Made by a program: the position numbers and the translations under genes
Part shown: one piece after another, positions 1-64,000 of the stretch
How positions within the stretch are numbered: the stretch's first letter is position 1
Layout of the letters: each line of letters begins with the position of its first letter
Notes under the pieces: model-generated
What the model was told of the DNA's origin: nothing
The model's database searches: none
The model's input: the letters and a program-made list of their open reading frames with translations, nothing else
NCBI RefSeq assembly: GCF_024502345.1
Contig: NZ_JALDNN010000001.1
Direction: 5' to 3' (one strand)
Source: Escherichia coli
GTDB taxonomy: Bacteria > Pseudomonadota > Gammaproteobacteria > Enterobacterales > Enterobacteriaceae
Length of the DNA stretch: 64,000 nucleotides

Positions 1-178
1 CGTGGCTGCGGCTTTTGCGGTTAACCCCATTGTTGGCGCGGCAGTGTTTGCCGCCAGTAAAGTGCTGGGGCCGCTGTGGAGCAAAGTCTCCATTTTGCGC
101 TATCACATTTCGGGTCCGCTGGACGATCCGCAAATCAACGAAGTGTTGCGCCAACCGCGTAAAGAAAAAGCGCAATGA
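1..178 (+). CDS. yhdP: YhdP C-terminal fragment (gene starts upstream of the window)
   Basis: Open frame from position 2 to TGA at 176..178, directly upstream of tldD on the same strand as in K-12; identity by synteny and weak recall of the C-terminus. Confidence 0.7.
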   Translation, partial: VAAAFAVNPIVGAAVFAASKVLGPLWSKVSILRYHISGPLDDPQINEVLRQPRKEKAQ

Positions 179-253
179 TTTGACGAGGGCGCGTAATTGC
201 CCCAATCTCATAGGATAATCGTTGCCAAAGGCCAACGAGCCAGAACATAACCG

Positions 254-288
254 TAGGCCGGATAGGGCGTTCACGCCGCATCCGGCAG
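254..288. repeat. REP (repetitive extragenic palindrome) element
   Basis: taggccggatagggcgttcacgccgcatccggcag matches the canonical REP palindrome GCCGGATG..GCGT; intergenic yhdP-tldD. Confidence 0.75.
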
Positions 289-318
289 CCGTAAAAAATC
301 CTCTACTGCAGTAACTAA

Positions 319-1779
<1,461 letters not shown>

Positions 1780-1827
1780 TAATTTCAGTATTTTCAGAAG
1801 GATAATTAATCTTTCTACGTGCACGAA

Positions 1828-1868
1828 CGGTCCCCTCGCTCCTCTGGGGTTAGGGTGAGGGGAACCCG
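1828..1868. repeat. GC-rich imperfect palindrome, box C-like intergenic repeat (TCCCCTCGCTC..GGGTGAGGGGAA)
   Basis: Inverted repeat tcccctc/gaggggaa; nearly identical arms recur at 20128..20160. Confidence 0.5.
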
Positions 1869-1906
1869 TTGGCACAGGTTTGTACAACGTAACAGTACAA
1901 TATGAA

Positions 1907-2836
1907 TTACTTCTCTTTCCCGCGCCCGTGCATCTCCTGAAACAATTTACCGACCTCAACAAAATAATCCGTCAGCGAGTTGATCACGACCTGTACCTTC
2001 AGCGGCAGCTTATCTTTTTCGGTATATAACGCATAAACCGGGCGTGGATCTGACTGATAACGCGGCAGCAGGATCTCCAGCTCCCCACGATTGATCTCGT
2101 TGATCACCCACATCAGCGGCACGTAGGCGATCCCGGCACCCGCCGTTAGCCAGCGCACCAGCGTCATCGGATCATTAGTCACAAATCTCCCTTGCGGGAT
2201 CAGGCGAGTCGAGATCCCTTCCGGTGCGATCAGTTCAAATTCATTGTCGGGCCGCACGCTGTATTCAAGCCATGAATGGCTACTTAAATCGGCGGGTTTT
2301 TCCGGTATGCCGTATTGTGTGAGATAGCTTTTCGCGGCGCACACCACCATTGGCATCGCGCCAAGACGGCGGGAAAACAGGCTGGAATCCTGCAACGCGC
2401 CGACGCGGATCACCACATCCAGACCGTCGGCAATCAGGTCGGGGGCTGGAATTCCGGTAACCAGATTGACGCTCAAACCTGGGTATTCTTTCAGCATTTT
2501 TGCTGTCAGCCCGGCGAGAACATTTTGTGCCATAGTTGAAGAACAGCCAATGCGTAGCGTCCCGATGGGGGTGTTATTGAAGGCATACAGTTGCTCATGA
2601 ACATCCTGCACTTCATGAAGCATCCGACGGCAGCCCTGGTAGTAAATTCTGCCGGCTTCGGTCAGGCCAATGCTGCGTGTGCTACGGTTTAACAGCTTTA
2701 CCTGCAACTCATCTTCCAGTTTTGACACCGTCTGACTGATGGACGAAACGCTCATCTGTAGCTGTCTGGCGGCGGCGGTAAAAGAGCCAAATTCAACTAC
2801 TTTGGCAAACACCGACATGCGTTTTAGTCGTTCCAT
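1907..2836 (-). CDS. aaeR: LysR-type transcriptional activator of aaeXAB
   Basis: ORF track 309 aa with N-terminal LysR HTH (MSVFAKVVEFGSFTAAARQLQMSVSSISQ); divergent from aaeXAB. Confidence 0.93.
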   Translation of the reverse strand: MERLKRMSVFAKVVEFGSFTAAARQLQMSVSSISQTVSKLEDELQVKLLNRSTRSIGLTEAGRIYYQGCRRMLHEVQDVHEQLYAFNNTPIGTLRIGCSSTMAQNVLAGLTAKMLKEYPGLSVNLVTGIPAPDLIADGLDVVIRVGALQDSSLFSRRLGAMPMVVCAAKSYLTQYGIPEKPADLSSHSWLEYSVRPDNEFELIAPEGISTRLIPQGRFVTNDPMTLVRWLTAGAGIAYVPLMWVINEINRGELEILLPRYQSDPRPVYALYTEKDKLPLKVQVVINSLTDYFVEVGKLFQEMHGRGKEK

Positions 2837-3018
2837 TATTCACTCTGACTTAAAAGTGATTTAGATCACATAATATAGATAACAGCATAACAGTTACGCT
2901 AATATATTAAATATCAATCTACAGCAATGTTGCTCTCGCCCGGCTTTCCATGCCCTTCTCTGCGGCGACAGATGCTGAAAATAATAACGCCTGCTCTCTC
3001 TATACAACCAAGGTCAAC

Positions 3019-3222
3019 ATGAGTCTGTTTCCCGTTATCGTGGTGTTTGGGCTGTCCTTCCCACCGATATTTTTTGAATTGCTTTTATCACTGGCGATTT
3101 TCTGGCTGGTGCGCCGGGTACTTGTGCCAACAGGTATCTACGACTTTGTCTGGCATCCGGCGTTGTTCAACACCGCGCTCTATTGCTGCTTGTTTTATTT
3201 GATATCGCGACTGTTCGTTTGA
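3019..3222 (+). CDS. aaeX: AaeX small membrane protein
   Basis: 67-aa product [14 protein letters not shown]...; ATG at 3019 chosen over the longer track ORF starting at 2950. Confidence 0.85.
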
Positions 3223-3229
3223 GGTTGAA

Positions 3230-4162
3230 GTGAAAACACTAATAAGAAAATTCTCCCGTACGGCCATCACGGTCGTATTAGTCATTCTGGCCTTCATCGC
3301 AATTTTTAATGCCTGGGTCTATTACACCGAATCCCCCTGGACGCGTGACGCGCGCTTTAGCGCTGACGTCGTTGCGATCGCGCCGGACGTTTCTGGACTC
3401 ATTACCCAGGTGAATGTTCATGATAACCAGCTGGTGAAAAAAGGACAGATACTGTTCACCATCGACCAGCCGCGCTATCAAAAGGCGCTTGAGGAAGCGC
3501 AAGCCGATGTTGCTTATTATCAGGTACTGGCACAGGAGAAACGCCAGGAGGCCGGACGTCGTAACCGTCTCGGTGTGCAGGCGATGTCTCGCGAAGAGAT
3601 CGACCAGGCTAACAACGTACTACAAACGGTTCTGCATCAGTTAGCGAAAGCGCAGGCGACCCGCGATCTGGCAAAACTGGATCTTGAACGCACGGTGATC
3701 CGCGCGCCAGCAGATGGCTGGGTGACCAACCTCAACGTCTATACCGGTGAGTTTATTACTCGAGGATCAACGGCGGTTGCGCTGGTGAAACAGAACTCCT
3801 TCTATGTACTGGCCTATATGGAAGAAACTAAGCTGGAAGGGGTGCGTCCGGGGTATCGTGCAGAGATCACGCCGCTTGGCAGTAACAAAGTGCTGAAAGG
3901 GACTGTTGATAGTGTTGCCGCTGGGGTCACCAACGCCAGCAGCACGCGTGACGACAAAGGGATGGCGACCATCGACTCTAACCTTGAATGGGTGCGTTTG
4001 GCGCAACGTGTTCCGGTTCGTATTCGTCTCGACAACCAGCAAGAGAACATCTGGCCTGCGGGCACCACTGCTACAGTGGTGGTCACTGGCAAACAAGATC
4101 GCGACGAAAGCCAGGATTCGTTCTTCCGTAAAATGGCCCATCGCCTGCGTGAGTTTGGTTAA
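3230..4162 (+). CDS. aaeA: p-hydroxybenzoic acid efflux pump, membrane fusion subunit
   Basis: ORF track 310 aa; GTG start at 3230; N-terminal TM segment then HlyD-like coiled coil. Confidence 0.92.
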
Positions 4163-4167
4163 TCACG

Positions 4168-6135
4168 ATGGGTATTTTCTCCATTGCTAACCAACATATT
4201 CGCTTTGCGGTAAAACTGGCGACCGCCATTGTACTGGCGCTGTTTGTTGGCTTTCACTTCCAGCTGGAAACGCCACGCTGGGCGGTACTGACAGCGGCGA
4301 TTGTTGCCGCCGGTCCGGCCTTTGCTGCGGGAGGTGAACCGTATTCTGGCGCTATTCGCTATCGTGGCTTTTTGCGCATCATCGGCACATTTATTGGCTG
4401 TATTGCCGGACTGGTGATCATCATTGCGATGATCCGCGCACCATTATTGATGATTCTGGTGTGCTGTATCTGGGCTGGTTTTTGTACCTGGATATCCTCG
4501 CTGGTACGAATAGAAAACTCGTACGCGTGGGGGCTGGCCGGTTATACCGCGCTGATCATTGTGATCACCATTCAGCCGGAACCATTGCTTACGCCGCAGT
4601 TTGCCGTCGAACGTTGTAGCGAGATCGTTATCGGTATTGTGTGTGCGATTATGGCGGATTTGCTCTTTTCTCCGCGATCGATCAAACAAGAAGTGGCTCG
4701 AGAGCTGGAAAGTTTGCTGGTCGCGCAATATCAATTAATGCAACTCTGTATCAAGCATGGCGATGGTGAAGTTGTCGATAAAGCCTGGGGCGACCTGGTG
4801 CGACGCACCACGGCGCTACAAGGCATGCGCAGCAACCTGAATATGGAATCTTCCCGCTGGGCGCGGGCCAATCGACGTTTAAAAGCGATCAATACGCTAT
4901 CGCTGACGCTGATTACCCAATCCTGCGAAACTTATCTTATTCAGAATACGCGCCCGGAATTGATCACTGATACTTTCCGCGAATTTTTTGACACGCCGGT
5001 AGAAACCGCGCAGGACGTCCACAAGCAGCTCAAACGCCTGCGGAGAGTTATCGCCTGGACCGGGGAACGGGAAACGCCTGTCACCATTTATAGCTGGGTC
5101 GCGGCGGCAACGCGTTATCAGCTTCTCAAGCGCGGCGTTATCAGTAACACAAAAATCAACGCCACCGAAGAAGAGATCCTGCAAGGCGAACCGGAAGTAA
5201 AAGTAGAGTCAGCCGAACGTCATCATGCAATGGTTAACTTCTGGCGAACCACACTTTCCTGCATTCTGGGCACGCTTTTCTGGCTGTGGACGGGCTGGAC
5301 TTCCGGCAGTGGTGCAATGGTGATGATTGCGGTCGTGACGTCACTGGCAATGCGTTTGCCGAATCCACGCATGGTGGCGATCGACTTCATCTATGGGACG
5401 CTGGCCGCGCTGCCGTTAGGGCTGCTCTACTTTTTGGTGATTATCCCTAATACCCAACAGAGCATGTTGCTGCTGTGTATTAGCCTGGCAGTGCTGGGAT
5501 TCTTCCTCGGTATAGAAGTACAGAAACGGCGACTGGGCTCGATGGGGGCACTGGCCAGCACCATAAATATTATCGTGCTGGATAACCCGATGACTTTCCA
5601 TTTCAGTCAGTTTCTCGACAGCGCATTAGGGCAAATCGTCGGCTGTGTGCTCGCGTTCACCGTTATTTTGCTGGTGCGGGATAAATCGCGCGACAGGACC
5701 GGACGTGTACTGCTTAATCAGTTTGTTTCTGCCGCTGTTTCCGCGATGACTACCAATGTGGCACGTCGTAAAGAGAACCACCTCCCGGCACTTTATCAGC
5801 AGCTGTTTTTGCTGATGAATAAGTTCCCAGGGGATTTGCCGAAATTTCGCCTGGCGCTGACGATGATTATCGCGCACCAGCGCCTGCGTGATGCGCCGAT
5901 CCCGGTTAACGAGGATTTATCGGCGTTTCACCGACAAATGCGCCGCACAGCAGACCATGTGATATCTGCCCGTAGCGATGATAAACGTCGTCGGTACTTT
6001 GGCCAGTTGCTGGAAGAACTGGAAATCTACCAGGAAAAGCTACGCATCTGGCAAGCGCCACCGCAGGTGACGGAACCGGTTCATCGGCTGGCGGGGATGC
6101 TCCATAAGTATCAACATGCGTTGACCGATAGTTAG
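4168..6135 (+). CDS. aaeB: p-hydroxybenzoic acid efflux pump, inner membrane subunit
   Basis: ORF track 655 aa, polytopic membrane protein, directly downstream of aaeA. Confidence 0.93.
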
Positions 6136-6138
6136 GTC

Positions 6139-6168
6139 AAAACCGACGCCAAAAGTGTCGGTTTTTTC
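6139..6168 (+). terminator. Rho-independent terminator after aaeB
   Basis: Stem accgac/gtcggt followed by T6. Confidence 0.6.
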
Positions 6169-6226
6169 ATGGCTATACTTAGCGATGCACGGCAGAACTC
6201 GCCGCGAAACGTGACGGTGGCAACAG

Positions 6227-6499
6227 ATGAATATTTATACCTTTGATTTTGATGAGATTGAGAGTCAGGAGGATTTTTATCGTGACTTTAGCCAAACCTT
6301 TGGTCTGGCGAAAGATAAGGTACGCGATCTCGACTCACTATGGGATGTGTTAATGAACGATGTCCTGCCGCTACCACTTGAGATTGAATTTGTTCATCTG
6401 GGAGAGAAAACGCGTCGCCGTTTTGGCGCGTTAATATTGCTGTTTGATGAGGCAGAGGAAGAGCTGGAAGGGCATTTGCGTTTTAATGTTCGTCATTAG
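6227..6499 (+). CDS. yhcO: barstar-like ribonuclease inhibitor YhcO
   Basis: ORF track 90 aa, [21 protein letters not shown]...; barstar-like fold protein at this locus in E. coli. Confidence 0.85.
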
Positions 6500-6500
6500 C

Positions 6501-6529
6501 GCAAAAAAAAGCCCCCGAACCGGGGGCAA
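6501..6529 (-). terminator. Rho-independent terminator of yhcN (hairpin shared with the yhcO 3' end)
   Basis: gcccccgaaccgggggc hairpin at 6511..6527 with an A8 run on the plus strand, giving U8 after the hairpin on the minus strand. Confidence 0.7.
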
Positions 6530-6554
6530 TATCGTCGGACAAGACGATGAGGGT

Positions 6555-6818
6555 TTATTTGTACAGTTCAGCCGTAGCGTGCCAGGTGTCACCGCTACGA
6601 GCTTCAGTAATCTGGTAGGCCGTTGCGCCTTTCTCTTCCGCTTTTTTGTTCAGCATTTCACGCATATCCATTGGCGAAGACGCCACACCACTTACGGATA
6701 CGGTCCCGATTGCTTCACGATTTTGTGCTTGTGCAGCATCAATGGAGTCGGCAGCGAATGCACCGAAAGAGAGAACAGAAAGTACGCTTAATGCAGCAAC
6801 AGTGGTTTTGATTTTCAT
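6555..6818 (-). CDS. yhcN: DUF1471 periplasmic stress-induced protein YhcN
   Basis: 87 aa with signal peptide MKIKTTVAALSVLSVLSFGAFA; ATG at 6818 with a GAGG Shine-Dalgarno, preferred to the longer track ORF. Confidence 0.85.
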   Translation of the reverse strand: MKIKTTVAALSVLSVLSFGAFAADSIDAAQAQNREAIGTVSVSGVASSPMDMREMLNKKAEEKGATAYQITEARSGDTWHATAELYK

Positions 6819-7182
6819 GATTTTTACCTCGACATAATCTTTTAGCTGGGCCTTTGTTTCGTGACCCATATCACAAAATCAAGTATACACTAATTATTGA
6901 GCTAATTAATACCGCGCTAACTGTTTCAGTTGATACTAAGTGTTAAAAATGTGAATTTTAATAACAAAAAAGTATTAAAAACACGGTTATTTATTATAAA
7001 TACCAGTTTTTTCAATCAGATAATGAATTTTGCATAATGTGCTTTTTTTACCGTATGTATTCACTATGTGAATGATATGTCGCGGTAAAACGCACTATTC
7101 GTTAAATGAATCGCAGGGGAAAGCAGGGGATTGAGAGGGATAAGCAACATTTTCCCCGCCGCCAGAAGCGACGGGGCAGAGA

Positions 7183-7656
<474 letters not shown>

Positions 7657-7675
7657 TCACCCGATATGGTGGTTG

Positions 7676-7715
7676 ATACAACATTATTGTGCATACAGAT
7701 GAATTTTTATGCAAA
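7676..7715. promoter_or_regulatory. candidate ARG box pair (ArgR autoregulation operator)
   Basis: ATGAATTTTTATGCA resembles the ARG box consensus TNTGAATWWWWATTCANW, about 45-60 bp upstream of the argR ATG. Confidence 0.45.
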
Positions 7716-8012
7716 CAGTCAGCCCTGAAGAAGGCTGAAATAATGTTATGAAAGAGCGGGATTTTATCAAATTTCGTTATTGAGAAACATGCCTGCGTCA
7801 CGGCATGCAAATTCTGCTTAAAAGTAAATTAATTGTTATCAAATTGATGTTGTTTTGGCTGAACGGTAGGGTATATTGTCACCACCTGTTGGAATGTTGC
7901 GCTAATGCATAAGCGACTGTTAATTACGTAAGTTAGGTTCCTGATTACGGCAATTAAATGCATAAACGCTAAACTTGCGTGACTACACATTCTTGAGATG
8001 TGGTCATTGTAA

Positions 8013-9026
<1,014 letters not shown>

Positions 9027-9046
9027 TTGATTAGCGGATAATAAAA

Positions 9047-9078
9047 AACCGGAGCACAGACTCCGGTTTTTTGTTTTG
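9047..9078 (+). terminator. Rho-independent terminator after mdh
   Basis: ccggagcacagactccgg hairpin followed by a T-run. Confidence 0.75.
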
Positions 9079-9088
9079 AGCGCACGAC

Positions 9089-10156
9089 TCAATTGGTTGC
9101 CGGATATTCCTGAATGGTGACCTGCAGCGTTAACTGCTTATCATCACGCATCACTACAACCGGGATCACCGAACCAGGGCGAATTTCTGCCACCTGATCC
9201 ATCGTCTCCAGAGCAGAGATGGCCGGTTTGTTATCCACCGAAATAATCAGATCGTTGACCTGAATACCCGCATTCGCCGCCGGGCCGTCAGGTGACACTT
9301 CATTAACCACGATCCCTTGCAGTTGATCTATACCACCGCCCTGCGCGTGCAGTGGTGCGATCTCGCGTCCGCCGATACCAATGTAGCCGCGGATCACGCG
9401 ACCATCGCGGATCAGCTTATCCATAATTTTGGTTGCTAACTGGAAAGGAATCGCAAAGCCGATACCTTCCGGCGTTTCGCCATCGTTACTCTTATCAAAC
9501 GACAGCGTGTTAATGCCCATCAGTTCGCCCAGCGAGTTCACCAGCGCGCCGCCAGAGTTACCGTGGTTAATGGAAGCATCGGTTTGTAGGAAGTTTTGCC
9601 GCCCGGTCGGGTTCAGACCGATTCGACCCGTGGCACTAATAATCCCCTGGGTAATGGTCTGCCCGAGGTTGTACGGGTTACCGATCGCCAGTACCACGTC
9701 GCCAATGTGCGGTACGCGACGTGCATTAATTGGAATGGTAGGTAAACCGCCAGTGGCATTAATTTTAAGTACCGCCAGATCGGTTAGAGAGTCAGATCCC
9801 ACCAGCAATGCTTCAAATACACGTCCATCCTGTAAGGCGACGATGATCTGATCGGCGTCGTTGATGACGTGTTTATTGGTGATGATATAACCGCGTTGAT
9901 CCATGATTACACCGGATCCCAGGGTGCGGATCTCAAGCTGGTTGTGAGAGTTGGTGTTCAAACCACGGTTGTAAACGTTAACCACCGCTGGCGCGGCGCG
10001 GCGAACCGCCAGATTATAACTGGCAGGCGTCTCATCGGTACTGTCAAATTGCGGAGTGGAAAGCGGGTTAAGGCTGCGCAGCGAAGGCATGGCAACCAGC
10101 AGAATAGCGCCGACAATTAATCCAATCGCAACGGAACGTAAGAGCTTCACAAACAT
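9089..10156 (-). CDS. degS: inner-membrane serine endoprotease DegS (sigma-E stress sensor)
   Basis: ORF track 355 aa; trypsin-like protease plus one PDZ domain. Confidence 0.95.
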   Translation of the reverse strand: MFVKLLRSVAIGLIVGAILLVAMPSLRSLNPLSTPQFDSTDETPASYNLAVRRAAPAVVNVYNRGLNTNSHNQLEIRTLGSGVIMDQRGYIITNKHVINDADQIIVALQDGRVFEALLVGSDSLTDLAVLKINATGGLPTIPINARRVPHIGDVVLAIGNPYNLGQTITQGIISATGRIGLNPTGRQNFLQTDASINHGNSGGALVNSLGELMGINTLSFDKSNDGETPEGIGFAIPFQLATKIMDKLIRDGRVIRGYIGIGGREIAPLHAQGGGIDQLQGIVVNEVSPDGPAANAGIQVNDLIISVDNKPAISALETMDQVAEIRPGSVIPVVVMRDDKQLTLQVTIQEYPATN

Positions 10157-10245
10157 GATGGAGGCGTCATTAAAAAAGGGAACGGCAGCAGCATACCACG
10201 AGTTAACCGGACATCACACGTCAGCCTGATGCCCGGTTTACGACA

Positions 10246-11613
10246 TTAACGCATCAGCAGATAGATGCTTTCATTGCCGCGTACAATTTGCAGGGCGATG
10301 ATGGCCGGTTTTGCCGTCAGCACTTTACGCATTTCAGCAATCGAGTTCACCCGATCGCGGTTGACGCCAATGATCACATCGTCTTTTTGCAAGCCAGCCT
10401 GAGCAGCTGGGCTTCCTTTGACAACTTCATCGATCTTAATACCTTTGCCGCCATCTTTTAGCTGACCATCGCTCAACGTTGCACCTTCCAGCGCTGGCGT
10501 GATCATTTCAGCGCTGGCCGACGAAGAGGTGCTGGTATCGAGCGTCACTTCTACTTCCAGTGGTTTGCCGTTACGCAGCAGGCCAAGCTTCACTTTCGTG
10601 CCCGGCTCGGTGGTCGCGATACGAGAGCGCAACTCAGCAAAGCTATTCAGCGGTTTGCCGTTGAGGCTGGTAATAATATCGCCCGCTTTGACGCCCGCTT
10701 TCGCCGAGCCAGAACCTGGCAACACTTCGCTGACAAACGCGCCACGCTGCACGTCAAGGTTGAAGGCTTTGGCGATATCGGCACTCATCTCGGTGCCTTT
10801 GATGCCTAACAAACCGCGTTTGATTTCACCAAAGTCGATAAGCTGCTGCGCCAGTGTTCGCGCCATATTACTGGGGATGGCAAATCCAATTCCGACGCTC
10901 CCGCCGCCAGGCGCAAGGATTGCAGTGTTGATGCCAATTAACTCTCCGTTAAGGTTTAACAGTGCACCGCCGGAGTTACCGCGGTTAATGGAAGCATCTG
11001 TCTGGATAAAGTTTTCCAGACCTTCAAGATTCAACCCGCTGCGTCCTAATGCGGAAACAATGCCAGAGGTGGCGGTTTGCCCAAGGCCAAATGGGTTACC
11101 GACCGCCACGGCAAAATCACCGACGCGCAATTTATCGGAGTCGGCAATAGCGATTTGCGTTAATTTGCTCGGGTTTTGAATTTGCAACAGGGCGATATCG
11201 CTCTGGTCATCGCTACCAATCAGTTTTGCATCAAACTCGCGCCCATCATTGAGCTGAATACTGATTTTCTGTGCCTGATTAATCACATGGTTGTTGGTCA
11301 GCACATAGCCTTTACTGGCGTTGATGATGACACCGGAGCCTAAACCTTCGAAGGGTTGTGCAGGTTGATCCGGTAAATCATCACCAAAAAACTTTTTGAA
11401 TTCTTCCGGGATTTTCTGTCCCTGACTGGCCGTTCCTTCCACCCGTACGCTCACCACTGCCGGAAGCACTTTTTCCAGCATTGGAGCCAGACTGGGGAGG
11501 GGGGCCTGATCGGCAACCTGGCCTGGAATCGACGCGACGGCCTGAAATGACGCCGAGAGAGTTAACCCGACACTTAACGCTAATGCACTCAACAGCTGGG
11601 TTTGTTTTTTCAT
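10246..11613 (-). CDS. degQ: periplasmic serine endoprotease DegQ
   Basis: 455 aa from MKKQTQLLSALALSVGLTLSASFQAVA signal peptide; protease plus two PDZ domains. Confidence 0.95.
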   Translation of the reverse strand: MKKQTQLLSALALSVGLTLSASFQAVASIPGQVADQAPLPSLAPMLEKVLPAVVSVRVEGTASQGQKIPEEFKKFFGDDLPDQPAQPFEGLGSGVIINASKGYVLTNNHVINQAQKISIQLNDGREFDAKLIGSDDQSDIALLQIQNPSKLTQIAIADSDKLRVGDFAVAVGNPFGLGQTATSGIVSALGRSGLNLEGLENFIQTDASINRGNSGGALLNLNGELIGINTAILAPGGGSVGIGFAIPSNMARTLAQQLIDFGEIKRGLLGIKGTEMSADIAKAFNLDVQRGAFVSEVLPGSGSAKAGVKAGDIITSLNGKPLNSFAELRSRIATTEPGTKVKLGLLRNGKPLEVEVTLDTSTSSSASAEMITPALEGATLSDGQLKDGGKGIKIDEVVKGSPAAQAGLQKDDVIIGVNRDRVNSIAEMRKVLTAKPAIIALQIVRGNESIYLLMR

Positions 11614-11766
11614 TATTCCTGCTCTCGTACCTGAATGATAAGAAAAGAGATTCAAAACAGTTTGATGTTATTGAATTTTCAGACGGCTAACAATGAGACA
11701 CCAGATTAAATGATAGTCGGGGAGGGAGAGAAGAGGAGGGCGCAATGGCTGCGCCCGAAAAATAAA

Positions 11767-12165
11767 TTAGTCGCGCTTCGCGCCAGTACGCAGCAGGCCG
11801 GATGCGCCTTCAGAATAGTCGCGAGGCATCTGCACCGGTGCCTGATCGTTGCTGGCTTCAGACTCTGCCAGACGATTACGGAACGGGTTTGCTTCAGCAG
11901 ACAGTTCCGGCAGCAGGCTGCTGGAGCTTTTCGCCATGTGCTGATACAGCTGGCGATAGTCGTGCGCCATGGTATCCAGTAATTCCGCGCTGCGGGCAAA
12001 GTGGCTAACCAGCTCTTCGCGATACTCGTCCAGTTCAGCTTTATTCTTTTCCAGTTCGTACTGCAACGCCTGTTGCTGGCGTAGTTTACGATTACCAAAA
12101 CGCATGGCCACAGCACCAATAATGATGCCGACGACTAACCCAATTAGCGCATATTCCCAGGTCAT
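11767..12165 (-). CDS. zapG: cell division protein ZapG (YhcB)
   Basis: 132 aa from MTWEYALIGLVVGIIIG..., N-terminal TM helix plus coiled coil. Confidence 0.85.
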   Translation of the reverse strand: MTWEYALIGLVVGIIIGAVAMRFGNRKLRQQQALQYELEKNKAELDEYREELVSHFARSAELLDTMAHDYRQLYQHMAKSSSSLLPELSAEANPFRNRLAESEASNDQAPVQMPRDYSEGASGLLRTGAKRD

Positions 12166-12358
12166 GAACATCTCCCGTTGTCTTTTGTTTCCGTAGGGTG
12201 TTGGCTTCAGGCTCCATGCCTGCGGCTGATTATGCCACTATAACCGTTAATTCCACAGAAGTGGAATCCCGACTGCATATCGCGTAGTGTAGAACGGCCT
12301 TTTTTTCGTCAACCGTGAACAACGGCGCACCGATTATTCAAGGAATAACAATAAGATC

Positions 12359-13486
12359 ATGCAAAGCGTTACCCCAACATCGCAATACCTGAAGGCGCTC
12401 AATGAAGGCAGCCATCAACCCGACGACGTTCAAAAAGAGGCCGTCAGCCGCCTGGAAATTATTTATCAGGAACTCATCAATAGCACGCCACCAGCCCCCA
12501 GGACGAGTGGGCTAATGGCGCGGGTCGGTAAGCTGTGGGGTAAACGCGAAGACACAAAGCATACGCCAGTGCGTGGCTTATATATGTGGGGCGGTGTAGG
12601 ACGCGGGAAAACCTGGCTGATGGACCTTTTCTATCAAAGCCTGCCGGGAGAGCGGAAACAGCGCCTGCACTTTCACCGTTTTATGCTGCGGGTGCACGAA
12701 GAGTTAACTGCCTTACAGGGGCAGACCGATCCGCTGGAAATTATTGCCGATCGCTTTAAAGCCGAAACTGACGTGCTCTGTTTTGACGAATTTTTTGTTT
12801 CTGATATTACCGACGCCATGCTACTTGGCGGTCTGATGAAAGCCCTGTTCGCCCGCGGTATTACCCTGGTAGCGACGTCAAATATTCCGCCGGATGAACT
12901 TTATCGAAATGGCTTGCAACGTGCGCGTTTTCTGCCTGCAATCGATGCCATTAAACAGCATTGTGATGTAATGAATGTGGACGCTGGTGTTGATTATCGA
13001 CTGCGTACACTCACTCAGGCGCATCTGTGGCTTTCGCCACTCAACGATGAAATCCGGGCGCAAATGGATAAACTATGGTTGGCGCTGGCGGGGGCGAAAC
13101 GAGAAATTTCACCAACGTTAGAAATCAACCATCGGCCATTAGCGACAATGGGCGTCGAGAACCAGACGCTGGCGGTCTCTTTTACTACGCTGTGCGTCGA
13201 CGCCCGCAGTCAGCATGACTATATTGCGCTCTCACGTCTCTTTCATACGGTCATGTTGTTTGATGTACCAGTTATGACGCGGTTGATGGAGAGCGAAGCG
13301 CGGCGCTTTATTGCGCTGGTGGATGAGTTTTACGAGCGCCATGTCAAATTAGTGGTGAGTGCAGAAGTGCCGCTGTATGAAATTTATCAGGGTGAGCGGC
13401 TGAAGTTTGAGTTCCAGCGTTGCCTGTCACGTCTGCAAGAGATGCAAAGCGAAGAGTATCTGAAGCGCGAGCATTTGGCGGGTTAA
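12359..13486 (+). CDS. zapE: cell division ATPase ZapE (YhcM)
   Basis: ORF track 375 aa; Walker A GGVGRGKT. Confidence 0.93.
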   Translation: MQSVTPTSQYLKALNEGSHQPDDVQKEAVSRLEIIYQELINSTPPAPRTSGLMARVGKLWGKREDTKHTPVRGLYMWGGVGRGKTWLMDLFYQSLPGERKQRLHFHRFMLRVHEELTALQGQTDPLEIIADRFKAETDVLCFDEFFVSDITDAMLLGGLMKALFARGITLVATSNIPPDELYRNGLQRARFLPAIDAIKQHCDVMNVDAGVDYRLRTLTQAHLWLSPLNDEIRAQMDKLWLALAGAKREISPTLEINHRPLATMGVENQTLAVSFTTLCVDARSQHDYIALSRLFHTVMLFDVPVMTRLMESEARRFIALVDEFYERHVKLVVSAEVPLYEIYQGERLKFEFQRCLSRLQEMQSEEYLKREHLAG

Positions 13487-13617
13487 AACCTGCCACAAAT
13501 CACAAAAAGGGGTCGATCTTTGACCCCGACTTCTCTATAATCCTGCGACCCCACGTTACAAGAAAGTTTTTTTCCCAAAACTTTTTGTGTGCTGGCATAG
13601 GCTATTCGAAGGGGTAG

Positions 13618-14133
<516 letters not shown>

Positions 14134-14145
14134 TCGGGATTATAG

Positions 14146-14541
<396 letters not shown>

Positions 14542-14577
14542 TTGGCTTCTGCTCCGGCAGAAAACAATTTTCGAAAA

Positions 14578-14601
14578 AACCCGCTTCGGCGGGTTTTTTT
14601 A
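14578..14601 (+). terminator. Rho-independent terminator after rpsI
   Basis: cccgcttcggcggg hairpin followed by T7. Confidence 0.8.
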
Positions 14602-14935
14602 TGGCTAAAATCTGAATCAGCGTAAAAACTGGAATGTTGCTTTTTGCTGCCACCTGACAGACAGGTAAAACAAAAACCACATCGCCAATAAGGGACTAAG
14701 TCAACTATTTCAGACTAAAGCGCATCTCTTTTTCCCCATTTCCGGCATCGACTCACCACAAAGGTCGCAAAATCTGGTAAACTATCATCCAATTTTCTGC
14801 CCAAATGTCGGGTATTGCTCATTTTTTGTTTGATTTTCGAACAAAGAGAGTCGTTCCTTACTGGGTAACACAACTTCTGACTGGCCACCTGGTGGCTGGT
14901 AGCAGTAAAAATTCTGACTATACCTGGAGGTTTTC

Positions 14936-15574
14936 ATGGCTGTCGCTGCCAACAAACGTTCGGTAATGACGCTGTTTTCCGGTCCTACTGACATCTATAG
15001 CCATCAGGTCCGCATTGTGCTGGCTGAGAAAGGTGTAAGTTTCGAGATCGAACACGTGGAAAAGGACAATCCGCCTCAGGATCTGATTGACCTCAACCCG
15101 AATCAGAGCGTTCCGACCCTGGTGGATCGTGAGCTGACCCTGTGGGAATCTCGCATCATTATGGAATATCTGGATGAGCGTTTCCCGCATCCGCCACTGA
15201 TGCCTGTTTACCCGGTAGCTCGCGGTGAAAGCCGTCTGTACATGCATCGCATCGAAAAAGACTGGTACACGCTGATGAACACCATCATCAACGGTTCAGC
15301 TTCTGAAGCAGATGCCGCACGTAAGCAACTGCGCGAAGAACTGCTGGCGATTGCGCCGGTCTTCGGTCAGAAGCCGTACTTCCTGAGTGATGAGTTCAGC
15401 CTGGTCGATTGCTACCTTGCTCCGCTGCTGTGGCGTCTGCCGCAACTGGGTATCGAGTTCAGCGGCCCGGGTGCGAAAGAGCTGAAAGGCTATATGACCC
15501 GCGTCTTTGAGCGTGACTCTTTCCTTGCTTCTTTAACTGAAGCAGAACGTGAAATGCGTCTGGGCCGGAGTTAA
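14936..15574 (+). CDS. sspA: stringent starvation protein A
   Basis: ORF track 212 aa, GST-like. Confidence 0.96.
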   Translation: MAVAANKRSVMTLFSGPTDIYSHQVRIVLAEKGVSFEIEHVEKDNPPQDLIDLNPNQSVPTLVDRELTLWESRIIMEYLDERFPHPPLMPVYPVARGESRLYMHRIEKDWYTLMNTIINGSASEADAARKQLREELLAIAPVFGQKPYFLSDEFSLVDCYLAPLLWRLPQLGIEFSGPGAKELKGYMTRVFERDSFLASLTEAEREMRLGRS

Positions 15575-15579
15575 TCTGT

Positions 15580-16077
15580 ATGGATTTGTCACAGCTAACA
15601 CCACGTCGTCCCTATCTGCTGCGTGCATTCTATGAGTGGTTGCTGGATAACCAGCTCACGCCGCACCTGGTGGTGGATGTGACGCTCCCTGGCGTGCAGG
15701 TTCCTATGGAATATGCGCGTGACGGGCAAATCGTACTCAACATTGCGCCGCGTGCTGTCGGCAATCTGGAACTGGCGAATGATGAGGTGCGCTTTAACGC
15801 GCGCTTTGGTGGCATTCCGCGTCAGGTTTCTGTGCCGCTGGCTGCCGTGCTGGCTATCTACGCCCGTGAAAATGGCGCTGGCACGATGTTTGAACCTGAA
15901 GCTGCCTACGATGAAGATGCCAGCATCATGAATGATGAAGAGGCATCGGCAGACAACGAAACCGTTATGTCGGTTATTGATGGCGACAAGCCAGATCACG
16001 ATGATGACACTCATCCTGACGATGAACCTCCGCAGCCACCACGCGGTGGTCGACCGGCATTACGCGTTGTTAAGTAA
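15580..16077 (+). CDS. sspB: ClpXP specificity-enhancing adaptor SspB
   Basis: ORF track 165 aa, acidic C-terminal tail ending RGGRPALRVVK. Confidence 0.96.
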   Translation: MDLSQLTPRRPYLLRAFYEWLLDNQLTPHLVVDVTLPGVQVPMEYARDGQIVLNIAPRAVGNLELANDEVRFNARFGGIPRQVSVPLAAVLAIYARENGAGTMFEPEAAYDEDASIMNDEEASADNETVMSVIDGDKPDHDDDTHPDDEPPQPPRGGRPALRVVK

Positions 16078-16080
16078 TAC

Positions 16081-16112
16081 AAAACAGGCCCTGGTGGCCT
16101 GTTTTGTCTTTT
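16081..16112. terminator. terminator hairpin between convergent sspB and dcuD
   Basis: acaggccctggtggcctgt hairpin with a T-rich run. Confidence 0.6.
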
Positions 16113-16118
16113 AATGGC

Positions 16119-17467
16119 TTAATAAAATAGCGTGATTGTGGCAATCATATTCACCACGAAACCGACTGCCATGGGGATCGCTGTCCGCTTCACCACCGCA
16201 AAAGGCGAAACGCCTGCAATTCCTGACGTAACGACTACCACCGCAGTAATCGGCGAAACCGCGCGCGCTAGCGTCGTGGCAAAATGCATCGGCATAATCA
16301 TTACAACCGCTGGTACATGTAGTCCGGCTGCGATATTCGGAATAAGACTGGCAAATGACATAAACGGCGCATTGCCAGAGCCCATCACAATGGCACAAAT
16401 GGCAATGACCAGCGCCATAATAATCATCACGCCAATACCGCCCAGACCAGAATGCTCCGCACCCCTGATAACCGCATCGACAGTGCCAATCGTCGTTAAG
16501 CCTTTCGCAAATATTTCACCCGCGACCACCAGCGTTACGACGTTGGCAAACTGCGTACCCATGCCGTCAAAAAACGCCTGCACATCGTCCATTGTTTCGC
16601 GCAAGTTATGCTTGCGGAAGAACTCAACAAACATCGTCACCGTCAAACTCAGTAACATCACCACCACCAGATGCAGTTCTGACTGCATCAGCCCGATGTG
16701 GGCAAGGAATAGCGAGCCGAGCATCAGGATTAACGGCATCACAGGTAAAATGGCGTAATAGAGCGGCGGGACATTATCGAGAGCTTTTTGCTCTGCCTGT
16801 TCGTGATTGATATTTTTATCTTTTTTGTCAAAAGCGCGTTGCACGAAAAAGTGGGAGATCGCCACCGAGATAATGACGCAAGAGGCGACCGGAAGCTGGT
16901 AGTGGAAGAAGTAAGTGGCAATTTTCATTCCCGCGACCTGGGCTGCAAAAATGGAGTTCGTTTCCAGAATCCCCCACTCAATGGACATTGTGGTTGCGAT
17001 AACCGCCACCGCAGAGAGACGGCTTACTCCCAGACTCACCAGTGTCGGAAATAAGGTGACCATCAGCAACATACCCAGGCCGGAGGCGCTGGTAATAAAC
17101 TGCGCCATGATTTGGCCGATGACGTAAGTTGCCGACAGAATAATATACGGCGAGCGAATGAGTTTTAACGGGCGGCTTAACAAGCTCACCATCGCGCGAC
17201 TGGCTCCTGTGCGCTCCATGTAGCGGGCATAACCGCCCACCGCCATAATCGACAGCCCCAATCCGGCAATGCGGTTGGACAGCATGCGCAGGATTTCATT
17301 ATAAATATCGACGATCAAGTAGCCGCTGCTTTTGGCGGGATCGAGTACACCACCGAACCCTAACCAGACACCGCACATCATCAGGAAGATACCTGCGGCA
17401 GCCAGCACCACCTGAGGTTTGTAGTTTTTCAGGATCAAATAGCCCATCGTAATTAATACGATGACAG
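16119..17467 (-). pseudogene. dcuD: C4-dicarboxylate transporter DcuD with its 5' end (start codon plus about 7 codons) displaced by IS1
   Basis: ORF track 442 aa from an internal Met; the frame stays open upstream (VIVLIT) straight into the IS1 left end at 17468; native DcuD as I recall it is 455 aa starting MFGIIIS. Confidence 0.75.
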
Positions 17468-17490
17468 GGTGATGCTGCCAACTTACTGAT
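17468..17490. repeat. IS1 left terminal inverted repeat
   Basis: 23-bp imperfect inverted repeat of 18213..18235. Confidence 0.9.
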
Positions 17491-17522
17491 TTAGTGTATG
17501 ATGGTGTTTTTGAGGTGCTCCA

Positions 17523-17798
17523 GTGGCTTCTGTTTCTATCAGCTGTCCCTCCTGTTCAGCTACTGACGGGGTGGTGCGTAACGGCAAAAGCACCGCCGGA
17601 CATCAGCGCTATCTCTGCTCTCACTGCCGTAAAACATGGCAACTGCAGTTCACTTACACCGCTTCTCAACCCGGTACGCACCAGAAAATCATTGATATGG
17701 CCATGAATGGCGTTGGATGCCGGGCAACCGCCCGCATTATGGGCGTTGGCCTCAACACGATTTTCCGCCATTTAAAAAACTCAGGCCGCAGTCGGTAA
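17523..17798 (+). CDS. insA: IS1 InsA
   Basis: ORF track 91 aa [24 protein letters not shown]..., matches InsA. Confidence 0.97.
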
Positions 17799-18220
17799 CC
17801 TCGCGCATACAGCCGGGCAGTGACGTCATCGTCTGCGCGGAAATGGACGAACAGTGGGGATACGTCGGGGCTAAATCGCGCCAGCGCTGGCTGTTTTACG
17901 CGTATGACAGGCTCCGGAAGACGGTTGTTGCGCACGTATTCGGTGAACGCACTATGGCGACGCTGGGGCGTCTTATGAGCCTGCTGTCACCCTTTGACGT
18001 GGTGATATGGATGACGGATGGCTGGCCGCTGTATGAATCCCGCCTGAAGGGAAAGCTGCACGTAATCAGCAAGCGATATACGCAGCGAATTGAGCGGCAT
18101 AACCTGAATCTGAGGCAGCACCTGGCACGGCTGGGACGGAAGTCGCTGTCGTTCTCAAAATCGGTGGAGCTGCATGACAAAGTCATCGGGCATTATCTGA
18201 ACATAAAACACTATCAATAA
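17717..18220 (+). CDS. insB: IS1 InsB (made as InsAB' transposase after a -1 frameshift)
   Basis: ORF track 167 aa [21 protein letters not shown]..., in the -1 frame relative to insA. Confidence 0.95.
17774..17780 (+). promoter_or_regulatory. IS1 programmed -1 ribosomal frameshift site (A6C)
   Basis: AAAAAAC heptamer in the insA/insB overlap. Confidence 0.8.
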
Positions 18221-18235
18221 GTTGGAGTCATTACC
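18213..18235. repeat. IS1 right terminal inverted repeat
   Basis: 23-bp imperfect inverted repeat; contains the insB stop codon. Confidence 0.9.
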
Positions 18236-18315
18236 AGAAAACCCTGCCATTTTCCCCTACTTTCAATCCTGTGATAGGATGTCACTGATGATGTTAATCA
18301 CACTGACCTTACAGA

Positions 18316-19107
18316 ATGGGCCTTATGAACGCATTTGATTCGCAAACCGAAGATTCTTCACCTGCAATTGGTCGCAACTTGCGTAGCCGCCCGCTGGCGC
18401 GTAAAAAACTCTCCGAAATGGTGGAAGAAGAGCTGGAACAGATGATCCGCCGTCGTGAATTTGGCGAAGGTGAACAATTACCGTCTGAACGCGAACTGAT
18501 GGCGTTCTTTAACGTTGGGCGTCCTTCGGTGCGTGAAGCGCTGGCAGCGTTAAAACGCAAAGGTCTGGTGCAAATAAACAACGGCGAACGTGCCCGCGTC
18601 TCACGTCCTTCTGCGGACACCATCATCGGCGAGCTTTCCGGCATGGCGAAAGATTTCCTTTCTCATCCTGGTGGGATTGCCCATTTCGAACAATTACGTC
18701 TGTTCTTTGAATCCAGCCTGGTGCGCTATGCGGCTGAACACGCCACCGATGAGCAAATCGATTTGCTGGCAAAAGCACTGGAAATCAACAGTCAGTCGCT
18801 GGATAACAACGCGGCATTCATTCGCTCAGACGTTGATTTCCACCGCGTGCTGGCGGAGATCCCAGGTAACCCAATCTTCATGGCGATCCACGTTGCCCTG
18901 CTCGACTGGCTGATCGCCGCACGTCCAACCGTGGCTGATCAGGCTCTGCACGAGCATAACAACGTTAGCTATCAACAGCATATTGCGATCGTTGACGCGA
19001 TCCGCCGCCACGATCCTGACGAAGCCGATCGTGCGTTGCAATCGCATCTCAACAGCGTCTCTGCTACCTGGCACGCCTTCGGTCAGACCACCAACAAAAA
19101 GAAATAA
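18316..19107 (+). CDS. nanR: sialic acid regulon repressor NanR (GntR family)
   Basis: ORF track 263 aa; only 80 bp separates its ATG from the IS1 right end. Confidence 0.94.
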
Positions 19108-19170
19108 TGCCACTTTAGTGAAGCAGATCGCATTATAAGCTTTCTGTATGGGGTGTTGCTTAATTGATCT

Positions 19171-19193
19171 GGTATAACAGGTATAAAGGTATA
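19171..19193. promoter_or_regulatory. NanR operator: three tandem GGTATA hexamers in the nanA promoter
   Basis: GGTATAacaGGTATAaaGGTATA, about 40 bp upstream of the nanA ATG. Confidence 0.8.
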
Positions 19194-19228
19194 TCGTTTA
19201 TCAGACAAGCATCACTTCAGAGGTATTT

Positions 19229-20122
19229 ATGGCAACGAATTTACGTGGCGTAATGGCTGCACTCCTGACTCCTTTTGATCAACAACAAGCACTGGATAAA
19301 GCGAGTCTGCGCCGCCTGGTTCAGTTCAATATTCAGCAGGGCATTGACGGTTTATACGTGGGTGGTTCGACCGGCGAAGCCTTTGTACAAAGCCTTTCCG
19401 AGCGTGAACAGGTACTGGAAATCGTCGCCGAAGAGGCGAAAGGTAAGATTAAACTCATCGCCCACGTCGGTTGCGTCAGCACCGCCGAAAGCCAACAACT
19501 TGCGGCATCGGCTAAACGTTATGGCTTCGATGCCGTCTCCGCCGTCACACCGTTCTACTATCCTTTCAGCTTTGAAGAACACTGCGATCACTATCGGGCA
19601 ATTATTGATTCGGCGGATGGTTTGCCGATGGTGGTGTACAACATTCCAGCCCTGAGCGGGGTAAAACTGACCCTGGATCAGATCAACACCTTGGTTACGC
19701 TGCCTGGTGTCGGCGCGCTGAAACAGACCTCTGGCGATCTCTATCAGATGGAACAGATCCGTCGTGAACATCCTGATCTGGTGCTCTATAACGGTTACGA
19801 CGAAATCTTCGCTTCCGGCTTGCTGGCGGGCGCAGACGGCGGTATCGGCAGTACTTACAATATCATGGGCTGGCGCTATCAGGGGATCGTGAAGGCGCTG
19901 AAAGAAGGCGATATCCAGACCGCGCAGAAACTGCAAACTGAGTGCAATAAAGTCATTGATTTACTGATCAAAACGGGCGTATTCCGCGGCCTGAAAACTG
20001 TTCTGCATTATATGGATGTTGTTTCTGTGCCGCTGTGCCGCAAACCGTTTGGTCCGGTAGATGAAAAATATCTGCCAGAACTGAAGGCGCTGGCCCAGCA
20101 GTTGATGCAAGAGCGCGGGTGA
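19229..20122 (+). CDS. nanA: N-acetylneuraminate lyase
   Basis: ORF track 297 aa. Confidence 0.96.
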
Positions 20123-20127
20123 GTTGT

Positions 20128-20160
20128 TTCCCCTCGCTCGCCCCTACCGGGTGAGGGGAA
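20128..20160. repeat. GC-rich imperfect palindrome, same family as 1828..1868
   Basis: ttcccctcgctc..gggtgaggggaa in the nanA-nanT spacer. Confidence 0.5.
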
Positions 20161-20230
20161 ATAAACGCATCTGTACCCTACAATTTTCATACCAAAGCGT
20201 GTGGGCATCGCCCACCGCGGGAGACTCACA

Positions 20231-21721
20231 ATGAGTACTACAACCCAGAATATCCCGTGGTATCGCCATCTCAATCGTGCACAATGGCGGGCATTTTCCG
20301 TTGCCTGGTTGGGATATCTGCTTGACGGTTTTGATTTCGTTTTAATCGCCCTGGTACTCACCGAAGTACAAGGTGAATTCGGGCTGACGACGGTGCAGGC
20401 GGCAAGTCTGATCTCCGCAGCCTTTATCTCTCGCTGGTTCGGCGGCCTGATGCTCGGCGCTATGGGTGACCGCTACGGGCGTCGTCTGGCAATGGTCACC
20501 AGCATCGTTCTCTTCTCGGCCGGGACGCTGGCCTGCGGCTTTGCGCCAGGCTACATCACCATGTTTATCGCTCGTCTGGTCATCGGCATGGGGATGGCGG
20601 GTGAATACGGTTCCAGCGCCACCTATGTCATTGAAAGCTGGCCAAAACATCTGCGTAACAAAGCCAGTGGCTTTCTGATTTCAGGCTTCTCTGTGGGGGC
20701 CGTCGTTGCCGCTCAGGTCTACAGCTTGGTGGTTCCGGTCTGGGGCTGGCGTGCGCTGTTCTTTATCGGCATTTTGCCAATCATCTTTGCTCTCTGGCTG
20801 CGTAAAAACATCCCGGAAGCGGAAGACTGGAAAGAGAAACACGCAGGTAAAGCACCAGTACGCACAATGGTGGATATTCTCTACCGTGGTGAACATCGCG
20901 TTGCCAATATCGTAATGACACTGGCGGCGGCTACTGCGCTGTGGTTCTGCTTCGCCGGTAACCTGCAAAATGCCGCGATCGTCGCTGTTCTTGGGCTGTT
21001 ATGCGCCGCAATCTTTATCAGCTTTATGGTGCAGAGTACGGGCAAACGCTGGCCAACTGGCGTAATGCTGATGGTGGTCGTGTTGTTTGCTTTCCTCTAC
21101 TCATGGCCGATTCAGGCGCTGCTGCCAACGTATCTGAAAACCGATCTGGCTTATAACCCGCATACTGTCGCCAATGTGCTGTTCTTTAGTGGCTTTGGCG
21201 CGGCGGTGGGGTGCTGCGTCGGTGGCTTCCTCGGTGACTGGCTGGGAACCCGCAAAGCGTACGTTTGTAGTCTGTTGGCCTCGCAGCTGCTGATTATTCC
21301 GGTATTTGCGATTGGCGGTGCAAACGTCTGGGTGCTCGGTCTGTTACTGTTCTTCCAGCAAATGCTTGGACAAGGGATCGCCGGGATCTTACCAAAACTG
21401 ATTGGCGGTTATTTCGATACCGACCAGCGTGCAGCGGGCCTGGGCTTTACCTACAACGTTGGCGCATTGGGCGGTGCACTGGCCCCAATCATCGGCGCGT
21501 TGATCGCTCAACGTCTGGATCTGGGTACTGCGCTGGCATCGCTCTCGTTCAGTCTGACATTTGTGGTGATCCTGCTGATTGGTCTGGATATGCCTTCCCG
21601 CGTTCAGCGTTGGCTGCGCCTGGAAGCATTGCGTACTCATGACGCTATCGACGGCAAACCATTTAGCGGTGCCGTGCCATTTGGCAGCGCCAAAAACGAT
21701 TTAGTCAAAACCAAAAGTTAA
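20231..21721 (+). CDS. nanT: sialic acid:H+ symporter (MFS)
   Basis: 496 aa from [22 protein letters not shown]...; track ORF trimmed by 10 codons. Confidence 0.95.
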
Positions 21722-21768
21722 TCCTGTTGCCCGGTCTATGTACCGGGCCTTTCGCTAAGGGAAGATGT

Positions 21769-22454
21769 ATGTCGTTACTTGCACAACTGGATCAAAAAAT
21801 CGCTGCTAACGGTGGCCTGATTGTCTCCTGCCAGCCGGTTCCTGACAGCCCGCTCGATAAACCCGAAATCGTCGCAGCCATGGCATTAGCGGCAGAGCAG
21901 GCGGGCGCGGTTGCCATTCGCATCGAAGGTGTGGCAAATCTGCAAGCCACGCGTGCGGTGGTGAGCGTGCCGATTATTGGAATTGTGAAACGCGATCTGG
22001 AGGATTCTCCGGTACGCATCACGGCCTATATTGAAGATGTCGATGCGCTGGCGCAGGCGGGCGCGGACATTATCGCCATTGACGGCACCGACCGCCCGCG
22101 TCCGGTGCCTGTTGAAACGCTGCTGGCACGTATTCATCATCACGGTTTACTGGCGATGACCGACTGCTCAACGCCGGAAGACGGCCTGGCATGCCAAAAG
22201 CTGGGAGCCGAAATTATTGGCACTACGCTTTCTGGCTATACCACGCCTGAAACGCCAGAAGAGCCGGATCTGACGCTGGTGAAAAGGTTGAGCGACGCCG
22301 GATGTCGGGTGATTGCCGAAGGGCGTTACAACACGCCTGCTCAGGCGGCTGATGCGATGCGCCACGGCGCGTGGGCGGTGACGGTCGGTTCTGCCATTAC
22401 GCGTCTTGAACACATTTGTCAGTGGTACAACACAGCGATGAAAAAGGCGGTGCT

Positions 22455-22458
<4 letters not shown>
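21769..22458 (+). CDS. nanE: N-acetylmannosamine-6-phosphate 2-epimerase
   Basis: 229 aa from [24 protein letters not shown]... Confidence 0.95.
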
Positions 22459-23791
<1,333 letters not shown>

Positions 23792-23866
23792 ATTTATTAG
23801 ATCAGGCGTGACCTGACCCATCTTTGGCACAGAGCCAAACCTGAACTGACGGACCGCTCTGTGCCA

Positions 23867-24172
23867 TTACCTGACGTTGTATTCTTTTATGTTAACACCC
23901 TTGATACTGTATATACCTGTCCGCTTAATTCGCTTGCCCTTTTTATTCGTAATAGTTGCTGTAAGTGTACTGCAGCGAATGGAATGACGTTCATCAATCA
24001 CCAGCCGAATTGCTTCTGAAGCATCTTCCACCTCTAGAAGGTCGTGAGTCTTATTTAAGCCGAATGGAACAAGGTGGAAGGCAGTTTTTCCTGATGATTT
24101 TCTGGTTATTTTTACTGGATACAACACATCACCACTTTTATGGATTAATTCAAGCTGTTCAATGTAAATCAT
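23867..24172 (-). CDS. hypothetical small basic protein (101 aa from the ATG at 24172), no family recognised
   Basis: ATG preceded by AAGGAAAG Shine-Dalgarno, 16 nt after the stop of the upstream YhcG-like ORF; AT-rich; the track's 113-aa version uses a TTG start. Confidence 0.4.
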   Translation of the reverse strand: MIYIEQLELIHKSGDVLYPVKITRKSSGKTAFHLVPFGLNKTHDLLEVEDASEAIRLVIDERHSIRCSTLTATITNKKGKRIKRTGIYSIKGVNIKEYNVR

Positions 24173-24188
24173 GGCAACTTTCCTTCGT

Positions 24189-24668
24189 TTATTTGCATGA
24201 ATATACAAACCGAAAATAGGAGATGCAATACAAAAGCTGTGGAAATATCAAACAGCCTCTCAATTTGGCAGACAGCGTCTGCCAAATCTTTGCCGATGGG
24301 AATTCTGCAGATGGTGTCTGCGGAATTCCCAATGGTGTTAATTCGCCAGACACTGTCTGGCGAATTTCAACATGTTGAAAAAAGAGGTAAAAAAGCCTCA
24401 TTTGGCGTAAGTTTTTTGCAGAGAACCCACGCTTATACCTTAGACTTAAATCCTTTGATAGTCGCTTGATTAGCTGCGCACCATACGCAGCCCTTGCCTC
24501 GCCACCTTGTTCAAATTCGACAATTCGTCGGCCAATTTCCCAGTATGTCGCGGTCATCAGCGCGTTAACGCTACGTACCGTTTCCGTCCGGACGCTATCG
24601 ACCAGGTGAATAATATCGTCGTGGATTTGCTGGTAGCCTGTTGAGGTTCTCTCTGAGAGCGATTCCAT
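24189..24668 (-). CDS. yhcG: YhcG/DUF1016-family N-terminal domain ORF (159 aa); either a truncated yhcG remnant or a short stand-alone variant
   Basis: First ~96 aa (ATYWEIGRRIVEFEQGGEARAAYGAQLIKRLSKDLSLRYKRGFSAKNLRQMRLFYLFF) look like the DUF1016 N-terminal domain; then three 13-14-codon repeats and a hydrophobic tail; too short for the 375-aa K-12 YhcG. Confidence 0.5.
   Translation of the reverse strand: MESLSERTSTGYQQIHDDIIHLVDSVRTETVRSVNALMTATYWEIGRRIVEFEQGGEARAAYGAQLIKRLSKDLSLRYKRGFSAKNLRQMRLFYLFFQHVEIRQTVSGELTPLGIPQTPSAEFPSAKIWQTLSAKLRGCLIFPQLLYCISYFRFVYSCK
24263..24366. repeat. array of three palindromic or quasi-palindromic units with centres 39 bp apart
   Basis: atttggcagacagcgtctgccaaat / gggaattctgcag..ctgcggaattccc / aattcgccagacactgtctggcgaatt, all built on GCCAGAC/GTCTGGC-type arms. 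Confidence 0.7.
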
Positions 24669-24851
24669 TATCTGTCCCTTTATATGGCGCTGCGTTGAAT
24701 AATGGAATCAGCTATACGCCGGGCATCTACCGGTAACAATCCAGATGAGCGTATTACATTGGTTTTCTTCAGATTATGCGAGGCGCTTTCCAGAAAGAAA
24801 GGAGAATTTCAGCGCCGACTCTTTTCTGAGGAGGCGGCGCTGGGACAGAGC

Positions 24852-26282
<1,431 letters not shown>

Positions 26283-29200
26283 TTACTGCGCCTGCACGCG
26301 CAACTCTGCTGCGCTACGACTACGATGACCCAGCAGTGCTTTTACATCACTGGACTTCGGTTTAACCAGCGCAAATTTAGTGGCGAAGGTTGACCAGTTC
26401 GCCAGAATCTCTTCACCGCGCTGAGAGCCAGTATGCTGAACATGCTCGGTGATAAGACCGCGCAGATGCTCTTCATGGATCGCCAGATCGTCAACGCTTA
26501 AGACCTCGACCAGTTCCGGGTTAACGCGTTTGCGGAAATCACCGCTTTCATCGAGAACGTAAGCGAAGCCGCCGGTCATGCCCGCACCGAAGTTAACGCC
26601 GGTTTTACCCAGAATACAGACAATACCGCCCGTCATATATTCACAGCCGTTGTCGCCAATGCCTTCTACCACGGTGATAGCACCGGAGTTCCGCACGCCG
26701 AAACGTTCACCCGCGCGGCCTGCGGCATACAGACGACCACCGGTCGCGCCATACAGGCAGGTGTTGCCGATAATACTTGCTTCATGGCTGCGGAAGGCGG
26801 AACCAACCGGAGGACGAATGGCGATTAAGCCGCCCGCCATGCCTTTACCGACATAGTCGTTGGCATCCCCGGTCAGGTACAGTTCCACGCCGCCCGCGTT
26901 CCATACACCGAAACTCTGGCCTGCGGTGCCGTTGAAGTACGCTTTGATAGGATCGGCTGCCAGCCCCTGATCGCCGTGCGTCTGGGCGATATAGCCTGAA
27001 AGCGACGCGCCCACGGAGCGATCGGTATTGCGGATATCGAACCAGAAGGTTTTGCTCTGGCGTTCATCGACAAACGGTTTCGCCTGTTGCAGCAACTGCG
27101 CGTTCAGCAGGCCGTTATCAAACGGCGGGTTGTTTTCGGTGCAGTAGAGTGCCTTACCTGGATGCGGTTCGGCGGTCTCCAGCAGCTTCGACAGCGCCAG
27201 TTTTTGCTGTTTGGCGGTGAAACCGTCCAGTTCTTTCAGCAGGTCGGTGCGACCAATCAGATCCACCAGACGCGTTACGCCCAGCTGTGCCATCAGCTCG
27301 CGGGTTTCACGGGCAATAAATTCAAAGTAATTGGTAACCTTGAACGGCAGGCCGTGATAGTGGTTCTTACGCAGTTTGTCATCCTGAGTTGCTACACCCG
27401 TTGCGCAGTTGTTCAGATGGCAAATACGTAGATATTTACAGCCGAGCGCCACCATAGGGCCAGTGCCGAAGCCGAAGCTTTCTGCGCCGAGAATCGCCGC
27501 CTTGATGATATCGACACCCGTTTTCAGGCCGCCATCGACCTGCAAACGGATCTTGTGACGCAAGCCGTTAGCAACCAGCGCCTGCTGGGTTTCAACAAGC
27601 CCCAGCTCCCACGGACAGCCTGCGTATTTCACCGATGAAAGCGGACTTGCGCCGGTGCCGCCGTCATAGCCTGCGATGGTGATTAAATCGGCATAAGCTT
27701 TTGCCACGCCAGTCGCGATGGTGCCTACGCCCGGTTCGGAAACCAGCTTCACGGAGATCATCGCTTTCGGGTTAACCTGCTTGAGGTCGAAAATGAGCTG
27801 CGCTAAGTCCTCGATAGAGTAGATATCGTGGTGCGGCGGCGGGGAGATCAGCGTCACTCCGGGCACCGAATAGCGCAGTTTGGCGATGTAAGGAGTGACT
27901 TTATCACCCGGCAACTGACCGCCTTCGCCCGGCTTCGCGCCCTGGGCGACTTTAATCTGAATGACGTCGGCATTGACCAGATACGCCGGAGTAACCCCAA
28001 AGCGACCGGAAGCCACCTGCTTGATGCGCGACACTTTGTTGGTGCCGTAGCGCGCCGGATCTTCACCGCCTTCACCGGAGTTTGAGTTACCGCCGATGCT
28101 GTTCATCGCTTCCGCCAGCGCCTCGTGGGCTTCCGGGCTTAACGCGCCGATAGACATCGCGGCGGTATCAAAGCGTTTAAACAGTTCGCTTGCCGGTTCA
28201 ACATCAGCAATGTTGACCGCGTTTTCACCCGGCGTAATTGCCAGCAGATCGCGCAGCGTGGTTGCCGGACGCTCATTAACCAGCTTCGCGTATTCCTGAT
28301 AGTCGCTGTACTCGCCGCTCTGTACCGCCTGTTGCAGCGTGCGCACCACGTCCGGGTTGTAGGCGTGGTATTCGCCGCCGTGGACGTATTTCAGCAGGCC
28401 GCCCTGGCTGATGGGCTTGCGCGCCAGCCAGGCACGTTTCGACAGATTCAGCAGATCCTGCTGGAAGTCTTCAAAGCTCGCCCCCCCAATGCGGCTGACC
28501 GCCCCCTGGAAGCACAGGCCCACTACATCATCGTGCAGACCGACCGCTTCAAACAGTTTCGAGCAGCGGTAAGAGGCGATGGTGGAGATGCCCATTTTGG
28601 ACATGATTTTGTACAAGCCTTTGTTGATGCCGTTACGGTAGTTGAGCATCACGGTACGATAATCTTTGGCAATCGCATGGGTGTCTACCAGGCGGCCCAG
28701 CGTTTCATAGGCAAGGTATGGATAAATAGCCGTCGCGCCGAAGCCCAGCAACACGGCGAAGTGGTGCGGATCGCGGGCGCTGGCGGTTTCGACGATGATG
28801 TTGGCATCGCAGCGCAGGCTTTGATCGACCAGACGGGTCTGGATCGCGCCAACCGCCATCGGAGCCGGAACCGGCAGGCGATCTTTAGCGATATTCCGGT
28901 CGGAGAGCACCAGCAACACGGTGCCGCTACGTACCATTTTTTCGGCTTTGTCGCACAGCTCTTTGACTGTCGCTTCGAGCGTGGTTTTAGTGACGTCAAA
29001 GGTGATATCCAGCGTATCTGCGCGGTAGTGCTCCTCTTTCATCGTCGTGAGCTGTTTGAAATCGGAGTAGAGCAGAATCGGCGATTTAAAGCTTAAACGG
29101 TGCGCCTGGCCCTCTGCTTCACAGAAGACGTTCATTTCACGACCAATGCTGGTGGCGAGCGACATAACATGCGCTTCACGCAGCGGGTCGATTGGCGGGT

Positions 29201-30743
29201 TAGTCACCTGGGCAAACTGCTGGCGGAAGTAGTCGTAAATAATGCGCGGCTGACTGGAGAGCACGGCGAATGGGGTATCATCGCCCATCGAACCGACCGC
29301 TTCCTGACCGTTTTCGCCCAGTACGCGAATTACGGAGTCCAGCTCTTCCGCGCTGTAGTTAAACTGTTTCTGGTAGCTGGCAAGCGTGTCGTCGTCCAGT
29401 TCGCGGCTACCCACTTCTTCATCGGGCAGATCTTCAAACGGTACCAGTCGGCGGACGTTTTTCTCCATCCACTCTTTATAAGGGTGGCGGCTTTTCAGAT
29501 CGTCATCGGTTTCTGCCGAGTGCAGAATACGTCCACTGCGAGTGTCGATCACCATCAGTTCGCCTGGCCCGACGCGGCCTTTTTCGACCACTTCGTCAGG
29601 CTGGTAATCCCAGATACCGACTTCAGAGGCGCAGGTGATGAGCTTATCTTTGGTGATGACGTAGCGCGCCGGACGCAGACCGTTACGGTCGAGGTTACAG
29701 GCAGCAAAACGACCGTCAGACATCACGATGCCCGCCGGGCCATCCCACGGCTCCATATGCATGGAGTTAAAGTCAAAGAAGGCACGCAGTTCCGGGTCCA
29801 TATCCGGGTTGTTCTGCCAGGCGGGTGGTACTAATAGACGCATGGCGCGGATGATATCCATCCCGCCTGCCAGCAGCAGTTCCAGCATGTTATCCATCGA
29901 ACTGGAGTCAGAGCCGGTTTCGTTGACGAACGGTGCGGCGTCGTGCAGGTCAGGGATAAGCGGTGTCTGGAATTTATAAGTACGCGCACGCGCCCATTGG
30001 CGGTTACCGGTGATGGTGTTGATTTCACCATTATGCGCCAGGTAGCGGAACGGTTGCGCCAGCGGCCAGCGCGGTACGGTGTTAGTGGAGAAGCGCTGGT
30101 GGAACAGGCAAATGGCCGATTCCAGACGCAGGTCCGCAAGATCCAGATAAAAGCGCGGCAGATCCGCCGGCATACACAGACCTTTATAGATGTTCACCAG
30201 ATTCGACAGGCTACAGACGTAGAAGTCTTTGTCGGCTTCGAGACGCTTTTCAATGCGACGGCGGGTGATAAACAGACGGCGCTCCATATCGCGTGGACGC
30301 CAGCCTGCCGGGGCGTTCACAAAAATTTGCTCAATGCGTGGCAGAGAGGAGAGGGCGATTTCACCCAGCACGCCTTCGTTAGTGGGGACATCACGCCAGC
30401 CCACAATCGACAAGGTTTCGCGTTGCAGCTCTTCTTCAACGATGCGGCGTGCGGCAGCAGCGAGTTCAGGATCTTTATTCAGGAAGAGCATCCCGACAGC
30501 GTAGTTTTTTGCTAAACGCCAGCCGCGCTCCTGCGCAACGATGCGAAAAAAGCGATCCGGTTTTTGTAATAGCAAGCCGCAACCGTCACCAGTTTTACCA
30601 TCGGCGAGAATCGCGCCACGGTGCTGCATACGGGCCAGTGCGTGTATTGCAGTACGCACTACCTTGTGGCTAGGTTCGCCTTCTATGTGGGCGATCAGGC
30701 CGAAACCACAGTTATCCCTCTCAAGGGATTTATCGTACAACAT
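26283..30743 (-). CDS. gltB: glutamate synthase large subunit
   Basis: Track ORF 1522 aa; I place the start at [15 protein letters not shown] (1486 aa), which has a GGAGG Shine-Dalgarno 8 nt upstream. Confidence 0.95.
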
Positions 30744-31417
30744 ATCGTGAACCTCCCCCAGGCTCTGCGGGAACCCCACTACCGAACCGCTGCGCACGGG
30801 CACAGAAAGAGCGTGGCGACGGGGGTTGCGTGTCATACGCGCGCCTCGCATTCGCCCCCTTGTTGTCCTTTTCGCATCGGTTAATACGGTGAAGAGGGGA
30901 TCTCAATTACTGCATAAATATGATGAGCAGGCTGCTCATCCAGAAAGCTTCCAGCGGATCTCCAACTTATCGGGAAAGCTGATACAGGTCAAATGGCAAG
31001 CTTATTGGTACAGAAATGTGCTTTAGCGCAAAATTCTTTATTAAATGGCTGAAATTAAAATAGATTTTATCTTTAAGGCTAAAAGGGAAGTCGTTAGAGA
31101 AACAGTCAATTCCTGACTGTCATAAAGGCGTGTTAACCCTTATCCTGCCTTGAACTGACGAGAAAACCAGCATTTTATACTGCCTTAATTGGTAATGACG
31201 TTTCATGCTACTGTTTTTGCCTAAAATCCATAAGGAGATAAAAAAATCTGACACAAGATAAGCAAAAGTGATTTATGTGATTATGCATGAAATTTCGGTA
31301 ATTTTGATTGATTATGCAGTTGATAAAAGCAGGCCGGGACGATTGATCCAGGTCATCGCCGAATTGAGCTAAAAATGGCAGGCTTTGGCCTCTTTTCAAG
31401 GCGCGGTCTATCAGATT

Positions 31418-32347
31418 ATGCAGTTACAGAAATTAGTCAATATGTTTGGTGGTGATCTCACCCGTCGTTATGGGCAAAAGGTGCATAAGCTGACGCTGCA
31501 CGGCGGTTTTAGCTGCCCTAACCGTGACGGTACCATCGGGCGTGGTGGCTGCACATTCTGTAATGTGGCCTCGTTTGCCGATGAAGCGCAGCAGCATCGT
31601 TCCATTGCCGAGCAACTGGCGCACCAGGCGAATTTAGTTAACCGCGCTAAACGCTATCTGGCCTACTTTCAGGCGTATACCAGCACCTTTGCGGAAGTTC
31701 AGGTGCTGCGTTCTATGTATCAGCAGGCGGTGAGCCAGGCCAATATTGTCGGTTTGTGTGTTGGTACCCGCCCGGACTGCGTGCCGGATGCGGTGCTGGA
31801 TCTGCTTTGCGAATATAAGGACCAGGGTTACGAAGTGTGGCTGGAGCTGGGGCTACAAACCGCCCACGACAAAACACTGCATCGCATCAACCGCGGCCAT
31901 GATTTTGCCTGTTATCAGCGTACAACCCAGCTGGCACGTCAGCGCGGGCTGAAGGTGTGTTCCCACTTAATTGTCGGCCTGCCTGGCGAAGGGCAGGCTG
32001 AATGTTTGCAAACGCTGGAGCGAGTGGTTGAAACCGGCGTGGACGGCATAAAGCTGCATCCGCTGCATATTGTGAAAGGCAGCATTATGGCGAAAGCCTG
32101 GGAAGCGGGGCGTTTGAACGGTATTGAACTGGAGGATTACACGCTCACTGCCGGAGAAATGATTCGCCATACGCCACCGGAAGTGATCTACCACCGCATT
32201 TCCGCCAGCGCCCGTCGTCCGACGCTGCTTGCTCCTCTGTGGTGCGAAAATCGATGGACGGGAATGGTCGAGCTGGATCGCTATCTGAATGAACATGGCG
32301 TACAGGGATCGGCGCTGGGACGTCCGTGGCTACCTCCTACGGAGTAG
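31418..32347 (+). CDS. yhcC: radical SAM family protein YhcC
   Basis: 309 aa from MQLQKLVNMFGGDLTRRYGQKVHKLTLHGGFSCPNRDG...; divergent from gltB. Confidence 0.88.
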   Translation: MQLQKLVNMFGGDLTRRYGQKVHKLTLHGGFSCPNRDGTIGRGGCTFCNVASFADEAQQHRSIAEQLAHQANLVNRAKRYLAYFQAYTSTFAEVQVLRSMYQQAVSQANIVGLCVGTRPDCVPDAVLDLLCEYKDQGYEVWLELGLQTAHDKTLHRINRGHDFACYQRTTQLARQRGLKVCSHLIVGLPGEGQAECLQTLERVVETGVDGIKLHPLHIVKGSIMAKAWEAGRLNGIELEDYTLTAGEMIRHTPPEVIYHRISASARRPTLLAPLWCENRWTGMVELDRYLNEHGVQGSALGRPWLPPTE

Positions 32348-32442
32348 GTCGTTGAGGGGAATTCCGCATTTCTCACACAATTTATAACGTAACTGTCAGA
32401 ATTGGGTATTATTGGGGCAGGTTGTCGTGAAGGAATTCCCTA

Positions 32443-34779
32443 ATGAAGCAAATTCGTCTGCTGGCGCAGTATTATGTTGACCTGATGATGAAGTTAGGTC
32501 TGGTGCGCTTCTCAATGTTGCTGGCGCTGGCCCTCGTCGTTCTTGCCATTGTGGTACAAATGGCGGTAACCATGGTGCTGCATGGTCAGGTCGAAAGCAT
32601 TGATGTTATTCGTTCTATCTTCTTTGGTTTGCTGATTACGCCGTGGGCGGTCTACTTTCTATCGGTGGTCGTCGAGCAACTGGAGGAGTCACGACAACGT
32701 CTGTCACGGCTGGTGCAAAAACTGGAGGAGATGCGCGAGCGCGATTTGAGCCTCAACGTTCAGTTAAAAGATAATATTGCCCAGCTAAATCAGGAAATTG
32801 CCGTTCGTGAAAAAGCGGAAGCAGAACTGCAGGAAACCTTCGGCCAACTGAAAATTGAAATCAAAGAGCGCGAAGAGACACAAATTCAGCTCGAGCAGCA
32901 ATCCTCATTCTTACGTTCCTTCCTTGATGCTTCACCCGACCTGGTTTTTTATCGTAACGAAGATAAAGAGTTTTCCGGCTGTAACCGCGCGATGGAGCTG
33001 CTGACCGGAAAAAGCGAAAAACAACTGGTTCATCTGAAACCTGCTGATGTTTACTCACCGGAAGCCGCTGCGAAAGTCATTGAAACCGATGAAAAAGTGT
33101 TCCGTCATAATGTGTCACTGACCTATGAACAGTGGCTGGATTACCCGGACGGGCGCAAAGCCTGCTTTGAAATCCGTAAAGTGCCGTACTACGACCGCGT
33201 GGGTAAACGTCACGGTTTGATGGGCTTTGGTCGCGACATTACCGAGCGTAAGCGGTATCAGGATGCGCTTGAACGGGCCAGCCGCGACAAAACGACGTTT
33301 ATCTCCACCATCAGTCACGAATTGCGTACACCGCTGAACGGTATCGTCGGCCTGAGCCGCATTCTGCTGGATACCGAACTCACCGCCGAGCAGGAAAAAT
33401 ATCTCAAAACTATCCATGTTTCGGCCGTCACGCTGGGGAATATCTTTAACGATATTATCGACATGGATAAGATGGAACGGCGCAAGGTCCAGCTTGATAA
33501 TCAGCCGGTTGATTTCACCAGCTTCCTTGCCGATCTGGAAAATCTCTCCGCATTGCAGGCGCAACAAAAAGGATTGCGCTTTAACCTGGAGCCTACGCTG
33601 CCATTACCGCATCAGGTCATTACCGACGGGACGCGTTTACGGCAGATCCTGTGGAACCTCATCAGTAACGCCGTCAAATTCACCCAGCAAGGCCAGGTTA
33701 CCGTGCGCGTGCGCTACGATGAAGGCGATATGCTGCATTTTGAAGTGGAAGACTCTGGTATCGGCATTCCGCAGGATGAGCTGGATAAAATCTTCGCCAT
33801 GTATTACCAGGTGAAAGACAGTCATGGCGGTAAACCTGCCACCGGCACCGGTATTGGTCTGGCCGTTTCTCGTCGTCTGGCGAAAAATATGGGCGGCGAT
33901 ATTACGGTTACCAGCGAACAGGGCAAAGGTTCAACCTTTACGTTGACGATCCACGCACCGTCGGTGGCAGAAGAGGTCGATGATGCGTTTGATGAAGACG
34001 ATATGCCTTTACCGGCGCTGAATGTGCTACTGGTGGAAGACATTGAACTGAACGTGATTGTTGCGCGTTCTGTGCTGGAAAAATTAGGTAACAGCGTTGA
34101 TGTCGCCATGACCGGCAAGGCGGCGCTGGAGATGTTTAAACCGGGCGAATACGACCTGGTGTTGCTGGATATTCAGTTGCCAGATATGACCGGGCTGGAT
34201 ATCTCTCGTGAACTGACGAAGCGTTATCCGCGCGAGGATTTACCGCCGCTGGTGGCCTTAACCGCTAACGTGCTGAAAGACAAACAAGAGTACCTCAATG
34301 CTGGAATGGATGATGTGCTGAGTAAGCCGCTTTCTGTTCCGGCGCTAACCGCGATGATCAAGAAATTCTGGGATACCCAGGATGATGAGGAGAGTACGGT
34401 GACGACAGAAGAGAACAGTAAATCAGAAGCATTGCTCGATATTCCCATGCTGGAACAGTATCTCGAACTTGTAGGACCGAAGCTGATCACCGACGGGTTA
34501 GCGGTGTTTGAGAAGATGATGCCAGGCTATGTCAGCGTGCTGGAGTCGAATCTGACGGCGCAGGATAAAAAAGGCATTGTTGAGGAAGGACATAAAATTA
34601 AAGGTGCGGCGGGGTCAGTGGGGTTACGCCATCTGCAACAGCTGGGTCAGCAAATTCAGTCTCCTGACCTTCCTGCCTGGGAAGATAACGTCGGTGAATG
34701 GATTGAAGAGATGAAAGAAGAGTGGCGTCACGACGTAGAAGTGCTGAAAGCGTGGGTGGCAAAAGCCACTAAAAAATGA
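32443..34779 (+). CDS. arcB: aerobic respiration control sensor kinase ArcB
   Basis: ORF track 778 aa; two TM helices, PAS, HisKA/ATPase, receiver and HPt domains. Confidence 0.96.
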   Translation: MKQIRLLAQYYVDLMMKLGLVRFSMLLALALVVLAIVVQMAVTMVLHGQVESIDVIRSIFFGLLITPWAVYFLSVVVEQLEESRQRLSRLVQKLEEMRERDLSLNVQLKDNIAQLNQEIAVREKAEAELQETFGQLKIEIKEREETQIQLEQQSSFLRSFLDASPDLVFYRNEDKEFSGCNRAMELLTGKSEKQLVHLKPADVYSPEAAAKVIETDEKVFRHNVSLTYEQWLDYPDGRKACFEIRKVPYYDRVGKRHGLMGFGRDITERKRYQDALERASRDKTTFISTISHELRTPLNGIVGLSRILLDTELTAEQEKYLKTIHVSAVTLGNIFNDIIDMDKMERRKVQLDNQPVDFTSFLADLENLSALQAQQKGLRFNLEPTLPLPHQVITDGTRLRQILWNLISNAVKFTQQGQVTVRVRYDEGDMLHFEVEDSGIGIPQDELDKIFAMYYQVKDSHGGKPATGTGIGLAVSRRLAKNMGGDITVTSEQGKGSTFTLTIHAPSVAEEVDDAFDEDDMPLPALNVLLVEDIELNVIVARSVLEKLGNSVDVAMTGKAALEMFKPGEYDLVLLDIQLPDMTGLDISRELTKRYPREDLPPLVALTANVLKDKQEYLNAGMDDVLSKPLSVPALTAMIKKFWDTQDDEESTVTTEENSKSEALLDIPMLEQYLELVGPKLITDGLAVFEKMMPGYVSVLESNLTAQDKKGIVEEGHKIKGAAGSVGLRHLQQLGQQIQSPDLPAWEDNVGEWIEEMKEEWRHDVEVLKAWVAKATKK

Positions 34780-34891
34780 CCCCGGCTAGACCGGGGTGCG
34801 CGAATACTGCGCCAACACCAGGGAAATCTTGGCTGCGCCGTAAATTATTATGATGAGTTACAAGGGCACAGCACTGTTTTTCAGGCCGCAC
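34771..34891 (-). ncRNA. arcZ: ArcZ small regulatory RNA (SraH/RyhA)
   Basis: Minus strand reads GTGCGGCCTGAAAAACAGTGCTGTGCCC...GCGCAGTATTCGCGCACCCCGGTCTAGCCGGGGTCATTTTTT, matching ArcZ as I recall it; its terminator overlaps the arcB stop codon. Confidence 0.85.
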
Positions 34892-35008
34892 GCAGTTAAG
34901 ATAGCAAAACTTAAATGATTTGTTACATGAATCAGTTAAATGTGTGATGCGTACCATTTTTATTAAAAAAATTAATGTGTTTCAGTCAATTGCGAAAGGA
35001 TGATCACA

Positions 35009-35662
35009 ATGAAGAAAATTGGCGTAATTCTGAGCGGATGCGGCGTCTATGACGGTTCTGAAATTCATGAAGCGGTGTTGACGTTGTTAGCTATTTCACG
35101 CAGCGGTGCGCAGGCGGTCTGCTTTGCACCGGATAAGCAGCAGGTTGATGTTATCAACCATTTAACTGGCGAAGCGATGACGGAAACGCGCAACGTGCTG
35201 ATTGAAGCGGCACGAATAACGCGCGGTGAAATCCGTCCTCTGGCCCAGGCCGATGCCGCTGAACTGGATGCGTTGATTGTGCCGGGGGGGTTTGGCGCGG
35301 CGAAGAATTTAAGCAATTTTGCCACTCTTGGTAGCGAATGCACCGTTGACCGTGAATTAAAGGCGCTGGCACAAGCGATGCATCAGGCCGGAAAACCGCT
35401 TGGTTTTATGTGTATTGCCCCGGCGATGCTGCCGAAAATTTTCGATTTCCCGCTGCGTTTGACCATCGGTACTGATATCGATACCGCAGAAGTGCTGGAA
35501 GAGATGGGCGCGGAGCATGTGCCGTGTCCTGTCGATGATATCGTGGTTGATGAAGACAATAAGATTGTCACCACCCCAGCATATATGCTGGCGCAGAACA
35601 TTGCAGAAGCGGCGAGCGGCATTGATAAGCTGGTTTCCCGCGTGCTGGTTCTGGCTGAATGA
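35009..35662 (+). CDS. elbB: ElbB, DJ-1/PfpI family glyoxalase-like protein
   Basis: 217 aa from [21 protein letters not shown]... Confidence 0.9.
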
Positions 35663-36387
35663 GTAAAAGCCGCTTAACGGTGTTTAGTTTCGTTCGCCGT
35701 TTTCTTTTGCGGTTAATGGTTGTCCTCGCCGTTTTCTGGGGCGGGGGCATCGCGTTGTTTAGCGTTGCGCCTGTTCCCTTCTCAGCGGTAATGGTCGAGC
35801 GACAGGTCAGCGCCTGGCTGCATGGCAATTTTCGTTACGTGGCACATTCTGACTGGGTCAGTATGGATCAAATCTCGCCGTGGATGGGACTGGCGGTGAT
35901 TGCCGCAGAAGATCAGAAATTTCCTGAGCACTGGGGCTTTGATGTCGCTTCCATTGAGAAAGCCCTGGCGCACAATGAGCGCAATGAAAACCGTATTCGC
36001 GGTGCTTCAACGATTTCTCAACAGACAGCCAAAAATCTCTTTTTATGGGATGGGCGTAGCTGGGTTCGAAAAGGGCTGGAAGCCGGATTAACGCTGGGGA
36101 TAGAAACTGTCTGGAGCAAAAAGCGTATCCTGACGGTTTACCTGAATATCGCCGAATTTGGCGACGGTGTGTTTGGCGTCGAAGCTGCGGCACAACGTTA
36201 TTTCCACAAACCCGCGAGCAAACTTACCCGATCGGAAGCTGCCTTACTGGCAGCTGTATTACCTAATCCACTTCGTTTCAAAGTCTCCGCGCCATCGGGC
36301 TACGTGCGCAGCCGTCAGGCGTGGATTTTACGGCAGATGTATCAGTTAGGCGGTGAGCCGTTTATGCAACAACACCAGCTGGATTAA
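35659..36387 (+). CDS. mtgA: monofunctional peptidoglycan glycosyltransferase
   Basis: ORF track 242 aa; start overlaps the elbB stop. Confidence 0.93.
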
Positions 36388-37016
36388 GCTTCGCGCGAAG
36401 CGAGGGCCAGCGTTTTGCTCTCACGAGGTTGCAGATCTTTCTGCAGGGCAATAGCCAGCGCCGGTTGGGCGATAAATCGTTTCCACAACCGCTCTTGCTT
36501 ACGCAGACAACACCACTTTGACCAGGTCGCCAGTGGAATCAATGTGCTTTCACCAATGTTGTCGCAGACAACGGGGATAACCTCTGACTCACTAATGCGG
36601 TGACAGAGGATATTCTGCGGCTTCAGCGACATCGTCACGATACGGTTATCCTGCAAATAACACTTCAGATGTTTCAGTAACTGGCGCAGTTGTGCAACGT
36701 CTTCTTCGTAACGGCATTGTTCAGCAAATTCGGTCAGCGTAATGGAGGGCTTGCCGTCAAAATCGGCAATCACATCGTAGACATAACCGGTTCCGCAATC
36801 CGTCTCAACGGTACCGTGATAGCGCGGTATTCCACTCCAGTCTTTTAACCGGCGACCAAGATGCGCGTAGTACTTTAACTCACGACGGATCTCTTTATCG
36901 CCACCATCGCCACGATGGTAGACAATCTTGATACAGCGTTGGGCATCTTCCGGATGCGCATAACATTTCCGATGTCTTCCGGTGCCCAGGGGACTTTGTT
37001 CAGATAAGCGAATCAT
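36384..37016 (-). CDS. yrbL: YrbL, PhoP/PmrA-regulated protein
   Basis: ORF track 210 aa; its 3' end overlaps the mtgA 3' end by 4 bp. Confidence 0.88.
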
Positions 37017-37089
37017 GCCATCTCCTGGAAATATTTTCTGACGATCTCCAGTATGGTCGATTAACTTAAACGAAACCTAAACAATGCTT

Positions 37090-37106
37090 CTTAAGGTTTT
37101 CTTAAG
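37090..37106. promoter_or_regulatory. candidate PmrA (BasR) box CTTAAG-N5-CTTAAG upstream of yrbL
   Basis: Perfect direct repeat cttaag gtttt cttaag, about 75-90 bp upstream of the yrbL ATG. Confidence 0.55.
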
Positions 37107-37229
37107 GTTCTTCTGAAAGTAAAAAGCGCACGAAATGTACAATTGACGTTGATTGAGAACGATTTCAGTACGTGATTTTCTTATTGTCGGGGGGAGTTTG
37201 AAGGGAGTTGTATGTCAAAGTGATGAAGA

Positions 37230-37502
37230 TTAATCTTCATCAAAACCAGAATTAAAGAGGGCGATAACGGCGGCCAGTGCTTCCTCTTCCTGTGGACCGG
37301 TCGCTTCAACTTCAATCTGCCGCCCTTTGGCAGAATCCAACATCAGCAGCGCAATAACGCTGTTGGCTTCAGCCTCGGTGCCTTCGTCATTACGTAACAG
37401 CACTTCAGCGTCAAAACCCTGCATTAATTCAAACAGCTTCATTGCAGGCCGGGCATGCATGCCCAGCTTGTTTGTGATTTCAACAGTTTGCTTGACGGTC
37501 AT
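37230..37502 (-). CDS. ptsO: nitrogen-related phosphocarrier protein NPr
   Basis: ORF track 90 aa, HPr-like. Confidence 0.93.
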
Positions 37503-38353
37503 GGTTTACGTTTTTCCAGCGTACGATGGCGTGACTGGACGTTTTTACCGCGCGAGCGGAAGTAGTCAGCCAGTTGCTCTGCAATATACACCGAACGGTG
37601 CTTCCCGCCGGTACAACCAATGGCGACCGTCAAGTAGCTACGGTTGTTGGTTTCCAGCATAGGTAACCATAGCTCAAGATAGCTTCGCGTCTGGTAGATA
37701 AAATTGTGTACTTCTGTGTGGCGGTCGAGGAACGCGGCGACAGGTTTATCAAGACCCGTCATTGGACGCAGTTTCGGATCCCAGTGCGGGTTCGGCAAGA
37801 AGCGCACGTCAAAGACGTAATCTGCATCGATAGGGATACCGTGTTTGAAGCCGAAAGACTCAAAGACCATGGTCAGTTCGCGTTCACGTTTACCCAGCAG
37901 ACGGGTACGCAGCATTTCAGCCAGCTCGTGAACGGACATTTCTGAGGTATCGACAATCAGATCCGCTCGCGAACGCAGAGGCTCCAGCAAATCGCTTTCT
38001 TTGTCGATAGCACTTTCCAGCGACAGGTTTTTGCTGGAAAGCGGATGCAGTCGGCGCGTGTCACTGTAACGACGAATTAAGGTATTACGGTCGGCATCCA
38101 GGAACAGGAGTTGCGGTGAGAAAGCGTCAGGCAGGTTACTCATCGCCTGTTCGAATATTTCTGGTGACTCCGGCATATTACGAACATCAATGCTGACGGC
38201 GGCAGAAATCTCGCGATCGGCCAGGGTTCGAGCCAGATCGGGTAACAACACTACGGGAAGGTTATCCACGCAGTAAAAACCCATATCTTCCAGCGCACGC
38301 AGGGCGACAGATTTACCTGAACCTGAACGTCCGCTGACGATCATCAGTACCAT
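37499..38353 (-). CDS. rapZ: RNase adaptor protein RapZ (YhbJ)
   Basis: ORF track 284 aa; Walker A GRSGSGKS. Confidence 0.94.
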
Positions 38354-38398
38354 GTACTGTTTCTCCTCACAACGTCTAAAAGAGACATTACCGAATAA

Positions 38399-38890
38399 CT
38401 ACGCTTCATCCGGAGTACCTTCGGTATCCGTAATGATTTGATACAGCTCTTCATCGCTCTGGGCTGCGCGTAAACGGCGGCAGATGGTTTTGTCCGCCAG
38501 ACGTTTCGCCACCAGCGACAGAGTATGCAGGTGCGTTTTAGTTTGGTCTGCCGGCACCAGCAGGGCAAAAAGTAAGTCCACCGGTTGGTTGTCGATGGCA
38601 TCGAAAGCTATAGGCGTTTCGAGCTGAACGAAAACGCCAACGGCGCGCAGAGTATCTTCTTCCAGTTTGCCATGCGGAATGGCAATACCATTGCCGATAC
38701 CGGTACTGCCCATTTTTTCCCGCGTCAGGATAGCTTCAAAAACCACCTGAGGCGGCAGGCTAAGTTGTTTCGCCGCCAGCTCGCTGATGATTTCCAGGGC
38801 GCGTTTTTTGCTCTGACAGTGGACGCGGCTTCGCGTACATTCCCTGTTAAGAACACTGCTAAGCTGTAGAGTTGTATCATTATTTGTCAT
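38399..38890 (-). CDS. ptsN: nitrogen PTS EIIA(Ntr)
   Basis: 163 aa from MTNNDTTLQLSSVLNREC... Confidence 0.93.
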   Translation of the reverse strand: MTNNDTTLQLSSVLNRECTRSRVHCQSKKRALEIISELAAKQLSLPPQVVFEAILTREKMGSTGIGNGIAIPHGKLEEDTLRAVGVFVQLETPIAFDAIDNQPVDLLFALLVPADQTKTHLHTLSLVAKRLADKTICRRLRAAQSDEELYQIITDTEGTPDEA

Positions 38891-39007
38891 AATTTCACCT
38901 AAGAACCTGCCCACTCAAACAGTGGAACAGGCTCGGAGCATTAACCGTACAAATGGCCCGTTGTGCCGCACAACAGGCCGCCATGCACATGCTAATTGCC
39001 CGGACAA

Positions 39008-39295
39008 TTAGTGTTGTTTCAGTTTATCTTTATGTTTGGTCAACTGGCGTGCCAGCTTATCAATTAAGCCATCAATGGCAGCGTACATGTCCTGACCTTC
39101 CGCGCTGGCATGAATTTCACCACCGTTTACATGCAGTGTTGCATCTGAGGTGTGGGTGACTTTCTCCACTTTCAGAACAACATAGACCTGGTTGATTCGG
39201 TCAAAATATTGCTCAAGTTTGGCAAATTTGGCTGTAACAAATTCGCGCAGTGCCTCGGTGATCTCGACGTTATTTCCGGTAATGTTGAGCTGCAT
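39008..39295 (-). CDS. hpf: ribosome hibernation promoting factor
   Basis: 95 aa from MQLNITGNNVEITEALREFV... Confidence 0.93.
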   Translation of the reverse strand: MQLNITGNNVEITEALREFVTAKFAKLEQYFDRINQVYVVLKVEKVTHTSDATLHVNGGEIHASAEGQDMYAAIDGLIDKLARQLTKHKDKLKQH

Positions 39296-39317
39296 AGTGT
39301 CTTCCTTATCGGTTGGG

Positions 39318-40751
39318 TCAAACGAGCTGTTTACGCTGGTTTGACGGCGGAATGGATAAAGACTCTCGGTACTTCGCAACAGTGCGGCGTGCCACCATGA
39401 TACCTTGTTCCGACAGCAAAGAGGTTAACTTGCTGTCGCTCAACGGTTTCGCTGGGTTTTCCGCCGCGATTAATTTCTTCACCAGCGCACGAATCGCCGT
39501 GGAGGAAGCTTCGCCGCCGCCCTCGGTATTGACGTGACTGGAAAAGAAATACTTCAGTTCAAAAATGCCTCGTGGACTATGCAGGTATTTTTGCGTGGTC
39601 ACGCGAGATATCGTCGATTCATGCATTTCGACAGCCTGGGCGATATCGGCCAGTACCATCGGTTTCATATATTCTTCACCTTGCTCAAAGAAGGCTTGCT
39701 GCTGTTCAACGATACAGCGACTCACGCGCAGTAGCGTATCGTTACGGCTTTCCAGACTCTTGATCAACCATTTGGCATCCTGCAGATTGCTGCGGATAAA
39801 CTGGCTGTCACCATCGTTGCGCGCGTTATTGCACATCGAGGCGTAGTGCTGGTTGATTTGCAGACGCGGAATGCTGTCACTGTTGAGTTCTACCGTCCAG
39901 TGACCGTTATGCTTACGCACCAGCACATCTGGAATGACATACTCAGGTTCGCCAGTCTGGATCGACTGCCCGGGGCGCGGATCGAGCGACTGGATCAGAT
40001 TGACGGCTTCTTTCAGCACATCTTCTTTCAGACGCGTGACGCGCATTAAAGTGCGGAAGTCGTGATTGGCTAACAGATCGAGATGATCGCTAATGATCAG
40101 TCTGGCCTCTTCCAGCCACGGCGTGGTTTTATCGAATTGGGAGAGTTGGATTAGCAGGCAGTCACGCAGATCTTTTGCCGCTACACCGACCGGATCAAAC
40201 CGTTGGATCCGCTTAAGGACGGCTTCAACCTCGTCGATGTCGATCTCTTCATCGCCCATACTTTCGAGAATATCTTCCAGCGGGACAGTCAGATAACCGG
40301 TGTCATCAACGGCATCGACGATAGAGGTAGCAATAGCGCGGTCAGTGTCGGAAAACGGTGTCAGCTCGACCTGCCACATCAGGTAATCCTGCAAGGTCTG
40401 CGTCGTTTCGCCCTGATAGACCGGCAGCTCATCGTCAATGTAGTCACCGCTGGTGCCGGATGGTGTACCAGCGGTGTAAATGGTGTCCCAACTGGCATCG
40501 AGCGGCAGCTCTTCCGGCATCTCTTTTTGTTCGAGCGCGTCGGCGGTGTCCAGCGTTTCACTGTCTTGCGTTTCGCGGGTGTCGATTTCTTCATGAGTGT
40601 CGATTTGCTCAAGCAGCGGATTACTCTCCAGCGCCTGCTGTAGCTCCTGCTGAAGTTCCAGCGTCGACAACTGCAACAGACGAATTGCCTGTTGAAGCTG
40701 TGGCGTCATCGCCAGTTGTTGGCTAAGCCTGAGTTGCAAACCTTGCTTCAT
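39318..40751 (-). CDS. rpoN: RNA polymerase sigma-54 factor
   Basis: ORF track 477 aa; C-terminal RpoN box [10 protein letters not shown]. Confidence 0.96.
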
Positions 40752-40798
40752 GTTCAGAATCGTACTCTCCTGCTAAAACGTCGCAAACTTCTACCCTA

Positions 40799-41524
40799 TC
40801 AGAGTCTGAAGTCTTCCCCAAGGTATACACGCTTAACGTGTTCGTCTTGTAAGATTTCTGTAGGCGTGCCGTGGGCGATCAAATGCCCCTGACTGACGAT
40901 ATAAGCGCGTTCACAAACCGCCAGTGTTTCACGCACGTTGTGGTCAGTGATCAGCACGCCCAGGCCGCTGTCGCGCAGGTGCTCAATGATGCGTTTAATG
41001 TCGATAACCGAGATCGGGTCAACCCCGGCAAACGGTTCGTCGAGCAGAATAAATTTCGGATTCGCAGCCAGTGCGCGGGCAATTTCTACACGGCGACGTT
41101 CACCCCCGGAGAGTGACTGCCCCATGCTGTCACGCAGGTGCTCAATGTGAAACTCTTCCATCAGCTCGTTCGCGCGGTCTTCACGTTGTTCAGCAGACAA
41201 GTCGTCACGAATTTGCAGTACCGCCATCAGGTTATCGTAAACGCTGAGGCGACGGAAAATGGAGGCTTCCTGCGGCAGATATCCGATACCGCGGCGCGCG
41301 CGTGCATGCAGAGGCAGCAGACTGATATCGTCATCATCAATAATGATGTTGCCCGCATCGCGCGGCACAATGCCAACAACCATATAGAAAGTGGTGGTCT
41401 TACCGGCACCGTTTGGCCCCAGCAGACCGACAATTTCCCCGGAGTTGACGGTCAGGCTGACGTCTTCTACCACGCGACGGCCTTTATAGGCTTTTGCAAG
41501 GTTCTTTGCAGTTAATGTTGCCAT
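40799..41524 (-). CDS. lptB: LPS export ABC transporter ATPase LptB
   Basis: ORF track 241 aa; Walker [10 protein letters not shown]. Confidence 0.96.
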
Positions 41525-41530
41525 AACGAA

Positions 41531-42088
41531 TTAATTACCCTTCTTCTGTGCCGGGGTCTGGCCTTTGTTGTTTTTGTCCTGCAGCTGCGACGGCACCAGA
41601 ACGGTGGTTACGCGCTTGCCTTTGTCGCTGAAAGCCTGCATTTTCTGCTCTTTCACCAGGTAAGTGATCTTATCGCCCTTAATGTTGCTATCGACCTGCT
41701 GCAGATAAGCATTACCCGTCAGAACGACAAAATCTTTTGCCAGTTCGTAGTGCATCTGGGAAGCGTGACCTTCAACGGGTTTACCGTTGTCCTGCATCTG
41801 GTAGAACGTTGCCGGTTTACCGTAGCCGTCAATCACTTCTTTACCTTGTTCGCCACCCGGACGGGTAACGACCACTTTGTCGGCATTAATTTTGATGGTG
41901 CCCTGGGTGACGATGACATTACCGGTAAAGGTAACCACGTTGCCTTGCATATCAAGAGATTGCTGGTCCGATTCAATGTGGATCGGCTGATCAGTGTCTC
42001 CGGTTACGGCAAATGCCGGAATGCTGGCGGCCAGAAGTGAGCTGGCAAGCACAAGATTAAGGCTGAGTTTGTTTGTTTTGAATTTCAT
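41531..42088 (-). CDS. lptA: LPS transport periplasmic protein LptA
   Basis: 185 aa from MKFKTNKLSLNLVLASSLLAASIPAFA signal peptide. Confidence 0.94.
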   Translation of the reverse strand: MKFKTNKLSLNLVLASSLLAASIPAFAVTGDTDQPIHIESDQQSLDMQGNVVTFTGNVIVTQGTIKINADKVVVTRPGGEQGKEVIDGYGKPATFYQMQDNGKPVEGHASQMHYELAKDFVVLTGNAYLQQVDSNIKGDKITYLVKEQKMQAFSDKGKRVTTVLVPSQLQDKNNKGQTPAQKKGN

Positions 42089-42632
42089 AGGATGTTCTAA
42101 CCTTTTCAATCAGCTCGGCGTTCTTGCTGCGTAAGTTGCCGCGCATTTTCAGACCGCTGGAGTTAAATGTTGTTCCGTATAACGTGACGAGGTCTTCAGA
42201 GGTAACATCCTGCGTCACCAGATTGATCTGCGCGTTATCCGTCGTGATTCTGCGAAGTTGAGAGTCCGGCACAAGTGCGTTGACTTCAACGTGTCCATAT
42301 AAATAGAGCATCCGGTCATTGGTCAGCTTGGCTTTATCTGCTTTTACGGACCATGTCGGGATTTTATCCTTATCAAACGTGGTAAGTACCGGCTGCGTAA
42401 ACCACGAAACGGCCTGATCGGAATAATATTCAACGTGTTGAGCAATCAATCGATAGCTTAGTGCCCCTTCTGGGTTATAGACGAGCGTGTCCGTATGCTC
42501 GCTTTTATAGGTGGGATCATTGTTGTTGACGACCACCTGGGCGGTATCGTCTTTTTCGGCCATATTAATGCCGATCATCACCAGAACCGCCAGTGATAGC
42601 ACAATGATAACCCAACGTCTGGCTTTACTCAT
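42057..42632 (-). CDS. lptC: LPS export protein LptC
   Basis: ORF track 191 aa, N-terminal TM anchor. Confidence 0.93.
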   Translation of the reverse strand: MSKARRWVIIVLSLAVLVMIGINMAEKDDTAQVVVNNNDPTYKSEHTDTLVYNPEGALSYRLIAQHVEYYSDQAVSWFTQPVLTTFDKDKIPTWSVKADKAKLTNDRMLYLYGHVEVNALVPDSQLRRITTDNAQINLVTQDVTSEDLVTLYGTTFNSSGLKMRGNLRSKNAELIEKVRTSYEIQNKQTQP

Positions 42633-43195
42633 ATCGATTGCCCTTTGGCTTCATCCAGTTTGCCCCGCGCCAGGAGTAATAAGTCGCAAACTTCGCGCAC
42701 TGCGCCACGACCGCCAGCAATGCGCGTCACGTAATCGGCGCGCGGGATCAACAGTGGATGCGCATCGGCCACGGCGACGCTTAAACCCACTTTTTCCATT
42801 ACCGGCCAGTCGATGAGATCATCGCCGACATAAGCCACATTTTCTGGGGCAATCGCCAATTTTTCCAGCAGATCGCTAAAGGCGATCAGTTTGTTTGACT
42901 GCCCCTGATACAAGTGAGTGATCCCCAATGTGGCACAACGATCTTCTACCAGTTTAGCCTTTCGCCCGGTAATGATAGCGACTTCAATATCAGAGGTGAG
43001 CGCACAACGAATGCCATAACCGTCACGAACATTGAACGCTTTCAGCTCTTCGCCGTTATTGCCCATATAAATCAGGCCATCTGACAGTACGCCATCAACG
43101 TCGAGGATTAGCAGACGAATGTTCTCTGCTTTTGCTATAACGTCGGCGCTGACAGGGCCGTAACAGGTCGCAAGCGACGCACCTGCTTTGCTCAT
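42629..43195 (-). CDS. kdsC: KDO 8-phosphate phosphatase
   Basis: ORF track 188 aa, HAD family. Confidence 0.94.
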   Translation of the reverse strand: MSKAGASLATCYGPVSADVIAKAENIRLLILDVDGVLSDGLIYMGNNGEELKAFNVRDGYGIRCALTSDIEVAIITGRKAKLVEDRCATLGITHLYQGQSNKLIAFSDLLEKLAIAPENVAYVGDDLIDWPVMEKVGLSVAVADAHPLLIPRADYVTRIAGGRGAVREVCDLLLLARGKLDEAKGQSI

Positions 43196-43215
43196 TGTTG
43201 TTTATCCTTGAATCT

Positions 43216-44202
43216 TTACACTACGCCTGCACGCAGTAAATCATGCATATGTAACACACCGAGTAAATGGTCGCCATCGGCAACCATCACGGAGGTGATA
43301 TGGCGGGACTGCATTAAGTTCAGTGCCTCAACGGCCAGAATGCCAGGGCGCACGCGTATTCCCCCCGGCGTCATCACATCGGCAATACTTAACTGACGAA
43401 CATCCACGCCCATATCGAAGACACGGCGTAAATCACCGTCGGTAAAGATGCCTTCAATCATCATATTGTCATCGCAAATGACAGTCATACCAAGATTTTT
43501 GCGGGTAACTTCCAGCAACGCGTCACGCAGACTGGCCGTTTTCTTAACATGCGGGATCTCATCGCCCGTATGCATAATATCGTTTACGCGCAGCAGAAGT
43601 TTACGACCCAGTGCGCCGCCTGGGTGTGAGAGCGCAAAATCTTCAGCAGTAAAGCCGCGTGCTTTTAACAGCGCGACAGCGAGGGCATCGCCCATAACCA
43701 GCGTGGCGGTGGTGCTGCTGGTCGGTGCCAGCCCTAACGGACAGGCTTCTTTCGCTACTTTAACACACAGATGCACATCTGCGGCGCGCGCCATGCTGCT
43801 CTCCGGGCGACCGGTGATGCAGATTAACGGTACGTGAAGACGCTTAAGCACTGGAATTAAGGCAGTGATTTCGCTGGATTCACCTGAGTTAGAGATAGCA
43901 ATCACCACATCCTGTGGGGTGACCATGCCTAAATCACCATGCGCGGCTTCACCAGGATGGACGAAAAATGAAGGTGTACCGGTGCTGGCAAACGTTGCGG
44001 CCATTTTGCGCCCGATGTGCCCCGATTTCCCCATCCCCATGACGACAACTTTCCCTTTACACCAGAACATCTTTTCACAGGCAAGCGTGAAATTCTGATT
44101 GATGTATTGATCAAGCTCCGCCAGGCATTCACGTTCAATCGCCAGGACTTCTTTACCTGCTTGCTGAAAGTCAAAACCCGGTTGTAACTCTACGTGCGAC
44201 AT
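43216..44202 (-). CDS. kdsD: D-arabinose 5-phosphate isomerase
   Basis: 328 aa from MSHVELQPGFDFQQAGKEVL...; SIS plus tandem CBS domains. Confidence 0.94.
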   Translation of the reverse strand: MSHVELQPGFDFQQAGKEVLAIERECLAELDQYINQNFTLACEKMFWCKGKVVVMGMGKSGHIGRKMAATFASTGTPSFFVHPGEAAHGDLGMVTPQDVVIAISNSGESSEITALIPVLKRLHVPLICITGRPESSMARAADVHLCVKVAKEACPLGLAPTSSTTATLVMGDALAVALLKARGFTAEDFALSHPGGALGRKLLLRVNDIMHTGDEIPHVKKTASLRDALLEVTRKNLGMTVICDDNMMIEGIFTDGDLRRVFDMGVDVRQLSIADVMTPGGIRVRPGILAVEALNLMQSRHITSVMVADGDHLLGVLHMHDLLRAGVV

Positions 44203-44215
44203 AATGCGTTTCCAG

Positions 44216-45193
44216 TTATTCAACGAGTATTGGCGATAACCAGTACAACATCGCCAGCCATACGATAAATCCGCCAGTTAATAATACCCCTACACCACGG
44301 CCCGGTTGCGGGGAGCGCCGCCAGCACAGCAACGCAAAAATAATGCTCACCAGCAACATCACGCTGTAGTCACGACTGTACGCCAGTGGATCAATCTCTC
44401 CTGGCGTTATCAGCGCGGGTAAACCCAACACGATGACAATATTAAAAATGTTTGCGCCAATGATATTTCCGACAGCAATGTCGTTTTCACCTTTGCGAAC
44501 GCCCGCTATTGCGGTTGCCAGTTCCGGCAGGCTGGTTCCGATAGCAATTGCCGTCAGACCCATCGTCAACTCGCTGATGGCAAAGTAATTCGCCAGCACC
44601 GTGGCGTTATCAACCACCATCCGCGTGGCCACTGGCATGATGATAAGCGCAATGCCGAGCCATAAAAACGCGACGGGCAATCCGCCGTCACGCGGCAGCT
44701 CTGCAAGCTGCTCTCTGGTCAGGCTGTCAGTCCCCTGACGTTCAGCCTGACGTGCAAGTTTAACAATGAACAGCAGCCATAGCACAGCCAGAAAGAGGAG
44801 AAAGATACCATCGCTGCGACTAAGTTGTCCGTCATAGAGTACGGAACCGGCCACCACGCTGACCAACAACATTAAGGGTAATTCACGGCGTAGAACATCA
44901 GAATGGACGGTAAAAGGACGAACCAGCGCAGCCAGACCGAGGATCAGCAATATATTGATAATGTTTGAGCCGAGGGCTGTACCAACGGCTAAATCGCGTT
45001 GTTCGTGCAGAGACGCGGCAAGCGAGACGATGATTTCTGGTAACGATGTACCAATACTGACCACCGTCATGCCGATGATCAGCGGCGGGATGCCAAAGGT
45101 TCGGCAAAGAATAGACGCGGCAAAAACCAGGCGGTCGGCACTGTAAACGACCAAAAGTAAACCAACAATTAACAGTGCCGTAGCTAAAAGCAT
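44216..45193 (-). CDS. yrbG: YrbG, Ca2+/Na+ antiporter family membrane protein
   Basis: ORF track 325 aa, polytopic. Confidence 0.9.
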   Translation of the reverse strand: MLLATALLIVGLLLVVYSADRLVFAASILCRTFGIPPLIIGMTVVSIGTSLPEIIVSLAASLHEQRDLAVGTALGSNIINILLILGLAALVRPFTVHSDVLRRELPLMLLVSVVAGSVLYDGQLSRSDGIFLLFLAVLWLLFIVKLARQAERQGTDSLTREQLAELPRDGGLPVAFLWLGIALIIMPVATRMVVDNATVLANYFAISELTMGLTAIAIGTSLPELATAIAGVRKGENDIAVGNIIGANIFNIVIVLGLPALITPGEIDPLAYSRDYSVMLLVSIIFALLCWRRSPQPGRGVGVLLTGGFIVWLAMLYWLSPILVE

Positions 45194-45402
45194 CTAACGT
45201 CCTTTCTTCAGGTATACTCGCCGGTCCGCTGAAGATTTTCAGAAAGCCGTAACGGATTCTTAATTTTGACTTTATGCGGCTAAAAAGTAAAACAAATGCC
45301 AGCTTTCGCTAACCACGGCGGGTAATATTCTGTAAATATGTTGGGTTCAAGGTTAAATTGAGCGCCATGCTTAGAAAATCAACGCAAGACGAAGGGTGAA
45401 TT

Positions 45403-47002
<1,600 letters not shown>

Positions 47003-47006
47003 GTTC

Positions 47007-47558
47007 ATGCAAACGAAAAAAAATGAAATTTGGGTGGGTATCTTTTTATTAGCAGCACTACTGGCGGCGCTGTTTGTTTGCCTGAAGGCGGCGAACGTGA
47101 CGTCCATACGTACTGAACCGACCTATACGCTTTATGCGACGTTCGATAACATTGGCGGCCTGAAAGCGCGCTCTCCGGTCAGTATTGGTGGCGTTGTTGT
47201 GGGCCGGGTGGCGGATATTACGCTGGACCCGAAAACCTATCTGCCGCGCGTAACGCTGGAAATTGAACAACGTTATAACCACATTCCTGATACCAGTTCG
47301 CTGAGCATTCGTACTTCCGGCCTGCTGGGGGAACAATATCTGGCATTAAACGTTGGTTTTGAAGACCCGGAACTGGGGACTGCTATCCTGAAGGATGGCG
47401 ATACAATTCAGGACACCAAGTCTGCGATGGTGCTGGAAGATCTCATTGGTCAGTTCCTTTACGGTAGTAAAGGCGATGACAATAAGAATAGTGGCGATGC
47501 GCCAGCTGCTGCGCCAGGTAATAATGAAACCACTGAACCTGTGGGTACAACGAAATAA
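47007..47558 (+). CDS. mlaD: MCE-domain phospholipid-binding protein MlaD
   Basis: 183 aa from MQTKKNEIWVGIFLL... Confidence 0.94.
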   Translation: MQTKKNEIWVGIFLLAALLAALFVCLKAANVTSIRTEPTYTLYATFDNIGGLKARSPVSIGGVVVGRVADITLDPKTYLPRVTLEIEQRYNHIPDTSSLSIRTSGLLGEQYLALNVGFEDPELGTAILKDGDTIQDTKSAMVLEDLIGQFLYGSKGDDNKNSGDAPAAAPGNNETTEPVGTTK

Positions 47559-48211
<653 letters not shown>

Positions 48212-48212
<1 letters not shown>

Positions 48213-48505
48213 TGAGCGAGTCACTGAGCTGGATGCAGACGGGTGACACGCTGGCGTTATCCGGAGAGCTGGATCAGGACGTTCTGCTACCGCTTTGGGA
48301 AATGCGTGAGGAAGCGGTGAAGGGGGTTACCTGCATCGATCTTAGCCGTGTGTCCCGCGTGGATACGGGGGGACTGGCACTGCTGCTCCATCTTATCGAT
48401 CTGGCGAAAAAGCAGGGCAACAATGTGACGCTTCAGGGGGTAAACGACAAAGTGTATACCCTGGCGAAATTGTATAATTTGCCTGCTGATGTTCTGCCTC
48501 GTTAA
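48212..48505 (+). CDS. mlaB: STAS-domain protein MlaB
   Basis: 97 aa from MSESLSWMQTGDTLALSGELD...; ATG at 48212 overlaps the mlaC stop. Confidence 0.9.
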
Positions 48506-48664
48506 ATTTTTTCAGGCCGGATATGGCGTTAACCGCCTGTCCGGCAAACCTGCCTGCAAGTCGAGCCTTGTCTGATTTATCAGCGAGGCTTTTTGCTTAT
48601 TTATGCCAGCGCAACTTTGCTCTAAGATGTTTCGCTGGTTTATTAACTGATGATTGAAGATCCC

Positions 48665-48919
48665 ATGGAAAATAATGAAATTCAGAGCGTGTTGATGAAC
48701 GCTCTCTCCCTCCAGGAAGTCCACGTTTCCGGCGATGGCAGCCACTTTCAGGTTATTGCCGTGGGTGAGTTGTTTGACGGCATGAGTCGGGTTAAAAAAC
48801 AGCAGACGGTCTATGGTCCGCTGATGGAATATATTGCGGATAACCGCATTCATGCTGTGTCGATCAAAGCGTATACCCCTGCGGAGTGGGCGCGCGATCG
48901 CAAACTGAACGGCTTTTGA
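48665..48919 (+). CDS. ibaG: BolA-family acid stress protein IbaG (YrbA)
   Basis: 84 aa from [21 protein letters not shown]... Confidence 0.9.
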
Positions 48920-48973
48920 GCTATGGGCGATTCGCCGGTAGCGGATATGAATTGTTAACTGAGAACAAACTAA

Positions 48974-50233
<1,260 letters not shown>

Positions 50234-50280
50234 TCGTCTGAAAGCTGGCAGCCCCGTACGCGGGGCTACCGCCAGACCAC

Positions 50281-50559
50281 TCATTTTTTCGGTTTAGTGT
50301 AGCTACGCATCAACTGCGTTCTGTCGATAAACTCATGGGTCTGCGGATCATGGTAGCGTGATGGCCAGATAACCCAGGGGTCAGTTCCCAGGGCCTTCGC
50401 AATAATCATCTCTCCTTTCGGCCATGGGCGCGATAATGCATTCGCCAGCGTTGAGGAACTCAAACCATTTCTGCGAGATTCCGCCGCCATTGACGTTCCC
50501 TTCTTGCGCAAACCCGCAATGATGTCAGCGGGATGCCAGTCAATGAAATTACTTTCCAT
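50281..50559 (-). CDS. sfsB: Ner-like DNA-binding regulator SfsB (Nlp)
   Basis: ORF track 92 aa. Confidence 0.88.
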   Translation of the reverse strand: MESNFIDWHPADIIAGLRKKGTSMAAESRRNGLSSSTLANALSRPWPKGEMIIAKALGTDPWVIWPSRYHDPQTHEFIDRTQLMRSYTKPKK

Positions 50560-50787
50560 CTTTCCTCACTCCTTAAGTTAGTCGCTTTCATTCAGAACAC
50601 TTCTTCTGTCGAGCATCACTATACTCCTGATGGCCGATTGCTCTAAAAAGTTCCTGTAAAGAGTGTGAATATTCAGAATATATAAAGATGTATACACTGG
50701 TTTTTCAGTGCATTATTACGCTGAATAAGTATTCTTATGGAGTTTACTGGAATCATCCCGCGCACTGCGCGGGATGAGGGGAGGGGA

Positions 50788-51759
50788 TTAACGATCGCGT
50801 TGAACAGCGATGTGCGCGAGGCCGATGAGTGCTTCTCGCCAAGGGGTGTCCGGGAGCACCTGTAACGCTGCGATGGCTTTGTCTGCTTCTTCCTCGGCGC
50901 GCTGACGCGTCCATTCAAGAGATCCACAAGCGTTCATTGCTTCCAGAACCGGTTCCAGAAGATGGCGACCGTTACCCTGTTCGATGGCGGTACGGATCAT
51001 CTGTGCCTGTTCTGGTGTGCCATGATGCATCGCATGCAGCAGCGGCAGCGTCGGTTTACCTTCGTTCAGATCGTCGCCGACGTTTTTACCTAACTGTTCG
51101 CCATCGGCATTGTAATCGAGTAAATCGTCGATCAACTGGAAAGCAGTGCCGAGATAGCGCCCATAATCCTGCAGGCCTTTCTCCTCCTCCGGCGTACAGC
51201 CAGCCAGAATTCCGGAACACTGCGCGGCAGCCTCAAACAGACGCGCGGTTTTGCTATAGATAACGCGCATGTAGTTTTCTTCAGTGATGTCCGGATCGTT
51301 AACATTCATCAGTTGCAGAACTTCACCTTCTGCGATGACGTTTACGGCTTCTGACATGACTTCCAGCACTTTGAGTGAACCGAGGCTGGTCATCATCTGG
51401 AAAGCGCGGGTATAAATAAAATCGCCTACCAGCACGCTGGCGGCATTGCCAAATGCGGCGTTGGCGGTAGCTTTACCCCTGCGCATATCTGATTCATCCA
51501 CAACGTCGTCGTGCAGCAGAGTCGCCGTGTGGATAAACTCGATCAGGGCAGCAATGGTGACATGCGCATTTCCCTCATAGCCAACAGCTCGTGCAGCCAG
51601 TACAGCAATCATCGGACGAATACGTTTACCGCCGCCGCTGACGATGTAATAGCCTAACTGATTGATCAGTTGGACGTCGGAATTAAGCTGCTCAAGGATT
51701 GCCGCATTAACACCCGCCATATCTTGCGCGGTTAACTCATTGATTTTTTCTAAATTCAT
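50788..51759 (-). CDS. ispB: octaprenyl diphosphate synthase
   Basis: ORF track 323 aa; DDxxD motifs DDVVDESD and DDLLD. Confidence 0.95.
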   Translation of the reverse strand: MNLEKINELTAQDMAGVNAAILEQLNSDVQLINQLGYYIVSGGGKRIRPMIAVLAARAVGYEGNAHVTIAALIEFIHTATLLHDDVVDESDMRRGKATANAAFGNAASVLVGDFIYTRAFQMMTSLGSLKVLEVMSEAVNVIAEGEVLQLMNVNDPDITEENYMRVIYSKTARLFEAAAQCSGILAGCTPEEEKGLQDYGRYLGTAFQLIDDLLDYNADGEQLGKNVGDDLNEGKPTLPLLHAMHHGTPEQAQMIRTAIEQGNGRHLLEPVLEAMNACGSLEWTRQRAEEEADKAIAALQVLPDTPWREALIGLAHIAVQRDR

Positions 51760-51981
51760 CGCAAAAGCCGGGCTTTTCGCCCCGATTACCTTACTGTGAA
51801 CAAAGGCAACTTAGGGTTTATGGTTAGGAATATAGGGTGATTGTACTGAAAAAATGGCACAGATAAACGTTACCGTACAAGTTGTGTTTTTTTTCTTCGT
51901 GTATTGACTGTAGCACTTGTCAAAGGCGTGCGTTTTGCGTAATATTCGCGCCCTATTGTGAATATTTATAGCGCACTCTGA

Positions 51982-52607
<626 letters not shown>

Positions 52608-52633
52608 GTTTTTCGCGTCCCGGTAACGGATGA

Positions 52634-52668
52634 AAGCCCCGCAACACGTTGCGGGGCTTTTTACATTC
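52634..52668 (+). terminator. Rho-independent terminator after rpmA
   Basis: gccccgcaacacgttgcggggc hairpin followed by T5. Confidence 0.7.
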
Positions 52669-52733
52669 GATAACCGGTAAAAATGCGCATGGTGCGACGT
52701 TAATCCGCAAATGCGCTTTGCAGGGAATACGGT

Positions 52734-53699
52734 ATGAAGCAGCAGGCAGGCATTGGCATTCTTTTGGCGCTCACCACAGCAATTTGCTGGGGGGCGTTGC
52801 CAATCGCAATGAAGCAGGTGCTGGAGGTGATGGAACCTCCGACAATCGTGTTTTACCGTTTCTTGATGGCGAGTATTGGCCTGGGTGCCATTCTTGCGGT
52901 GAAGAAGAGGTTGCCGCCATTACGCGTGTTTCGTAAGCCACGCTGGTTGATTTTGTTGGCAGTGGCGACCGCCGGGCTGTTTGGGAACTTCATCCTGTTC
53001 AGCTCATCCTTGCAATACCTGAGTCCGACCGCTTCGCAGGTGATTGGGCAACTCTCGCCAGTTGGCATGATGGTTGCCAGCGTATTTATCCTGAAAGAGA
53101 AAATGCGCAGCACTCAGGTTGTAGGGGCATTGATGCTCCTGAGCGGCCTGGTGATGTTTTTTAACACCAGTCTGGTCGAGATATTTACAAAGCTCACCGA
53201 TTACACCTGGGGAGTTATCTTTGGGGTCGGTGCGGCGACGGTTTGGGTGAGTTATGGCGTGGCGCAAAAGGTTTTATTGCGTCGGCTGGCCTCACCGCAG
53301 ATCCTGTTTTTACTGTACGCTTTATGTACAATTGCGCTCTTCCCTCTGGCAAAGCCTGGAGTGATAGCGCAGCTTAGCCACTGGCAGCTCGCATGTTTAA
53401 TTTTTTGCGGACTGAATACATTGGTAGGATATGGCGCCCTGGCGGAAGCGATGGCTCGCTGGCAGGCAGCGCAGGTGAGCGCGATCATCACGCTCACCCC
53501 ACTGTTTACGCTGTTTTTTTCAGATCTTTTATCACTGGCCTGGCCCGATTTCTTCGCCAGACCGATGTTAAACCTTTTAGGTTATCTCGGTGCGTTTGTC
53601 GTGGTTGCGGGCGCGATGTATTCCGCCATTGGTCATCGTATTTGGGGCGGATTACGTAAGCATACAACGGTGGTATCGCAACCCCGCGCAGGCGAATGA
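52734..53699 (+). CDS. yhbE: EamA/DMT-family inner membrane transporter YhbE
   Basis: ORF track 321 aa. Confidence 0.88.
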   Translation: MKQQAGIGILLALTTAICWGALPIAMKQVLEVMEPPTIVFYRFLMASIGLGAILAVKKRLPPLRVFRKPRWLILLAVATAGLFGNFILFSSSLQYLSPTASQVIGQLSPVGMMVASVFILKEKMRSTQVVGALMLLSGLVMFFNTSLVEIFTKLTDYTWGVIFGVGAATVWVSYGVAQKVLLRRLASPQILFLLYALCTIALFPLAKPGVIAQLSHWQLACLIFCGLNTLVGYGALAEAMARWQAAQVSAIITLTPLFTLFFSDLLSLAWPDFFARPMLNLLGYLGAFVVVAGAMYSAIGHRIWGGLRKHTTVVSQPRAGE

Positions 53700-54887
<1,188 letters not shown>

Positions 54888-54894
54888 TCAGCAA

Positions 54895-54924
54895 AACCCC
54901 GGCCATGTGCCGGGGTTTCTTTTT
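54895..54924. terminator. terminator hairpin between convergent obgE and dacB
   Basis: ccccggccatgtgccgggg hairpin followed by a T-rich run. Confidence 0.7.
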
Positions 54925-54926
54925 GA

Positions 54927-56360
54927 CTAATTGTTCTGATAAATATCTTTATACAAACGGCTTTCAAAACGCACTAACGGAATACGGCGATTACGCTGAT
55001 CCGCAGGTTCTACTGCATAGCCAGAAAGATATTGTACAAACGCCATTCGTTGCCCGCTCGCTGTGGTAATGAATCCCGCCAGGTTATATACCCCCTGCAA
55101 CGAACCGGTTTTCGCTGAGACTTTTCCATCCACGCCCGCCTGATGCAGACCTGCACGGTACTGCAAAGAGCCGTCATAGCCCGCCAGCGGCAGCATGGAG
55201 ATAAAGTTAAGTTCATTGTCGTGTTGGGCAATGTATTGCAGCACCTGCATCATGGTGGCGGGGGCAATCAGGTTATGCCGCGAAAGCCCTGAACCATCGG
55301 CAATAATGGTGTTTCCAATATCGACACCGGCTTGCTGGCGCAGGATCTGACGCACGGCGTCCGACCCGGCCCGCCATGTTCCAGGCACATTGAAGCGCGC
55401 ATGGCCTATCATGCGGAAAACCGTATCGGCGATCATGTTGTCCGACTTTTTCAGCATAATCTTAAGCAGATCGTGCAACGGGGCCGACTGTTTACTGGCA
55501 ACTACCGTTCCAAGTTCGTTAACCTGAGTCTGGCGCAGCAGTGTTCCGCTCCAGGTGATACCTGCCTGTTTTAACTCATCTTTCAGAATTGCCCCGGCAT
55601 AGCTGGCTCCATCCTGCACGGCAAAAGCCAACGGGAGCGGCTCAGAACGTTGCGGCAGGCATCCCGTTAGCGTAAAGCGGTTCAGGTCGCCTGGTACGAC
55701 ATCCAGTTCGCAGTATTGCGCTTCGGCAGAACCACGGGGGAGTGTGCGTACCTGGCTGAACATCGTAACGGGGTAATAAGATGCCACGCGTATAAAAGCC
55801 ATATCACCAGGTTTTGGGGCACTGTAGAGCGAGACGGAGAAACAGTTGCGGTCAACTATGGCGGCGGCAGGCGGAGCGCTAAAGCATTGTGTCATGTCAT
55901 TCCATGGCCAGCCGGGGGCTTTATCGTGGCTGGCGAAAATGGAGGTATCTATCAACACATTGCCATCGATTTGGTTGACGCCAGATTTTTTCAAAGTCGC
56001 GACCATATTGCGAATATCCTGACGTTTTAACGTCGGATCGGCACCAAATCGCGCCACTAAGTCACCCTTAAGTACGCCGTTTTCCACATTGCCTTTGGTT
56101 TCAAGCGTCGTGGTAAAACGAAAATCGGGGCCGAGTTGAATCAACGCCGCCAGCGCAGTAATCACTTTCTGCGTACTGGCGGGCAGCGCCATCTGCTGAC
56201 TGTGGTAATCAATAGCGGGGGCCGACGCGCCGACTTTTTGCACCATCAGGGCAAGGTTGGCACCAGCGGGGAGTTGAGTAATGTACTCATCAACATTTGC
56301 GGCCTGAACACTAAACGCTATACAGCTGGTCAATCCGATGATAAATCTGGAAAATCGCAT
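54927..56360 (-). CDS. dacB: D-alanyl-D-alanine carboxypeptidase/endopeptidase PBP4
   Basis: ORF track 477 aa with signal peptide. Confidence 0.95.
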   Translation of the reverse strand: MRFSRFIIGLTSCIAFSVQAANVDEYITQLPAGANLALMVQKVGASAPAIDYHSQQMALPASTQKVITALAALIQLGPDFRFTTTLETKGNVENGVLKGDLVARFGADPTLKRQDIRNMVATLKKSGVNQIDGNVLIDTSIFASHDKAPGWPWNDMTQCFSAPPAAAIVDRNCFSVSLYSAPKPGDMAFIRVASYYPVTMFSQVRTLPRGSAEAQYCELDVVPGDLNRFTLTGCLPQRSEPLPLAFAVQDGASYAGAILKDELKQAGITWSGTLLRQTQVNELGTVVASKQSAPLHDLLKIMLKKSDNMIADTVFRMIGHARFNVPGTWRAGSDAVRQILRQQAGVDIGNTIIADGSGLSRHNLIAPATMMQVLQYIAQHDNELNFISMLPLAGYDGSLQYRAGLHQAGVDGKVSAKTGSLQGVYNLAGFITTASGQRMAFVQYLSGYAVEPADQRNRRIPLVRFESRLYKDIYQNN

Positions 56361-56460
56361 AATCTCGCGCTAACAACCTGGAATCGAGCCGTCATACTAC
56401 GGCGCAACGCCCTATAAAGTAAACGATGACCCTTCGGGAACTTCAGGGTAAAATGACTAT

Positions 56461-56513
56461 CAAAATGTGAATTGTAGCTGACCTGGGACTTGTACCCGGG
56501 TCGGTATTTTTTT
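56461..56513 (+). ncRNA. graL: candidate GraL, the greA leader RNA ended by an attenuator hairpin
   Basis: -10-like TAAAAT at 56449..56454, then hairpin gacctggg..cccgggtc and a T7 run about 95 nt upstream of the greA ATG. Confidence 0.4.
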
Positions 56514-56607
56514 GCTTCTGGTCCCGGTGAGGAGTTATGCCGGGCAGGCCGAACAGCCGGGGTGGGTGAAGACTTGCCCCATCAGGAATATTCAAGAGGT
56601 ATAACAA

Positions 56608-57084
<477 letters not shown>

Positions 57085-57130
57085 GAATTACCCAATACTC
57101 AAGATGTTGATGTATTGTAAAGAAAGGAAA

Positions 57131-57152
57131 AAGGCCGCTATGCGGCCTTTTA
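57131..57152 (+). terminator. Rho-independent terminator after greA
   Basis: aaggccgctatgcggcctt hairpin followed by T. Confidence 0.7.
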
Positions 57153-57239
57153 TCAACGAACAGAGCGTGGCATTTTGCTCTCCTGCCTGCGGAAAACCCC
57201 TCGTTTTACACAGCAAATGTGTGTAACTTTAGGATAATC

Positions 57240-57533
57240 TTAGCGTGGCAGCGAGATTTTACGTTCTTTAGTTGGGCGATAAAGCACCAGCGTTTTACCG
57301 ATGACCTGTACATTACAGGCGCCGGTTTCGCGCACGATAGCTTCCACGATCAAGGTTTTAGTTTCGCGATCTTCGGTGGCGATTTTCACCTTGATGAGTT
57401 CATGGTGCTCTAACGCTTGTTCAATCTCGGCCAGCACCCCTTCGGTCAAACCATTACTGCCAAGCAGAACAACTGGCTTGAGCGGATGTGCCAGACCTTT
57501 CAGGTGCTGTTTTTGTTTAGTACTCAGATTCAT
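57240..57533 (-). CDS. yhbY: ribosome assembly RNA-binding protein YhbY
   Basis: ORF track 97 aa. Confidence 0.92.
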   Translation of the reverse strand: MNLSTKQKQHLKGLAHPLKPVVLLGSNGLTEGVLAEIEQALEHHELIKVKIATEDRETKTLIVEAIVRETGACNVQVIGKTLVLYRPTKERKISLPR

Positions 57534-57658
57534 CGTATTTTTTGCTTACGTTGGGATTGAAAACGGGTCATTCTACCGCCATCTCCCATATATCACCAAA
57601 TAGGCGCGTAAAAATTTACGCAATTGGTTACGATGAGTTATCCCCATGGGAAAGTTAA

Positions 57659-58288
57659 ATGACAGGTAAGAAGCGTTCTGCCAGCTCCAGCCGCTGGCTT
57701 CAGGAACACTTTAGCGATAAATATGTTCAACAGGCACAGAAAAAGGGGTTACGTTCCCGTGCCTGGTTTAAACTTGATGAAATACAGCAAAGTGACAAAC
57801 TCTTTAAACCGGGAATGACGGTTGTCGACCTTGGTGCTGCTCCGGGTGGTTGGTCACAATATGTGGTCACCCAAATTGGCGGCAAAGGCCGCATCATCGC
57901 TTGCGATCTTTTACCTATGGATCCTATCGTTGGTGTGGACTTTCTTCAGGGCGATTTTCGTGATGAACTGGTGATGAAAGCACTGCTGGAGCGCGTTGGC
58001 GACAGCAAAGTCCAGGTTGTCATGTCCGATATGGCACCAAACATGAGCGGAACACCGGCGGTGGATATCCCCCGTGCCATGTATCTGGTGGAACTGGCGC
58101 TAGAAATGTGTCGTGATGTATTAGCGCCAGGTGGCAGTTTTGTAGTGAAGGTGTTCCAGGGCGAAGGTTTCGATGAGTATCTAAGGGAAATTCGCTCCCT
58201 GTTTACGAAGGTCAAAGTTCGTAAGCCGGACTCTTCTCGTGCACGTTCGCGGGAAGTGTATATTGTAGCGACCGGGCGTAAACCCTAA
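57659..58288 (+). CDS. rlmE: 23S rRNA 2'-O-ribose U2552 methyltransferase RlmE (FtsJ)
   Basis: ORF track 209 aa; SAM-binding motif [13 protein letters not shown]. Confidence 0.96.
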
Positions 58289-58387
58289 CCGGGAGATTTC
58301 AGACGAAAGTTTGAAAGATGCTGGATATAGAGTATCCTGACGCTGTTTTTAACACAGTTGTAATAAGAGGTTAATCCCTTGAGTGAC

Positions 58388-60322
58388 ATGGCGAAAAACC
58401 TAATACTCTGGCTGGTCATTGCCGTTGTGCTGATGTCAGTATTCCAGAGCTTTGGGCCCAGCGAGTCTAATGGCCGTAAGGTGGATTACTCTACCTTCCT
58501 ACAAGAGGTCAATAACGACCAGGTTCGTGAAGCGCGTATCAACGGACGTGAAATCAACGTTACCAAGAAAGATAGTAACCGTTATACCACTTACATTCCG
58601 GTTCAGGATCCGAAATTACTGGATAACCTGTTGACCAAGAACGTCAAGGTTGTCGGTGAACCGCCTGAAGAACCAAGCCTGCTGGCTTCTATCTTCATCT
58701 CCTGGTTCCCGATGCTGTTGCTGATTGGTGTCTGGATCTTCTTCATGCGTCAAATGCAGGGCGGCGGTGGCAAAGGTGCCATGTCGTTTGGTAAGAGCAA
58801 AGCGCGCATGCTGACGGAAGATCAGATCAAAACGACCTTTGCTGACGTTGCGGGCTGCGACGAAGCAAAAGAAGAAGTTGCTGAACTGGTTGAGTATCTG
58901 CGCGAGCCGAGCCGCTTCCAGAAACTCGGCGGTAAGATCCCGAAAGGCGTCCTGATGGTCGGTCCTCCAGGTACCGGTAAAACGCTGCTGGCGAAAGCGA
59001 TTGCAGGCGAAGCGAAAGTTCCGTTCTTTACTATCTCCGGTTCTGACTTCGTAGAAATGTTCGTCGGTGTGGGTGCATCCCGTGTTCGTGACATGTTCGA
59101 ACAGGCGAAGAAAGCGGCACCGTGCATCATCTTTATCGATGAAATCGACGCCGTAGGCCGCCAGCGTGGCGCAGGTCTGGGCGGTGGTCACGATGAACGT
59201 GAACAGACTCTGAACCAGATGCTGGTTGAGATGGATGGCTTCGAAGGTAACGAAGGTATCATCGTTATCGCCGCGACTAACCGTCCGGACGTTCTCGACC
59301 CGGCCCTGCTGCGTCCTGGCCGTTTCGACCGTCAGGTTGTGGTCGGCTTGCCAGATGTTCGCGGTCGTGAGCAGATCCTGAAAGTTCACATGCGTCGCGT
59401 ACCATTGGCACCCGATATCGACGCGGCAATCATTGCCCGTGGTACTCCTGGTTTCTCCGGTGCTGACCTGGCGAACCTGGTGAACGAAGCGGCACTGTTC
59501 GCTGCTCGTGGCAACAAACGCGTTGTGTCGATGGTTGAGTTCGAGAAAGCGAAAGACAAAATCATGATGGGTGCGGAACGTCGCTCCATGGTGATGACGG
59601 AAGCGCAGAAAGAATCGACGGCTTACCACGAAGCGGGTCATGCGATTATCGGTCGCCTGGTGCCGGAGCACGATCCGGTGCACAAAGTGACGATTATCCC
59701 ACGCGGTCGTGCGCTGGGTGTGACTTTCTTCTTGCCTGAGGGCGACGCAATCAGCGCCAGCCGTCAGAAACTGGAAAGCCAGATTTCTACGCTGTACGGT
59801 GGTCGTCTGGCAGAAGAGATCATCTACGGGCCGGAACATGTTTCTACCGGTGCGTCCAACGATATTAAAGTTGCGACCAACCTGGCACGTAACATGGTGA
59901 CTCAGTGGGGCTTCTCTGAGAAATTGGGTCCACTGCTGTACGCGGAAGAAGAAGGTGAAGTGTTCCTCGGCCGTAGCGTAGCGAAAGCGAAACATATGTC
60001 CGATGAAACTGCACGTATCATCGACCAGGAAGTGAAAGCACTGATTGAGCGTAACTATAATCGTGCGCGTCAGCTTCTGACCGACAATATGGATATTCTG
60101 CATGCGATGAAAGATGCTCTCATGAAATATGAGACTATCGACGCACCGCAGATTGATGACCTGATGGCACGTCGCGATGTACGTCCGCCAGCGGGCTGGG
60201 AAGAACCAGGCGCTTCTAACAATTCTGGCGACAATGGTAGTCCAAAGGCTCCTCGTCCGGTTGATGAACCGCGTACGCCGAACCCGGGTAACACCATGTC
60301 AGAGCAGTTAGGCGACAAGTAA
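58388..60322 (+). CDS. ftsH: ATP-dependent zinc metalloprotease FtsH
   Basis: 644 aa from [19 protein letters not shown]...; Walker A GPPGTGKT, zinc motif HEAGH. Confidence 0.97.
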
Positions 60323-60355
60323 GTTCCCGCATCAGATGACTGTATTTGTACCGAA

Positions 60356-60384
60356 AACCCCGGGGCGTGCTCCGGGGTTTTTTC
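60356..60384 (+). terminator. Rho-independent terminator after ftsH
   Basis: ccccggggcgtgctccgggg hairpin followed by T7. Confidence 0.75.
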
Positions 60385-60411
60385 TTATCAATTCATACCA
60401 GGGATAACATC

Positions 60412-61260
60412 ATGAAACTCTTTGCCCAGGGTACTTCACTGGACCTTAGCCATCCTCACGTAATGGGGATCCTCAACGTCACGCCTGATTCCTTTTCGGA
60501 TGGTGGCACGCATAACTCGCTGATAGATGCGGTGAAACATGCGAATCTGATGATCAACGCTGGCGCGACGATCATTGACGTTGGTGGCGAGTCCACGCGG
60601 CCAGGGGCGGCGGAAGTTAGCGTTGAAGAAGAGTTGCAACGTGTTATTCCTGTGGTTGAGGCAATTGCTCAACGCTTCGAAGTCTGGATCTCGGTCGATA
60701 CATCCAAACCAGAAGTCATCCGTGAGTCAGCAAAAGTTGGCGCTCACATTATTAACGATATCCGCTCCCTTTCCGAACCTGGCGCTCTGGAGGCGGCTGC
60801 AGAAACCGGTTTACCGGTTTGTCTGATGCATATGCAGGGAAATCCAAAAACCATGCAGGAAGCCCCGAAGTATGACGATGTCTTTGCAGAAGTGAATCGC
60901 TACTTTATTGAGCAAATAGCACGTTGCGAGCAGGCGGGTATCGCAAAAGAGAAATTGTTGCTCGACCCCGGATTCGGTTTCGGTAAAAATCTCTCCCATA
61001 ACTATTCATTACTGGCGCGCCTGGCTGAATTTCACCATTTCAACCTGCCGCTGTTGGTGGGTATGTCACGAAAATCGATGATTGGGCAGCTGCTGAACGT
61101 GGGGCCGTCCGAGCGCCTGAGCGGTAGTCTGGCCTGTGCGGTCATTGCCGCAATGCAAGGCGCGCACATCATTCGTGTTCATGACGTCAAAGAAACCGTA
61201 GAAGCGATGCGGGTGGTGGAAGCCACTCTGTCTGCAAAGGAAAACAAACGCTATGAGTAA
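60412..61260 (+). CDS. folP: dihydropteroate synthase
   Basis: 282 aa from [32 protein letters not shown]... Confidence 0.96.
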
Positions 61261-62590
61261 TCGTAAATATTTCGGTACCGATGGGATTCGTGGTCGTGTA
61301 GGGGATGCGCCGATCACACCTGATTTTGTGCTTAAGCTGGGTTGGGCCGCGGGTAAAGTGCTGGCGCGCCACGGCTCCCGTAAGATTATTATTGGTAAAG
61401 ACACGCGTATTTCTGGCTATATGCTGGAGTCAGCACTGGAAGCGGGTCTGGCGGCAGCGGGCCTTTCCGCACTCTTCACTGGCCCGATGCCAACACCGGC
61501 CGTGGCTTATCTGACGCGTACCTTCCGCGCAGAGGCCGGAATTGTGATATCTGCATCGCATAACCCGTTCTACGATAATGGCATTAAATTCTTCTCTATC
61601 GACGGCACCAAACTGCCGGATGCGGTAGAAGAGGCCATCGAAGCGGAAATGGAAAAGGAGATCAGCTGCGTTGATTCGGCAGAACTGGGTAAAGCCAGCC
61701 GTATCGTTGATGCCGCGGGTCGCTATATCGAGTTTTGCAAAGCCACGTTCCCGAACGAACTTAGCCTCAGTGAACTGAAGATTGTGGTGGATTGTGCAAA
61801 CGGTGCGACTTATCACATCGCGCCGAACGTGCTGCGCGAACTGGGGGCGAACGTTATCGCTATCGGTTGTGAGCCAAACGGTGTAAACATCAATGCCGAA
61901 GTGGGGGCTACCGACGTTCGCGCGCTCCAGGCTCGTGTGCTGGCTGAAAAAGCGGATCTCGGTATTGCCTTCGACGGCGACGGCGATCGCGTGATTATGG
62001 TTGACCATGAAGGCAATAAAGTCGATGGCGATCAGATCATGTATATCATCGCGCGTGAAGGTCTTCGTCAGGGCCAGCTGCGTGGTGGCGCTGTGGGTAC
62101 ATTGATGAGCAACATGGGGCTTGAACTGGCGCTGAAACAGTTAGGAATTCCATTTGCGCGCGCGAAAGTGGGTGACCGCTACGTACTGGAAAAAATGCAG
62201 GAGAAAGGCTGGCGTATCGGTGCAGAGAATTCCGGTCATGTGATCCTGCTGGATAAAACCACTACCGGTGACGGCATCGTTGCTGGCTTGCAGGTGCTGG
62301 CGGCGATGGCACGTAACCATATGAGCCTGCACGACCTTTGCAGCGGCATGAAAATGTTCCCGCAGATTCTGGTTAACGTACGTTACACCGCAGGTAGCGG
62401 CGATCCACTTGAGCATGAGTCAGTTAAAGCCGTGACCGCAGAGGTTGAAGCTGCGCTGGGCAACCGTGGACGCGTGTTGCTGCGTAAATCCGGCACCGAA
62501 CCGTTAATTCGCGTGATGGTGGAAGGCGAAGACGAAGCGCAGGTGACTGAATTTGCACACCGCATCGCCGATGCAGTAAAAGCCGTTTAA
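61253..62590 (+). CDS. glmM: phosphoglucosamine mutase
   Basis: ORF track 445 aa; active-site SASHNP. Confidence 0.97.
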
Positions 62591-62610
62591 AGCGATAAAT
62601 GACTGGCTAA

Positions 62611-62637
62611 AAAGGCGGCGATTGTCGCCTTTTTTCT
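62611..62637 (+). terminator. Rho-independent terminator after glmM
   Basis: aggcggcgattgtcgcct hairpin followed by T6. Confidence 0.75.
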
Positions 62638-62817
62638 CAGCGAACACATCGGTTTTGCTGTTTTTTTCCGCAGTTGATACAATGCGATAAAATTGCCCTT
62701 GCGAAGGTCATTCGCTTTGGTTAGTATTCACACCCGCTTCAGTGGGAAAGATTAAAAACTCCCGCTTTATTGGTTGAAGCATTGGTACGCGGCAACTCCG
62801 CAAGGAACAGGTTGATT

Positions 62818-63150
62818 ATGTACGAAGCTCTTTTGGTAGTTTTCCTTATTGTGGCAATTGGCCTTGTTGGTCTGATCATGCTGCAGCAAGGTAAAGGCGC
62901 TGATATGGGAGCCTCCTTCGGAGCAGGCGCTTCCGCTACGCTGTTTGGTTCAAGTGGTTCTGGTAACTTCATGACCCGCATGACGGCGCTGCTGGCAACG
63001 TTATTCTTCATCATCAGTCTGGTGCTGGGTAACATCAATAGCAACAAAACCAATAAAGGTAGCGAATGGGAAAATCTGAGTGCACCGGCGAAAACCGAAC
63101 AAACTCAGCCAGCTGCTCCGGCTAAGCCGACCAGCGATATCCCGAACTAA
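62818..63150 (+). CDS. secG: preprotein translocase subunit SecG
   Basis: 110 aa from MYEALLVVFLIVAIGLVGLIMLQQGKGADMGASFG... Confidence 0.96.
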   Translation: MYEALLVVFLIVAIGLVGLIMLQQGKGADMGASFGAGASATLFGSSGSGNFMTRMTALLATLFFIISLVLGNINSNKTNKGSEWENLSAPAKTEQTQPAAPAKPTSDIPN

Positions 63151-63164
63151 AAAGTAGTATCCGT

Positions 63165-63251
63165 GCCGAGGTGGTGGAATTGGTAGACACGCTACCTTGA
63201 GGTGGTAGTGCCCAATAGGGCTTACGGGTTCAAGTCCCGTCCTCGGTACCA
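63165..63251 (+). tRNA. leuU: tRNA-Leu, anticodon GAG
   Basis: 87 nt GCCGAGGTGGTGGAATTGGTAGACACGCTACCTTGAGGTGGTAG...GGTACCA with long variable arm and encoded CCA; 14 nt after secG. Confidence 0.95.
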
Positions 63252-63263
63252 AATTCCAGAAAA

Positions 63264-63290
63264 GAGACGCTGAAAAGCGTCTTTTTTCGT
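63264..63290 (+). terminator. Rho-independent terminator after leuU
   Basis: agacgctgaaaagcgtct hairpin followed by T6. Confidence 0.8.
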
Positions 63291-63325
63291 TTTATAAGCC
63301 AGGTTAAGTATTCTTAATTTGATAA

Positions 63326-64000
63326 CTATTTACCTAGGCATAAATCTGTTTCATCTAGTTTGAAATCTGTAATTTCTAACTTTTGCATTATTACCGGAAG
63401 CACTTGGTGAATTATTCTCATGCCAGTAAGGATCTCGTTCATGTATATATCTGGATGAATGCGAGATTTATTGAAATCGAAACGTTCGGCTTCTGCTGCA
63501 ACGCTAAGTTGGTCAGCGGTGTTATAAACCATTTCCAGAAGTTCGGCTCTTAACGGAATTCCCGCCCTGAATGCCATCATCTTGAGTTGATTCAACCAAT
63601 TTTCGTAGTCTTTTTTAACTCTATAACGAAATTCTTTAAAGTTTGACGCAACAGGAGTATCAATTTCAATTTTGCATGCAGCAAGTGATATCAATGAACT
63701 CTGAATATTGATGGCTTCGCTTGAATAGACATCTAAATCGTCGTCCTGAATCAACTCATCAACATATGCTATGTAGAAACCATAAACATCATTCAGAGCA
63801 TGATAAATATCATTAATTACAGAACAATGAGCATTGCTCTCTAATATCTCCCAAAAAGCCTCTTCTTCATCAGCATTATCGTCGTCAATATTAAGTCCTT
63901 CAGGAAAGGAAAGAGGTGTAGGAAAACCTATTCGCTTTAATACATCAATTGTTTCTTCAACCAAAAAACCATCTTCGTCAGTAAGAAGTTGTGTTATATA
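63326..64000 (-). CDS. C-terminal part (at least 224 aa) of an acidic hypothetical protein; its start lies beyond the window edge
   Basis: Minus-strand frame is open from the window edge (..YITQLLTDEDGF..) to the stop at 63326; the track's start at 63964 is a TTG; AT-rich; convergent on leuU; not the yhbX I expect here. Confidence 0.5.
   Translation of the reverse strand, partial: YITQLLTDEDGFLVEETIDVLKRIGFPTPLSFPEGLNIDDDNADEEEAFWEILESNAHCSVINDIYHALNDVYGFYIAYVDELIQDDDLDVYSSEAINIQSSLISLAACKIEIDTPVASNFKEFRYRVKKDYENWLNQLKMMAFRAGIPLRAELLEMVYNTADQLSVAAEAERFDFNKSRIHPDIYMNEILTGMRIIHQVLPVIMQKLEITDFKLDETDLCLGK

Follow-up and report, generated by a model that had tools for sequence, protein, structure and literature searches.

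The three palindromes within the yhcG gene of the Escherichia coli DNA analysed here (a stretch of 64,000 nt, referred to as the window) are, on comparison of homologous genes, copies of an ancestral element that is found throughout the genes encoding the YhcG/DUF1016 PD-(D/E)XK nucleases. The comparisons strongly support the view that what has been conserved in this element is its potential for intra-strand base pairing, and not the encoded peptide. The explanation that we prefer overall, to which we give an even chance, is that an ancestral self-complementary element was amplified in tandem, is under a pairing constraint and would form a hairpin or cruciform at the level of the DNA.

In the window, yhcG is found in the gene order nanK-nanQ / yhcG / gltD-gltB, and positions 24262-24366 are occupied by three 39-nt units. 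The three palindromes on a 39-bp period that an earlier note on this DNA had described were recovered in a repeat search, two being perfect and the third having one mismatch, and the direct copies (24262-24287, 24301-24326 and 24340-24365) are spaced at 39/39 nt. All units are read on the minus strand. The palindrome of unit 1 (AATTCGCCAGACA-N-TGTCTGGCGAATT; 24340-24366) is a perfect one of 13+1+13 nt (arms 24340-24352/24354-24366) and codes for (E)IRQTVSGE(L) of YhcG; that of unit 2 (GGGAATTCCGCAGA-CACCA-TCTGCAGAATTCCC on the sense strand; 24298-24330) has arms of 14 nt with one C.A mismatch and codes for GIPQTPSAEFP; and that of unit 3 (ATTTGGCAGAC-NNN-GTCTGCCAAAT; 24263-24287) is a perfect one of 11+3+11 nt (arms 24263-24273/24277-24287) and codes for IWQTLSAK. 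The translation likewise agreed with the peptides reported before (IRQTVSGEL, IPQTPSAEF and IWQTLSAKL), at a spacing of 13 residues. On the basis of the repeat search and the comparison of alleles the array extends over 24262-24378 (minus strand), as three in-frame units of 39 nt (13 codons) that vary in copy number, and it represents one self-complementary element that was amplified in tandem and in frame (3 x 39 nt). The encoded stretch is predicted to be a disordered loop of the N-terminal domain, as residues 101-135 of YhcG were modelled with a pLDDT below 50 and no secondary structure. Perfect palindromes with arms of at least 10 nt and loops of at most 5 nt occur at nine loci in the 64-kb window, two of which lie within the array, and the core CAGA[CT]..[AG]TCTG occurs six times, three times in the array; no copies of the palindrome were found elsewhere in the window. 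The units are 73-77% identical among themselves and are separated by 12-13 nt. A CRISPR array was rejected on account of this non-identity, of spacers far below the usual length of about 30 nt or more, and of the translation of the array within a conserved ORF.

Comparison of E. coli alleles revealed an in-frame copy-number polymorphism of 13 codons (a VNTR) that changes in steps of 39 nt, since the K-12-type yhcG (375 aa) has the same three units and continues normally after them, the O157:H7 gene (349 aa) carries one unit and is shorter by exactly 78 nt (2 x 39), and a third allele (370 aa) carries two units with different triplets. The units are arranged head-to-tail, their length is a multiple of three and their number differs between alleles, which are the properties that define a VNTR. 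Among 5,426 complete E. coli genomes, three units were found in 3,414 (of which about 718 are truncated like the window), two units in 480 and one unit in 391, while 947 genomes had a lone palindrome without yhcG. In the strains that lack the gene, 27 nt identical to the palindrome of unit 1 stand alone between nanQ and gltD. The classical second yhcG allele of the LSPA-6 scheme is presumably the 78-bp one, and the 78-nt difference between the one- and three-unit alleles is a length polymorphism of the same sort as this marker. The length of the yhcG amplicon is used as a lineage marker in LSPA-6 typing of O157:H7, with the difference given as 394/392 bp (PMC3514354, PMC8733641), although the indel is anonymous in these papers and neither the palindromic unit nor its conservation outside E. 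coli is mentioned (PMC3514354, PMC8733641). Marker CVN001 from the generic MLVA scheme for E. coli was ruled out as a counterpart, as its repeats number 4-8 and it is found in ST131, where yhcG is missing.

The window copy itself is interrupted. Homology with intact yhcG does not extend past 24263, which is precisely where the unit 3 palindrome has its outer edge, and a non-homologous tail of 23 codons and a stop codon (24189-24262, minus strand) closes the truncated ORF of 159 aa. The genuine 5' part of the gene (codons 1-135; 24263-24668, minus strand) contains the DUF1016_N domain (PF17761, E = 1.8e-27), with profile positions 2-93 of 137 aligned to the ORF at 24189-24668(-). The C-terminal PD-(D/E)XK nuclease domain (PF06250), present in the K-12 and O157 orthologues, is absent. 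Given this absence and the end of homology at 24263, the window yhcG is a truncated pseudogene, and RefSeq annotates it as a pseudogene with a missing C-terminus. It had been reasoned beforehand that orthologues with the same three units and an ordinary continuation would speak against a junction at this point; the K-12-type gene does have the units and the normal downstream sequence, but the window has a junction nonetheless. The gene sequence 3' of the third palindrome has been replaced in full, and the breakpoint falls exactly on the base of this palindrome. The turn to AT-rich sequence past the third unit is real (GC 0.33-0.40 in 23875-24250 versus about 0.5 around it), and the foreign, AT-rich DNA of about 470 bp (23793-24262) occupies the place of the 3' two-thirds of yhcG and of a downstream palindrome that other strains possess. 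This segment was found in about 718 of the 5,426 genomes, always at the yhcG locus and in single copy. Part of it (23795-23877, plus strand; with a hairpin at 23825-23835 / 23866-23876) shows 75-81% identity with the 'left inverted repeat' found at the border of the variable Z/TO cargo region in P2-like phages. The segment also carries an orphan ORF of 101 aa (23867-24172, minus strand), labelled 'transposase' by PGAP without domain or family support. Searches of Pfam, NCBIfam, PHROGs and PADLOC yielded no significant match for this ORF (the best being a PHROGs entry of the category 'function unknown', E = 0.19), and none of its 37 homologues had a domain. Considering the lack of a supporting domain or phage match and the single-copy occurrence of the segment at one locus, the 'transposase' label was rejected. 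Relatives of the ORF are located at prophage edges with no CAGAC palindrome nearby, so that homology with the donor offers no explanation of the junction; this counts against the explanation preferred overall.

Other breakpoints also coincide with palindrome edges. The locus without yhcG retains exactly the 27-nt palindrome, and in prophage-like contigs a Panacea-MazF toxin-antitoxin cassette is flanked by yhcG fragments of about 180 nt, each of which contains the palindrome. The suggestion that the palindromes mark a junction holds with respect to position, as the junction lies exactly at the outer edge of the third one, but the palindromes are ancestral in yhcG, were not brought by the inserted DNA and occupy one place per E. 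coli genome. In-frame palindromic insertions are known from Rickettsia, and copies of the element do occur outside yhcG (3' of its stop codon, on their own between nanQ and gltD, and between genes in viral and metagenomic sequences), which would fit a miniature mobile palindromic element of the REP/BIME or Rickettsia RPE type that was inserted in frame and marks the insertion junction of the window. We nevertheless consider such an element very improbable. Dispersed copies did not turn up in a genome-wide search, as a blastn query with the three units found, for each E. coli genome, one place in the median, always at the yhcG locus (copies with divergent triplets could be missed), so that the element is confined to a single locus. 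Moreover, the window palindromes lie on the conserved yhcG side of the junction and not in the incoming DNA, several of the extragenic copies are demonstrable yhcG fragments, and the codon register is the same in family members down to relatives of 30% identity, which indicates that the element is ancestral and not inserted.

This family-wide conservation was evident from homologues in many phyla. The unit conforms to the consensus ATT-NNN-CAGAC-(3-nt loop)-GTCTG-N'N'N'-AAT, which is self-complementary over 25-27 nt, and most genes of the family carry a single unit. In all 80 close homologues the palindrome was found at the same codon position with 9-11 of 11 Watson-Crick pairs, and 54 of the 80 were perfect. 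Of 12 distant homologues (30-43% identity), 11 have the point of highest self-complementarity in the entire gene at a distance of exactly 18 nt 5' of a conserved Trp codon, the palindrome being absent or weak in the remaining one. The sequence of the stem varies by subfamily, GTGAC/GTCAC being an example from a distant one, and distant subfamilies combine the palindrome with entirely different peptides; retained in them are the AATT at the outer ends and the register relative to the Trp codon. The question of whether other DUF1016 genes show a single motif at the equivalent position is answered by the palindrome, which is in fixed register and mostly present as one unit, with the peptide differing in the distant subfamilies. 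A reading of the core as a Tth111I-type site (GACNNNGTC) was dropped, as it fits the YhcG-proper subfamily and fails in the distant ones. The Rfam 15 covariance models gave matches at chance level (E of 4 or higher, far under the gathering scores), and we found no published description of a conserved palindrome in yhcG/DUF1016. From these comparisons, the closest of the readings put forward in the earlier note is that of a duplicated operator or recombination site embedded in coding sequence, in the sense of a conserved cis-element of a whole gene family that would have a putative role as such a site.

The two arms of the element change in concert. In a covariation test on the homologues 94.4% of the alignment cells were paired, compared to 80.4% in shuffles and 23-47% in slid controls, and double-sided changes numbered 136 against 45 expected, a value reached by none of 500 shuffles; with compensatory substitutions above the controls, the element behaves as a conserved secondary structure. 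A metagenome scan that did not require complementarity yielded 28 distinct complementary triplets, and in 62 of the 89 in-gene sites the triplets were fully complementary (1.6% by chance). Variants of the core remain symmetric though the peptide changes (CGGAC/GTCCG, GCGAC/GTCGC and TTTCGAC/GTCGAAA). Different units of one gene have differing triplets, yet each is self-complementary, which argues against simple sequence-specific recognition by a dimer. Codon choice points in the same direction: the Ser codon of the unit is TCT in 70 of 77 genes, versus 11.8% for Ser elsewhere in those genes, and in the GC-rich genes it is TCT in 22 of 22, versus 3.9% elsewhere. Because the palindrome is conserved, the triplets co-vary, rare codons maintain the pairing and the peptide is predicted to be disordered, the constraint appears to act on the nucleic acid and not on the peptide. 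This leaves very little of the proposal of a real peptide repeat, in which selection would act on I-x-Q-T-x-S-x-x-L and the palindromy would be a side effect of codon use, and we regard it as the least probable of all readings. It is true that intact orthologues such as the K-12-type YhcG have the three units in frame with normal sequence downstream, and that even the core variants preserve the Thr and Ser of the motif. However, when the fixed peptide was recoded with random synonymous codons, 5.6 of the 11 pairs formed, as compared with 10.6 in the actual sequences (P < 0.01 for 76 of the 77 genes), and residue 2 changes together with residues 7-8 in exactly the combinations expected from reverse-complement codons (R-GE, W-AK, V-AQ, P-AE, F-GK, C-GK and A-AQ). 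The predicted disorder of the region and the wholly different peptides of the distant subfamilies add to this.

Compensatory changes could in principle also arise without selection for pairing, by template switching from arm to arm. Quasi-palindrome correction is an established mutational mechanism and palindromes are prone to deletion; a functionless palindrome might then perpetuate itself in a mutation-tolerant loop, with template switching equalising and extending its arms and slippage setting the number of units. In agreement with this, the disordered loop tolerates one to three or more units, in certain lineages the stems have grown to 14-17 bp at a cost to the peptide, and free-standing copies include perfect palindromes of up to 49 nt. 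Yet the element has been kept, in spite of its proneness to deletion, in 80 of 80 close homologues and is weak or absent in only one of the 12 distant ones, over a range of roughly 30-100% identity, and GC-rich hosts retain the rare codons. Pure mutation should, moreover, treat all units alike, whereas each gene keeps at least one perfect unit while the redundant ones decay (10.8 of 11 pairs in the best unit versus 9.1 in the others), and it leaves the conservation of the outer AATT and of the Trp register in distant subfamilies unaccounted for. We therefore judge this explanation to be improbable, though less so than a peptide repeat or a mobile element.

The level at which the pairing would matter is more difficult to decide. 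Our best guess, to which we give slightly less than an even chance, is that the element acts on the DNA level as a hairpin or cruciform that would be recognised in a structure-specific manner, with the NucS/Holliday-junction-resolvase-like YhcG nuclease itself, or else hairpin-processing enzymes of the host, as the most plausible recognisers. The element would also, as a side effect, constitute a hotspot for slippage (gain or loss of units), deletion and cassette replacement, which could be the reason that breakpoints are found at palindrome edges; generic replication slippage or SbcCD processing can, however, suffice for breakpoints at hairpin bases, without dedicated recognition. A palindrome of 11-13 bp is also short for cruciform extrusion in vivo, and this counts against a role as DNA. 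The fixed frame and the fixed position in the mRNA would fit a role at the RNA level equally well, and a hairpin in the yhcG transcript that controls the expression of a potentially toxic nuclease is a possible, though rather unlikely, alternative. It might act by making ribosomes pause, by altering the stability of the mRNA, or as a site that YhcG binds or cleaves in autoregulation, with extra units tuning the dose. The folding check proposed for the region is in line with it, as the 151-nt region folds as RNA at -66 kcal/mol, far beyond dinucleotide shuffles (z = -8.9); as DNA it reaches z = -8.8. The retention of at least one perfect unit per gene amid decaying redundant ones (10.8 versus 9.1 of 11 pairs) also fits, and subfamily-specific stems would suit co-evolution with a binding protein. 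On the other hand, a stem in RNA should tolerate G.U pairs, and these are not in excess on the sense strand (GT 7 versus AC 10 in the homologues, GT 5 versus AC 18 in the metagenome scan), which is weak evidence given a small mismatch sample (tens of cases) that is biased by codon constraints. Further, the stems have no U-tract behind them, no Rfam match was obtained, and 11-13 bp is short for RNase III. Perfect copies also survive in non-transcribed or non-coding contexts, namely 3' of the yhcG stop codon, singly in strains without yhcG, and between genes in viral and metagenomic DNA; the free-standing metagenome copies are heterogeneous, some being remnants of yhcG and others long perfect palindromes that may be unrelated elements. 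An intrinsic (rho-independent) terminator was rejected, as the stems are followed by AATT + N without T runs and a scan of 23700-24800 on both strands found no terminator-like site. A -1 frameshift was judged unlikely as well, because the T-run about 10 nt 5' of unit 1 is confined to E. coli and not conserved.

Turning to YhcG as the recogniser of a DNA hairpin, the closest solved fold of the nuclease domain in a fold search was that of NucS (NucS/Can2-type), with no sequence homologue in the PDB, and a Holliday-junction-resolvase-like nature has been predicted for the domain (PMC1189080). Hypomorphs of dnaB, dnaN and parE show synthetic lethality with a yhcG deletion (PMC2672614). The intact K-12-type YhcG matches the PADLOC candidate defence system PDC-S02 (PDLC04807, E = 2.2e-131), which the papers found do no more than list. 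It is conceivable, though on the available data rather doubtful, that the palindrome is the cognate structure of the nuclease, serving as a self-encoded regulatory or 'self' site (e.g. an autoinhibitory decoy or antidote) or as a site for recombination and cassette exchange. If so, loss or titration of the decoy or antidote site would unleash the nuclease, the stem sequence would co-evolve with the specificity of the protein in each subfamily, and DUF1016 would be a nuclease of defence or maintenance whose nucleic-acid partner is built in and acts in cis. To our knowledge, such a design has not been described for single-gene defence systems.

Several known systems resemble the element in part. 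Like the Rickettsia palindromic elements it is a short palindromic DNA translated within a protein, in a tolerant surface or loop region, but those elements are dispersed, mobile, 100-150 bp long and found in many unrelated genes, whereas the yhcG element measures 25-27 nt and has a fixed codon register in one family. With REP/BIME and their RAYTs and with the end hairpins of IS200/IS605 it shares short imperfect palindromes that are read as DNA hairpins, with conserved blocks and a variable paired middle; however, REPs are extragenic with hundreds of copies per genome as opposed to one E. coli locus, and no Y1/HUH transposase is found near yhcG, the 'transposase' ORF lacking such a domain. 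Integron attC sites, which delimit cassettes and are recognised in the form of folded single-stranded DNA, likewise have conserved outer boxes and a variable interior with conserved pairing, and palindrome-bearing yhcG fragments flank a toxin-antitoxin cassette. Nevertheless, attC sites are imperfect, 57-141 nt long and located 3' of cassettes, with extrahelical bases and R''/R' core sites (RYYYAAC/GTTRRRY), none of which was found in the yhcG element. Membership of this class fails, given perfect palindromes with AATT outer ends and a CAGAC/GTCTG core inside an ORF, and no IntI. The ToxI RNAs of type III toxin-antitoxin systems (36-nt tandem units) are similar in unit size (about 36-45 nt), in variable copy number and in the association with a nuclease gene of a defence locus, but ToxI is a non-coding sequence upstream of the toxin gene that forms pseudoknots and undergoes processing by an endoribonuclease. 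The yhcG unit is translated and intolerant of G.U (the G.U evidence being weak), and its location inside the ORF and its occurrence as a single unit in most genes argue against a type III system. Finally, palindrome-stimulated deletion and quasi-palindrome switching in E. coli show the same breakpoints at hairpin bases, loss of units between short direct repeats and concerted change of the arms, yet as a generic mutational process they leave the retention at one codon register across phyla unexplained.

For E. coli, the palindromic unit provides a mechanistic account of a length polymorphism that is used blindly in O157 lineage typing, and it accounts for the high variability of the nanQ-gltD interval. 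A more general point is that a strong nucleic-acid constraint may hide under an apparent low-complexity peptide repeat. The YhcG/DUF1016 nucleases are very widespread, occurring on chromosomes, plasmids, phages, integrative conjugative elements and in type I restriction-modification operons, and a hairpin that is kept at one codon position across phyla, against codon bias and at a cost to the peptide, offers a testable handle on how YhcG acts or is controlled.

Judged from the ORFs and the RefSeq annotation of near-identical genomes, the genes nanE-nanK-nanQ(yhcH) on the plus strand of the window are followed by a minus-strand ORF of 159 aa and then by gltD and gltB. The 159-aa ORF (24189-24668, minus strand) contains the N-terminal DUF1016 domain (PF17761, E = 1.8e-27), but lacks the C-terminal PD-(D/E)XK domain, and RefSeq labels it a pseudogene with a missing C-terminus. 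The palindromes reported within it were recovered as three direct copies with a 39-nt period (starts at 24262, 24301 and 24340). Two of these are perfect, at 24340-24366 (13+1+13; unit 1) and 24263-24287 (11+3+11; unit 3), and the palindrome at 24298-24330 (unit 2) has 14-nt arms with one mismatch. The minus-strand peptides IRQTVSGEL, IPQTPSAEF and IWQTLSAKL were also as described, with a spacing of 13 residues. Perfect palindromes with arms of at least 10 nt occur at 9 loci in the 64-kb window, 2 of which lie in the repeat array, and the fold of the repeat region has a z-score of about -8.9 relative to shuffled sequences. Because the units are palindromes, an open 90-aa frame on the plus strand (24197-24469) echoes the minus-strand peptides with near-identical ones (IWQTASAK, ILQMVSAEF, IRQTLSGEF); it is a curiosity, no evidence for a second gene, and very likely not a gene itself.

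In K-12-type yhcG (375 aa) these three units are likewise present, and SFPLPRSTYVRLL and the nuclease domain come after them. The repeat is in this respect an ordinary part of the coding sequence with normal sequence downstream, yet the junction in the window is real. Strains with an intact yhcG align with the window only from 24263 rightwards, the identity continuing through ...GTCTGCCAAAT and ending at the final base of unit 3. The suggestion in the earlier note that a palindrome marks a deletion or insertion junction thus holds for the outer edge of unit 3, although the palindromes themselves are already present in K-12-type yhcG. The AT-rich turn after the third unit was confirmed as a segment of about 470 bp (23793-24262, GC 0.33-0.40), which has replaced the 3' two-thirds of yhcG together with the short stretch that separates the gene from nanQ. 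About 718 genomes share the identical truncated arrangement, BL21 and ATCC 8739 among them, and within E. coli the segment occurs at this locus only. Its first ~80 nt (23795-23877), which start directly after the nanQ stop codon with no prophage near, show 75-81% identity to the 'left inverted repeat' which, in the annotation of AJ512683, bounds the variable Z/TO cargo region of P2-like phages, and hold a hairpin of their own with an 11-bp stem (23825-23835 / 23866-23876). The segment also encodes a 101-aa ORF (23867-24172, minus strand) that PGAP/RefSeq labels 'transposase'. This label looks unsupported: the ORF has no Pfam or NCBIfam domain, PHROGs and PADLOC gave nothing significant, and no phage sequence matched. 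It is a member of a small orphan family (82-100% identity; E. coli, Shigella, Enterobacter, Yersinia) that is located where prophage remnants end. Its 37 homologues are orphans bordering prophages of Enterobacter and Yersinia, and no CAGAC palindrome was found beside them.

The nanQ-gltD interval is a hotspot of variable content. In a comparison with L002 (3407-6438), the yhcG upstream region (24669-24851) is abutted by gltD in the window and in O157:H7, is separated from it by gltF-yhcA-F (with an IS5 inside yhcE) in K-12-type strains, and by DUF5682/VWA genes in another strain (L006). In a census of 5,426 complete E. coli genomes, the three-unit sequence was present in 3,414, a two-unit allele in 480 and a one-unit junction in 391, and yhcG was absent from 947. 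O157:H7 yhcG (349 aa) has one unit and is shorter by exactly 78 nt (2 x 39), the deletion being bounded by short TTG repeats. The third allele is a mosaic (370 aa) with two units that differ in their arms (GTGCAGAC..GTCTGCAC and CGCCAGAC..GTCTGGCG). Several rare one-unit alleles (P0013, P0017, P0023, P0024) are hybrids of units 1 and 3 (e.g. IRQTVSAKSFPLPWS) with non-complementary triplets, which would imply independent 78-nt deletions with a crossover within the palindrome core. The 78-bp allele is presumably the classical alternative yhcG allele of LSPA-6. The unit copy-number polymorphism in E. coli is already known, as an anonymous marker: LSPA-6 lineage typing of O157 uses yhcG length (PMC3514354, PMC8733641).

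Escherichia that have yhcG carry a fourth palindrome, ATTCTGCAGACAnTGTCTGCAGAAT, some 28 nt past the stop codon of the gene, and its variable triplet is that of one in-gene unit of the same allele. In the 947 genomes without yhcG, nanQ and gltD are 67 nt apart and the sole yhcG-like remnant is a 27-nt palindrome identical to unit 1. Palindrome edges are thus the end points of three different rearrangements at this locus. A Panacea(SocA)-MazF toxin-antitoxin cassette on two viral contigs that resemble prophages is bracketed by 179-nt palindrome-bearing yhcG direct repeats next to an integrase (L123, 4686-6186), or lies between a palindrome-containing yhcG fragment of about 180 nt and an intact yhcG (L126, 9453-10606), a pattern suggestive of a cassette gained or lost in the region of the palindrome.

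The element is not confined to E. coli. Among 80 homologues, each species being represented by a single genome (55-92% identity), from Entero-, Beta-, Gamma- and Deltaproteobacteria, Acidobacteria, Cyanobacteria, Nitrospirae and Planctomycetes, ATT-NNN-CAGAC-(3 nt)-GTCTG-N'N'N'-AAT was found at one shared codon position in all 80, with Watson-Crick pairs at 9-11 of the 11 arm positions and perfect pairing in 54. Many different middle triplets occur, each with its complement as partner; rare core variants are symmetric although the peptide is altered (IFRTLSG, IYATLSR, ILSTLSK). In a 77-sequence alignment, 94.4% of cells were paired, versus 80.4% after column shuffling (500 shuffles) and 23-47% with slid partners, and the 136 double-sided changes (45 expected) were reached in none of the shuffles. 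The innermost bases pair as often as expected of independent positions, hence a loop of 3 nt. In the Salmonella enterica subsp. arizonae type strain (L078, 1501-2531) the yhcG frame is broken just 5' of the unit, by either a frameshift or an assembly error, and the 13-bp-arm palindrome is whole.

Twelve plasmid-borne DUF1016 genes of 30-43% identity (Actinobacteria, Bacteroidota, Cyanobacteria, Legionella, IncA/C and IncP plasmids) were also compared. In 11 of these, self-complementarity across the gene is greatest at a single centre, located exactly 18 nt 5' of the conserved Trp codon; the outer AATT is retained and the stems differ (GTGAC/GTCAC, GTATC/GATAC, CCAAC/GTTGG, CCACAG/CTGTGG). Several of the twelve are part of type I restriction-modification operons or share an overlap with an integrase gene. 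Overlaps of 4-8 nt with a site-specific integrase gene or with type I restriction-modification hsdR/hsdM/hsdS genes were seen in five (L133 and L136 on IncA/C and IncP plasmids; L131, L132, L135), which suggests that the family is operonically coupled to recombination and restriction functions.

Scanning with unconstrained triplets (ATTNNNCAGACNNNGTCTGNNNAAT) gave 41 sites in viral contigs (at least 10 of 11 pairs in 38; 24 within yhcG-like ORFs) and at least 126 distinct sites in metagenomes, at least 89 of them inside yhcG-like ORFs. Among the metagenome matches listed, the triplets were fully complementary in 62 of 89 in-ORF sites, versus a chance expectation of 1.6%, and represented at least 28 different complementary triplets. 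Some extragenic copies are recognisable yhcG fragments; others have no yhcG remnant, and a few of these are long perfect palindromes of uncertain origin. Two contigs carry free-standing intergenic perfect palindromes of ~49 nt with a CAGAC..GTCTG core and no yhcG near (L164, 4565-4613; L228, about 100-190, where one arm is repeated directly downstream), which may be a different (IS- or MITE-end-like) element or extended relics.

A peptide repeat, as proposed earlier, is correct insofar as the units are in frame in intact yhcG, but codon choice points to the nucleic acid. For the Ser of the unit, 70 of 77 genes use TCT, versus 11.8% of the other Ser codons of the same genes (22 of 22 versus 3.9% where GC3 is at least 0.7), and the Ile codon is ATT in 74 of 77 versus 35% elsewhere. 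When the peptide was fixed and codons were sampled from each gene's own usage, recoded units had 5.6 of 11 pairs versus 10.6 observed (P < 0.01 in 76 of 77 genes). The encoded stretch is moreover predicted to be unstructured: residues 101-135, exactly the three units, have a pLDDT below 50 and no secondary structure between two flanking helices (AlphaFold2, 50-sequence alignment).

The data establish that the cis-element is self-complementary and conserved, that it has been amplified and contracted in tandem, and that a pseudogene junction lies at its edge. The level at which it acts is inferred. For all readings it should be borne in mind that arm-to-arm conversion could itself make 'compensatory' changes, so that covariation proves selection for pairing less strongly here than it would between distant paired sites. 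A neutral palindrome that perpetuates itself by template switching within a tolerant loop would be one explanation, albeit an improbable one. Multi-unit genes usually have one perfect unit and decayed others (10.8 versus 9.1 of 11 pairs), which speaks for selection on a single copy and against purely mutational upkeep of every copy. A serious rival, possible but on the unlikely side, is an mRNA hairpin controlling yhcG expression, with which the fixed frame and position of the palindrome agree; sense-strand wobble is not favoured (GT 7 versus AC 10 in genomes; GT at least 5 versus AC at least 18 in the metagenome matches listed). We lean, with some reserve, towards a palindrome that would act at the DNA level, considering the wobble counts, the persistence of perfect copies outside transcription units and coding sequence, the clustering of breakpoints at hairpin bases, the likeness of the nuclease domain to NucS or to Holliday junction resolvases (PMC1189080) and the synthetic lethality of a yhcG deletion with replication hypomorphs (PMC2672614).

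The palindrome has no Rfam match and no PDB homologue was found; the searchable literature yielded no paper linking DUF1016 or yhcG with hairpins or palindromes, and PDC-S02 appeared in lists of predicted systems only. As far as could be determined, the family-wide intragenic palindrome is previously undescribed. The feature in the window is a relic in a pseudogene, and it brings to light a nucleic-acid element that is deeply conserved in a nuclease family yet to be characterised.

Follow-up and report, generated by a model that had tools for sequence, protein, structure and literature searches.

The gltB-yhcC intergenic region

The DNA analyzed here, hereafter the window, is a stretch of 64,000 nucleotides from Escherichia coli, whose annotation was transferred from the colinear strain LHM10-1. 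In this window the genes gltB and yhcC are divergently oriented and separated by a gene-free gap of 674 bp (30744..31417), delimited by the annotated start codon of gltB on the minus strand (ATG at 30743) and by that of yhcC on the plus strand (ATG at 31418). The strain lacks gltF and the neighboring yhc fimbrial genes, so that the operon is here gltBD and not gltBDF, the name used in an earlier note on this DNA. The counterpart gap of E. coli K-12 (3354051..3354724) has the same length and no annotated feature, and it differs from the window by 8 SNPs in 674 bp. Moreover, 5416 of the 5426 complete E. coli genomes contain a match of at least 95% identity to a 1-kb query spanning the gap.

The window contains 57 intergenic gaps with a median length of 95 bp, and the one between gltB and yhcC is the longest, the runners-up measuring 458, 434 and 394 bp. 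Two apparent rivals were discarded: the dcuD-nanR gap (~830 bp) is occupied by a 768-bp IS1 with insA and insB and is hence coding, and in the last 700 bp there is an ORF that continues past the window end. The earlier note was thus right in calling this interval the largest non-coding one and unusually long, and the length is not due to chance, as it falls between 656 and 688 bp in 76 of 76 Enterobacteriaceae loci. Its description of the interval as an AT-rich control region holds for a part of it only. Specifically, the 361 bp from 30960 to 31320 have a GC content of 34.6%, and the two tracts singled out as AT-rich reach 25% (31021..31080) and 27.5% (31240..31330). The whole gap, at 44.1% GC against 51.7% for the window, simply equals the mean of the local gaps of at least 100 bp (43.6 +/- 5.5%), and the ~217 bp proximal to gltB (30744..30959) are 57% GC. 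That is, the GC-rich leader of gltB, which is not promoter DNA, takes up about one third of the gap.

The gltB promoter and its regulator sites

All protein-site assignments in the window are carried over from work on K-12. In particular, Paul et al. 2007 (PMC1784095) located a Crp site at -76..-55 (centre -65.5), an IHF footprint at -75..-113 that is needed for activation by Lrp, Lrp sites centred at -152, -215 and -246, and an ArgR footprint at -361..-318. Transferred to the window, and together with the core promoter, these sites are arranged as follows.

30964..30992, minus strand: sigma-70 core promoter of gltB, with -35 TTGACC (30992..30987), a 17-bp spacer and -10 TAAGTT (30969..30964), read from the sequence
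31014..31036: Crp-cAMP site, which represses gltB (published footprint and mutagenesis; primer gltcrp1 maps here)
31035..31073: IHF footprint (-75..-113; published footprint)
31105..31213: three Lrp sites, with centres near 31112 (-152), 31175 (-215) and 31206 (-246) (published centres)
31282..31299 and 31303..31320: two 18-bp ARG boxes, 3 bp apart, from which ArgR represses gltB

The numbering depends on the position of the transcription start. The primers gltP1 and gltP2 map to 31285..30953, which corresponds to the published fragment -325..+8 and sets gltB +1 at 30960; back-calculation from the Crp centre at -65.5 sets it at 30959. Grainger et al. number an FNR site as -399.5 relative to gltB, which implies a start at ~30950 and leaves a mismatch of ~10 nt with the numbering of Paul et al. 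(30959/30960). The nucleotide at 30960 is a G in the window and an A in K-12. The position of the core promoter agrees with the 21-bp Crp-to-(-35) spacing of Paul et al., and its -35 element is invariant among relatives. A consensus promoter scan of 30600..31600 on both strands gave no matches, and such a scan is insensitive, missing even the proven gltB promoter. An FNR-like motif (TTGACCTGTATCAG) that overlaps the gltB -35 was set aside, its second half not being conserved outside Escherichia.

Consensus scans recover most of the mapped sites independently. The Crp core TGTGC-N6-GCAAA lies at 31017..31032 (-72..-57), with three mismatches in the motif scan and a centre within 1 nt of the published one. 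The sequence CAGCATTTTATACTG (31168..31182) departs from the Lrp consensus at one position and is centred exactly at -215, and an Lrp-consensus-like site is found at about -215/-216 in 63 of 75 relatives. Both ARG boxes, with four and three mismatches to the consensus, respectively, fall inside the published ArgR footprint, which maps to 31278..31321. A third ARG-box-like 18-mer, in the leader at 30909..30926, has four mismatches and is not significant alone, such matches occurring 0.77 times per kb in the window. With regard to IHF, the consensus WATCAANNNNTTR at up to one mismatch has no match in 31035..31073 of the window, the published evidence being a footprint and not a consensus match; a match at the same threshold, centred at -79, is present in 38 of 75 relatives. 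Two of the eight SNPs relative to K-12 fall in the IHF footprint, and none in the Crp core, the Lrp-2 site, the ARG boxes or the FNR core described below. Because of the small number of SNPs, the consistent mapping of primers and sites and the independent consensus scans, the gap can be assigned to the region studied in K-12. In that strain, the RNA polymerase footprint at gltB needs Lrp and IHF together (Paul et al.), and an insertion of 5 bp lowers expression 3-7 fold, an effect that a 10-bp insertion does not have.

The expectation that the glutamate synthase operon is under complex control by nucleoid-type proteins is therefore experimentally documented (PMC1784095). The comparison with mapped gltB sites that had been proposed as a check gives a positive outcome for Lrp at -215, the paired ARG boxes and the Crp core, and for IHF a published footprint in which the consensus has no match at up to one mismatch. 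The two AT-rich tracts had both been described as typical of sites for Lrp, IHF or Fis. The first (31021..31080) does overlap the IHF footprint, together with the Crp site; the second (31240..31330) falls for the most part on the two ArgR boxes and on none of the sites for Lrp, IHF or Fis, and the Lrp sites near 31112, 31175 and 31206 are located between the two tracts.

The yhcC promoter

At the opposite end of the gap, two features belong to yhcC.

31343..31356 (centre 31349.5): FNR site TTGATCCAGGTCAT, two mismatches to the consensus TTGAT-N4-ATCAA
31391..31417, plus strand: yhcC transcription start and 27-nt 5'UTR (start from PMC7967276 Table S1)

The sequence CGGCGATGACCTGGATCAATCGTC, given for the yhcC/gltB target in the FNR ChIP-chip study of Grainger 2007, corresponds to 31340..31363 of the window, and its core TTGATCCAGGTCAT is identical to the published site. 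In addition, Myers 2013 reported an FNR ChIP-seq peak and listed yhcC among the directly FNR-activated operons, with its start marked as not known. The yhcC start reported at K-12 3354077 (PMC7967276 Table S1) maps to 31391 of the window, which places the FNR centre at -41.5, as is canonical for promoters of class II. Upstream of this start, an extended -10 with a weak hexamer can be read from the sequence (TGgCAGGCT at 31376..31384). The FNR site is invariant in nearly all of 76 relatives, two of which differ by a CA substitution within the N4 spacer, and the first 12 codons of yhcC are almost invariant, synonymous sites included. The 75 bp next to yhcC thus correspond to a promoter of class II activated by FNR, binding and induction being transferred from K-12. 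A promoter of this class for yhcC had not been anticipated in the earlier note. YhcC is an anaerobic radical SAM enzyme of tRNA modification. A 2026 report describes that it stands in for the O2-dependent MnmC oxidase activity under anaerobiosis, and a class II FNR promoter fits with this anaerobic role. An interpretation of TGGCAGGCTTTGGCC, which lies upstream of yhcC, as a sigma-54 promoter was rejected, as its GG-GC spacing lacks one nucleotide and the scan had no match there.

Conservation of sequence and spacing among Enterobacteriaceae

A scan with YhcC retrieved 80 Enterobacteriaceae loci, 76 of which have gltB and yhcC in divergent orientation. Mean identity to the window and length were determined for six consecutive segments of the gap.

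30744..30893: distal leader, 73% identity, 134-164 nt
30894..30960: leader +1..+67, 94% identity, 66-67 nt
30961..31036: core promoter and Crp site, 73% identity, always 76 bp
31037..31256: IHF and Lrp sites, 45% identity, 218-221 bp
31257..31342: ARG boxes, 69% identity, 86-87 bp
31343..31417: FNR site to yhcC ATG, 85% identity, 73-76 bp

Nearly all the variation in gap length is accounted for by the distal leader, and in 75 of 75 loci the gltB -35 and the FNR site are 357-360 bp apart. The alignment cannot be relied upon within the 45%-identical segment, where only the anchor-to-anchor lengths are robust. From these lengths we infer that the linear and helical geometry of the array upstream of gltB is under strong selection, with the underlying sequence drifting. 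A geometry kept more strictly than the sequence is what would be expected of an architectural, phase-dependent complex, and the conserved spacing agrees with the different outcome of 5-bp and 10-bp insertions in K-12. The locked distance between the -35 and the FNR site, the 94%-identical start of the leader, the covarying hairpin that it contains and the placement of FNR at -41.5 appear to be new.

The gltB leader

The gltB-proximal part of the gap is transcribed as the leader of the gltB mRNA and includes a predicted hairpin, HP1.

30744..30960, minus strand: gltB 5'UTR, ~217 nt, 57% GC (start 30959/30960, back-calculated from Paul et al. 2007)
30894..30960, minus strand: near-invariant leader start (+1..+67), 94% mean identity over 66-67 nt in 76 loci
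30922..30940, minus strand (+21..+39): leader hairpin HP1, GAUGAGC-AGCCU-GCUCAUC, -11.1 kcal/mol

The old start of a 1517-aa gltB product, the in-frame ATG at 30836, was rejected: Klebsiella, Kosakonia and Pluralibacter have a deletion that removes the codon, and the indels near it are not multiples of three. More generally, the in-frame extension of gltB up to 30851 keeps an intact frame in none of the 76 relatives and is not coding.

RNAalifold, run on 48 distinct gltB leaders, predicts HP1 at +21..+39 plus a central domain. The whole leader structure contains 12 covarying pairs, against 2.7 +/- 1.1 in shuffles (none of 500 reaches 12) and 1-7 in slid controls. Specifically, HP1 shows changes on both sides in four of its eight pairs; in the lower seven pairs every one-sided change creates a G-U pair on the gltB-sense strand. 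A further 13 one-sided G-U changes occur at the apical pair (columns 30-34), which is unpaired in 6 of the 48 leaders; these are the only unpaired cells of the hairpin. As one-sided changes restricted to G-U on the gltB-sense strand favor a constraint acting on the RNA of that strand, the segment +1..+67 with HP1 most likely carries an additional constraint at the RNA level, as judged from the comparative alignment. In terms of folding energy the whole leader is unexceptional with respect to shuffles (z = 0.23), and the sole match of an Rfam cmscan (30000..36000, E <= 1) was ArcZ (34784..34891), with nothing in the gap. A long-range pairing of the 5' end with an SD-proximal sequence, also proposed by RNAalifold, was rejected: all its pairs are invariant, its energy of -16.9 kcal/mol is equaled by 18% of shuffles and better pairing partners are numerous inside the gltB mRNA.

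A possibility is that the segment +1..+67 with HP1 is an undescribed post-transcriptional element of gltB, namely a docking site for Hfq, RNase E or a small RNA such as RyhB or OmrA/B, or a weak attenuator. The 94% identity and the compensatory and G-U-only changes of HP1 on the sense strand point in this direction, as does the invariant AU-rich stretch that directly follows the hairpin, the two together being called terminator-like, albeit weak, by a simple scan. With regard to RyhB, a Ribo-seq study lists gltB as an unvalidated candidate for translational repression, and the RyhB seed pairs with the leader at +5..+36 with -26.4 kcal/mol; this pairing is nevertheless marginal, since 10% of shuffled leaders equal the real one. 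A duplex prediction with full-length RyhB was discarded as meaningless, 76% of shuffles being as good. Overexpression of OmrA/B is published to lower the GltB and GltD proteins, but the authors of that work suggest a possibly indirect effect via ppc, and the seeds of OmrA and OmrB pair with the leader no better than with shuffles. Furthermore, the invariance of the leader start could in part reflect a DNA-level site downstream of the transcription start, and a literature search found no gltB leader element, uORF, leader peptide, CsrA link or validated sRNA link. On balance, a role of this kind is conceivable, but we consider it somewhat less probable than its absence.

The candidate non-coding RNA G0-10702

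The earlier note had added the caveat that the gap might encode a small RNA, and a published candidate sits exactly there.

31299..31404, minus strand (toward gltB): candidate ncRNA G0-10702, 106 nt (K-12 3354064..3354169, PMC7967276)

This RNA overlaps the yhcC 5'UTR by ~14 nt, crosses the FNR site and reaches the ARG boxes. G0-10702 could be an independent functional small RNA, operating in trans or interfering with the yhcC promoter and the gltB upstream region. According to PMC7967276, its start (K-12 3354064) was confirmed in two 5'-specific RNA-seq data sets, and the RNA is conserved in enterics and abundant while yhcC is barely expressed. In addition, it lies largely over the 85%-conserved segment 31343..31417, and its promoter would fall within the first 12 codons of yhcC, near-invariant even at synonymous positions. 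Against such a function, the same source records that EcoCyc removed G0-10702 in 2019, the evidence being insufficient; no Rfam family matches it (cmscan of 30000..36000, E <= 1), its fold is no better than that of shuffles (z = 0.75), and no intrinsic terminator was seen near 31299 either by reading the sequence or from the terminator scan. Moreover, the FNR site and the yhcC promoter account for the conservation of its 5' half; in the 3' half (31299..31340) conservation is only partial and centers on the ARG box, with 31321..31340 variable. The promoter scan was empty on both strands, a result of little weight given the insensitivity of the scan. Taken together, these data make an independent function of G0-10702 unlikely, without depriving it of all plausibility.

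Small open reading frames

Could the gap hide a small protein gene, that is, one of the ORFs of the track or an attenuating leader peptide for gltB? Several ORFs of 34-66 codons are present, among which that at 31208..31399 (minus strand, 63 aa, TTG start) had already been judged spurious. This judgment extends to all five gap ORFs of this size, which are intact in only 0-2 of 76 relatives. A shorter reading frame lies in the leader.

30907..30939, minus strand: 10-codon uORF MSSLLIIFMQ*, overlapping HP1

A GGAAG motif precedes it by 8 nt, and the frame remains unbroken in 67 of 76 loci. On the other hand, the peptide varies where HP1 covaries, with non-conservative changes in residues 2-5, and Phytobacter and Kosakonia have lost the stop codon. 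The 3' half of the uORF is invariant even at synonymous sites, which indicates a constraint on nucleotides and not on the peptide, and the uORF is probably incidental. Attenuation, for its part, is opposed by the failure to find an alternative antiterminator pairing beside the weak terminator-like hairpin, and the literature search gave no support for a leader peptide. A small protein gene in this gap is consequently very improbable.

Organization of the divergent control region

The idea that the extra length is a functionless spacer or the decayed remnant of a mobile element, suggested by a central segment of 220 bp only 45% identical among relatives, can practically be dismissed, given the fixed length of that segment (218-221 bp) and of the gap (656-688 bp) in 76 loci, the experimentally mapped sites that cover it and the presence of the region in 5416 of 5426 E. 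coli genomes. The reading that we prefer, with a probability of roughly 0.9, is that the gap is the known divergent control region of gltB(D) and yhcC, and that it is long as almost every part of it is occupied.

In this organization, gltB would have a 217-nt leader preceded by a weak sigma-70 promoter unable to fire unaided. The following ~360 bp of upstream DNA would accommodate Crp (-65.5), IHF, three Lrp sites and two ArgR boxes. As shown by others in K-12, a bend introduced by IHF brings far-upstream Lrp to RNA polymerase and gltB is activated 30-40 fold, Crp-cAMP and ArgR-arginine each trimming this activation ~2-fold. At the far end, yhcC, with a leader of 27 nt, would be transcribed from a class II promoter activated by FNR.

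The interval as such is already known; it is real but ordinary, and its earlier description as a complex control region adds nothing new, the region being among the best-characterized E. coli cases of activation at a distance. For specialists, the comparative results have a modest interest. In particular, the spacing lock (within 3 bp over ~360 bp) extends to the whole family what rested on a single 5-bp/10-bp insertion experiment. The conserved leader element is a modest lead that can be tested, and it could explain reported translational effects on GltB without a change in mRNA. Beyond what is published, a more speculative proposal would be that the leader +1..+67 serves as a switch for gltB and that the 360-bp array operates as a single spacing-locked nucleoprotein machine; taken jointly, we regard these two ideas as tentative and rather doubtful. 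If confirmed, the leader could represent an entry site for Hfq, RNase E or a small RNA that couples GOGAT, an Fe-S enzyme, to iron via RyhB, and the array would couple the gltB promoter to the FNR-controlled yhcC/G0-10702 pair, and hence nitrogen assimilation to the oxygen status of the cell.

Comparison with known systems

The closest known system is the gltBDF region of E. coli K-12 itself, whose Lrp-IHF activation complex, with repression by Crp and ArgR, is the subject of Wiese 1997 and Paul 2001/2007. The window carries the same locus, with the same promoter, Crp core, Lrp-2 site at -215 and paired ARG boxes. It differs in the lack of gltF and the yhc fimbrial genes, in the G instead of A at 30960 and in the two SNPs of the IHF footprint.

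Long-range IHF-assisted activation is also known from ilvPG, where, as at gltB, a bend brings a distant activator to a weak promoter in a phase-dependent manner. At gltB, unlike ilvPG, the activator is Lrp, bound more than 150 bp upstream of a sigma-70 promoter, and the 360-bp array, which includes the promoter of the neighboring gene, has been fixed in length through evolution.

Class II FNR promoters, with the site at -41.5, include those of dmsA, pykA and nrdD. The yhcC promoter resembles them in having TTGAT-N4-GTCAT at -41.5 combined with a weak -10, and ChIP occupancy and FNR-dependent activation are published for yhcC in K-12. In contrast, its second half-site is degenerate (GTCAT versus ATCAA), it faces an opposing start 13 nt downstream, that of G0-10702, and its upstream DNA is shared with the ArgR boxes of gltB.

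Finally, the predicted element of the gltB leader is similar to the regulatory hairpins and sRNA docking sites of enterobacterial 5'UTRs in consisting of a covarying stem-loop near the 5' end of the mRNA and, after it, an invariant single-stranded stretch rich in A and U. It differs from them in its location more than 170 nt from the start codon and in belonging to no Rfam family.

ArgR enrichment and leader structure near the gltB start

In the ChIP-qPCR analysis of Cho et al. 2015, the ArgR amplicon for the gltB promoter was found to be ~60-fold enriched. When mapped onto the window, this amplicon corresponds to 30866..31003, that is, to positions -43..+95, and, despite its enrichment, the footprinted ARG boxes lie 320-400 bp away from it. 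An ARG-box-like 18-mer with 4 mismatches is present within the amplicon at 30909..30926, although matches of this kind occur at 0.77 per kb in the window.

The gltB leader differs among enterobacterial genera. In particular, an extra invariant hairpin, GCAAGU-CCUCAA-ACUUGU (columns 76-95 of A1, the leader alignment), is found in most genera, being carried by locus L010 and by most loci outside Escherichia and Salmonella, and it is removed by a 14-nt deletion in Escherichia, Salmonella and one MAG.

Conserved 5′ codons of yhcC and a repeat in the intergenic region

On the opposite side of the gap, the nucleotides of yhcC codons 1-12 (31418..31455) are almost invariant among the 76 relatives with divergent gltB and yhcC, synonymous sites included. 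The putative promoter (TTGACT, 31439..31434) of the published candidate ncRNA G0-10702 would fall within these codons.

An exact 12-nt direct repeat, GATTATGCAGTT, is also present, its copies spaced 105 bp apart, the one at 31309..31320 lying inside ARG box 2 and the other, at 31414..31425, running across the yhcC start codon; by our own estimate, ~0.014 such 12-nt pairs would be expected by chance in 674 bp. On the opposite strand, TTATGCAGT is found again at 30904..30912 (minus strand) within the invariant gltB leader, and all three copies are kept across the relatives.

Other features of the window

RNA genes of the window include:

34784..34891, minus strand, ArcZ sRNA (Rfam RF00081, 120.8 bits, E = 3.8e-28)
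63165..63251, tRNA-Leu(GAG)

ArcZ is positioned just past arcB, in agreement with the K-12 annotation. Similarity to K-12 and to the colinear strain LHM10-1 ends 42 bp past tRNA-Leu(GAG), and the part beyond (63294..64000) is AT-rich, with a minus-strand ORF of at least 213 aa that continues past the window end and that gave no match in a Pfam search. This segment is possibly an island inserted beside leuU.

The interval between dcuD and nanR harbors a complete IS1 of 768 bp with insA/insB (17468..18235), replacing ~318 bp of K-12 and LHM10-1 sequence; the replaced stretch comprises the start of dcuD (its initial ~13 codons) and the greater part of the spacer between this gene and nanR. At 23792..24850, K-12 gltF and the yhcA-yhcF fimbrial cluster are missing, and a truncated yhcG remnant directly follows gltD. 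Accordingly, the operon is here gltBD, not gltBDF.

Follow-up and report, generated by a model that had tools for sequence, protein, structure and literature searches.

The window, a 64,000-nt stretch of Escherichia coli DNA, carries on its minus strand the gene for the small RNA ArcZ, which runs convergently toward the 3' end of the sensor kinase gene arcB, with elbB following arcB on the plus strand (Table 1). The product of the arcB reading frame matched the NCBIfam ArcB equivalog NF008302 over residues 1-778 with 1483 bits (cut-off 838). The spacer between arcB and elbB measures 229 bp, and arcZ is the only gene placed there on the opposite strand. Because arcB, elbB, and mtgA are each matched by equivalog models, gene order in this region can be taken to be that of E. 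coli K-12.

Table 1. Features of the arcB-arcZ-elbB locus, in window coordinates, with the basis of each assignment.
Feature	Position	Strand	Description and basis
arcB	32443..34779	+	778-aa hybrid sensor kinase of the ArcAB redox two-component system; convergent with arcZ
arcZ (SraH/RyhA)	34771..34891	-	121-nt primary transcript; Rfam RF00081 and K-12 b4450
arcZ/arcB CDS overlap	34771..34779	both	9 bp; sequence reading and K-12 annotation
Processed active 3' ArcZ	34771..34826	-	About 56 nt, boundary +/-1 nt, counted back from the 3' end
Rho-independent terminator stem-loop	about 34779..34797	-	ACCCCGGU-CUA-GCCGGGGU; terminator scan and folds
Conserved seed/core CCCUGGUGUUGGCGCA	34808..34823	-	ArcZ nt 69-84; exact copy present
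Candidate RNase E motif GA↓UUU	34824..34828	-	Consensus RN↓WUU; directly 5' of the seed; sequence reading
Extended -10 TGcTATCTT	34898..34906	-	-15 to -7; read relative to the annotated start site
Conserved upstream block CACACATTTAACTGATTCATGTAACAA	34920..34946	-	-55 to -29; conserved across Enterobacterales
elbB	35009..35662	+	Downstream neighbor on the arcB strand; NCBIfam ElbB equivalog, 357.6 bits; K-12 annotation

The Rfam covariance model RF00081 matched the minus strand at 34784..34891 with 120.8 bits (gathering score 66, E = 6.4e-28), and positions 1-106 of its 106 were covered without truncation. The model ends within the ArcZ terminator, and the last 13 nt, to 34771, finish the hairpin and the U-tract. 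An earlier note on this DNA had called for an alignment to annotated arcZ; when run, it returned no mismatch to the K-12 reference, and all 311 of 311 aligned bases between 34700 and 35010 were identical to those of E. coli K-12 MG1655, in keeping with that note's description of the locus as intact. The K-12 gene (b4450) is annotated at 3350577..3350697 (+), which corresponds to window 34891..34771; its start site is thus the G at 34891, and its 3' end lies at 34771 by annotation or at 34772 by published Term-seq (K-12 3350696). The identification as ArcZ, the minus strand, and both end coordinates given previously therefore agree with Rfam, the K-12 annotation, and Term-seq, and the convergent orientation relative to arcB is likewise that of the curated K-12 annotation, at 100% identity.

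Gene, promoter, and flanks are 100% identical between b4450 and the arcZ of the window, with no differences found; the two share the 121-nt length, a convergent arcB, a downstream elbB, and the 9-bp overlap, as well as the seed, the RNase E motif, and the terminator. Among complete E. coli genomes, 5416 of 5426 contain full-length arcZ, at an identity of at least 99% in 5395. There is no evidence against the identification, and the arcZ-arcB arrangement found here is a known, textbook arrangement that is intact. We are close to certain that the feature is the chromosomal arcZ of E. coli, in its K-12 allele, together with the account of promoter, processing, and feedback proposed below. Many RefSeq/PGAP records of E. 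coli leave arcZ unannotated.

The ArcZ terminator was the one site reported by a terminator scan of 34400..35100 (0.4 expected). Its stem comprises eight pairs, six of them G-C, closed by a loop of three and followed by the tail CATTTTTTAG; the U-tail after the stem at 34797..34779 reads CAUUUUUU. Across 48 distinct cross-species variants, 97.4% of cells paired in register, compared with 25-62% when the register was slid, a degree of pairing that 0 of 1000 shuffles reached. Stem pairs 6 and 7 each exchanged G-C for A-T, or the reverse, in 9 of the 48 variants, and the predicted stem is thus supported by compensatory changes across species.

How the terminator meets arcB can be read base by base. 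Within the overlap, the arcB strand reads AAA AAA TGA, that is, Lys777-Lys778-stop (TGA at 34777-79), and the ArcZ strand reads UCAUUUUUU, the spacer plus the U-tail of the Hfq-binding 3' end. Since the U-tract is templated by the arcB stop and the last two lysine codons, the two genes share 9 bp, the same overlap as in K-12, where arcB is annotated at 3350689..3353025 (-). The stem-loop proper (34780..34796) lies directly 3' of the arcB stop and so covers no arcB codons. The earlier note had placed the whole terminator over the last arcB codons: its span of 34771..34797 is correct for hairpin plus U-tract, and the spacer and U-tract do cross the stop and the Lys-Lys pair, but the hairpin falls outside the reading frame.

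Upstream of arcZ, the TTTGCTAT(C/G)TT portion of the extended -10 element is kept from Escherichia to Proteus and Photorhabdus; a consensus scan did not report the element because it falls below the 9-of-12 threshold. A sigma-70 promoter with this extended -10 would start the 121-nt minus-strand transcript at 34891. Farther upstream, the conserved block contains a -35-like GTAACA (34921..34926) and, on the opposite strand, TGTTA/GTTA-type motifs, and the block is a candidate site for regulator binding. Direct repeats in canonical ArcA sites have a spacing of 11 bp; the GTTA repeats of the block lie 13 bp apart. Phosphorylated ArcA is described as binding the arcZ promoter and repressing it (2024 ArcZ review); in an ArcA ChIP-seq study, no ArcA site appeared in the region preceding arcZ.

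When ArcZ is expressed (in aerobic and stationary-phase cells), how it is processed, its need for Hfq, and which targets it regulates are taken from literature on the identical K-12 sequence. On this basis, Hfq would bind ArcZ and RNase E would cut at GA↓UUU, a motif whose place in ArcZ is given in the 2024 review (citing Chao et al., 2017), leaving a stable 3' fragment of about 56 nt in which the seed CCCUGGUGUUGGCGCA would be exposed for pairing with many mRNAs in trans. The same review names the seed as highly conserved and the 56-nt active form as the RNase E product, with which the processed form of about 55 nt proposed in the earlier note agrees. From its 5' end, the processed form begins with the single-stranded seed, followed by a small stem-loop (GCGC/GCGC, 34798..34812), the hairpin of the terminator, and the U-tail. 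In the fold predicted for the 56-mer, bases 1-14 remain unpaired, and those bases are paired with the ArcZ 5' half in the predicted minimum free energy structure of the full-length RNA; since the seed is paired before the cut and free after it, both predicted structures are consistent with activation by cleavage. Processed ArcZ would then activate rpoS and repress flhDC, mutS, and other targets. When RNAduplex was run with processed ArcZ, or with the seed, on the K-12 rpoS leader (567 nt; -150..-61), the scores were no better than those of shuffles, which did at least as well in 188/500, 124/500, and 430/2000 cases, and the known rpoS pairing site was not recovered. Simple duplex energy is blind to this Hfq-dependent interaction, and the test is uninformative.

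To follow the layout across species, we ran an exact-match scan with a 20-base pattern anchored on CCCUGGUGUUGGCGCA over species representatives and located arcB by tblastn. Among the matches listed, 119 of 120 were Enterobacterales; the Marinimicrobium locus (L077), with no terminator and no arcB nearby, was set aside as a chance match to the pattern. A convergent arcB lay just downstream of the ArcZ core in 117 of the 120 listed loci. In 87 of these 117 arcB-linked loci, again among the matches listed, the overlap measured 9-11 nt, the arcB stop abutted the stem, and ArcB ended in -KK, a geometry that recurs in genera far removed from one another, namely Escherichia, Yersinia, Proteus, Edwardsiella, Erwinia, and Dickeya and that fits the published description of the overlap as "usually ... 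ten bases" (2024 ArcZ review). Wherever the overlap is present, the ArcB C-terminus is fixed as -KK. The overlap was absent from 20 of the 117 listed loci and only 1-2 nt long in another 8, among them Pantoea, Tatumella, Rosenbergiella, Pectobacterium, Brenneria, Hafnia, Pluralibacter, Morganella, and others, with the ArcZ core and terminator kept. The overlap is thus not needed for ArcZ to persist. Among the matches listed, then, the overlap of stop codon and terminator is common to most of the Enterobacterales sampled, with losses in several genera. These analyses establish what arcZ is, how it is placed and structured, and how it is conserved.

ArcZ and arcB mRNA stand in mutual negative regulation according to reviews (citing Mandin and Gottesman, 2010). 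With ArcAB repressing arcZ at low oxygen and ArcZ lowering arcB mRNA, a feedback loop would be closed. We infer that this cross-talk may be mediated by the physical overlap or by longer, read-through antisense transcripts. The earlier note went further in stating that the overlap lets ArcZ affect arcB mRNA. Mutual regulation is reported in reviews, but the mechanism was overstated: antisense pairing is "speculated" in the 2024 ArcZ review, and the loci with an absent or minimal overlap keep the ArcZ core.

The same loci bear on the reading that the 9-bp overlap is mere genome compaction, a shared terminator region without a regulatory role, with ArcZ acting on arcB indirectly or in trans and the -KK ending as a passive by-product of the U-tract. 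The overlap is just 9 nt long and sits in the weakly pairing, A-U-only U-tail, and ArcZ core and terminator remain intact where it has been lost or shortened. In most of those loci the ArcB C-terminus is not KK, so that ArcB does not need KK; the description of the antisense mechanism as speculative points the same way. Against compaction stand the retention of one geometry in 87 of the 117 listed loci over distant genera, the mutual negative regulation of both RNAs, and an abundant RNase III-dependent dsRNA cluster over arcZ, although the conserved geometry could also reflect inheritance and the cost of breaking either element. We consider a purely compacted overlap possible, if short of probable.

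Nine nucleotides of CDS are shared by ArcZ and arcB for certain, and any longer overlap hinges on where the arcB mRNA ends. A second reading, which we regard as somewhat unlikely, takes the antisense contact to be far longer than 9 nt, with arcB-strand transcripts reading through all of arcZ and ArcZ-strand transcripts reading into arcB until stopped by Rho; mutual repression would then rest on RNase III cleavage of long dsRNA, on transcriptional interference, or on both. Read-through of arcZ from the arcB strand would be expected because the hairpin lacks a U-tract on that strand: after it comes GUGCGCGAAU instead of a U-run, and hence no intrinsic terminator is predicted there. The dsRNA cluster S-273 captured with p19 (332 nt; U00096.2 3,348,440-3,348,771), which we placed in the window through an inferred offset, extends over the whole of arcZ plus the flank on each side and is reportedly backed by two earlier datasets; such a cluster implies that transcripts of both strands overlap there in vivo. 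For the ArcZ strand, the list of Adams et al. contains a region of Rho termination inside arcB at K-12 3351461 (window ~34007; Rho score 15.2, p = 9.7e-69). Pulling the other way, the antisense RNA within arcB may start from a promoter other than that of arcZ, the Term-seq tables for three conditions contain no arcB mRNA 3' end, and a hairpin at 34832..34872 followed by UGUUUUUC is a candidate arcB-strand terminator. The T-run of UGUUUUUC occurs only in Escherichia and Citrobacter, being absent from Salmonella, Enterobacter, and more distant genera, and intrinsic termination at this hairpin is a weak possibility.

Taken to its full extent, long contact would make the 9-bp overlap the visible part of a two-way read-through module, in which ArcZ-strand transcription reaches ~0.8 kb into arcB and RNase III cleavage of the dsRNA or polymerase collision, instead of pairing between the mature RNAs, underlies mutual repression. 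We think this unlikely. If it were true, the conserved Lys-Lys-stop of ArcB would be dictated by the U-tail of ArcZ, which serves terminator and Hfq binding, and not by ArcB function.

GadY of E. coli is a cis-encoded antisense sRNA lying opposite the gadX 3' UTR, and like ArcZ it binds Hfq and is encoded antisense to the 3' end of a gene for a regulator, with 3'-end complementarity invoked in both cases for altering the level of the neighboring mRNA. For GadY, the overlap with the gadX 3' UTR is longer, and pairing across it is the activity chiefly documented, with a positive effect on gadX mRNA. ArcZ differs in acting chiefly on trans targets, by means of a seed that has no relation to arcB, in overlapping its neighbor by only 9 nt of CDS, and in having a negative reported effect on arcB, for which pairing is a speculative mechanism. 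Both loci yield RNase III-dependent dsRNA in the p19 dataset, where the RyeA/SdsR (SraC/RyeB) pair, which overlaps on both strands as arcZ and arcB do, also gives an abundant RNase III-dependent cluster; RyeA and SdsR are two fully antisense sRNAs, one regulating the level of the other, whereas at arcZ the partner of the sRNA is the 3' end of an mRNA that encodes a protein. In its regulatory logic, ArcZ-ArcAB resembles OmrA/B-EnvZ-OmpR, in that a two-component system controls an sRNA that in turn lowers expression of that system. Loops of the OmrA/B type use an unlinked sRNA gene, and there the sRNA base-pairs within the 5' region of the mRNA for the regulator, whereas ArcZ is joined to the 3' end of the kinase gene.

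That the region instead encodes a small protein has next to no probability: a 62-codon ORF at 34769..34957 (-) does appear in the mechanical ORF list, but it begins at an ATG (34957) 66 nt ahead of the mapped start of arcZ transcription, so that ArcZ does not contain it, the 5' half varies by substitution and length between genera while the untranslated, structured 3' core is invariant, and both the covariance model match and the covariation within the hairpin indicate selection for RNA structure. With a start upstream of that of arcZ and a frame that is not conserved, the ORF was rejected as a gene.

For this chromosome, an intact arcZ indicates only an ordinary segment of E. coli DNA with a normal arcB-arcZ-elbB locus. 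The survey of the overlap and the hint, from published 3'-end, Rho, and dsRNA datasets, of an antisense contact longer than the annotated 9 bp go slightly past confirmation and leave the understanding of the system unchanged. Three sRNAs, ArcZ among them, activate the translation of RpoS, the general stress sigma factor, and ArcZ ties oxygen and redox sensing by ArcAB to the stress response, motility, and mutagenesis.

An ArcZ sRNA gene had been placed in the earlier note on the minus strand at 34771..34891, and this placement is exact. The Rfam ArcZ model RF00081, one of only three Rfam matches in the 64-kb window, matches 34784..34891(-) over 106/106 model positions (120.8 bits against a gathering score of 66, E 6e-28); the model ends within the terminator, whose remaining hairpin bases and U-tract make up the 13 nt down to 34771. 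Curated annotation of Escherichia coli K-12 MG1655 gives arcZ (b4450, "small regulatory RNA ArcZ") at 3350577..3350697(+) and arcB at 3350689..3353025(-), overlapping by 9 bp, which convert (K-12 = 3385468 - window) to 34891..34771(-) and 34779..32443, respectively. Alignment to annotated arcZ, proposed as a check in the earlier note, showed that 311/311 aligned bases of 34700-35010 are identical to K-12. The two ORFs after arcB encode ElbB and then MtgA, in the K-12 order. Judged by its model score, gene order, seed, terminator, overlap, and sequence match to the type allele, this is ArcZ proper in an intact locus; the earlier finding stands and was known before.

Coordinates of arcZ, its neighbors, and other features of the window
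Feature	Position	Strand	Details
arcB	32443..34779	+	778-codon ORF; NCBIfam ArcB equivalog full length, 1483 bits (cut-off 838)
arcZ	34771..34891	-	121 nt
Terminator stem	34797..34779	-	8 pairs (6 G-C), 3-nt loop, then CATTTTTTAG; terminator scan
Processed 3' form	34826..34771	-	last 56 nt of ArcZ
Extended -10, TGcTATCTT	34906..34898		upstream of start G at 34891
-35-like, GTAACA	34926..34921		upstream of start G at 34891
Conserved promoter block	34920..34946		-55 to -29
mtgA	35659..36387	+	
yrbL	36384..37016	-	
Enterobacteria greA leader, RF01769	56391..56512	+	127.5 bits (gathering score 60)
tRNA-Leu	63165..63251	+	anticodon GAG

The window is E. coli DNA. Of 5426 complete genomes of this species, 5416 carry the 121-nt arcZ at full length (at least 99% identity in 5395) and 10 have no match; one additional copy in this genome collection sits on a plasmid. 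In PGAP-annotated E. coli genomes (RefSeq records H1-H45 and L002), only arcB is given beneath the arcZ match. The L002 record has no arcZ feature, and of the records examined only the curated one for K-12 annotates arcZ. The annotated start of elbB is at 35009, and its ORF contains another in-frame ATG three codons before that, at 35000 (35000..35011). The window's second convergent pair is mtgA and yrbL, with a 4-bp overlap (36384..36387); in published Term-seq, a 3' end on the yrbL strand maps to K-12 3349181 (window ~36287), some 100 nt inside mtgA in antisense.

A terminator scan of 34400..35100, where chance would give 0.4 sites, returned one. The plus-strand sequence of 34771..34779 is AAA AAA TGA, the final two Lys codons and stop of arcB, and the core stem-loop CCCCGGCTAGACCGGGG lies at 34780..34796, just beyond the arcB reading frame. 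The span given in the earlier note for the ArcZ hairpin and U-tract thus holds, but only 9 nt of it (a 3-nt spacer plus the U-tract) fall inside the arcB frame, with the hairpin outside. The dominant ArcZ 3' end in published Term-seq data is K-12 3350696 (window 34772), one base before the annotated end.

The arrangement was surveyed with one exact-pattern scan for CCCTGGTGTTGGCGCANNNNNNGCGC in species-representative genomes, which yielded at least 120 loci. The matches listed span many Enterobacterales genera, including Escherichia, Salmonella, Yersinia, Serratia, Proteus, Photorhabdus, Edwardsiella, Erwinia, and Dickeya; one match, in Marinimicrobium, was rejected as chance, the only such case among those listed. 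A convergent ArcB C-terminus homologue lies just downstream of the core in 117 of the 120 listed loci, and in two of the remaining three the flanking DNA was too short for an arcB call. Among these 117 listed loci, the arcZ/arcB overlap is 9-11 nt in 87, where the stop complement (TCA/TTA) abuts the stem and ArcB ends in -KK, 1-2 nt in eight, and absent in 20 (gap of at most 184 nt, largest in Pectobacterium), with two odd cases. The -KK end is not independent evidence, because codons opposite the U-tract must be AAA. Among the matches listed, the overlap geometry is maintained in distantly related genera and lost in Pantoea, Tatumella, Rosenbergiella, Mixta, Pectobacterium, Brenneria, Pluralibacter, Morganella, and Chimaeribacter, where the ArcB C-terminus is usually not -KK. 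Because ArcB usually ends otherwise where the overlap is lost, these sequences suggest that the ArcZ terminator, and not ArcB function, sets the terminal dipeptide of ArcB. A 2024 review of ArcZ agrees with the survey, describing the overlap as usually about ten bases and absent in Pectobacterium.

Individual loci depart from these patterns. In Pantoea sp. 1.19 (L042) the arcB stop falls within the ArcZ terminator loop, an apparent 23-nt overlap, and in an uncultured Enterobacteriaceae MAG (L092) an apparent arcB-frame ORF extends through the entire ArcZ core. In two Pectobacterium loci (L053, L072), one from Brenneria (L101), and several from Pantoea, the arcB stop lies 3-184 nt from the terminator and a TCA plus T-run still follows the ArcZ stem, apparently a remnant of where the stop codon lay ancestrally.

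The terminator stem lies outside the search pattern and is unpaired in the Rfam consensus. Among the matches listed it occurs in 48 distinct variants, in which standard pairs fill 97.4% of cells in register, vs. 25-62% with one arm slid by 1-2 nt; no shuffle in 1000 reached the observed pairing. Exchanges of G-C for A-T or the reverse occur at pairs 6 and 7, in nine of these variants each, counts that overstate independent events since the variants are related by descent. Covariation of the stem is clear.

According to the review, Hfq binds ArcZ and RNase E cuts it to a 56-nt form, the active regulator, which activates rpoS translation and represses other targets; the literature on processing and regulation concerns this exact sequence. 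The last 56 nt, taken as the processed form, start directly after GA|UUU, a match to the RN|WUU consensus that the review gives for RNase E. The predicted 56-mer fold leaves its first 14 nt single-stranded, most of the seed CCCUGGUGUUGGCGCA among them, whereas the minimum-energy structure of the full-length RNA pairs these bases with the 5' half. This in-silico indication agrees with published proposals that the seed is released by cleavage.

A generic promoter scan reported nothing at arcZ, where the promoter has 8/12 consensus matches, under the scan threshold. The promoter block CACACATTT..TGTAACAA..TTTGCTATCTT is kept from Escherichia to Proteus and Photorhabdus; within the RNA, the 5' half changes fast among genera. 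GTTA motifs in the block are spaced 13 bp; canonical ArcA spacing is 11 bp. The review reports that ArcZ expression is highest in aerobic stationary phase and that ArcA-P binds the arcZ promoter and represses under low oxygen. An ArcA ChIP-seq study identified no binding site upstream of arcZ, a result that does not fit direct binding. In Yersinia aldovae (L003) the block is missing from the 130 nt that precede the ArcZ core, and unrelated sequence, which may be an insertion, stands in its place.

The earlier note also held that the arrangement lets ArcZ transcription and processing affect arcB mRNA. Reviews do describe negative regulation running both ways between the two transcripts; the antisense mechanism, with arcB mRNA destabilizing ArcZ, is "speculated" in the 2024 review. 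For this reason, and because ArcA ChIP-seq finds no arcZ site, we regard the mechanism as a plausible hypothesis and not as established fact.

How far the transcripts meet depends on where each one ends. On the arcB strand, the hairpin past the stop codon precedes GUGCGCGAAU instead of a U-run, and no intrinsic terminator is predicted there. A second hairpin, the mirror of the ArcZ 5' stem, is followed by UGUUUUUC (about 34876-34883) and could act as a terminator; its T-run is limited to Escherichia and Citrobacter. The arcB mRNA 3' end is absent from published Term-seq lists for three conditions. Bidirectional read-through could make the antisense overlap longer than 9 bp, as a rival to or extension of the short contact. 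One hint is a 332-nt, p19-captured, RNase III-dependent dsRNA cluster labeled arcZ (U00096.2 coordinates), which at an inferred offset of about 1978 bp spans all of arcZ and both flanks (~50 nt of arcB on one side, ~160 nt ahead of the arcZ start on the other). Another is a region of Rho termination that Adams et al. (2021, supplementary file 2) list within arcB on the ArcZ strand, at K-12 3351461 (~window 34007, minus strand; Rho score 15.2, p = 9.7e-69); it could reflect transcription past the ArcZ terminator or an independent antisense RNA. Since neither dataset identifies the origin of its transcripts, we consider the longer overlap rather unlikely.

The 9-nt U-tail is the only guaranteed cis overlap, and in this, and in being mainly trans-acting, ArcZ differs from its closest comparators: GadY, a cis-encoded 3'-end antisense sRNA; RyeA/SdsR, an overlapping pair; and OmrA/B with EnvZ-OmpR, an sRNA/two-component-system feedback loop. 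If true, long bidirectional read-through together with a terminator-constrained ArcB C-terminus would refine only modestly what is known of a system already studied in depth.

Follow-up and report, generated by a model that had tools for sequence, protein, structure and literature searches.

What does a perfect CTTAAG repeat in front of yrbL do: does it help to switch the gene on, or does it hold it back? The repeat lies in the window, by which we mean the whole 64,000-nt stretch of Escherichia coli DNA analysed here, and reads exactly CTTAAGGTTTTCTTAAG, with no mismatch, at 37090-37106. The preliminary description had taken it for a PmrA/BasR-type box standing where an activator site for yrbL would be. 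The repeat and its place upstream of yrbL proved to be as described, and the hexamers and the spacer had been read correctly, but the extent given was too short: the true unit is the 11-nt sequence TTCTTAAGGTT, present twice in a perfect 22-bp tandem (37088-37098 and 37099-37109) of which CTTAAGGTTTTCTTAAG forms the core. BasR (PmrA) is a response regulator of the OmpR/PhoB family, and the signals of BasS are Fe3+, Al3+ and mild acid. From the layout of the promoter, its conservation and the literature, we conclude that the element at 37088-37109 is very probably a BasR/PmrA operator that lowers the output of a class II promoter activated by PhoP, and we label it as such rather than as an activator site.

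Rarity contributes to this conclusion without deciding it. The exact pattern was found in none of 100 dinucleotide-preserving shuffles of the window, and the yrbL site is the sole match to YTTAAK-N5-YTTAAK in the 64 kb, where 0.07 matches are expected; that the match is reported for both strands is merely a consequence of the palindromic CTTAAG. By our own arithmetic, about 0.3 perfect CTTAAG-N5-CTTAAG sites are expected by chance per genome of 5.5 Mb. The argument for function is accordingly built on position, conservation and literature, and not just on rarity.

The region 36900-37300 is identical (100%) to the chromosomes of E. coli O157:H7, and it is carried by 5424-5425 of 5426 complete E. 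coli genomes. The allele in the window is of the O157:H7 type and differs from K-12 at bases flanking the box, not within it. The features of the locus are as follows.

36384..37016, minus strand: yrbL coding sequence, 210 aa, PhoP regulatory network protein YrbL (PF10707, kinase-like fold).
37022..37026, minus strand: Shine-Dalgarno sequence AGGAG of yrbL, from the sequence.
37050..37055, minus strand: -10 hexamer CATACT of the PhoP-dependent yrbL promoter, from the sequence and Table 2 of PMC3335776.
37067..37083, minus strand: PhoP box TGTTTA-GGTTT-CGTTTA, class II activator site, from the sequence, a Salmonella footprint, a Shigella EMSA and conservation.
37088..37109, plus strand: two copies of TTCTTAAGGTT, BasR/PmrA box with its core at 37090-37106, from the sequence, the repeat, a position weight matrix (PWM) and conservation.
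37123..37141, minus strand: conserved block TGTACATTTCGTGCGCTTT, from an alignment of yrbL upstream regions.
37230-37502, minus strand: npr, the next gene upstream of yrbL, in the same direction.

Since npr and yrbL are co-directional, the 213-bp intergenic region between them is upstream of yrbL only. Read on the yrbL strand, it contains the PmrA box GAACCTTAAGAAAACCTTAAGAAG, a 6-bp gap, the PhoP box, 11 nt, the hexamer CATACT, 33 nt including AGGAG, and the ATG, which places the PmrA box 74-90 nt 5' of the start codon. The PhoP box TGTTTAGGTTTCGTTTA thus has the 11-nt distance to the -10 hexamer of a class II site, and the PmrA box lies well within 40 bp upstream of it, at 23 bp from start to start. 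A spacing of about 24 bp between the two sites has been published for yrbL of Salmonella (PMC2681069). The Salmonella PhoP box has been footprinted; it is of architecture I, in direct orientation and 11 nt from a -10 hexamer CATACT, and the promoter is a predicted class II promoter (PMC3335776). S1 mapping, under conditions in which PmrA is activated as well, located one PhoP-dependent start there, with a leader of 32 nt (PMC3335776). The Shigella yrbL PhoP site, tTGTTTAggtttTGTTTAa, has been confirmed by EMSA (PMC5775216). By homology, the E. coli start would be near 37047, or near 37043 if a standard -10 distance is assumed. The PmrA box would then span roughly -43 to -63 and lie immediately 5' of the PhoP box, instead of covering the -35 region.

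Scans of 36900-37350 for promoter and terminator consensus sequences gave no matches, which is expected for an activator-dependent promoter without a -35 element. A search for RNA elements in 36800-37600 yielded no credible Rfam match at E <= 1; the sole match was to a eukaryotic snoRNA model (E = 0.33), far below its gathering score.

Several further traits of the intergenic DNA were observed. The PhoP box region (37063-37084) and the PmrA box (37088-37109) form an imperfect 22-nt inverted repeat with 73% complementarity and 3 nt between the arms, because two related direct-repeat sites face opposite directions. The yrbL PhoP box, read as TTTAGG-N5-TTTAAG, is itself one mismatch away from the PmrA consensus. 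A Dcm site at 37024-37028 (CCAGG, on the yrbL strand) overlaps the Shine-Dalgarno region of yrbL, which is among the five most significantly up-regulated genes in a dcm deletion strain (PMC11741368), and a GATC site is found in the 5' UTR at about 37043-37046. At the far end, the palindrome GATGAAGAT-TA-ATCTTCATC (37222-37241) can form a perfect hairpin across the stop codon of npr; on the npr strand the hairpin is without a downstream T-run, and the terminator scan called no intrinsic terminator. Siccibacter and Pluralibacter have a canonical terminator, with a GC-rich stem and a T-run, in the place of this palindrome.

As a protein-binding site, the repeat resembles authentic BasR boxes closely. 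Half-sites recognised by PmrA follow the rule CTTAAG and xTTAAT, 5 bp apart (PMC3973317), and CTTAAG-GTTTT-CTTAAG has the same 5-bp spacing and a period of 11 bp. We compared it with the boxes of the K-12 promoters arnB, eptA, pmrR, waaH and ugd, each of which has the form CTTAAK-nTTnn-CTTAAT and is aimed at its gene. The yrbL box shares their core and GTT spacer, and in one of its polarities it reaches 19.5 bits on a PWM built from these five sites. The training sites themselves, left out one at a time (n = 5), score 11.5-19.2 bits forwards and 2.6-8.6 bits reversed, so that the resemblance is high by the measure of a training set of five sites only. The identity of the repeat as a PmrA/BasR box upstream of yrbL, as proposed from consensus alone, is supported by this likeness to boxes of BasR-activated promoters, spacer included.

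The polarity and the spacing are a different matter. The 19.5 bits are obtained when the box is read away from yrbL, compared with 8.5 bits towards it, and the spacer and flank columns alone give +4.1 away and -6.9 towards the gene. In four of the five K-12 promoters a -10-like hexamer (TAAAAT, CATACT, TAAAAC or TATTCT) follows the end of the box at a distance of 10 nt; eptA has the same polarity and a poor hexamer, GAGCAT, at that spacing. At yrbL there are 34 nt between the box and CATACT, and the PhoP box is in between. By its sequence the yrbL site is a very good BasR box, with a polarity and a distance to the -10 hexamer unlike those of an activated promoter. The suggestion that it occupies the place of an activator site was not supported; the PhoP box fills that slot.

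The proposal that yrbL is under the control of both PhoP and PmrA agrees with published work, in which both sites are present in the E. coli promoter (PMC2681069) and BasR and PhoP are the regulators tabulated for the gene (PMC4145685). The published sign is negative: PmrA represses yrbL (PMC3335776), and it represses yrbL and pmrD (PMC4196223). In iron-adapted populations of E. coli B with mutations in qseB or basR, the genes basR, eptA, arn and pmrR were strongly up-regulated, and yrbL was repeatedly among the most down-regulated genes (PMC13405929); these transcriptomes are correlative, as the evolved populations carried several mutations each. Our statements on PmrA binding at yrbL and on its negative sign are taken from later papers of one laboratory (Groisman). 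The PhoP and PmrA sites of E. coli yrbL were reportedly described by Zwir et al. (2005, PNAS), as cited by those later papers, and Kato et al. (2003) are said to have characterized the Salmonella pmrD promoter as PhoP-activated and PmrA-repressed.

With these data, the activator reading of the preliminary description can be weighed. BasR would recruit RNA polymerase, assisting PhoP from upstream or acting at a second, BasR-dependent promoter with the hexamer TAGGTT as its -10. On the yrbL strand, exactly 10 nt separate this hexamer from the box upstream of it, the same spacing as in arnB, pmrR, waaH and ugd; relatives have TAAATT, TAGGAT, TAAGAT or TAAGTT in its place, and the palindromic core hexamer formally allows the box to be read in either polarity. 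However, TAGGTT, the nominal -35 element in PMC3335776, is part of the PhoP box, which explains its conservation without a second promoter, and Siccibacter and Superficieibacter keep the box next to a hexamer that is not -10-like. Spacer and flanks resemble real boxes only when read away from yrbL, and the single Salmonella start is PhoP-dependent even when PmrA is activated (PMC3335776). The reported repression (PMC3335776, PMC4196223) and the decrease of yrbL while the BasR regulon rises (PMC13405929) also oppose an activating role, which we consider improbable.

The polarity of the box raises a second possibility, namely that it drives, or belongs to, a divergent transcript on the plus strand, antisense to the 3' end of npr. 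The PWM favours this strand, and a TACAAT at 37137-37142, within the conserved block, is 30 nt downstream of the box on it. At the 10-nt spacing, though, the plus-strand hexamer is AAGTAA in O157 and AAGTGA in K-12, with TACAGG, GGATAA, GGCAAG or ATAGGT in relatives, so that the hexamers there are neither -10-like nor conserved; TACAAT reads TACAAA in K-12 and most relatives, and the DNA past the conserved block diverges between genera. Neither the Rfam search nor the promoter scan returned a match that would favour such a transcript, and in Cedecea and Erwinia sp. the polarity flips while the box stays beside yrbL. Given the lack of a -10-like hexamer and of conservation at the 10-nt spacing, we regard a divergent promoter as highly unlikely.

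Conservation was assessed among seven E. coli sequences (the O157 window, K-12 and five sampled variants) and in relatives, of which 11 came from a genome scan with a single protein (12 loci, close relatives only) and eight further loci from a protein search or contig look-up. The PmrA box does not differ among the seven E. coli sequences, although the bases next to it vary. Box and 6-bp gap are kept together in other Escherichia, Citrobacter, Salmonella, Siccibacter, Pluralibacter and Superficieibacter, genera in which most other intergenic sequence has diverged. Invariance within the species and retention in at least six genera are what purifying selection on the box is expected to leave. 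In several of these relatives the strand pointing away from yrbL reads CTTAAGGTTTTCTTAAT, the canonical form of the first and second half-sites. Of the 20 aligned sequences, 17 have CATACT as the -10 hexamer; those that differ are from Pluralibacter, Enterobacter hormaechei (CATAAT) and Cedecea (TAGACT).

These observations bear on the reading of the repeat as a chance or decaying motif without present function, or as a site mainly for a paralogue such as QseB. The chance expectation of about 0.3 perfect sites per genome lends it some weight, as do the overlap between the QseB and BasR regulons discussed in PMC13405929 and the Enterobacter hormaechei homologue, in which the box has decayed to CTTATGTAAGTCTAAAG. 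A motif of this kind is hard to reconcile with a box that is invariant in 7/7 E. coli and keeps a fixed 6-bp gap in at least six genera amid diverged sequence, and the literature names PmrA as the regulator (PMC3335776, PMC2681069, PMC4196223). We therefore give this explanation very little credence.

At the Enterobacter hormaechei locus, in whose 700-nt flanks no neighbouring genes were called, the PhoP box (TGTTTAATGTCCATTTA) and the conserved block are both retained. In Erwinia sp. CPCC 100877 and Cedecea colo, the box reads CTTAAGGTTTT(A/C)TTAAG, in opposite polarity and further upstream, at about 12 nt and about 30 nt, respectively, from a PhoP-like box. The sequences suggest that this flip may have arisen by a local inversion between the palindromic CTTAAG ends, or by independent gain. 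In one E. coli genome, 2009C-3133 (NZ_CP013025.1), the yrbL promoter is interrupted by an IS1A element; the match to the window ends directly after ...TTAATCGACC, and the -10 hexamer and the 5' UTR are displaced. A 420-bp contig labelled Tannerella forsythia ATCC 43037 (NZ_JUET01000135.1) encodes the first 129 residues of YrbL with 97% identity to the E. coli protein, and is most likely E. coli contamination of that assembly.

The alignment of yrbL upstream regions also revealed the 19-bp block TGTACATTTCGTGCGCTTT, 16 nt upstream of the PmrA box and, by the homology-based start, at about -76 to -94. In the form (A/T)TTGTACATTTnGTGCnCTTT, extending to about 37145, it shows little or no variation in Escherichia, Citrobacter and Salmonella, and close variants are present in Enterobacter, Superficieibacter, Siccibacter and Pluralibacter. 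Its conservation equals or exceeds that of the PmrA and PhoP boxes; the window contains a single copy, and among the fetched loci the block is confined to yrbL. Its distance to the ATG is nearly fixed (-125, -126 or -128 in 16 loci), the npr terminator of Siccibacter and Pluralibacter precedes it, and it persists in Enterobacter hormaechei despite the decayed PmrA box; we conclude from these three traits that the block belongs to yrbL. Comparison by eye with consensus sites, among others those for sigma-54, CRP, FNR, RstA, OmpR, MlrA, TyrR, NtrC, MarA/SoxS/Rob, EvgA, CusR, Zur and Fis, gave no convincing match; with the RstA box, the agreement, again by eye, is confined to the first 10 of 14 positions. 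We tentatively raise, as a possibility we would not favour at present, a three-part control region in which the block is the putative site of a third regulator and BasR, bound between it and PhoP, modulates their communication.

Returning to the operator that we favour, its mode of action can be outlined as follows. A phosphorylated BasR dimer would bind the repeat head-to-tail, each 11-bp unit representing one helical turn and accepting one DNA-binding domain. The gene would be transcribed from the PhoP-dependent class II promoter, in which the PhoP box replaces the -35 element. Upon activation by BasS, or protection of phosphorylated BasR by PmrD, BasR would occupy the box and lower PhoP-driven transcription, so that expression of yrbL would need low Mg2+ (PhoP on) and be overridden by the iron/PmrA signal. 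In the case of a PmrD link from PhoP to PmrA, this arrangement would form an incoherent feed-forward loop with early, low-level expression. Among 20 PhoP targets of Salmonella, yrbL is the earliest and yet the lowest expressed (PMC4196223), which fits such a loop.

Physically, repression would most likely come about by crowding of the adjacent PhoP dimer, or by occupation of the upstream DNA that serves as the alpha-CTD zone. The 6-bp gap makes crowding plausible at yrbL. Occupation of the DNA from -40 to -65, with its alpha-CTD or upstream contacts, is possible and would also fit pmrD. The alpha-CTD version of this idea is weakened by mgtA, another architecture I promoter, at which PhoP-dependent transcription does not require the alpha-CTD (PMC3335776). 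Inverted polarity was considered as a hallmark of repression and rejected, as the Salmonella pmrD box is direct and the yrbL box flips in Cedecea and Erwinia sp. The trait common to the repressed promoters is therefore the position upstream of a class II PhoP box.

The value of this reanalysis is corrective. The yrbL box is an ordinary, known regulatory element, the BasR (PmrA) site already published, and site, regulator and sign are all in the PhoP/PmrA literature. A motif match alone does not give the sign of regulation, which follows from the position relative to the -10 hexamer and the PhoP box. Apparently additional are the perfect 22-bp tandem, the 6-bp gap that is constant in six genera, the polarity opposite to that of Salmonella pmrD with its flip in Cedecea and Erwinia sp., and the conserved neighbouring block. 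The regulation of yrbL is of some practical interest, since point mutations in the gene were found in two independently selected E. coli lines resistant to antimicrobial peptides. In a human gut metagenome contig, a convergent pair of genes of the YrbL family, about 50% identical to the E. coli protein, adjoins a gene of the Kdo/WaaP lipopolysaccharide kinase family (PF06293). The neighbourhood hints, if only weakly, that kinase-like YrbL proteins may act on the cell envelope, and the peptide-resistance mutations are in line with this.

The closest known system is yrbL itself: the bi-fan motif that it shares with pmrD, in which the PmrA input is negative, concerns the same locus and the same element (PMC3335776, PMC2681069, PMC4196223), and nothing of substance differs between the published E. 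coli site and the window. Salmonella pmrD is the nearest other case: it is repressed by PmrA, whose box there precedes a class II PhoP box located 11-12 nt from the -10 hexamer. Its box, ATTAATGTTAGGTTAAT, which we located at -102 to -86, differs from that of yrbL in three respects. It is aimed at its gene (20.2 bits direct, 7.3 bits reversed) whereas the yrbL box points away; its hexamers are imperfect and those of yrbL perfect; and it stands 17 bp from the PhoP box instead of 6 bp. We found 36-38 bp from start to start between the two pmrD boxes, for which a spacing of about 38 bp has been published (PMC2681069). The pmrD gene of E. coli has no such box at up to two mismatches. PmrA box 1 of Klebsiella pneumoniae pbgP, TCTTAATATTATCCTAAGC, likewise consists of two hexamers with a 5-bp spacer. 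Activated PmrA binds it head-to-tail through its two C-terminal domains, placing the recognition helix in the major groove and the wing in the minor groove (PMC3973317). That box is activating and has unequal half-sites, in contrast to the two identical 11-nt units at yrbL. With arnB, eptA, pmrR, waaH and ugd, finally, yrbL has in common the box sequence CTTAAK-nTTnn-CTTAAT and its 11-bp periodicity; at promoters of the arnB type BasR replaces the -35 element, whereas at yrbL PhoP holds that slot and the reported effect of BasR is negative.

Follow-up and report, generated by a model that had tools for sequence, protein, structure and literature searches.

A GraL-type terminator in the greA leader of an O145-like Escherichia coli strain, its known function in K-12, and its possible counterparts beyond the Enterobacterales

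The window, by which we mean the whole 64-kb stretch of DNA that was analysed, is part of the Escherichia coli chromosome and carries the genes obgE (53715–54887, plus strand), dacB (54927–56360, minus strand, ATG at 56360), greA (56608–57084, plus strand, ATG at 56608, 158 amino acids), yhbY (57240–57533, minus strand), rlmE (57659–58288, plus strand), and ftsH (58379–60322, plus strand). A 247-bp gap separates the divergent dacB and greA, and it is within this gap, on the greA strand, that the GraL element lies. The 401 bases around GraL are 100% identical to O145:H28 strains and were found in 5425 of 5426 complete E. coli genomes, while the segment 56426–56530, used as a 105-base query, has at least 99% identity in 5204 complete E. 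coli genomes. No annotated feature underlies GraL in the K-12 record (NC_000913.3, 3328716–3328962), nor in any of the 12 E. coli RefSeq records listed for the 105-base query, so that graL, though covered by an Rfam family and by two experimental papers, is unannotated in those records, and it was with the family and the papers that the sequence was compared. On the far side of greA, a perfect palindromic hairpin, AAAAGGCCGCTATGCGGCCTTTT (57129–57151), stands between the convergent greA and yhbY with T-runs on both strands; it is a probable bidirectional terminator, and it gives weak, sub-threshold Rfam matches to STnc540 and STnc420.

Two overlapping promoters can be read on the plus strand of the gap. 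The first, the sigma70 promoter P1, was recovered by the promoter scan as the −35 element ATGACC (56426–56431) and the −10 element TAAAAT (56449–56454), separated by 17 nt and with 9 of 12 consensus matches, the −10 element being nearly invariant among Enterobacterales. The original prediction had singled out this TAAAAT as −10-like, which it is, but left unmentioned the overlapping second promoter, the sigmaE-dependent P2. The latter consists of GGAACTT (56437–56443), an exact match to the published −35 consensus, and TCAAA (56460–56464), which is conserved in the alignment and corresponds to +2 to +6 of the P1 transcript; with its 16-nt spacer it is the sole match in the 64-kb window to the sigmaE consensus GGAACTT-N16-TCNAA (PMC2836576), where 0.03 would be expected. 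Since the greA AUG has been placed at +150 (PMC6829880) and the ATG is at 56608, the P1 start is A56459 (56608 − 149); on this numbering, the terminator stem described below opens at +19, or 56477, and GCTT closes at +59, or 56517, with its last T. The succession of A56459 and T56460 agrees with the ApU priming of P1 in vitro (PMC2836576), and the P2 start can be assigned to A56470, 11 bp downstream, from its ApA priming (A56470, A56471). As far as the letters tell, both pairs of motifs stand at the right spacing, the predicted starts preceding the stem by 18 and 7 nt. In K-12, P1 has been mapped by primer extension and in vitro transcription, P1 and P2 are described as two strong overlapping promoters whose starts lie 11 bp apart, and the P3 and P4 ends are considered by the authors to be probable processing products (PMC2836576). 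The minus strand carries TTTACT (56423–56418), an 18-nt spacer, and TAGTAT (56399–56394), both motifs lying in invariant blocks; this is a possible divergent dacB promoter, which would start near 56387, about 27 nt upstream of the dacB ATG, and would possibly share conserved DNA with greA P1. Potrykus et al. saw no primer-extension product for dacB (PMC2836576).

Downstream of these starts, terminator scanning and folding agree on an 11-bp stem with three G.U pairs, formed by the 5' arm GCTGACCTGGG (56477–56487) and the 3' arm CCCGGGTCGGT (56495–56505) around the loop ACTTGTA (56488–56494), all on the plus strand. The pairing of gacctggg (56480–56487) with cccgggtc (56495–56502), from which the hairpin had been proposed, is genuine, but makes up only the inner 8 bp of a stem that spans 56477–56505 in full. 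The T7 run proposed to follow it occupies 56507–56513, and the distance to the greA start, put at roughly 95 nt, is 94 nt between the last T and the ATG. The stem directly precedes ATTTTTTTGCTT, and the two together are the published 11-bp stem and AU7GCU2 tail; the A-T7-GCTT tract (56506–56517) lies 91–103 nt upstream of the greA ATG. Taken with the published 3' ends, the sequence defines a termination window T-A-T7-G-C-T-T, or UAU7GCU2 in RNA, at 56505–56517, and the longest P1 form of GraL, 59 nt, would thus cover 56459–56517. Its first 18 nt (+1 to +18, 56459–56476) are unpaired in the fold and hold AATGTGAATTG (56464–56474). This 5' segment also contains a start-stop ATG-TGA (56465–56470), which has no Shine-Dalgarno sequence and is not conserved in the Enterobacterales alignment, Enterobacter, for example, having ATTGAAAA at that place. 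The 60-nt segment folds at −21.4 kcal/mol, compared with −10.6 ± 2.5 kcal/mol for 200 shuffles, none of which was as good (z = −4.29). For the complementary strand of the hairpin the fold reaches only −11.1 kcal/mol, and no T-run follows the stem there; the element is therefore specific to the greA strand. The terminator scan of the region returned 5 sites against 1.2 expected, a count that is not decisive alone.

The conservation of this hairpin was followed in 80 gammaproteobacterial greA loci, with one genome per species. A hairpin and T-tract lie upstream of greA, on the greA strand, in 25 Enterobacterales genera, at about 100 nt before the greA ATG in the closest relatives. Across these 25, the 11-bp stem is paired in 88.7% of alignment cells, compared with 53–56% when the partner is slid by one column, and changes on both sides, that is, compensatory ones, are found in 10 of the 11 pairs. 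The covariation score of the stem is 0.512, against 0.283 ± 0.026 in shuffles, with 0 of 500 shuffles as high. RNAalifold predicts the GraL stem as a single helix and finds no second conserved helix inside GraL in the Enterobacterales alignment. A covariance model made from only the GraL part has one match in the window (56458–56520, 66.3 bits), and matches the Enterobacterales loci from which it was built and no other order.

The element also belongs to a described family, namely Rfam RF01769, "Enterobacteria greA leader", which matches at 56391–56512 over its full length (model positions 1–124) with 127.5 bits, against a gathering score of 60, and an E-value of 2e-24. The dacB–greA intergenic region differs from that of K-12 MG1655, the strain used to characterise GraL (PMC2836576, PMC6829880), at two positions only, 56529 (G in the window, A in K-12) and 56580 (C and T, respectively), both outside GraL, in the read-through leader beyond the terminator. 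From P1 through the U-tract there is no difference, and the published K-12 experiments therefore apply to an identical sequence. These experiments established that the K-12 greA leader contains an intrinsic terminator, in which AU7GCU2 comes after an 11-bp stem (Potrykus et al. 2010, PMC2836576). This terminator stops about 66% of transcription in vivo and about 60% in a pure in vitro system, with an efficiency that is constant over growth and with GraL 3' ends that lie in UAU7GCU2, give or take 2 nt, and spread across about 10 nt (PMC2836576). The hairpin arms were placed at +19 to +48, the end of the U-rich tail at +59, and the greA AUG at +150 (Dylewski et al. 2019, PMC6829880), the GraL products being 49–59 nt from P1 and 37–47 nt from P2 (PMC6829880); in the window, P1 products of 49–59 nt map to 3' ends at 56507–56517. 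The family match, the identity to K-12, and the base-for-base fit to the published map bear out the proposal that GraL arises here by premature termination, and we hold with great confidence that the element is the known greA leader terminator that produces GraL, which tells nothing new about E. coli itself. The span first proposed, 56461–56513, captures a real element but is slightly short, with starts at 56459 and 56470 and 3' ends that reach 56517. By extension, this O145-like strain would be expected to behave as K-12 does. A literature search found no paper combining "GraL" and "Term-seq", and PMC4161252 names GraL solely among its references.

The Rfam model also takes in 68 nt of sequence ahead of the mapped starts, and its three further hairpins (56391–56461) lie upstream of the P1 start or overlap it. 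In 26 Enterobacterales, the 15 upstream Rfam pairs have a covariation score of 0.072, compared with 0.071 in shuffles, of which 224 of 500 were as high, and substitutions in these hairpins simply break pairs. What the upstream stretch (56391–56458) does show in the same 26 is a series of invariant blocks, AAAGTAAACGATGAC, at the P1 −35 element, CATACTACGG, GAACT, and TAAAAT, with variable spacers between them, as promoter DNA would be expected to show. Because this part lies upstream of the mapped starts and shows no covariation, the 5' two thirds of RF01769 are probably promoter DNA and not RNA structure.

The mechanism that we propose draws on two sources. The strand-specific and conserved terminator anatomy, the family membership, the covariation, and the complementarity to nudE were observed here; the use of the promoters, the efficiency of termination, the sizes of the transcripts, and the GreA feedback come from published work on the identical K-12 sequence. 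Transcription would begin at P1 (A56459) or P2 (A56470), giving 18 or 7 nt of unpaired RNA, respectively, then the G+C-rich 11-bp hairpin (56477–56505), and then UAU7GCUU. About two thirds of the polymerases would release their RNA at many adjacent positions of this 13-nt tract, yielding GraL of 49–59 or 37–47 nt, and the remaining third would continue for about 90 nt to make greA mRNA, so that termination would set the GreA level. More catalytically active GreA in vivo would lead to more GraL and less read-through, a negative feedback, and the freed GraL could act in trans through its unpaired 5' segment, which is complementary to the nudE 5' UTR.

The feedback is the part of this scheme on which the main alternative bears. 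In vivo, GreA raises GraL and lowers read-through, even from the lacUV5 promoter (PMC6829880). This effect in cis needs the GreA catalytic residue D41, +1 to +18, and the native stem sequence, and is independent of the promoter, the sequence after +59, Hfq, the Nus factors, and sigmaE (PMC6829880). Scrambling +1 to +18 weakened GreA autoregulation, and with +1 to +18 scrambled or the stem arms swapped, the response to GreA is lost while termination persists (PMC6829880). In a pure in vitro system, GreA has no effect on termination (PMC6829880), and as the feedback is not reproduced with pure components, a further factor presumably takes part; for the same reason the GreA feedback could be indirect. 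Equally, since the termination efficiency is reported not to vary through growth, the element may work mainly as a fixed valve. It is on this ground that one may argue for a constitutive leaky terminator that merely splits transcription between GraL and greA mRNA, GreA autoregulation being an indirect effect: the efficiency is alike in vivo and in the pure system, it does not change through growth, GreA is without influence in vitro, and the scrambled versions still terminate in vitro. Against this, GreA overproduction in vivo does raise GraL and cut read-through, also behind lacUV5, and the scramble or arm swap abolishes the response though termination stays, and we consider a purely constitutive terminator rather unlikely.

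The leader position, the partial termination, the three further hairpins drawn upstream by the Rfam model, and the ATG-TGA at 56465–56470 could together suggest a classical attenuator or riboswitch, in which an antiterminator structure, a leader peptide, or a ligand aptamer decides whether the terminator forms. We find this very improbable, as only 18 nt (P1) or 7 nt (P2) are transcribed before the stem, the upstream Rfam hairpins precede the mapped starts and do not covary, and RNAalifold offers no second conserved helix within GraL. The ATG-TGA was rejected as a leader peptide for its lack of conservation, there being no other candidate and no Shine-Dalgarno sequence, and the authors themselves found that the leader fits neither class (PMC6829880). 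The word "attenuator-like" in the original prediction is only loosely apt, there being neither a leader peptide nor an alternative antiterminator. That inverted repeats are common in intergenic DNA, and that the scan excess decides nothing by itself, leaves a negligible chance for a fortuitous repeat, or for an element serving the opposite strand or dacB, a reading refuted by the fold z-score, the compensatory changes, the minus-strand fold, in which the three G.U pairs become A.C mismatches and no T-run follows, and the direction of dacB, which is transcribed away from the site.

A GreA-responsive leader terminator, our preferred reading, can be set beside known systems. The GraL of K-12 agrees with that of the window in gene context, promoters, 11-bp stem, and AU7GCU2 tail. 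With canonical intrinsic terminators, such as lambda tR2 and the 3:4 hairpin of the trp attenuator, it shares a G+C-rich stem-loop with a U-tract and factor-independent release in vitro, but its 11-bp stem is unusually long, its U-tract is broken near the beginning by an A, it releases RNA over about 10 positions where they do so over 2–3, and it has no competing antiterminator. Like the riboswitch-sRNA SreA of Listeria, GraL is an early-terminated leader that acts in cis as well as on another mRNA in trans; in contrast to SreA, it has no ligand-binding aptamer, and its effector, GreA with the presumed further factor, enhances termination instead of relieving it.

With respect to action in trans, GraL is reported to act on nudE (Dylewski 2018). 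Positions +6 to +16 of GraL (AATGTGAATTG) form a perfect 11-nt complement of the K-12 nudE 5' UTR at −69 to −59, and an exact-complement search gave these 11 nt for nudE against a maximum of 9 nt in sampled random 250-nt pieces of the window. This search replaced the total duplex energy, which did not discriminate: at −27.0 kcal/mol, the GraL–nudE duplex was no better than that of shuffled GraL (mean −29.9 kcal/mol) or of neighbouring genes. The RNA thus shows the outward features of a trans-acting sRNA, namely a putative seed in an unpaired segment and a 3' hairpin with a U-tail. The whole seed is found only in P1 GraL, with P2 transcripts beginning at +12, and the sigma70 (P1) and sigmaE (P2) populations of GraL may therefore differ in their trans activity. 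In the Enterobacterales alignment, the nudE seed is not conserved outside Escherichia.

The read-through part of the greA 5' UTR (56518–56607, plus strand) has features of its own, namely a second hairpin, GGGGTGGGT-GAAG-ACTTGCCCC (56559–56580), the motif CAGGAAT (56583–56589), which is conserved in Enterobacteriaceae leaders, and the Shine-Dalgarno sequence AAGAGG (56594–56599). Nine Enterobacteriaceae leaders have a hairpin at the place of the second one, with different stem sequences and the pairing kept, and the C/T difference between the window and K-12 at 56580 changes a G-C into a G.U pair at its base. This hairpin lies outside the RF01769 model, and we found no published description of it; deletion downstream of +59 left autoregulation unaffected (PMC6829880). 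Eleven of the leaders examined, including those of Yersinia, Brenneria, Pectobacterium, Hafnia, Photorhabdus, Pantoea, and Erwinia, carry GTCAGGATGAC-like motifs at about −60 to −45 from the greA ATG, with the GGA in a short hairpin loop, followed by a second motif, ACAGGA, and then the Shine-Dalgarno sequence. This arrangement of GTCAGGATGAC and ACAGGA resembles CsrA binding sites. CsrA control of the E. coli read-through leader was considered and dropped, the first motif being absent in E. coli. In the supplementary data of Potts 2017, greA is absent from the CLIP peak file and marked NS in file 4, and a literature search found no paper linking CsrA and greA.

Beyond the Enterobacterales, 51 of the 80 gammaproteobacterial loci gave a terminator-like hairpin in the 170 nt ahead of greA when scanned with a tolerant, energy-based method, compared with 4–8 of 80 in controls. 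Every locus with a divergent dacB-like neighbour, namely 25 Enterobacterales, 7 Pasteurellaceae, and one uncultured Enterobacterales, has a hairpin and U-tract on the greA strand. All 7 Pasteurellaceae loci have such a neighbour, and all 7 have the hairpin and U-tract 25–35 nt before the greA AUG, just upstream of the ribosome-binding site and within about −70 to −25 from the ATG, with differing stem sequences. In nine loci of Aeromonas, Oceanisphaera, and Shewanella, hairpins with CTTTTGTTT-type tails lie about 30 nt from greA, at about −60 to −30 from the ATG. The gene upstream of greA is usually co-oriented in Aeromonas and Shewanella, and two of these nine loci (L055 and L057) carry a separate, perfect terminator at −238 to −211; because these two have such a terminator of their own, the proximal hairpin is probably a leader element rather than the terminator of the upstream gene. 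The hairpins of Pasteurellaceae, Aeromonas, and Shewanella share motifs at the stem base and in the tail, namely ..CUG.../...C(A/G)GG followed by CUUUUGUUU. RF01769 does not match the leader hairpins of these three groups, the GraL covariance model reaches 9.5 bits (E about 4) on one Pasteurellaceae locus (L031) and nothing better elsewhere outside Enterobacterales, and 16 such hairpins aligned with MAFFT gave no RNAalifold consensus, the stems being out of register. The idea that early termination in the greA leader is ancient, and common to Enterobacterales, Pasteurellales, and perhaps also Aeromonadales and Shewanellaceae, is one that we advance tentatively, as plausible but short of likely.

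Two further observations concern individual leaders. In L031, a match to Rfam RF02904, "Aggregatibacter sRNA 69", lies at −164 to −82, just upstream of the hairpin, and this sRNA may be part of the greA promoter or leader. Mangrovibacter has tandem terminator-like hairpins, one of GraL type at −134 to −116 and a second at −63 to −24, which runs into T7 immediately ahead of the ribosome-binding site.

As a rescuer of backtracked RNA polymerase and a major factor in transcription fidelity, GreA is a protein whose dosage matters; the leader terminator is the known device that limits it, as well as a textbook oddity for its imprecise termination. The result shows that a genuine regulatory element can be spotted by a first-stage reader working from the bare sequence. 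Curators, and those who take GraL studies beyond E. coli, may find three smaller points helpful: the probable non-RNA nature of the 5' part of RF01769, the presence of the whole nudE seed in P1-type GraL only, and the leader terminators of analogous position in Pasteurellaceae. If the leader hairpins of Pasteurellaceae, Aeromonas, and Shewanella were homologous to GraL, the family model, which seems to consist of promoter DNA for more than half its length, would have to be redefined, and control of GreA in the manner of GraL would occur far more widely than the Rfam family implies.

Follow-up and report, generated by a model that had tools for sequence, protein, structure and literature searches.

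A low-G+C, one-gene cassette between leuU and argG of Escherichia coli encodes an XRE-type protein with a seemingly undescribed helical domain and predicted self-repression

The final 707 bp of the 64,000-nt stretch of Escherichia coli DNA analyzed here (the window, from contig NZ_JALDNN010000001.1) form the left part of a cassette that carries a single gene and that is a minority allele of a multi-allelic slot bounded by the leuU terminator and the argG stop codon. The encoded protein is 317 amino acids long and consists of an N-terminal XRE-type helix-turn-helix (HTH) followed by a roughly 250-residue, all-helical acidic domain. The best overall explanation of these data, to which we assign a probability of about 55%, is that the locus is a complete and functional one-gene accessory cassette encoding a self-repressing XRE protein with an undescribed helical domain. 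In kind, the element appears to join something known, an XRE-type autoregulator, to a new domain within a self-contained one-gene unit.

The fixed left neighbor of the variable slot is leuU, a tRNA-Leu(GAG) gene on the plus strand at positions 63165 to 63251. It was identified with ARAGORN and by Rfam, where the tRNA alone was matched (52.8 bits), and its sequence does not differ among E. coli, Salmonella and C. koseri (100% identity). A G+C-rich hairpin with T-runs on both strands follows at positions 63259 to 63288 (terminator scan, GF3-3 locus 19967-19996 and 19990-19973). This hairpin terminates secG-leuU, and both K-12 and Salmonella retain it as far as the cassette breakpoint. T-runs are found on both sides and a terminator score was obtained on both strands; the same hairpin probably also terminates the convergent regulator gene, which has its stop codon 38 nt away. 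The initial annotation of this DNA had reported a shift toward high A+T past the secG-leuU terminator, and the G+C content indeed falls from about 0.52 to about 0.35; in 300-nt windows, values of 0.47-0.57 upstream give way to 0.34-0.39 from position 63250 on.

On the minus strand, a single open frame of 224 codons extends from position 64000 to a stop codon at 63326-63328 and ends in ...DLCLGK. The peptide quoted by the initial annotation, which had proposed at least 224 C-terminal residues of an opposite-strand protein, lies exactly in this frame. Following the gene past position 64000, as had been recommended there, yielded a gene of 317 codons that is the only one before argG. The full gene was read from E. 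coli GF3-3, which is 100% identical over the 708 bases (window coordinates equal the identical GF3-3 locus coordinates plus 43292). In this strain the regulator is the sole gene between leuU and argG, and it is annotated only as “helix-turn-helix domain-containing protein.” By translation and annotation (WP_001012978.1), the window contains the 3' part of the gene at positions 63326 to 64000 on the minus strand, that is, the stop codon and codons 94-317. The HTH (residues about 6-60) belongs to codons 1-93, which fall outside the window at the equivalent of 64001-64279, and the right end of the cassette falls at the equivalent of 64460, past the window and within the last codons of argG.

The limits of the cassette were set by a blastn comparison of the K-12 and GF3-3 loci. 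Homology to K-12 stops at window position 63293/63294 (GF3-3 locus 20001), 42 nt past leuU and behind the terminator, and resumes at GF3-3 locus 21169, so that a 1167-bp one-gene cassette of GC 0.37 takes the position where K-12 has a 2048-bp yhbX segment; positions 63294 to 64000 hold the left 707 bp of this cassette. The view that the window does not encode YhbX was correct, and the start that had been given for the unusual region (63293) coincides with the point where homology ends. In K-12, yhbX (b3173) lies on the leuU strand, opposite to the regulator, and the slot and its breakpoints are common to both states. The yhbX product is annotated as a phosphoethanolamine transferase or a sulfatase-like hydrolase and is unrelated to the regulator protein. 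The yhbX segment has a GC content of 0.43, against 0.51 for the flanks.

The suggestion that the locus varies among strains was borne out by a survey of 5426 complete E. coli genomes. The cassette was present, in each case at a single chromosomal place, in 236 of them (4.3%), and yhbX was present over at least 80% of its length in 5167, showing that the two slot states are alternatives. The gene is absent from K-12 and is not a core gene of most E. coli. Every one of the 236 copies is full length, with an identity of at least 99.5% in 228 of them. One argG allele (791 genomes at an identity of 99% or more) was found with either slot state, which implies that the states are swapped by recombination within lineages. 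K-12, being devoid of the regulator gene, offers an easy knock-in test bed.

A few details of the E. coli copies deserve mention. Carrier strains include E110019 as well as GF3-3. Exceptions to a single intact copy are rare and concern one genome each (those listed are NZ_LR883965.1, NZ_CP157165.1 and NZ_CP010235.1): an IS1 inside the gene in NZ_LR883965.1 (3539503-3540986), a gene split into two CDS, and a genome with two matching places. The right breakpoint, past the window, lies inside argG itself (GF3-3 locus 21169-21177; K-12 locus 3973-3981), and the last two ArgG residues vary with the slot allele, the protein ending in ...NKVK in this strain, ...NKGQ in K-12 and ...NKGK in Salmonella. 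A 1485-bp contig (JAIJJM010000762.1) deposited within a “MAG: Collinsella sp.” (Actinobacteria) matches the E. coli cassette at 100% identity and is almost certainly mis-binned E. coli DNA.

Outside E. coli, the gene was found in the same slot and in the same orientation in Salmonella enterica, C. koseri and an Enterobacter, with amino acid identities of 71%, 73% and 68%, respectively, as well as in another Escherichia species, the flanks of which match those of E. coli at 92% identity. The E. coli and Salmonella sequences are collinear through the cassette, including the intergenic DNA. Between E. coli and the sister Escherichia, the nucleotide identity of the gene (91.5%) is similar to that of argG (92.3%), glmM (91.2%), folP (92.2%) and ftsH (92.6%), with a dS of 0.25 and a dN/dS of 0.21 for the gene and a dS of 0.40-0.49 for the flanks. 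In a neighbor-joining tree, the slot copies formed one clade that followed the species order Enterobacter, (C. koseri, Salmonella), (both Escherichia); the remaining family was star-like and was not ordered by taxonomy. The common slot, the flank-equal divergence and the species-ordered tree point to an old resident that was inherited with its flanks and then lost or replaced in most E. coli, and show that the gene has occupied the slot since before Escherichia, Salmonella, Citrobacter and Enterobacter split. At this locus, a low GC content next to a tRNA gene is no sign of recent acquisition.

The slot is polymorphic in Salmonella as well, where it takes three states with identical breakpoints: a DUF1963 gene, the HTH regulator gene or no gene (about 264, 154 and 31 contigs, respectively, among the matches listed). 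The DUF1963 gene, the commonest state, encodes 354 amino acids on the leuU strand, and the empty state contains a REP-like palindromic element. All occupants of the slot have a GC content below that of the flanks. The GC3 of the regulator gene is 0.30-0.36 in enteric genomes of 51-53% GC, and has stayed low despite an apparently very long residence. Simple vertical descent does not account for such a persistently low GC3; selection for AT-richness or silencing by H-NS are possible causes. If this reconstruction holds, leuU-argG is a clean one-gene multi-allelic slot, filled by yhbX, the regulator, the DUF1963 gene or nothing, in which homologous recombination in the flanks has exchanged the alleles between genera over a very long time. 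Its history is then relevant to the question of how accessory genes can be maintained in the absence of mobile-element machinery.

The part of the protein that is encoded in the window agrees with its earlier description as soluble and rich in aspartate and glutamate. These 224 residues have a pI of 4.27, with 43 D+E versus 18 K+R, and contain no membrane-like segment (maximum Kyte-Doolittle 19-residue mean, 1.07). The initial annotation had further stated that the protein matched no recognized family, and this stood for the acidic part. We found no relative of the C-terminal domain in Pfam (with the protein and all 35 aligned members), NCBIfam, PADLOC or PHROGs, nor in the PDB by sequence or by profile, and this large acidic helical domain would seem to belong to no described family. 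The statement did not hold for the N-terminus, which lies outside the window and is a basic XRE/Cro-C1 HTH (Pfam HTH_3/HTH_19), recognized by family profiles and by fold; HTH_19 at residues 6-42 (E 5e-5) is the sole Pfam match of the protein. This N-terminus marks the protein as a DNA-binding regulator. The AlphaFold model of residues 58-317 is all helical with a pLDDT of 91.4. Source names are generic for all of the 1000+ gene copies, and a literature search on the locus, the protein, the operator and a hotspot or defense role of yhbX returned nothing relevant.

The gene is under purifying selection, with a dN/dS of 0.21 within Escherichia and of 0.05-0.09 between genera, where dS is saturated. 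A comparison of 84 diverse homologues identified as near-invariant W35, W75, G118, P122, P126, K233, P242 and E246, together with H275-P276-D277, Y279, E282 and R288. The last group lies in the most conserved stretch of the family, codons 273-301 (RIHPDIYMNEILTGMRIIHQVLPVIMQKL), which was delimited from alignments and is located at positions 63377 to 63463 on the minus strand; H275-P276-D277 (63449-63457) is 99% invariant, and the conservation of Y279, E282 and R288 is 94% or more. Codons 132-140 (DDDNADEEE; positions 63860 to 63886, minus strand) form an acidic loop that joins two helical parts, as judged from the alignment and pLDDT. This loop is gapped and variable in length in the family alignment, and its pLDDT is lower in both models.

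Several candidate identities for the protein were tried and set aside. The HPD triplet prompted a comparison with DnaJ J-domains, in which hhalign against six J-domains gave 1.3% probability over 9 aligned columns and Pfam DnaJ gave no match. HEPN (Rx4-6H), HD, HEXXH, Fic and PD-(D/E)xK motifs were not seen when the sequence was inspected by eye. Type II antitoxins (HigA, MqsA, Xre-RES, HipB) were rejected because the scores are below cut-off (NCBIfam HigA, 16.3 bits versus 47.7; MqsA, 15.3 versus 61.8) and no neighboring gene is conserved. In PADLOC-DB 2.0, the E. coli protein gave matches in the HTH region only (E >= 1.8e-4).

To examine the control of the family genes, we started from the 7-mers common to eight upstream regions, which gave TTTACTAAA and its complement and led to the palindrome TTTA(C/G)TAAA. 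Scanning the 200 nt that precede each of 50 family genes (10 kb in total) gave 62 exact sites, spread over 37 loci, against 4 in the other 554 kb of the same loci, which is about the number expected by chance, and 0.39 in shuffled upstream regions. Ahead of family genes the palindrome shows an enrichment of about 860-fold, and it is conserved across phyla. The most frequent center-to-center spacing is 21 bp (33 pairs), followed by 47, 68 and 26 bp, and the full layout comprises four sites, A to D, spaced 21, 26 and 21 bp. In well-preserved distal pairs, a TTGACA-like -35 hexamer lies between A and B. Site B falls in the -35/-10 spacer, sites C and D are in the leader just upstream of the ribosome-binding site, and one copy abuts the -35 element.

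This arrangement suggests a regulatory circuit in which the HTH protein would bind TTTA(C/G)TAAA, presumably as a dimer. As the conserved palindromes surround the promoter, the four-site layout is predicted to produce tight self-repression, and the pairing of sites at 21 bp suggests that the C-terminal domain may mediate cooperative oligomerization by joining dimers two helical turns apart. The sites of E. coli, Salmonella and C. koseri are centered about -83, -62, -36 and -16 from the start codon. All four E. coli copies have 2 mismatches (4 sites versus 1.0 expected, P 0.0125), and no sigma-70-like promoter upstream of the E. coli gene passed the scan. With operators this degenerate and no promoter passing the scan, regulation in the E. 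coli strain may be weaker or different. These E. coli promoter and operator elements lie past the window, at about 21003-21075 of the GF3-3 locus, and the 64-kb window itself contains no TTTA(C/G)TAAA palindrome.

The family comprises 745 homologues of uniform length (about 312-325 amino acids) and 52-58% identity in Gamma-, Beta-, Alpha- and Deltaproteobacteria, and a profile search gave 157 clusters at E <= 1e-30. Its distribution is very patchy, with 75 loci detected across 100,044 species genomes; Acidobacteria and Deferribacteres account for some of these loci. A tblastn search of 50,697 phage records gave no match, and 5 of 72,556 plasmids carried a member. In every host except the naturally AT-rich Photorhabdus, the gene has a GC content of 0.37-0.47 between flanks of 0.50-0.63. 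No neighbor gene is conserved in 54 loci; the sole recurring neighbor cluster, considered as a possible partner, proved to be made of unrelated aldehyde dehydrogenase paralogues. Neighbors are mostly housekeeping genes and not defense islands, and no prophage context was seen. Of about 52 loci, 8 independent ones have a tRNA or tmRNA gene within 500 bp, against about 0.9 expected (P 4e-6). Plasmid copies are located beside ParDE and a resolvase, or beside an integrase and Hok, that is, in plasmid stability regions. In a Buttiauxella sp. locus (9078-12331), two genes with no Pfam or NCBIfam match (335 and about 715 amino acids) are found directly downstream of the homologue, and the region also contains Fic, Hok and a transposase. 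The called coordinates of the larger of the two genes gave no clean translation. A Citrobacter freundii homologue (58% identical) adjoins a P4-type integrase in an island (3091-10951 of its locus) that holds DUF4942, CbtA/CbeA, RadC, DUF987 and an antirestriction gene. This island copy is sister to the leuU-slot clade, suggesting that the enteric slot copies derive from an island-borne ancestor.

Other explanations of the locus were weighed against the one that we favor. That the open frame arose by chance in an AT-rich spacer, or is a decaying pseudogene, could be argued from the degenerate promoter and operators of the E. coli gene. We regard this as next to impossible, given that all 236 copies are full length, that the 745 homologues are uniform in length, that purifying selection is strong and that the model has a pLDDT of 91.4. 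The initial annotation had proposed a horizontally acquired insert next to the tRNA gene. A recent insertion aimed at leuU in the lineage of this strain would account for the sharp GC drop directly past the tRNA terminator, the presence of the gene in only 4.3% of E. coli, the near identity of 228 of the 236 copies and the occurrence of the same argG allele with either state. Such an event would, however, be expected to leave other traces. The 1167-bp insert contains no integrase, RefSeq annotating nothing else there, and the direct repeat of the tRNA 3' end that had been named as a feature to look for (attL/attR) was not found in E. coli or in seven other tRNA/tmRNA-adjacent loci. The sister Escherichia has the gene in the slot, diverged like its core neighbors; Salmonella, C. 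koseri and Enterobacter share the slot; and the gene tree matches the species tree. On each of these points the cassette differs from tRNA-targeting integrative islands, and a recent acquisition appears very improbable.

Two further readings were considered. The gene could be the relic immunity repressor of a decayed prophage or of a tRNA-integrating island, kept to exclude related elements. The tendency of the genes to adjoin tRNA or tmRNA genes, the C. freundii homologue beside the P4-type integrase and the multi-operator layout all fit this reading. Like the CI-type repressors (lambda CI, 434, P22 C2), the protein couples an HTH to a C-terminal domain, and its palindromes are paired about two helical turns apart around a promoter. 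Unlike them, the family occurs in no phage genome searched, has neither an S24 peptidase nor another known repressor C-terminal domain, and has no prophage around it, and we consider this origin unlikely. The other reading is that of an ordinary accessory transcription factor, acting on its own promoter and on dispersed host promoters, whose helical domain binds a ligand or a protein signal and which plays no part in conflicts. The XRE HTH with its predicted autoregulatory operator agrees with this, as do the stable inheritance in enterics and the chromosomal location between housekeeping genes, with no hit among the 50,697 phage genomes and 5 among the 72,556 plasmids. Against it, only 4 further palindromes, about the chance number, were found in 554 kb and none in the 64-kb window, no conserved target gene is nearby, the distribution is very patchy, the GC content is persistently low, and a subclade fused to a TIR domain exists. 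This possibility is real, but we hold it to be the weaker account of the data when compared with a self-contained, self-repressing cassette. Small XRE/Cro autorepressors (Aca7, Aca1/2/10, HigA2, ImmR, the C-proteins of restriction-modification systems) differ from the cassette in being 60-130 amino acids long and in controlling an adjacent anti-CRISPR, toxin or restriction enzyme gene, whereas the E. coli protein has 317 amino acids, an extra domain of 250 residues and no partner gene in 54 loci.

A possible function for the self-repressing protein is hinted at by the TIR-fused subclade. It consists of six clusters (54-100% identical; 482-486 amino acids), including one from the isolate Stenotrophomonas sp. 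2619, in which a TIR domain is appended C-terminally to a complete family member. The TIR domain is matched by Pfam TIR_2 (E 3e-22), PADLOC PDC-S66 (E 1e-64) and ThsB (E 7e-37), and this subclade is the only part of the family with a PADLOC-DB match beyond generic HTH. The likeness to PDC-S66 and Thoeris ThsB is confined to the fused proteins; the E. coli protein has no TIR, and the N-terminal 330 residues of the fusion correspond to the regulator family and not to the N-terminus of PDC-S66. Fused members keep the HPD motif stretch as well as the Glu-containing WTNHELDG stretch. Bacterial TIR domains are typically NAD-consuming immune effectors, and it follows that, within a fusion, sensing or regulation can be the task of the helical domain.

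On this basis, the C-terminal domain with its invariant HPD..Y..E..R might be the sensor/effector module of an inter-genome conflict, defense or addiction system, which we propose tentatively and rate about as probable as a plain regulator with dispersed targets. A whole subclade carries a ThsB-like TIR and dosage appears strictly controlled, and family genes are patchy, low in GC, near tRNA genes, in islands and in plasmid stability regions, all of which led us to this proposal. Against a defense role, there is no defense-island context and no recognizable effector in the E. coli protein. That the protein acts as a one-protein conflict module, in which the helical domain would sense an invader or lost repression and then act itself, or through the TIR, against the invader or the cell, is a doubtful extension of this idea. 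Were it true, the leuU-argG slot would represent a long-lived single-gene immune polymorphism common to several enteric genera. More generally, if the proposals made here hold, they provide a first functional handle on a widespread, well-conserved domain that has neither a Pfam entry nor a solved relative: the operator is defined, the promoter layout comprises four sites, the invariant motif can be mutated, and a TIR fusion that occurs in nature points to immunity.

The genomic surroundings of the fused proteins could be read at one TIR-subclade locus (P0133), a 7.5-kb metagenome contig on which the gene is solitary and low in GC; at this locus, neither the palindrome upstream of the gene nor a ThsA-like partner was present. 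Two other unusual architectures were encountered. In P0236, from a 1437-bp ENA contig, a GIY-YIG nuclease domain takes the place of the HTH before the helical domain; it is a singleton that may be an assembly chimera and was given little weight. P0252, in which a CinA N-terminus precedes the C-terminus of the family, also looks like a chimera and was set aside.
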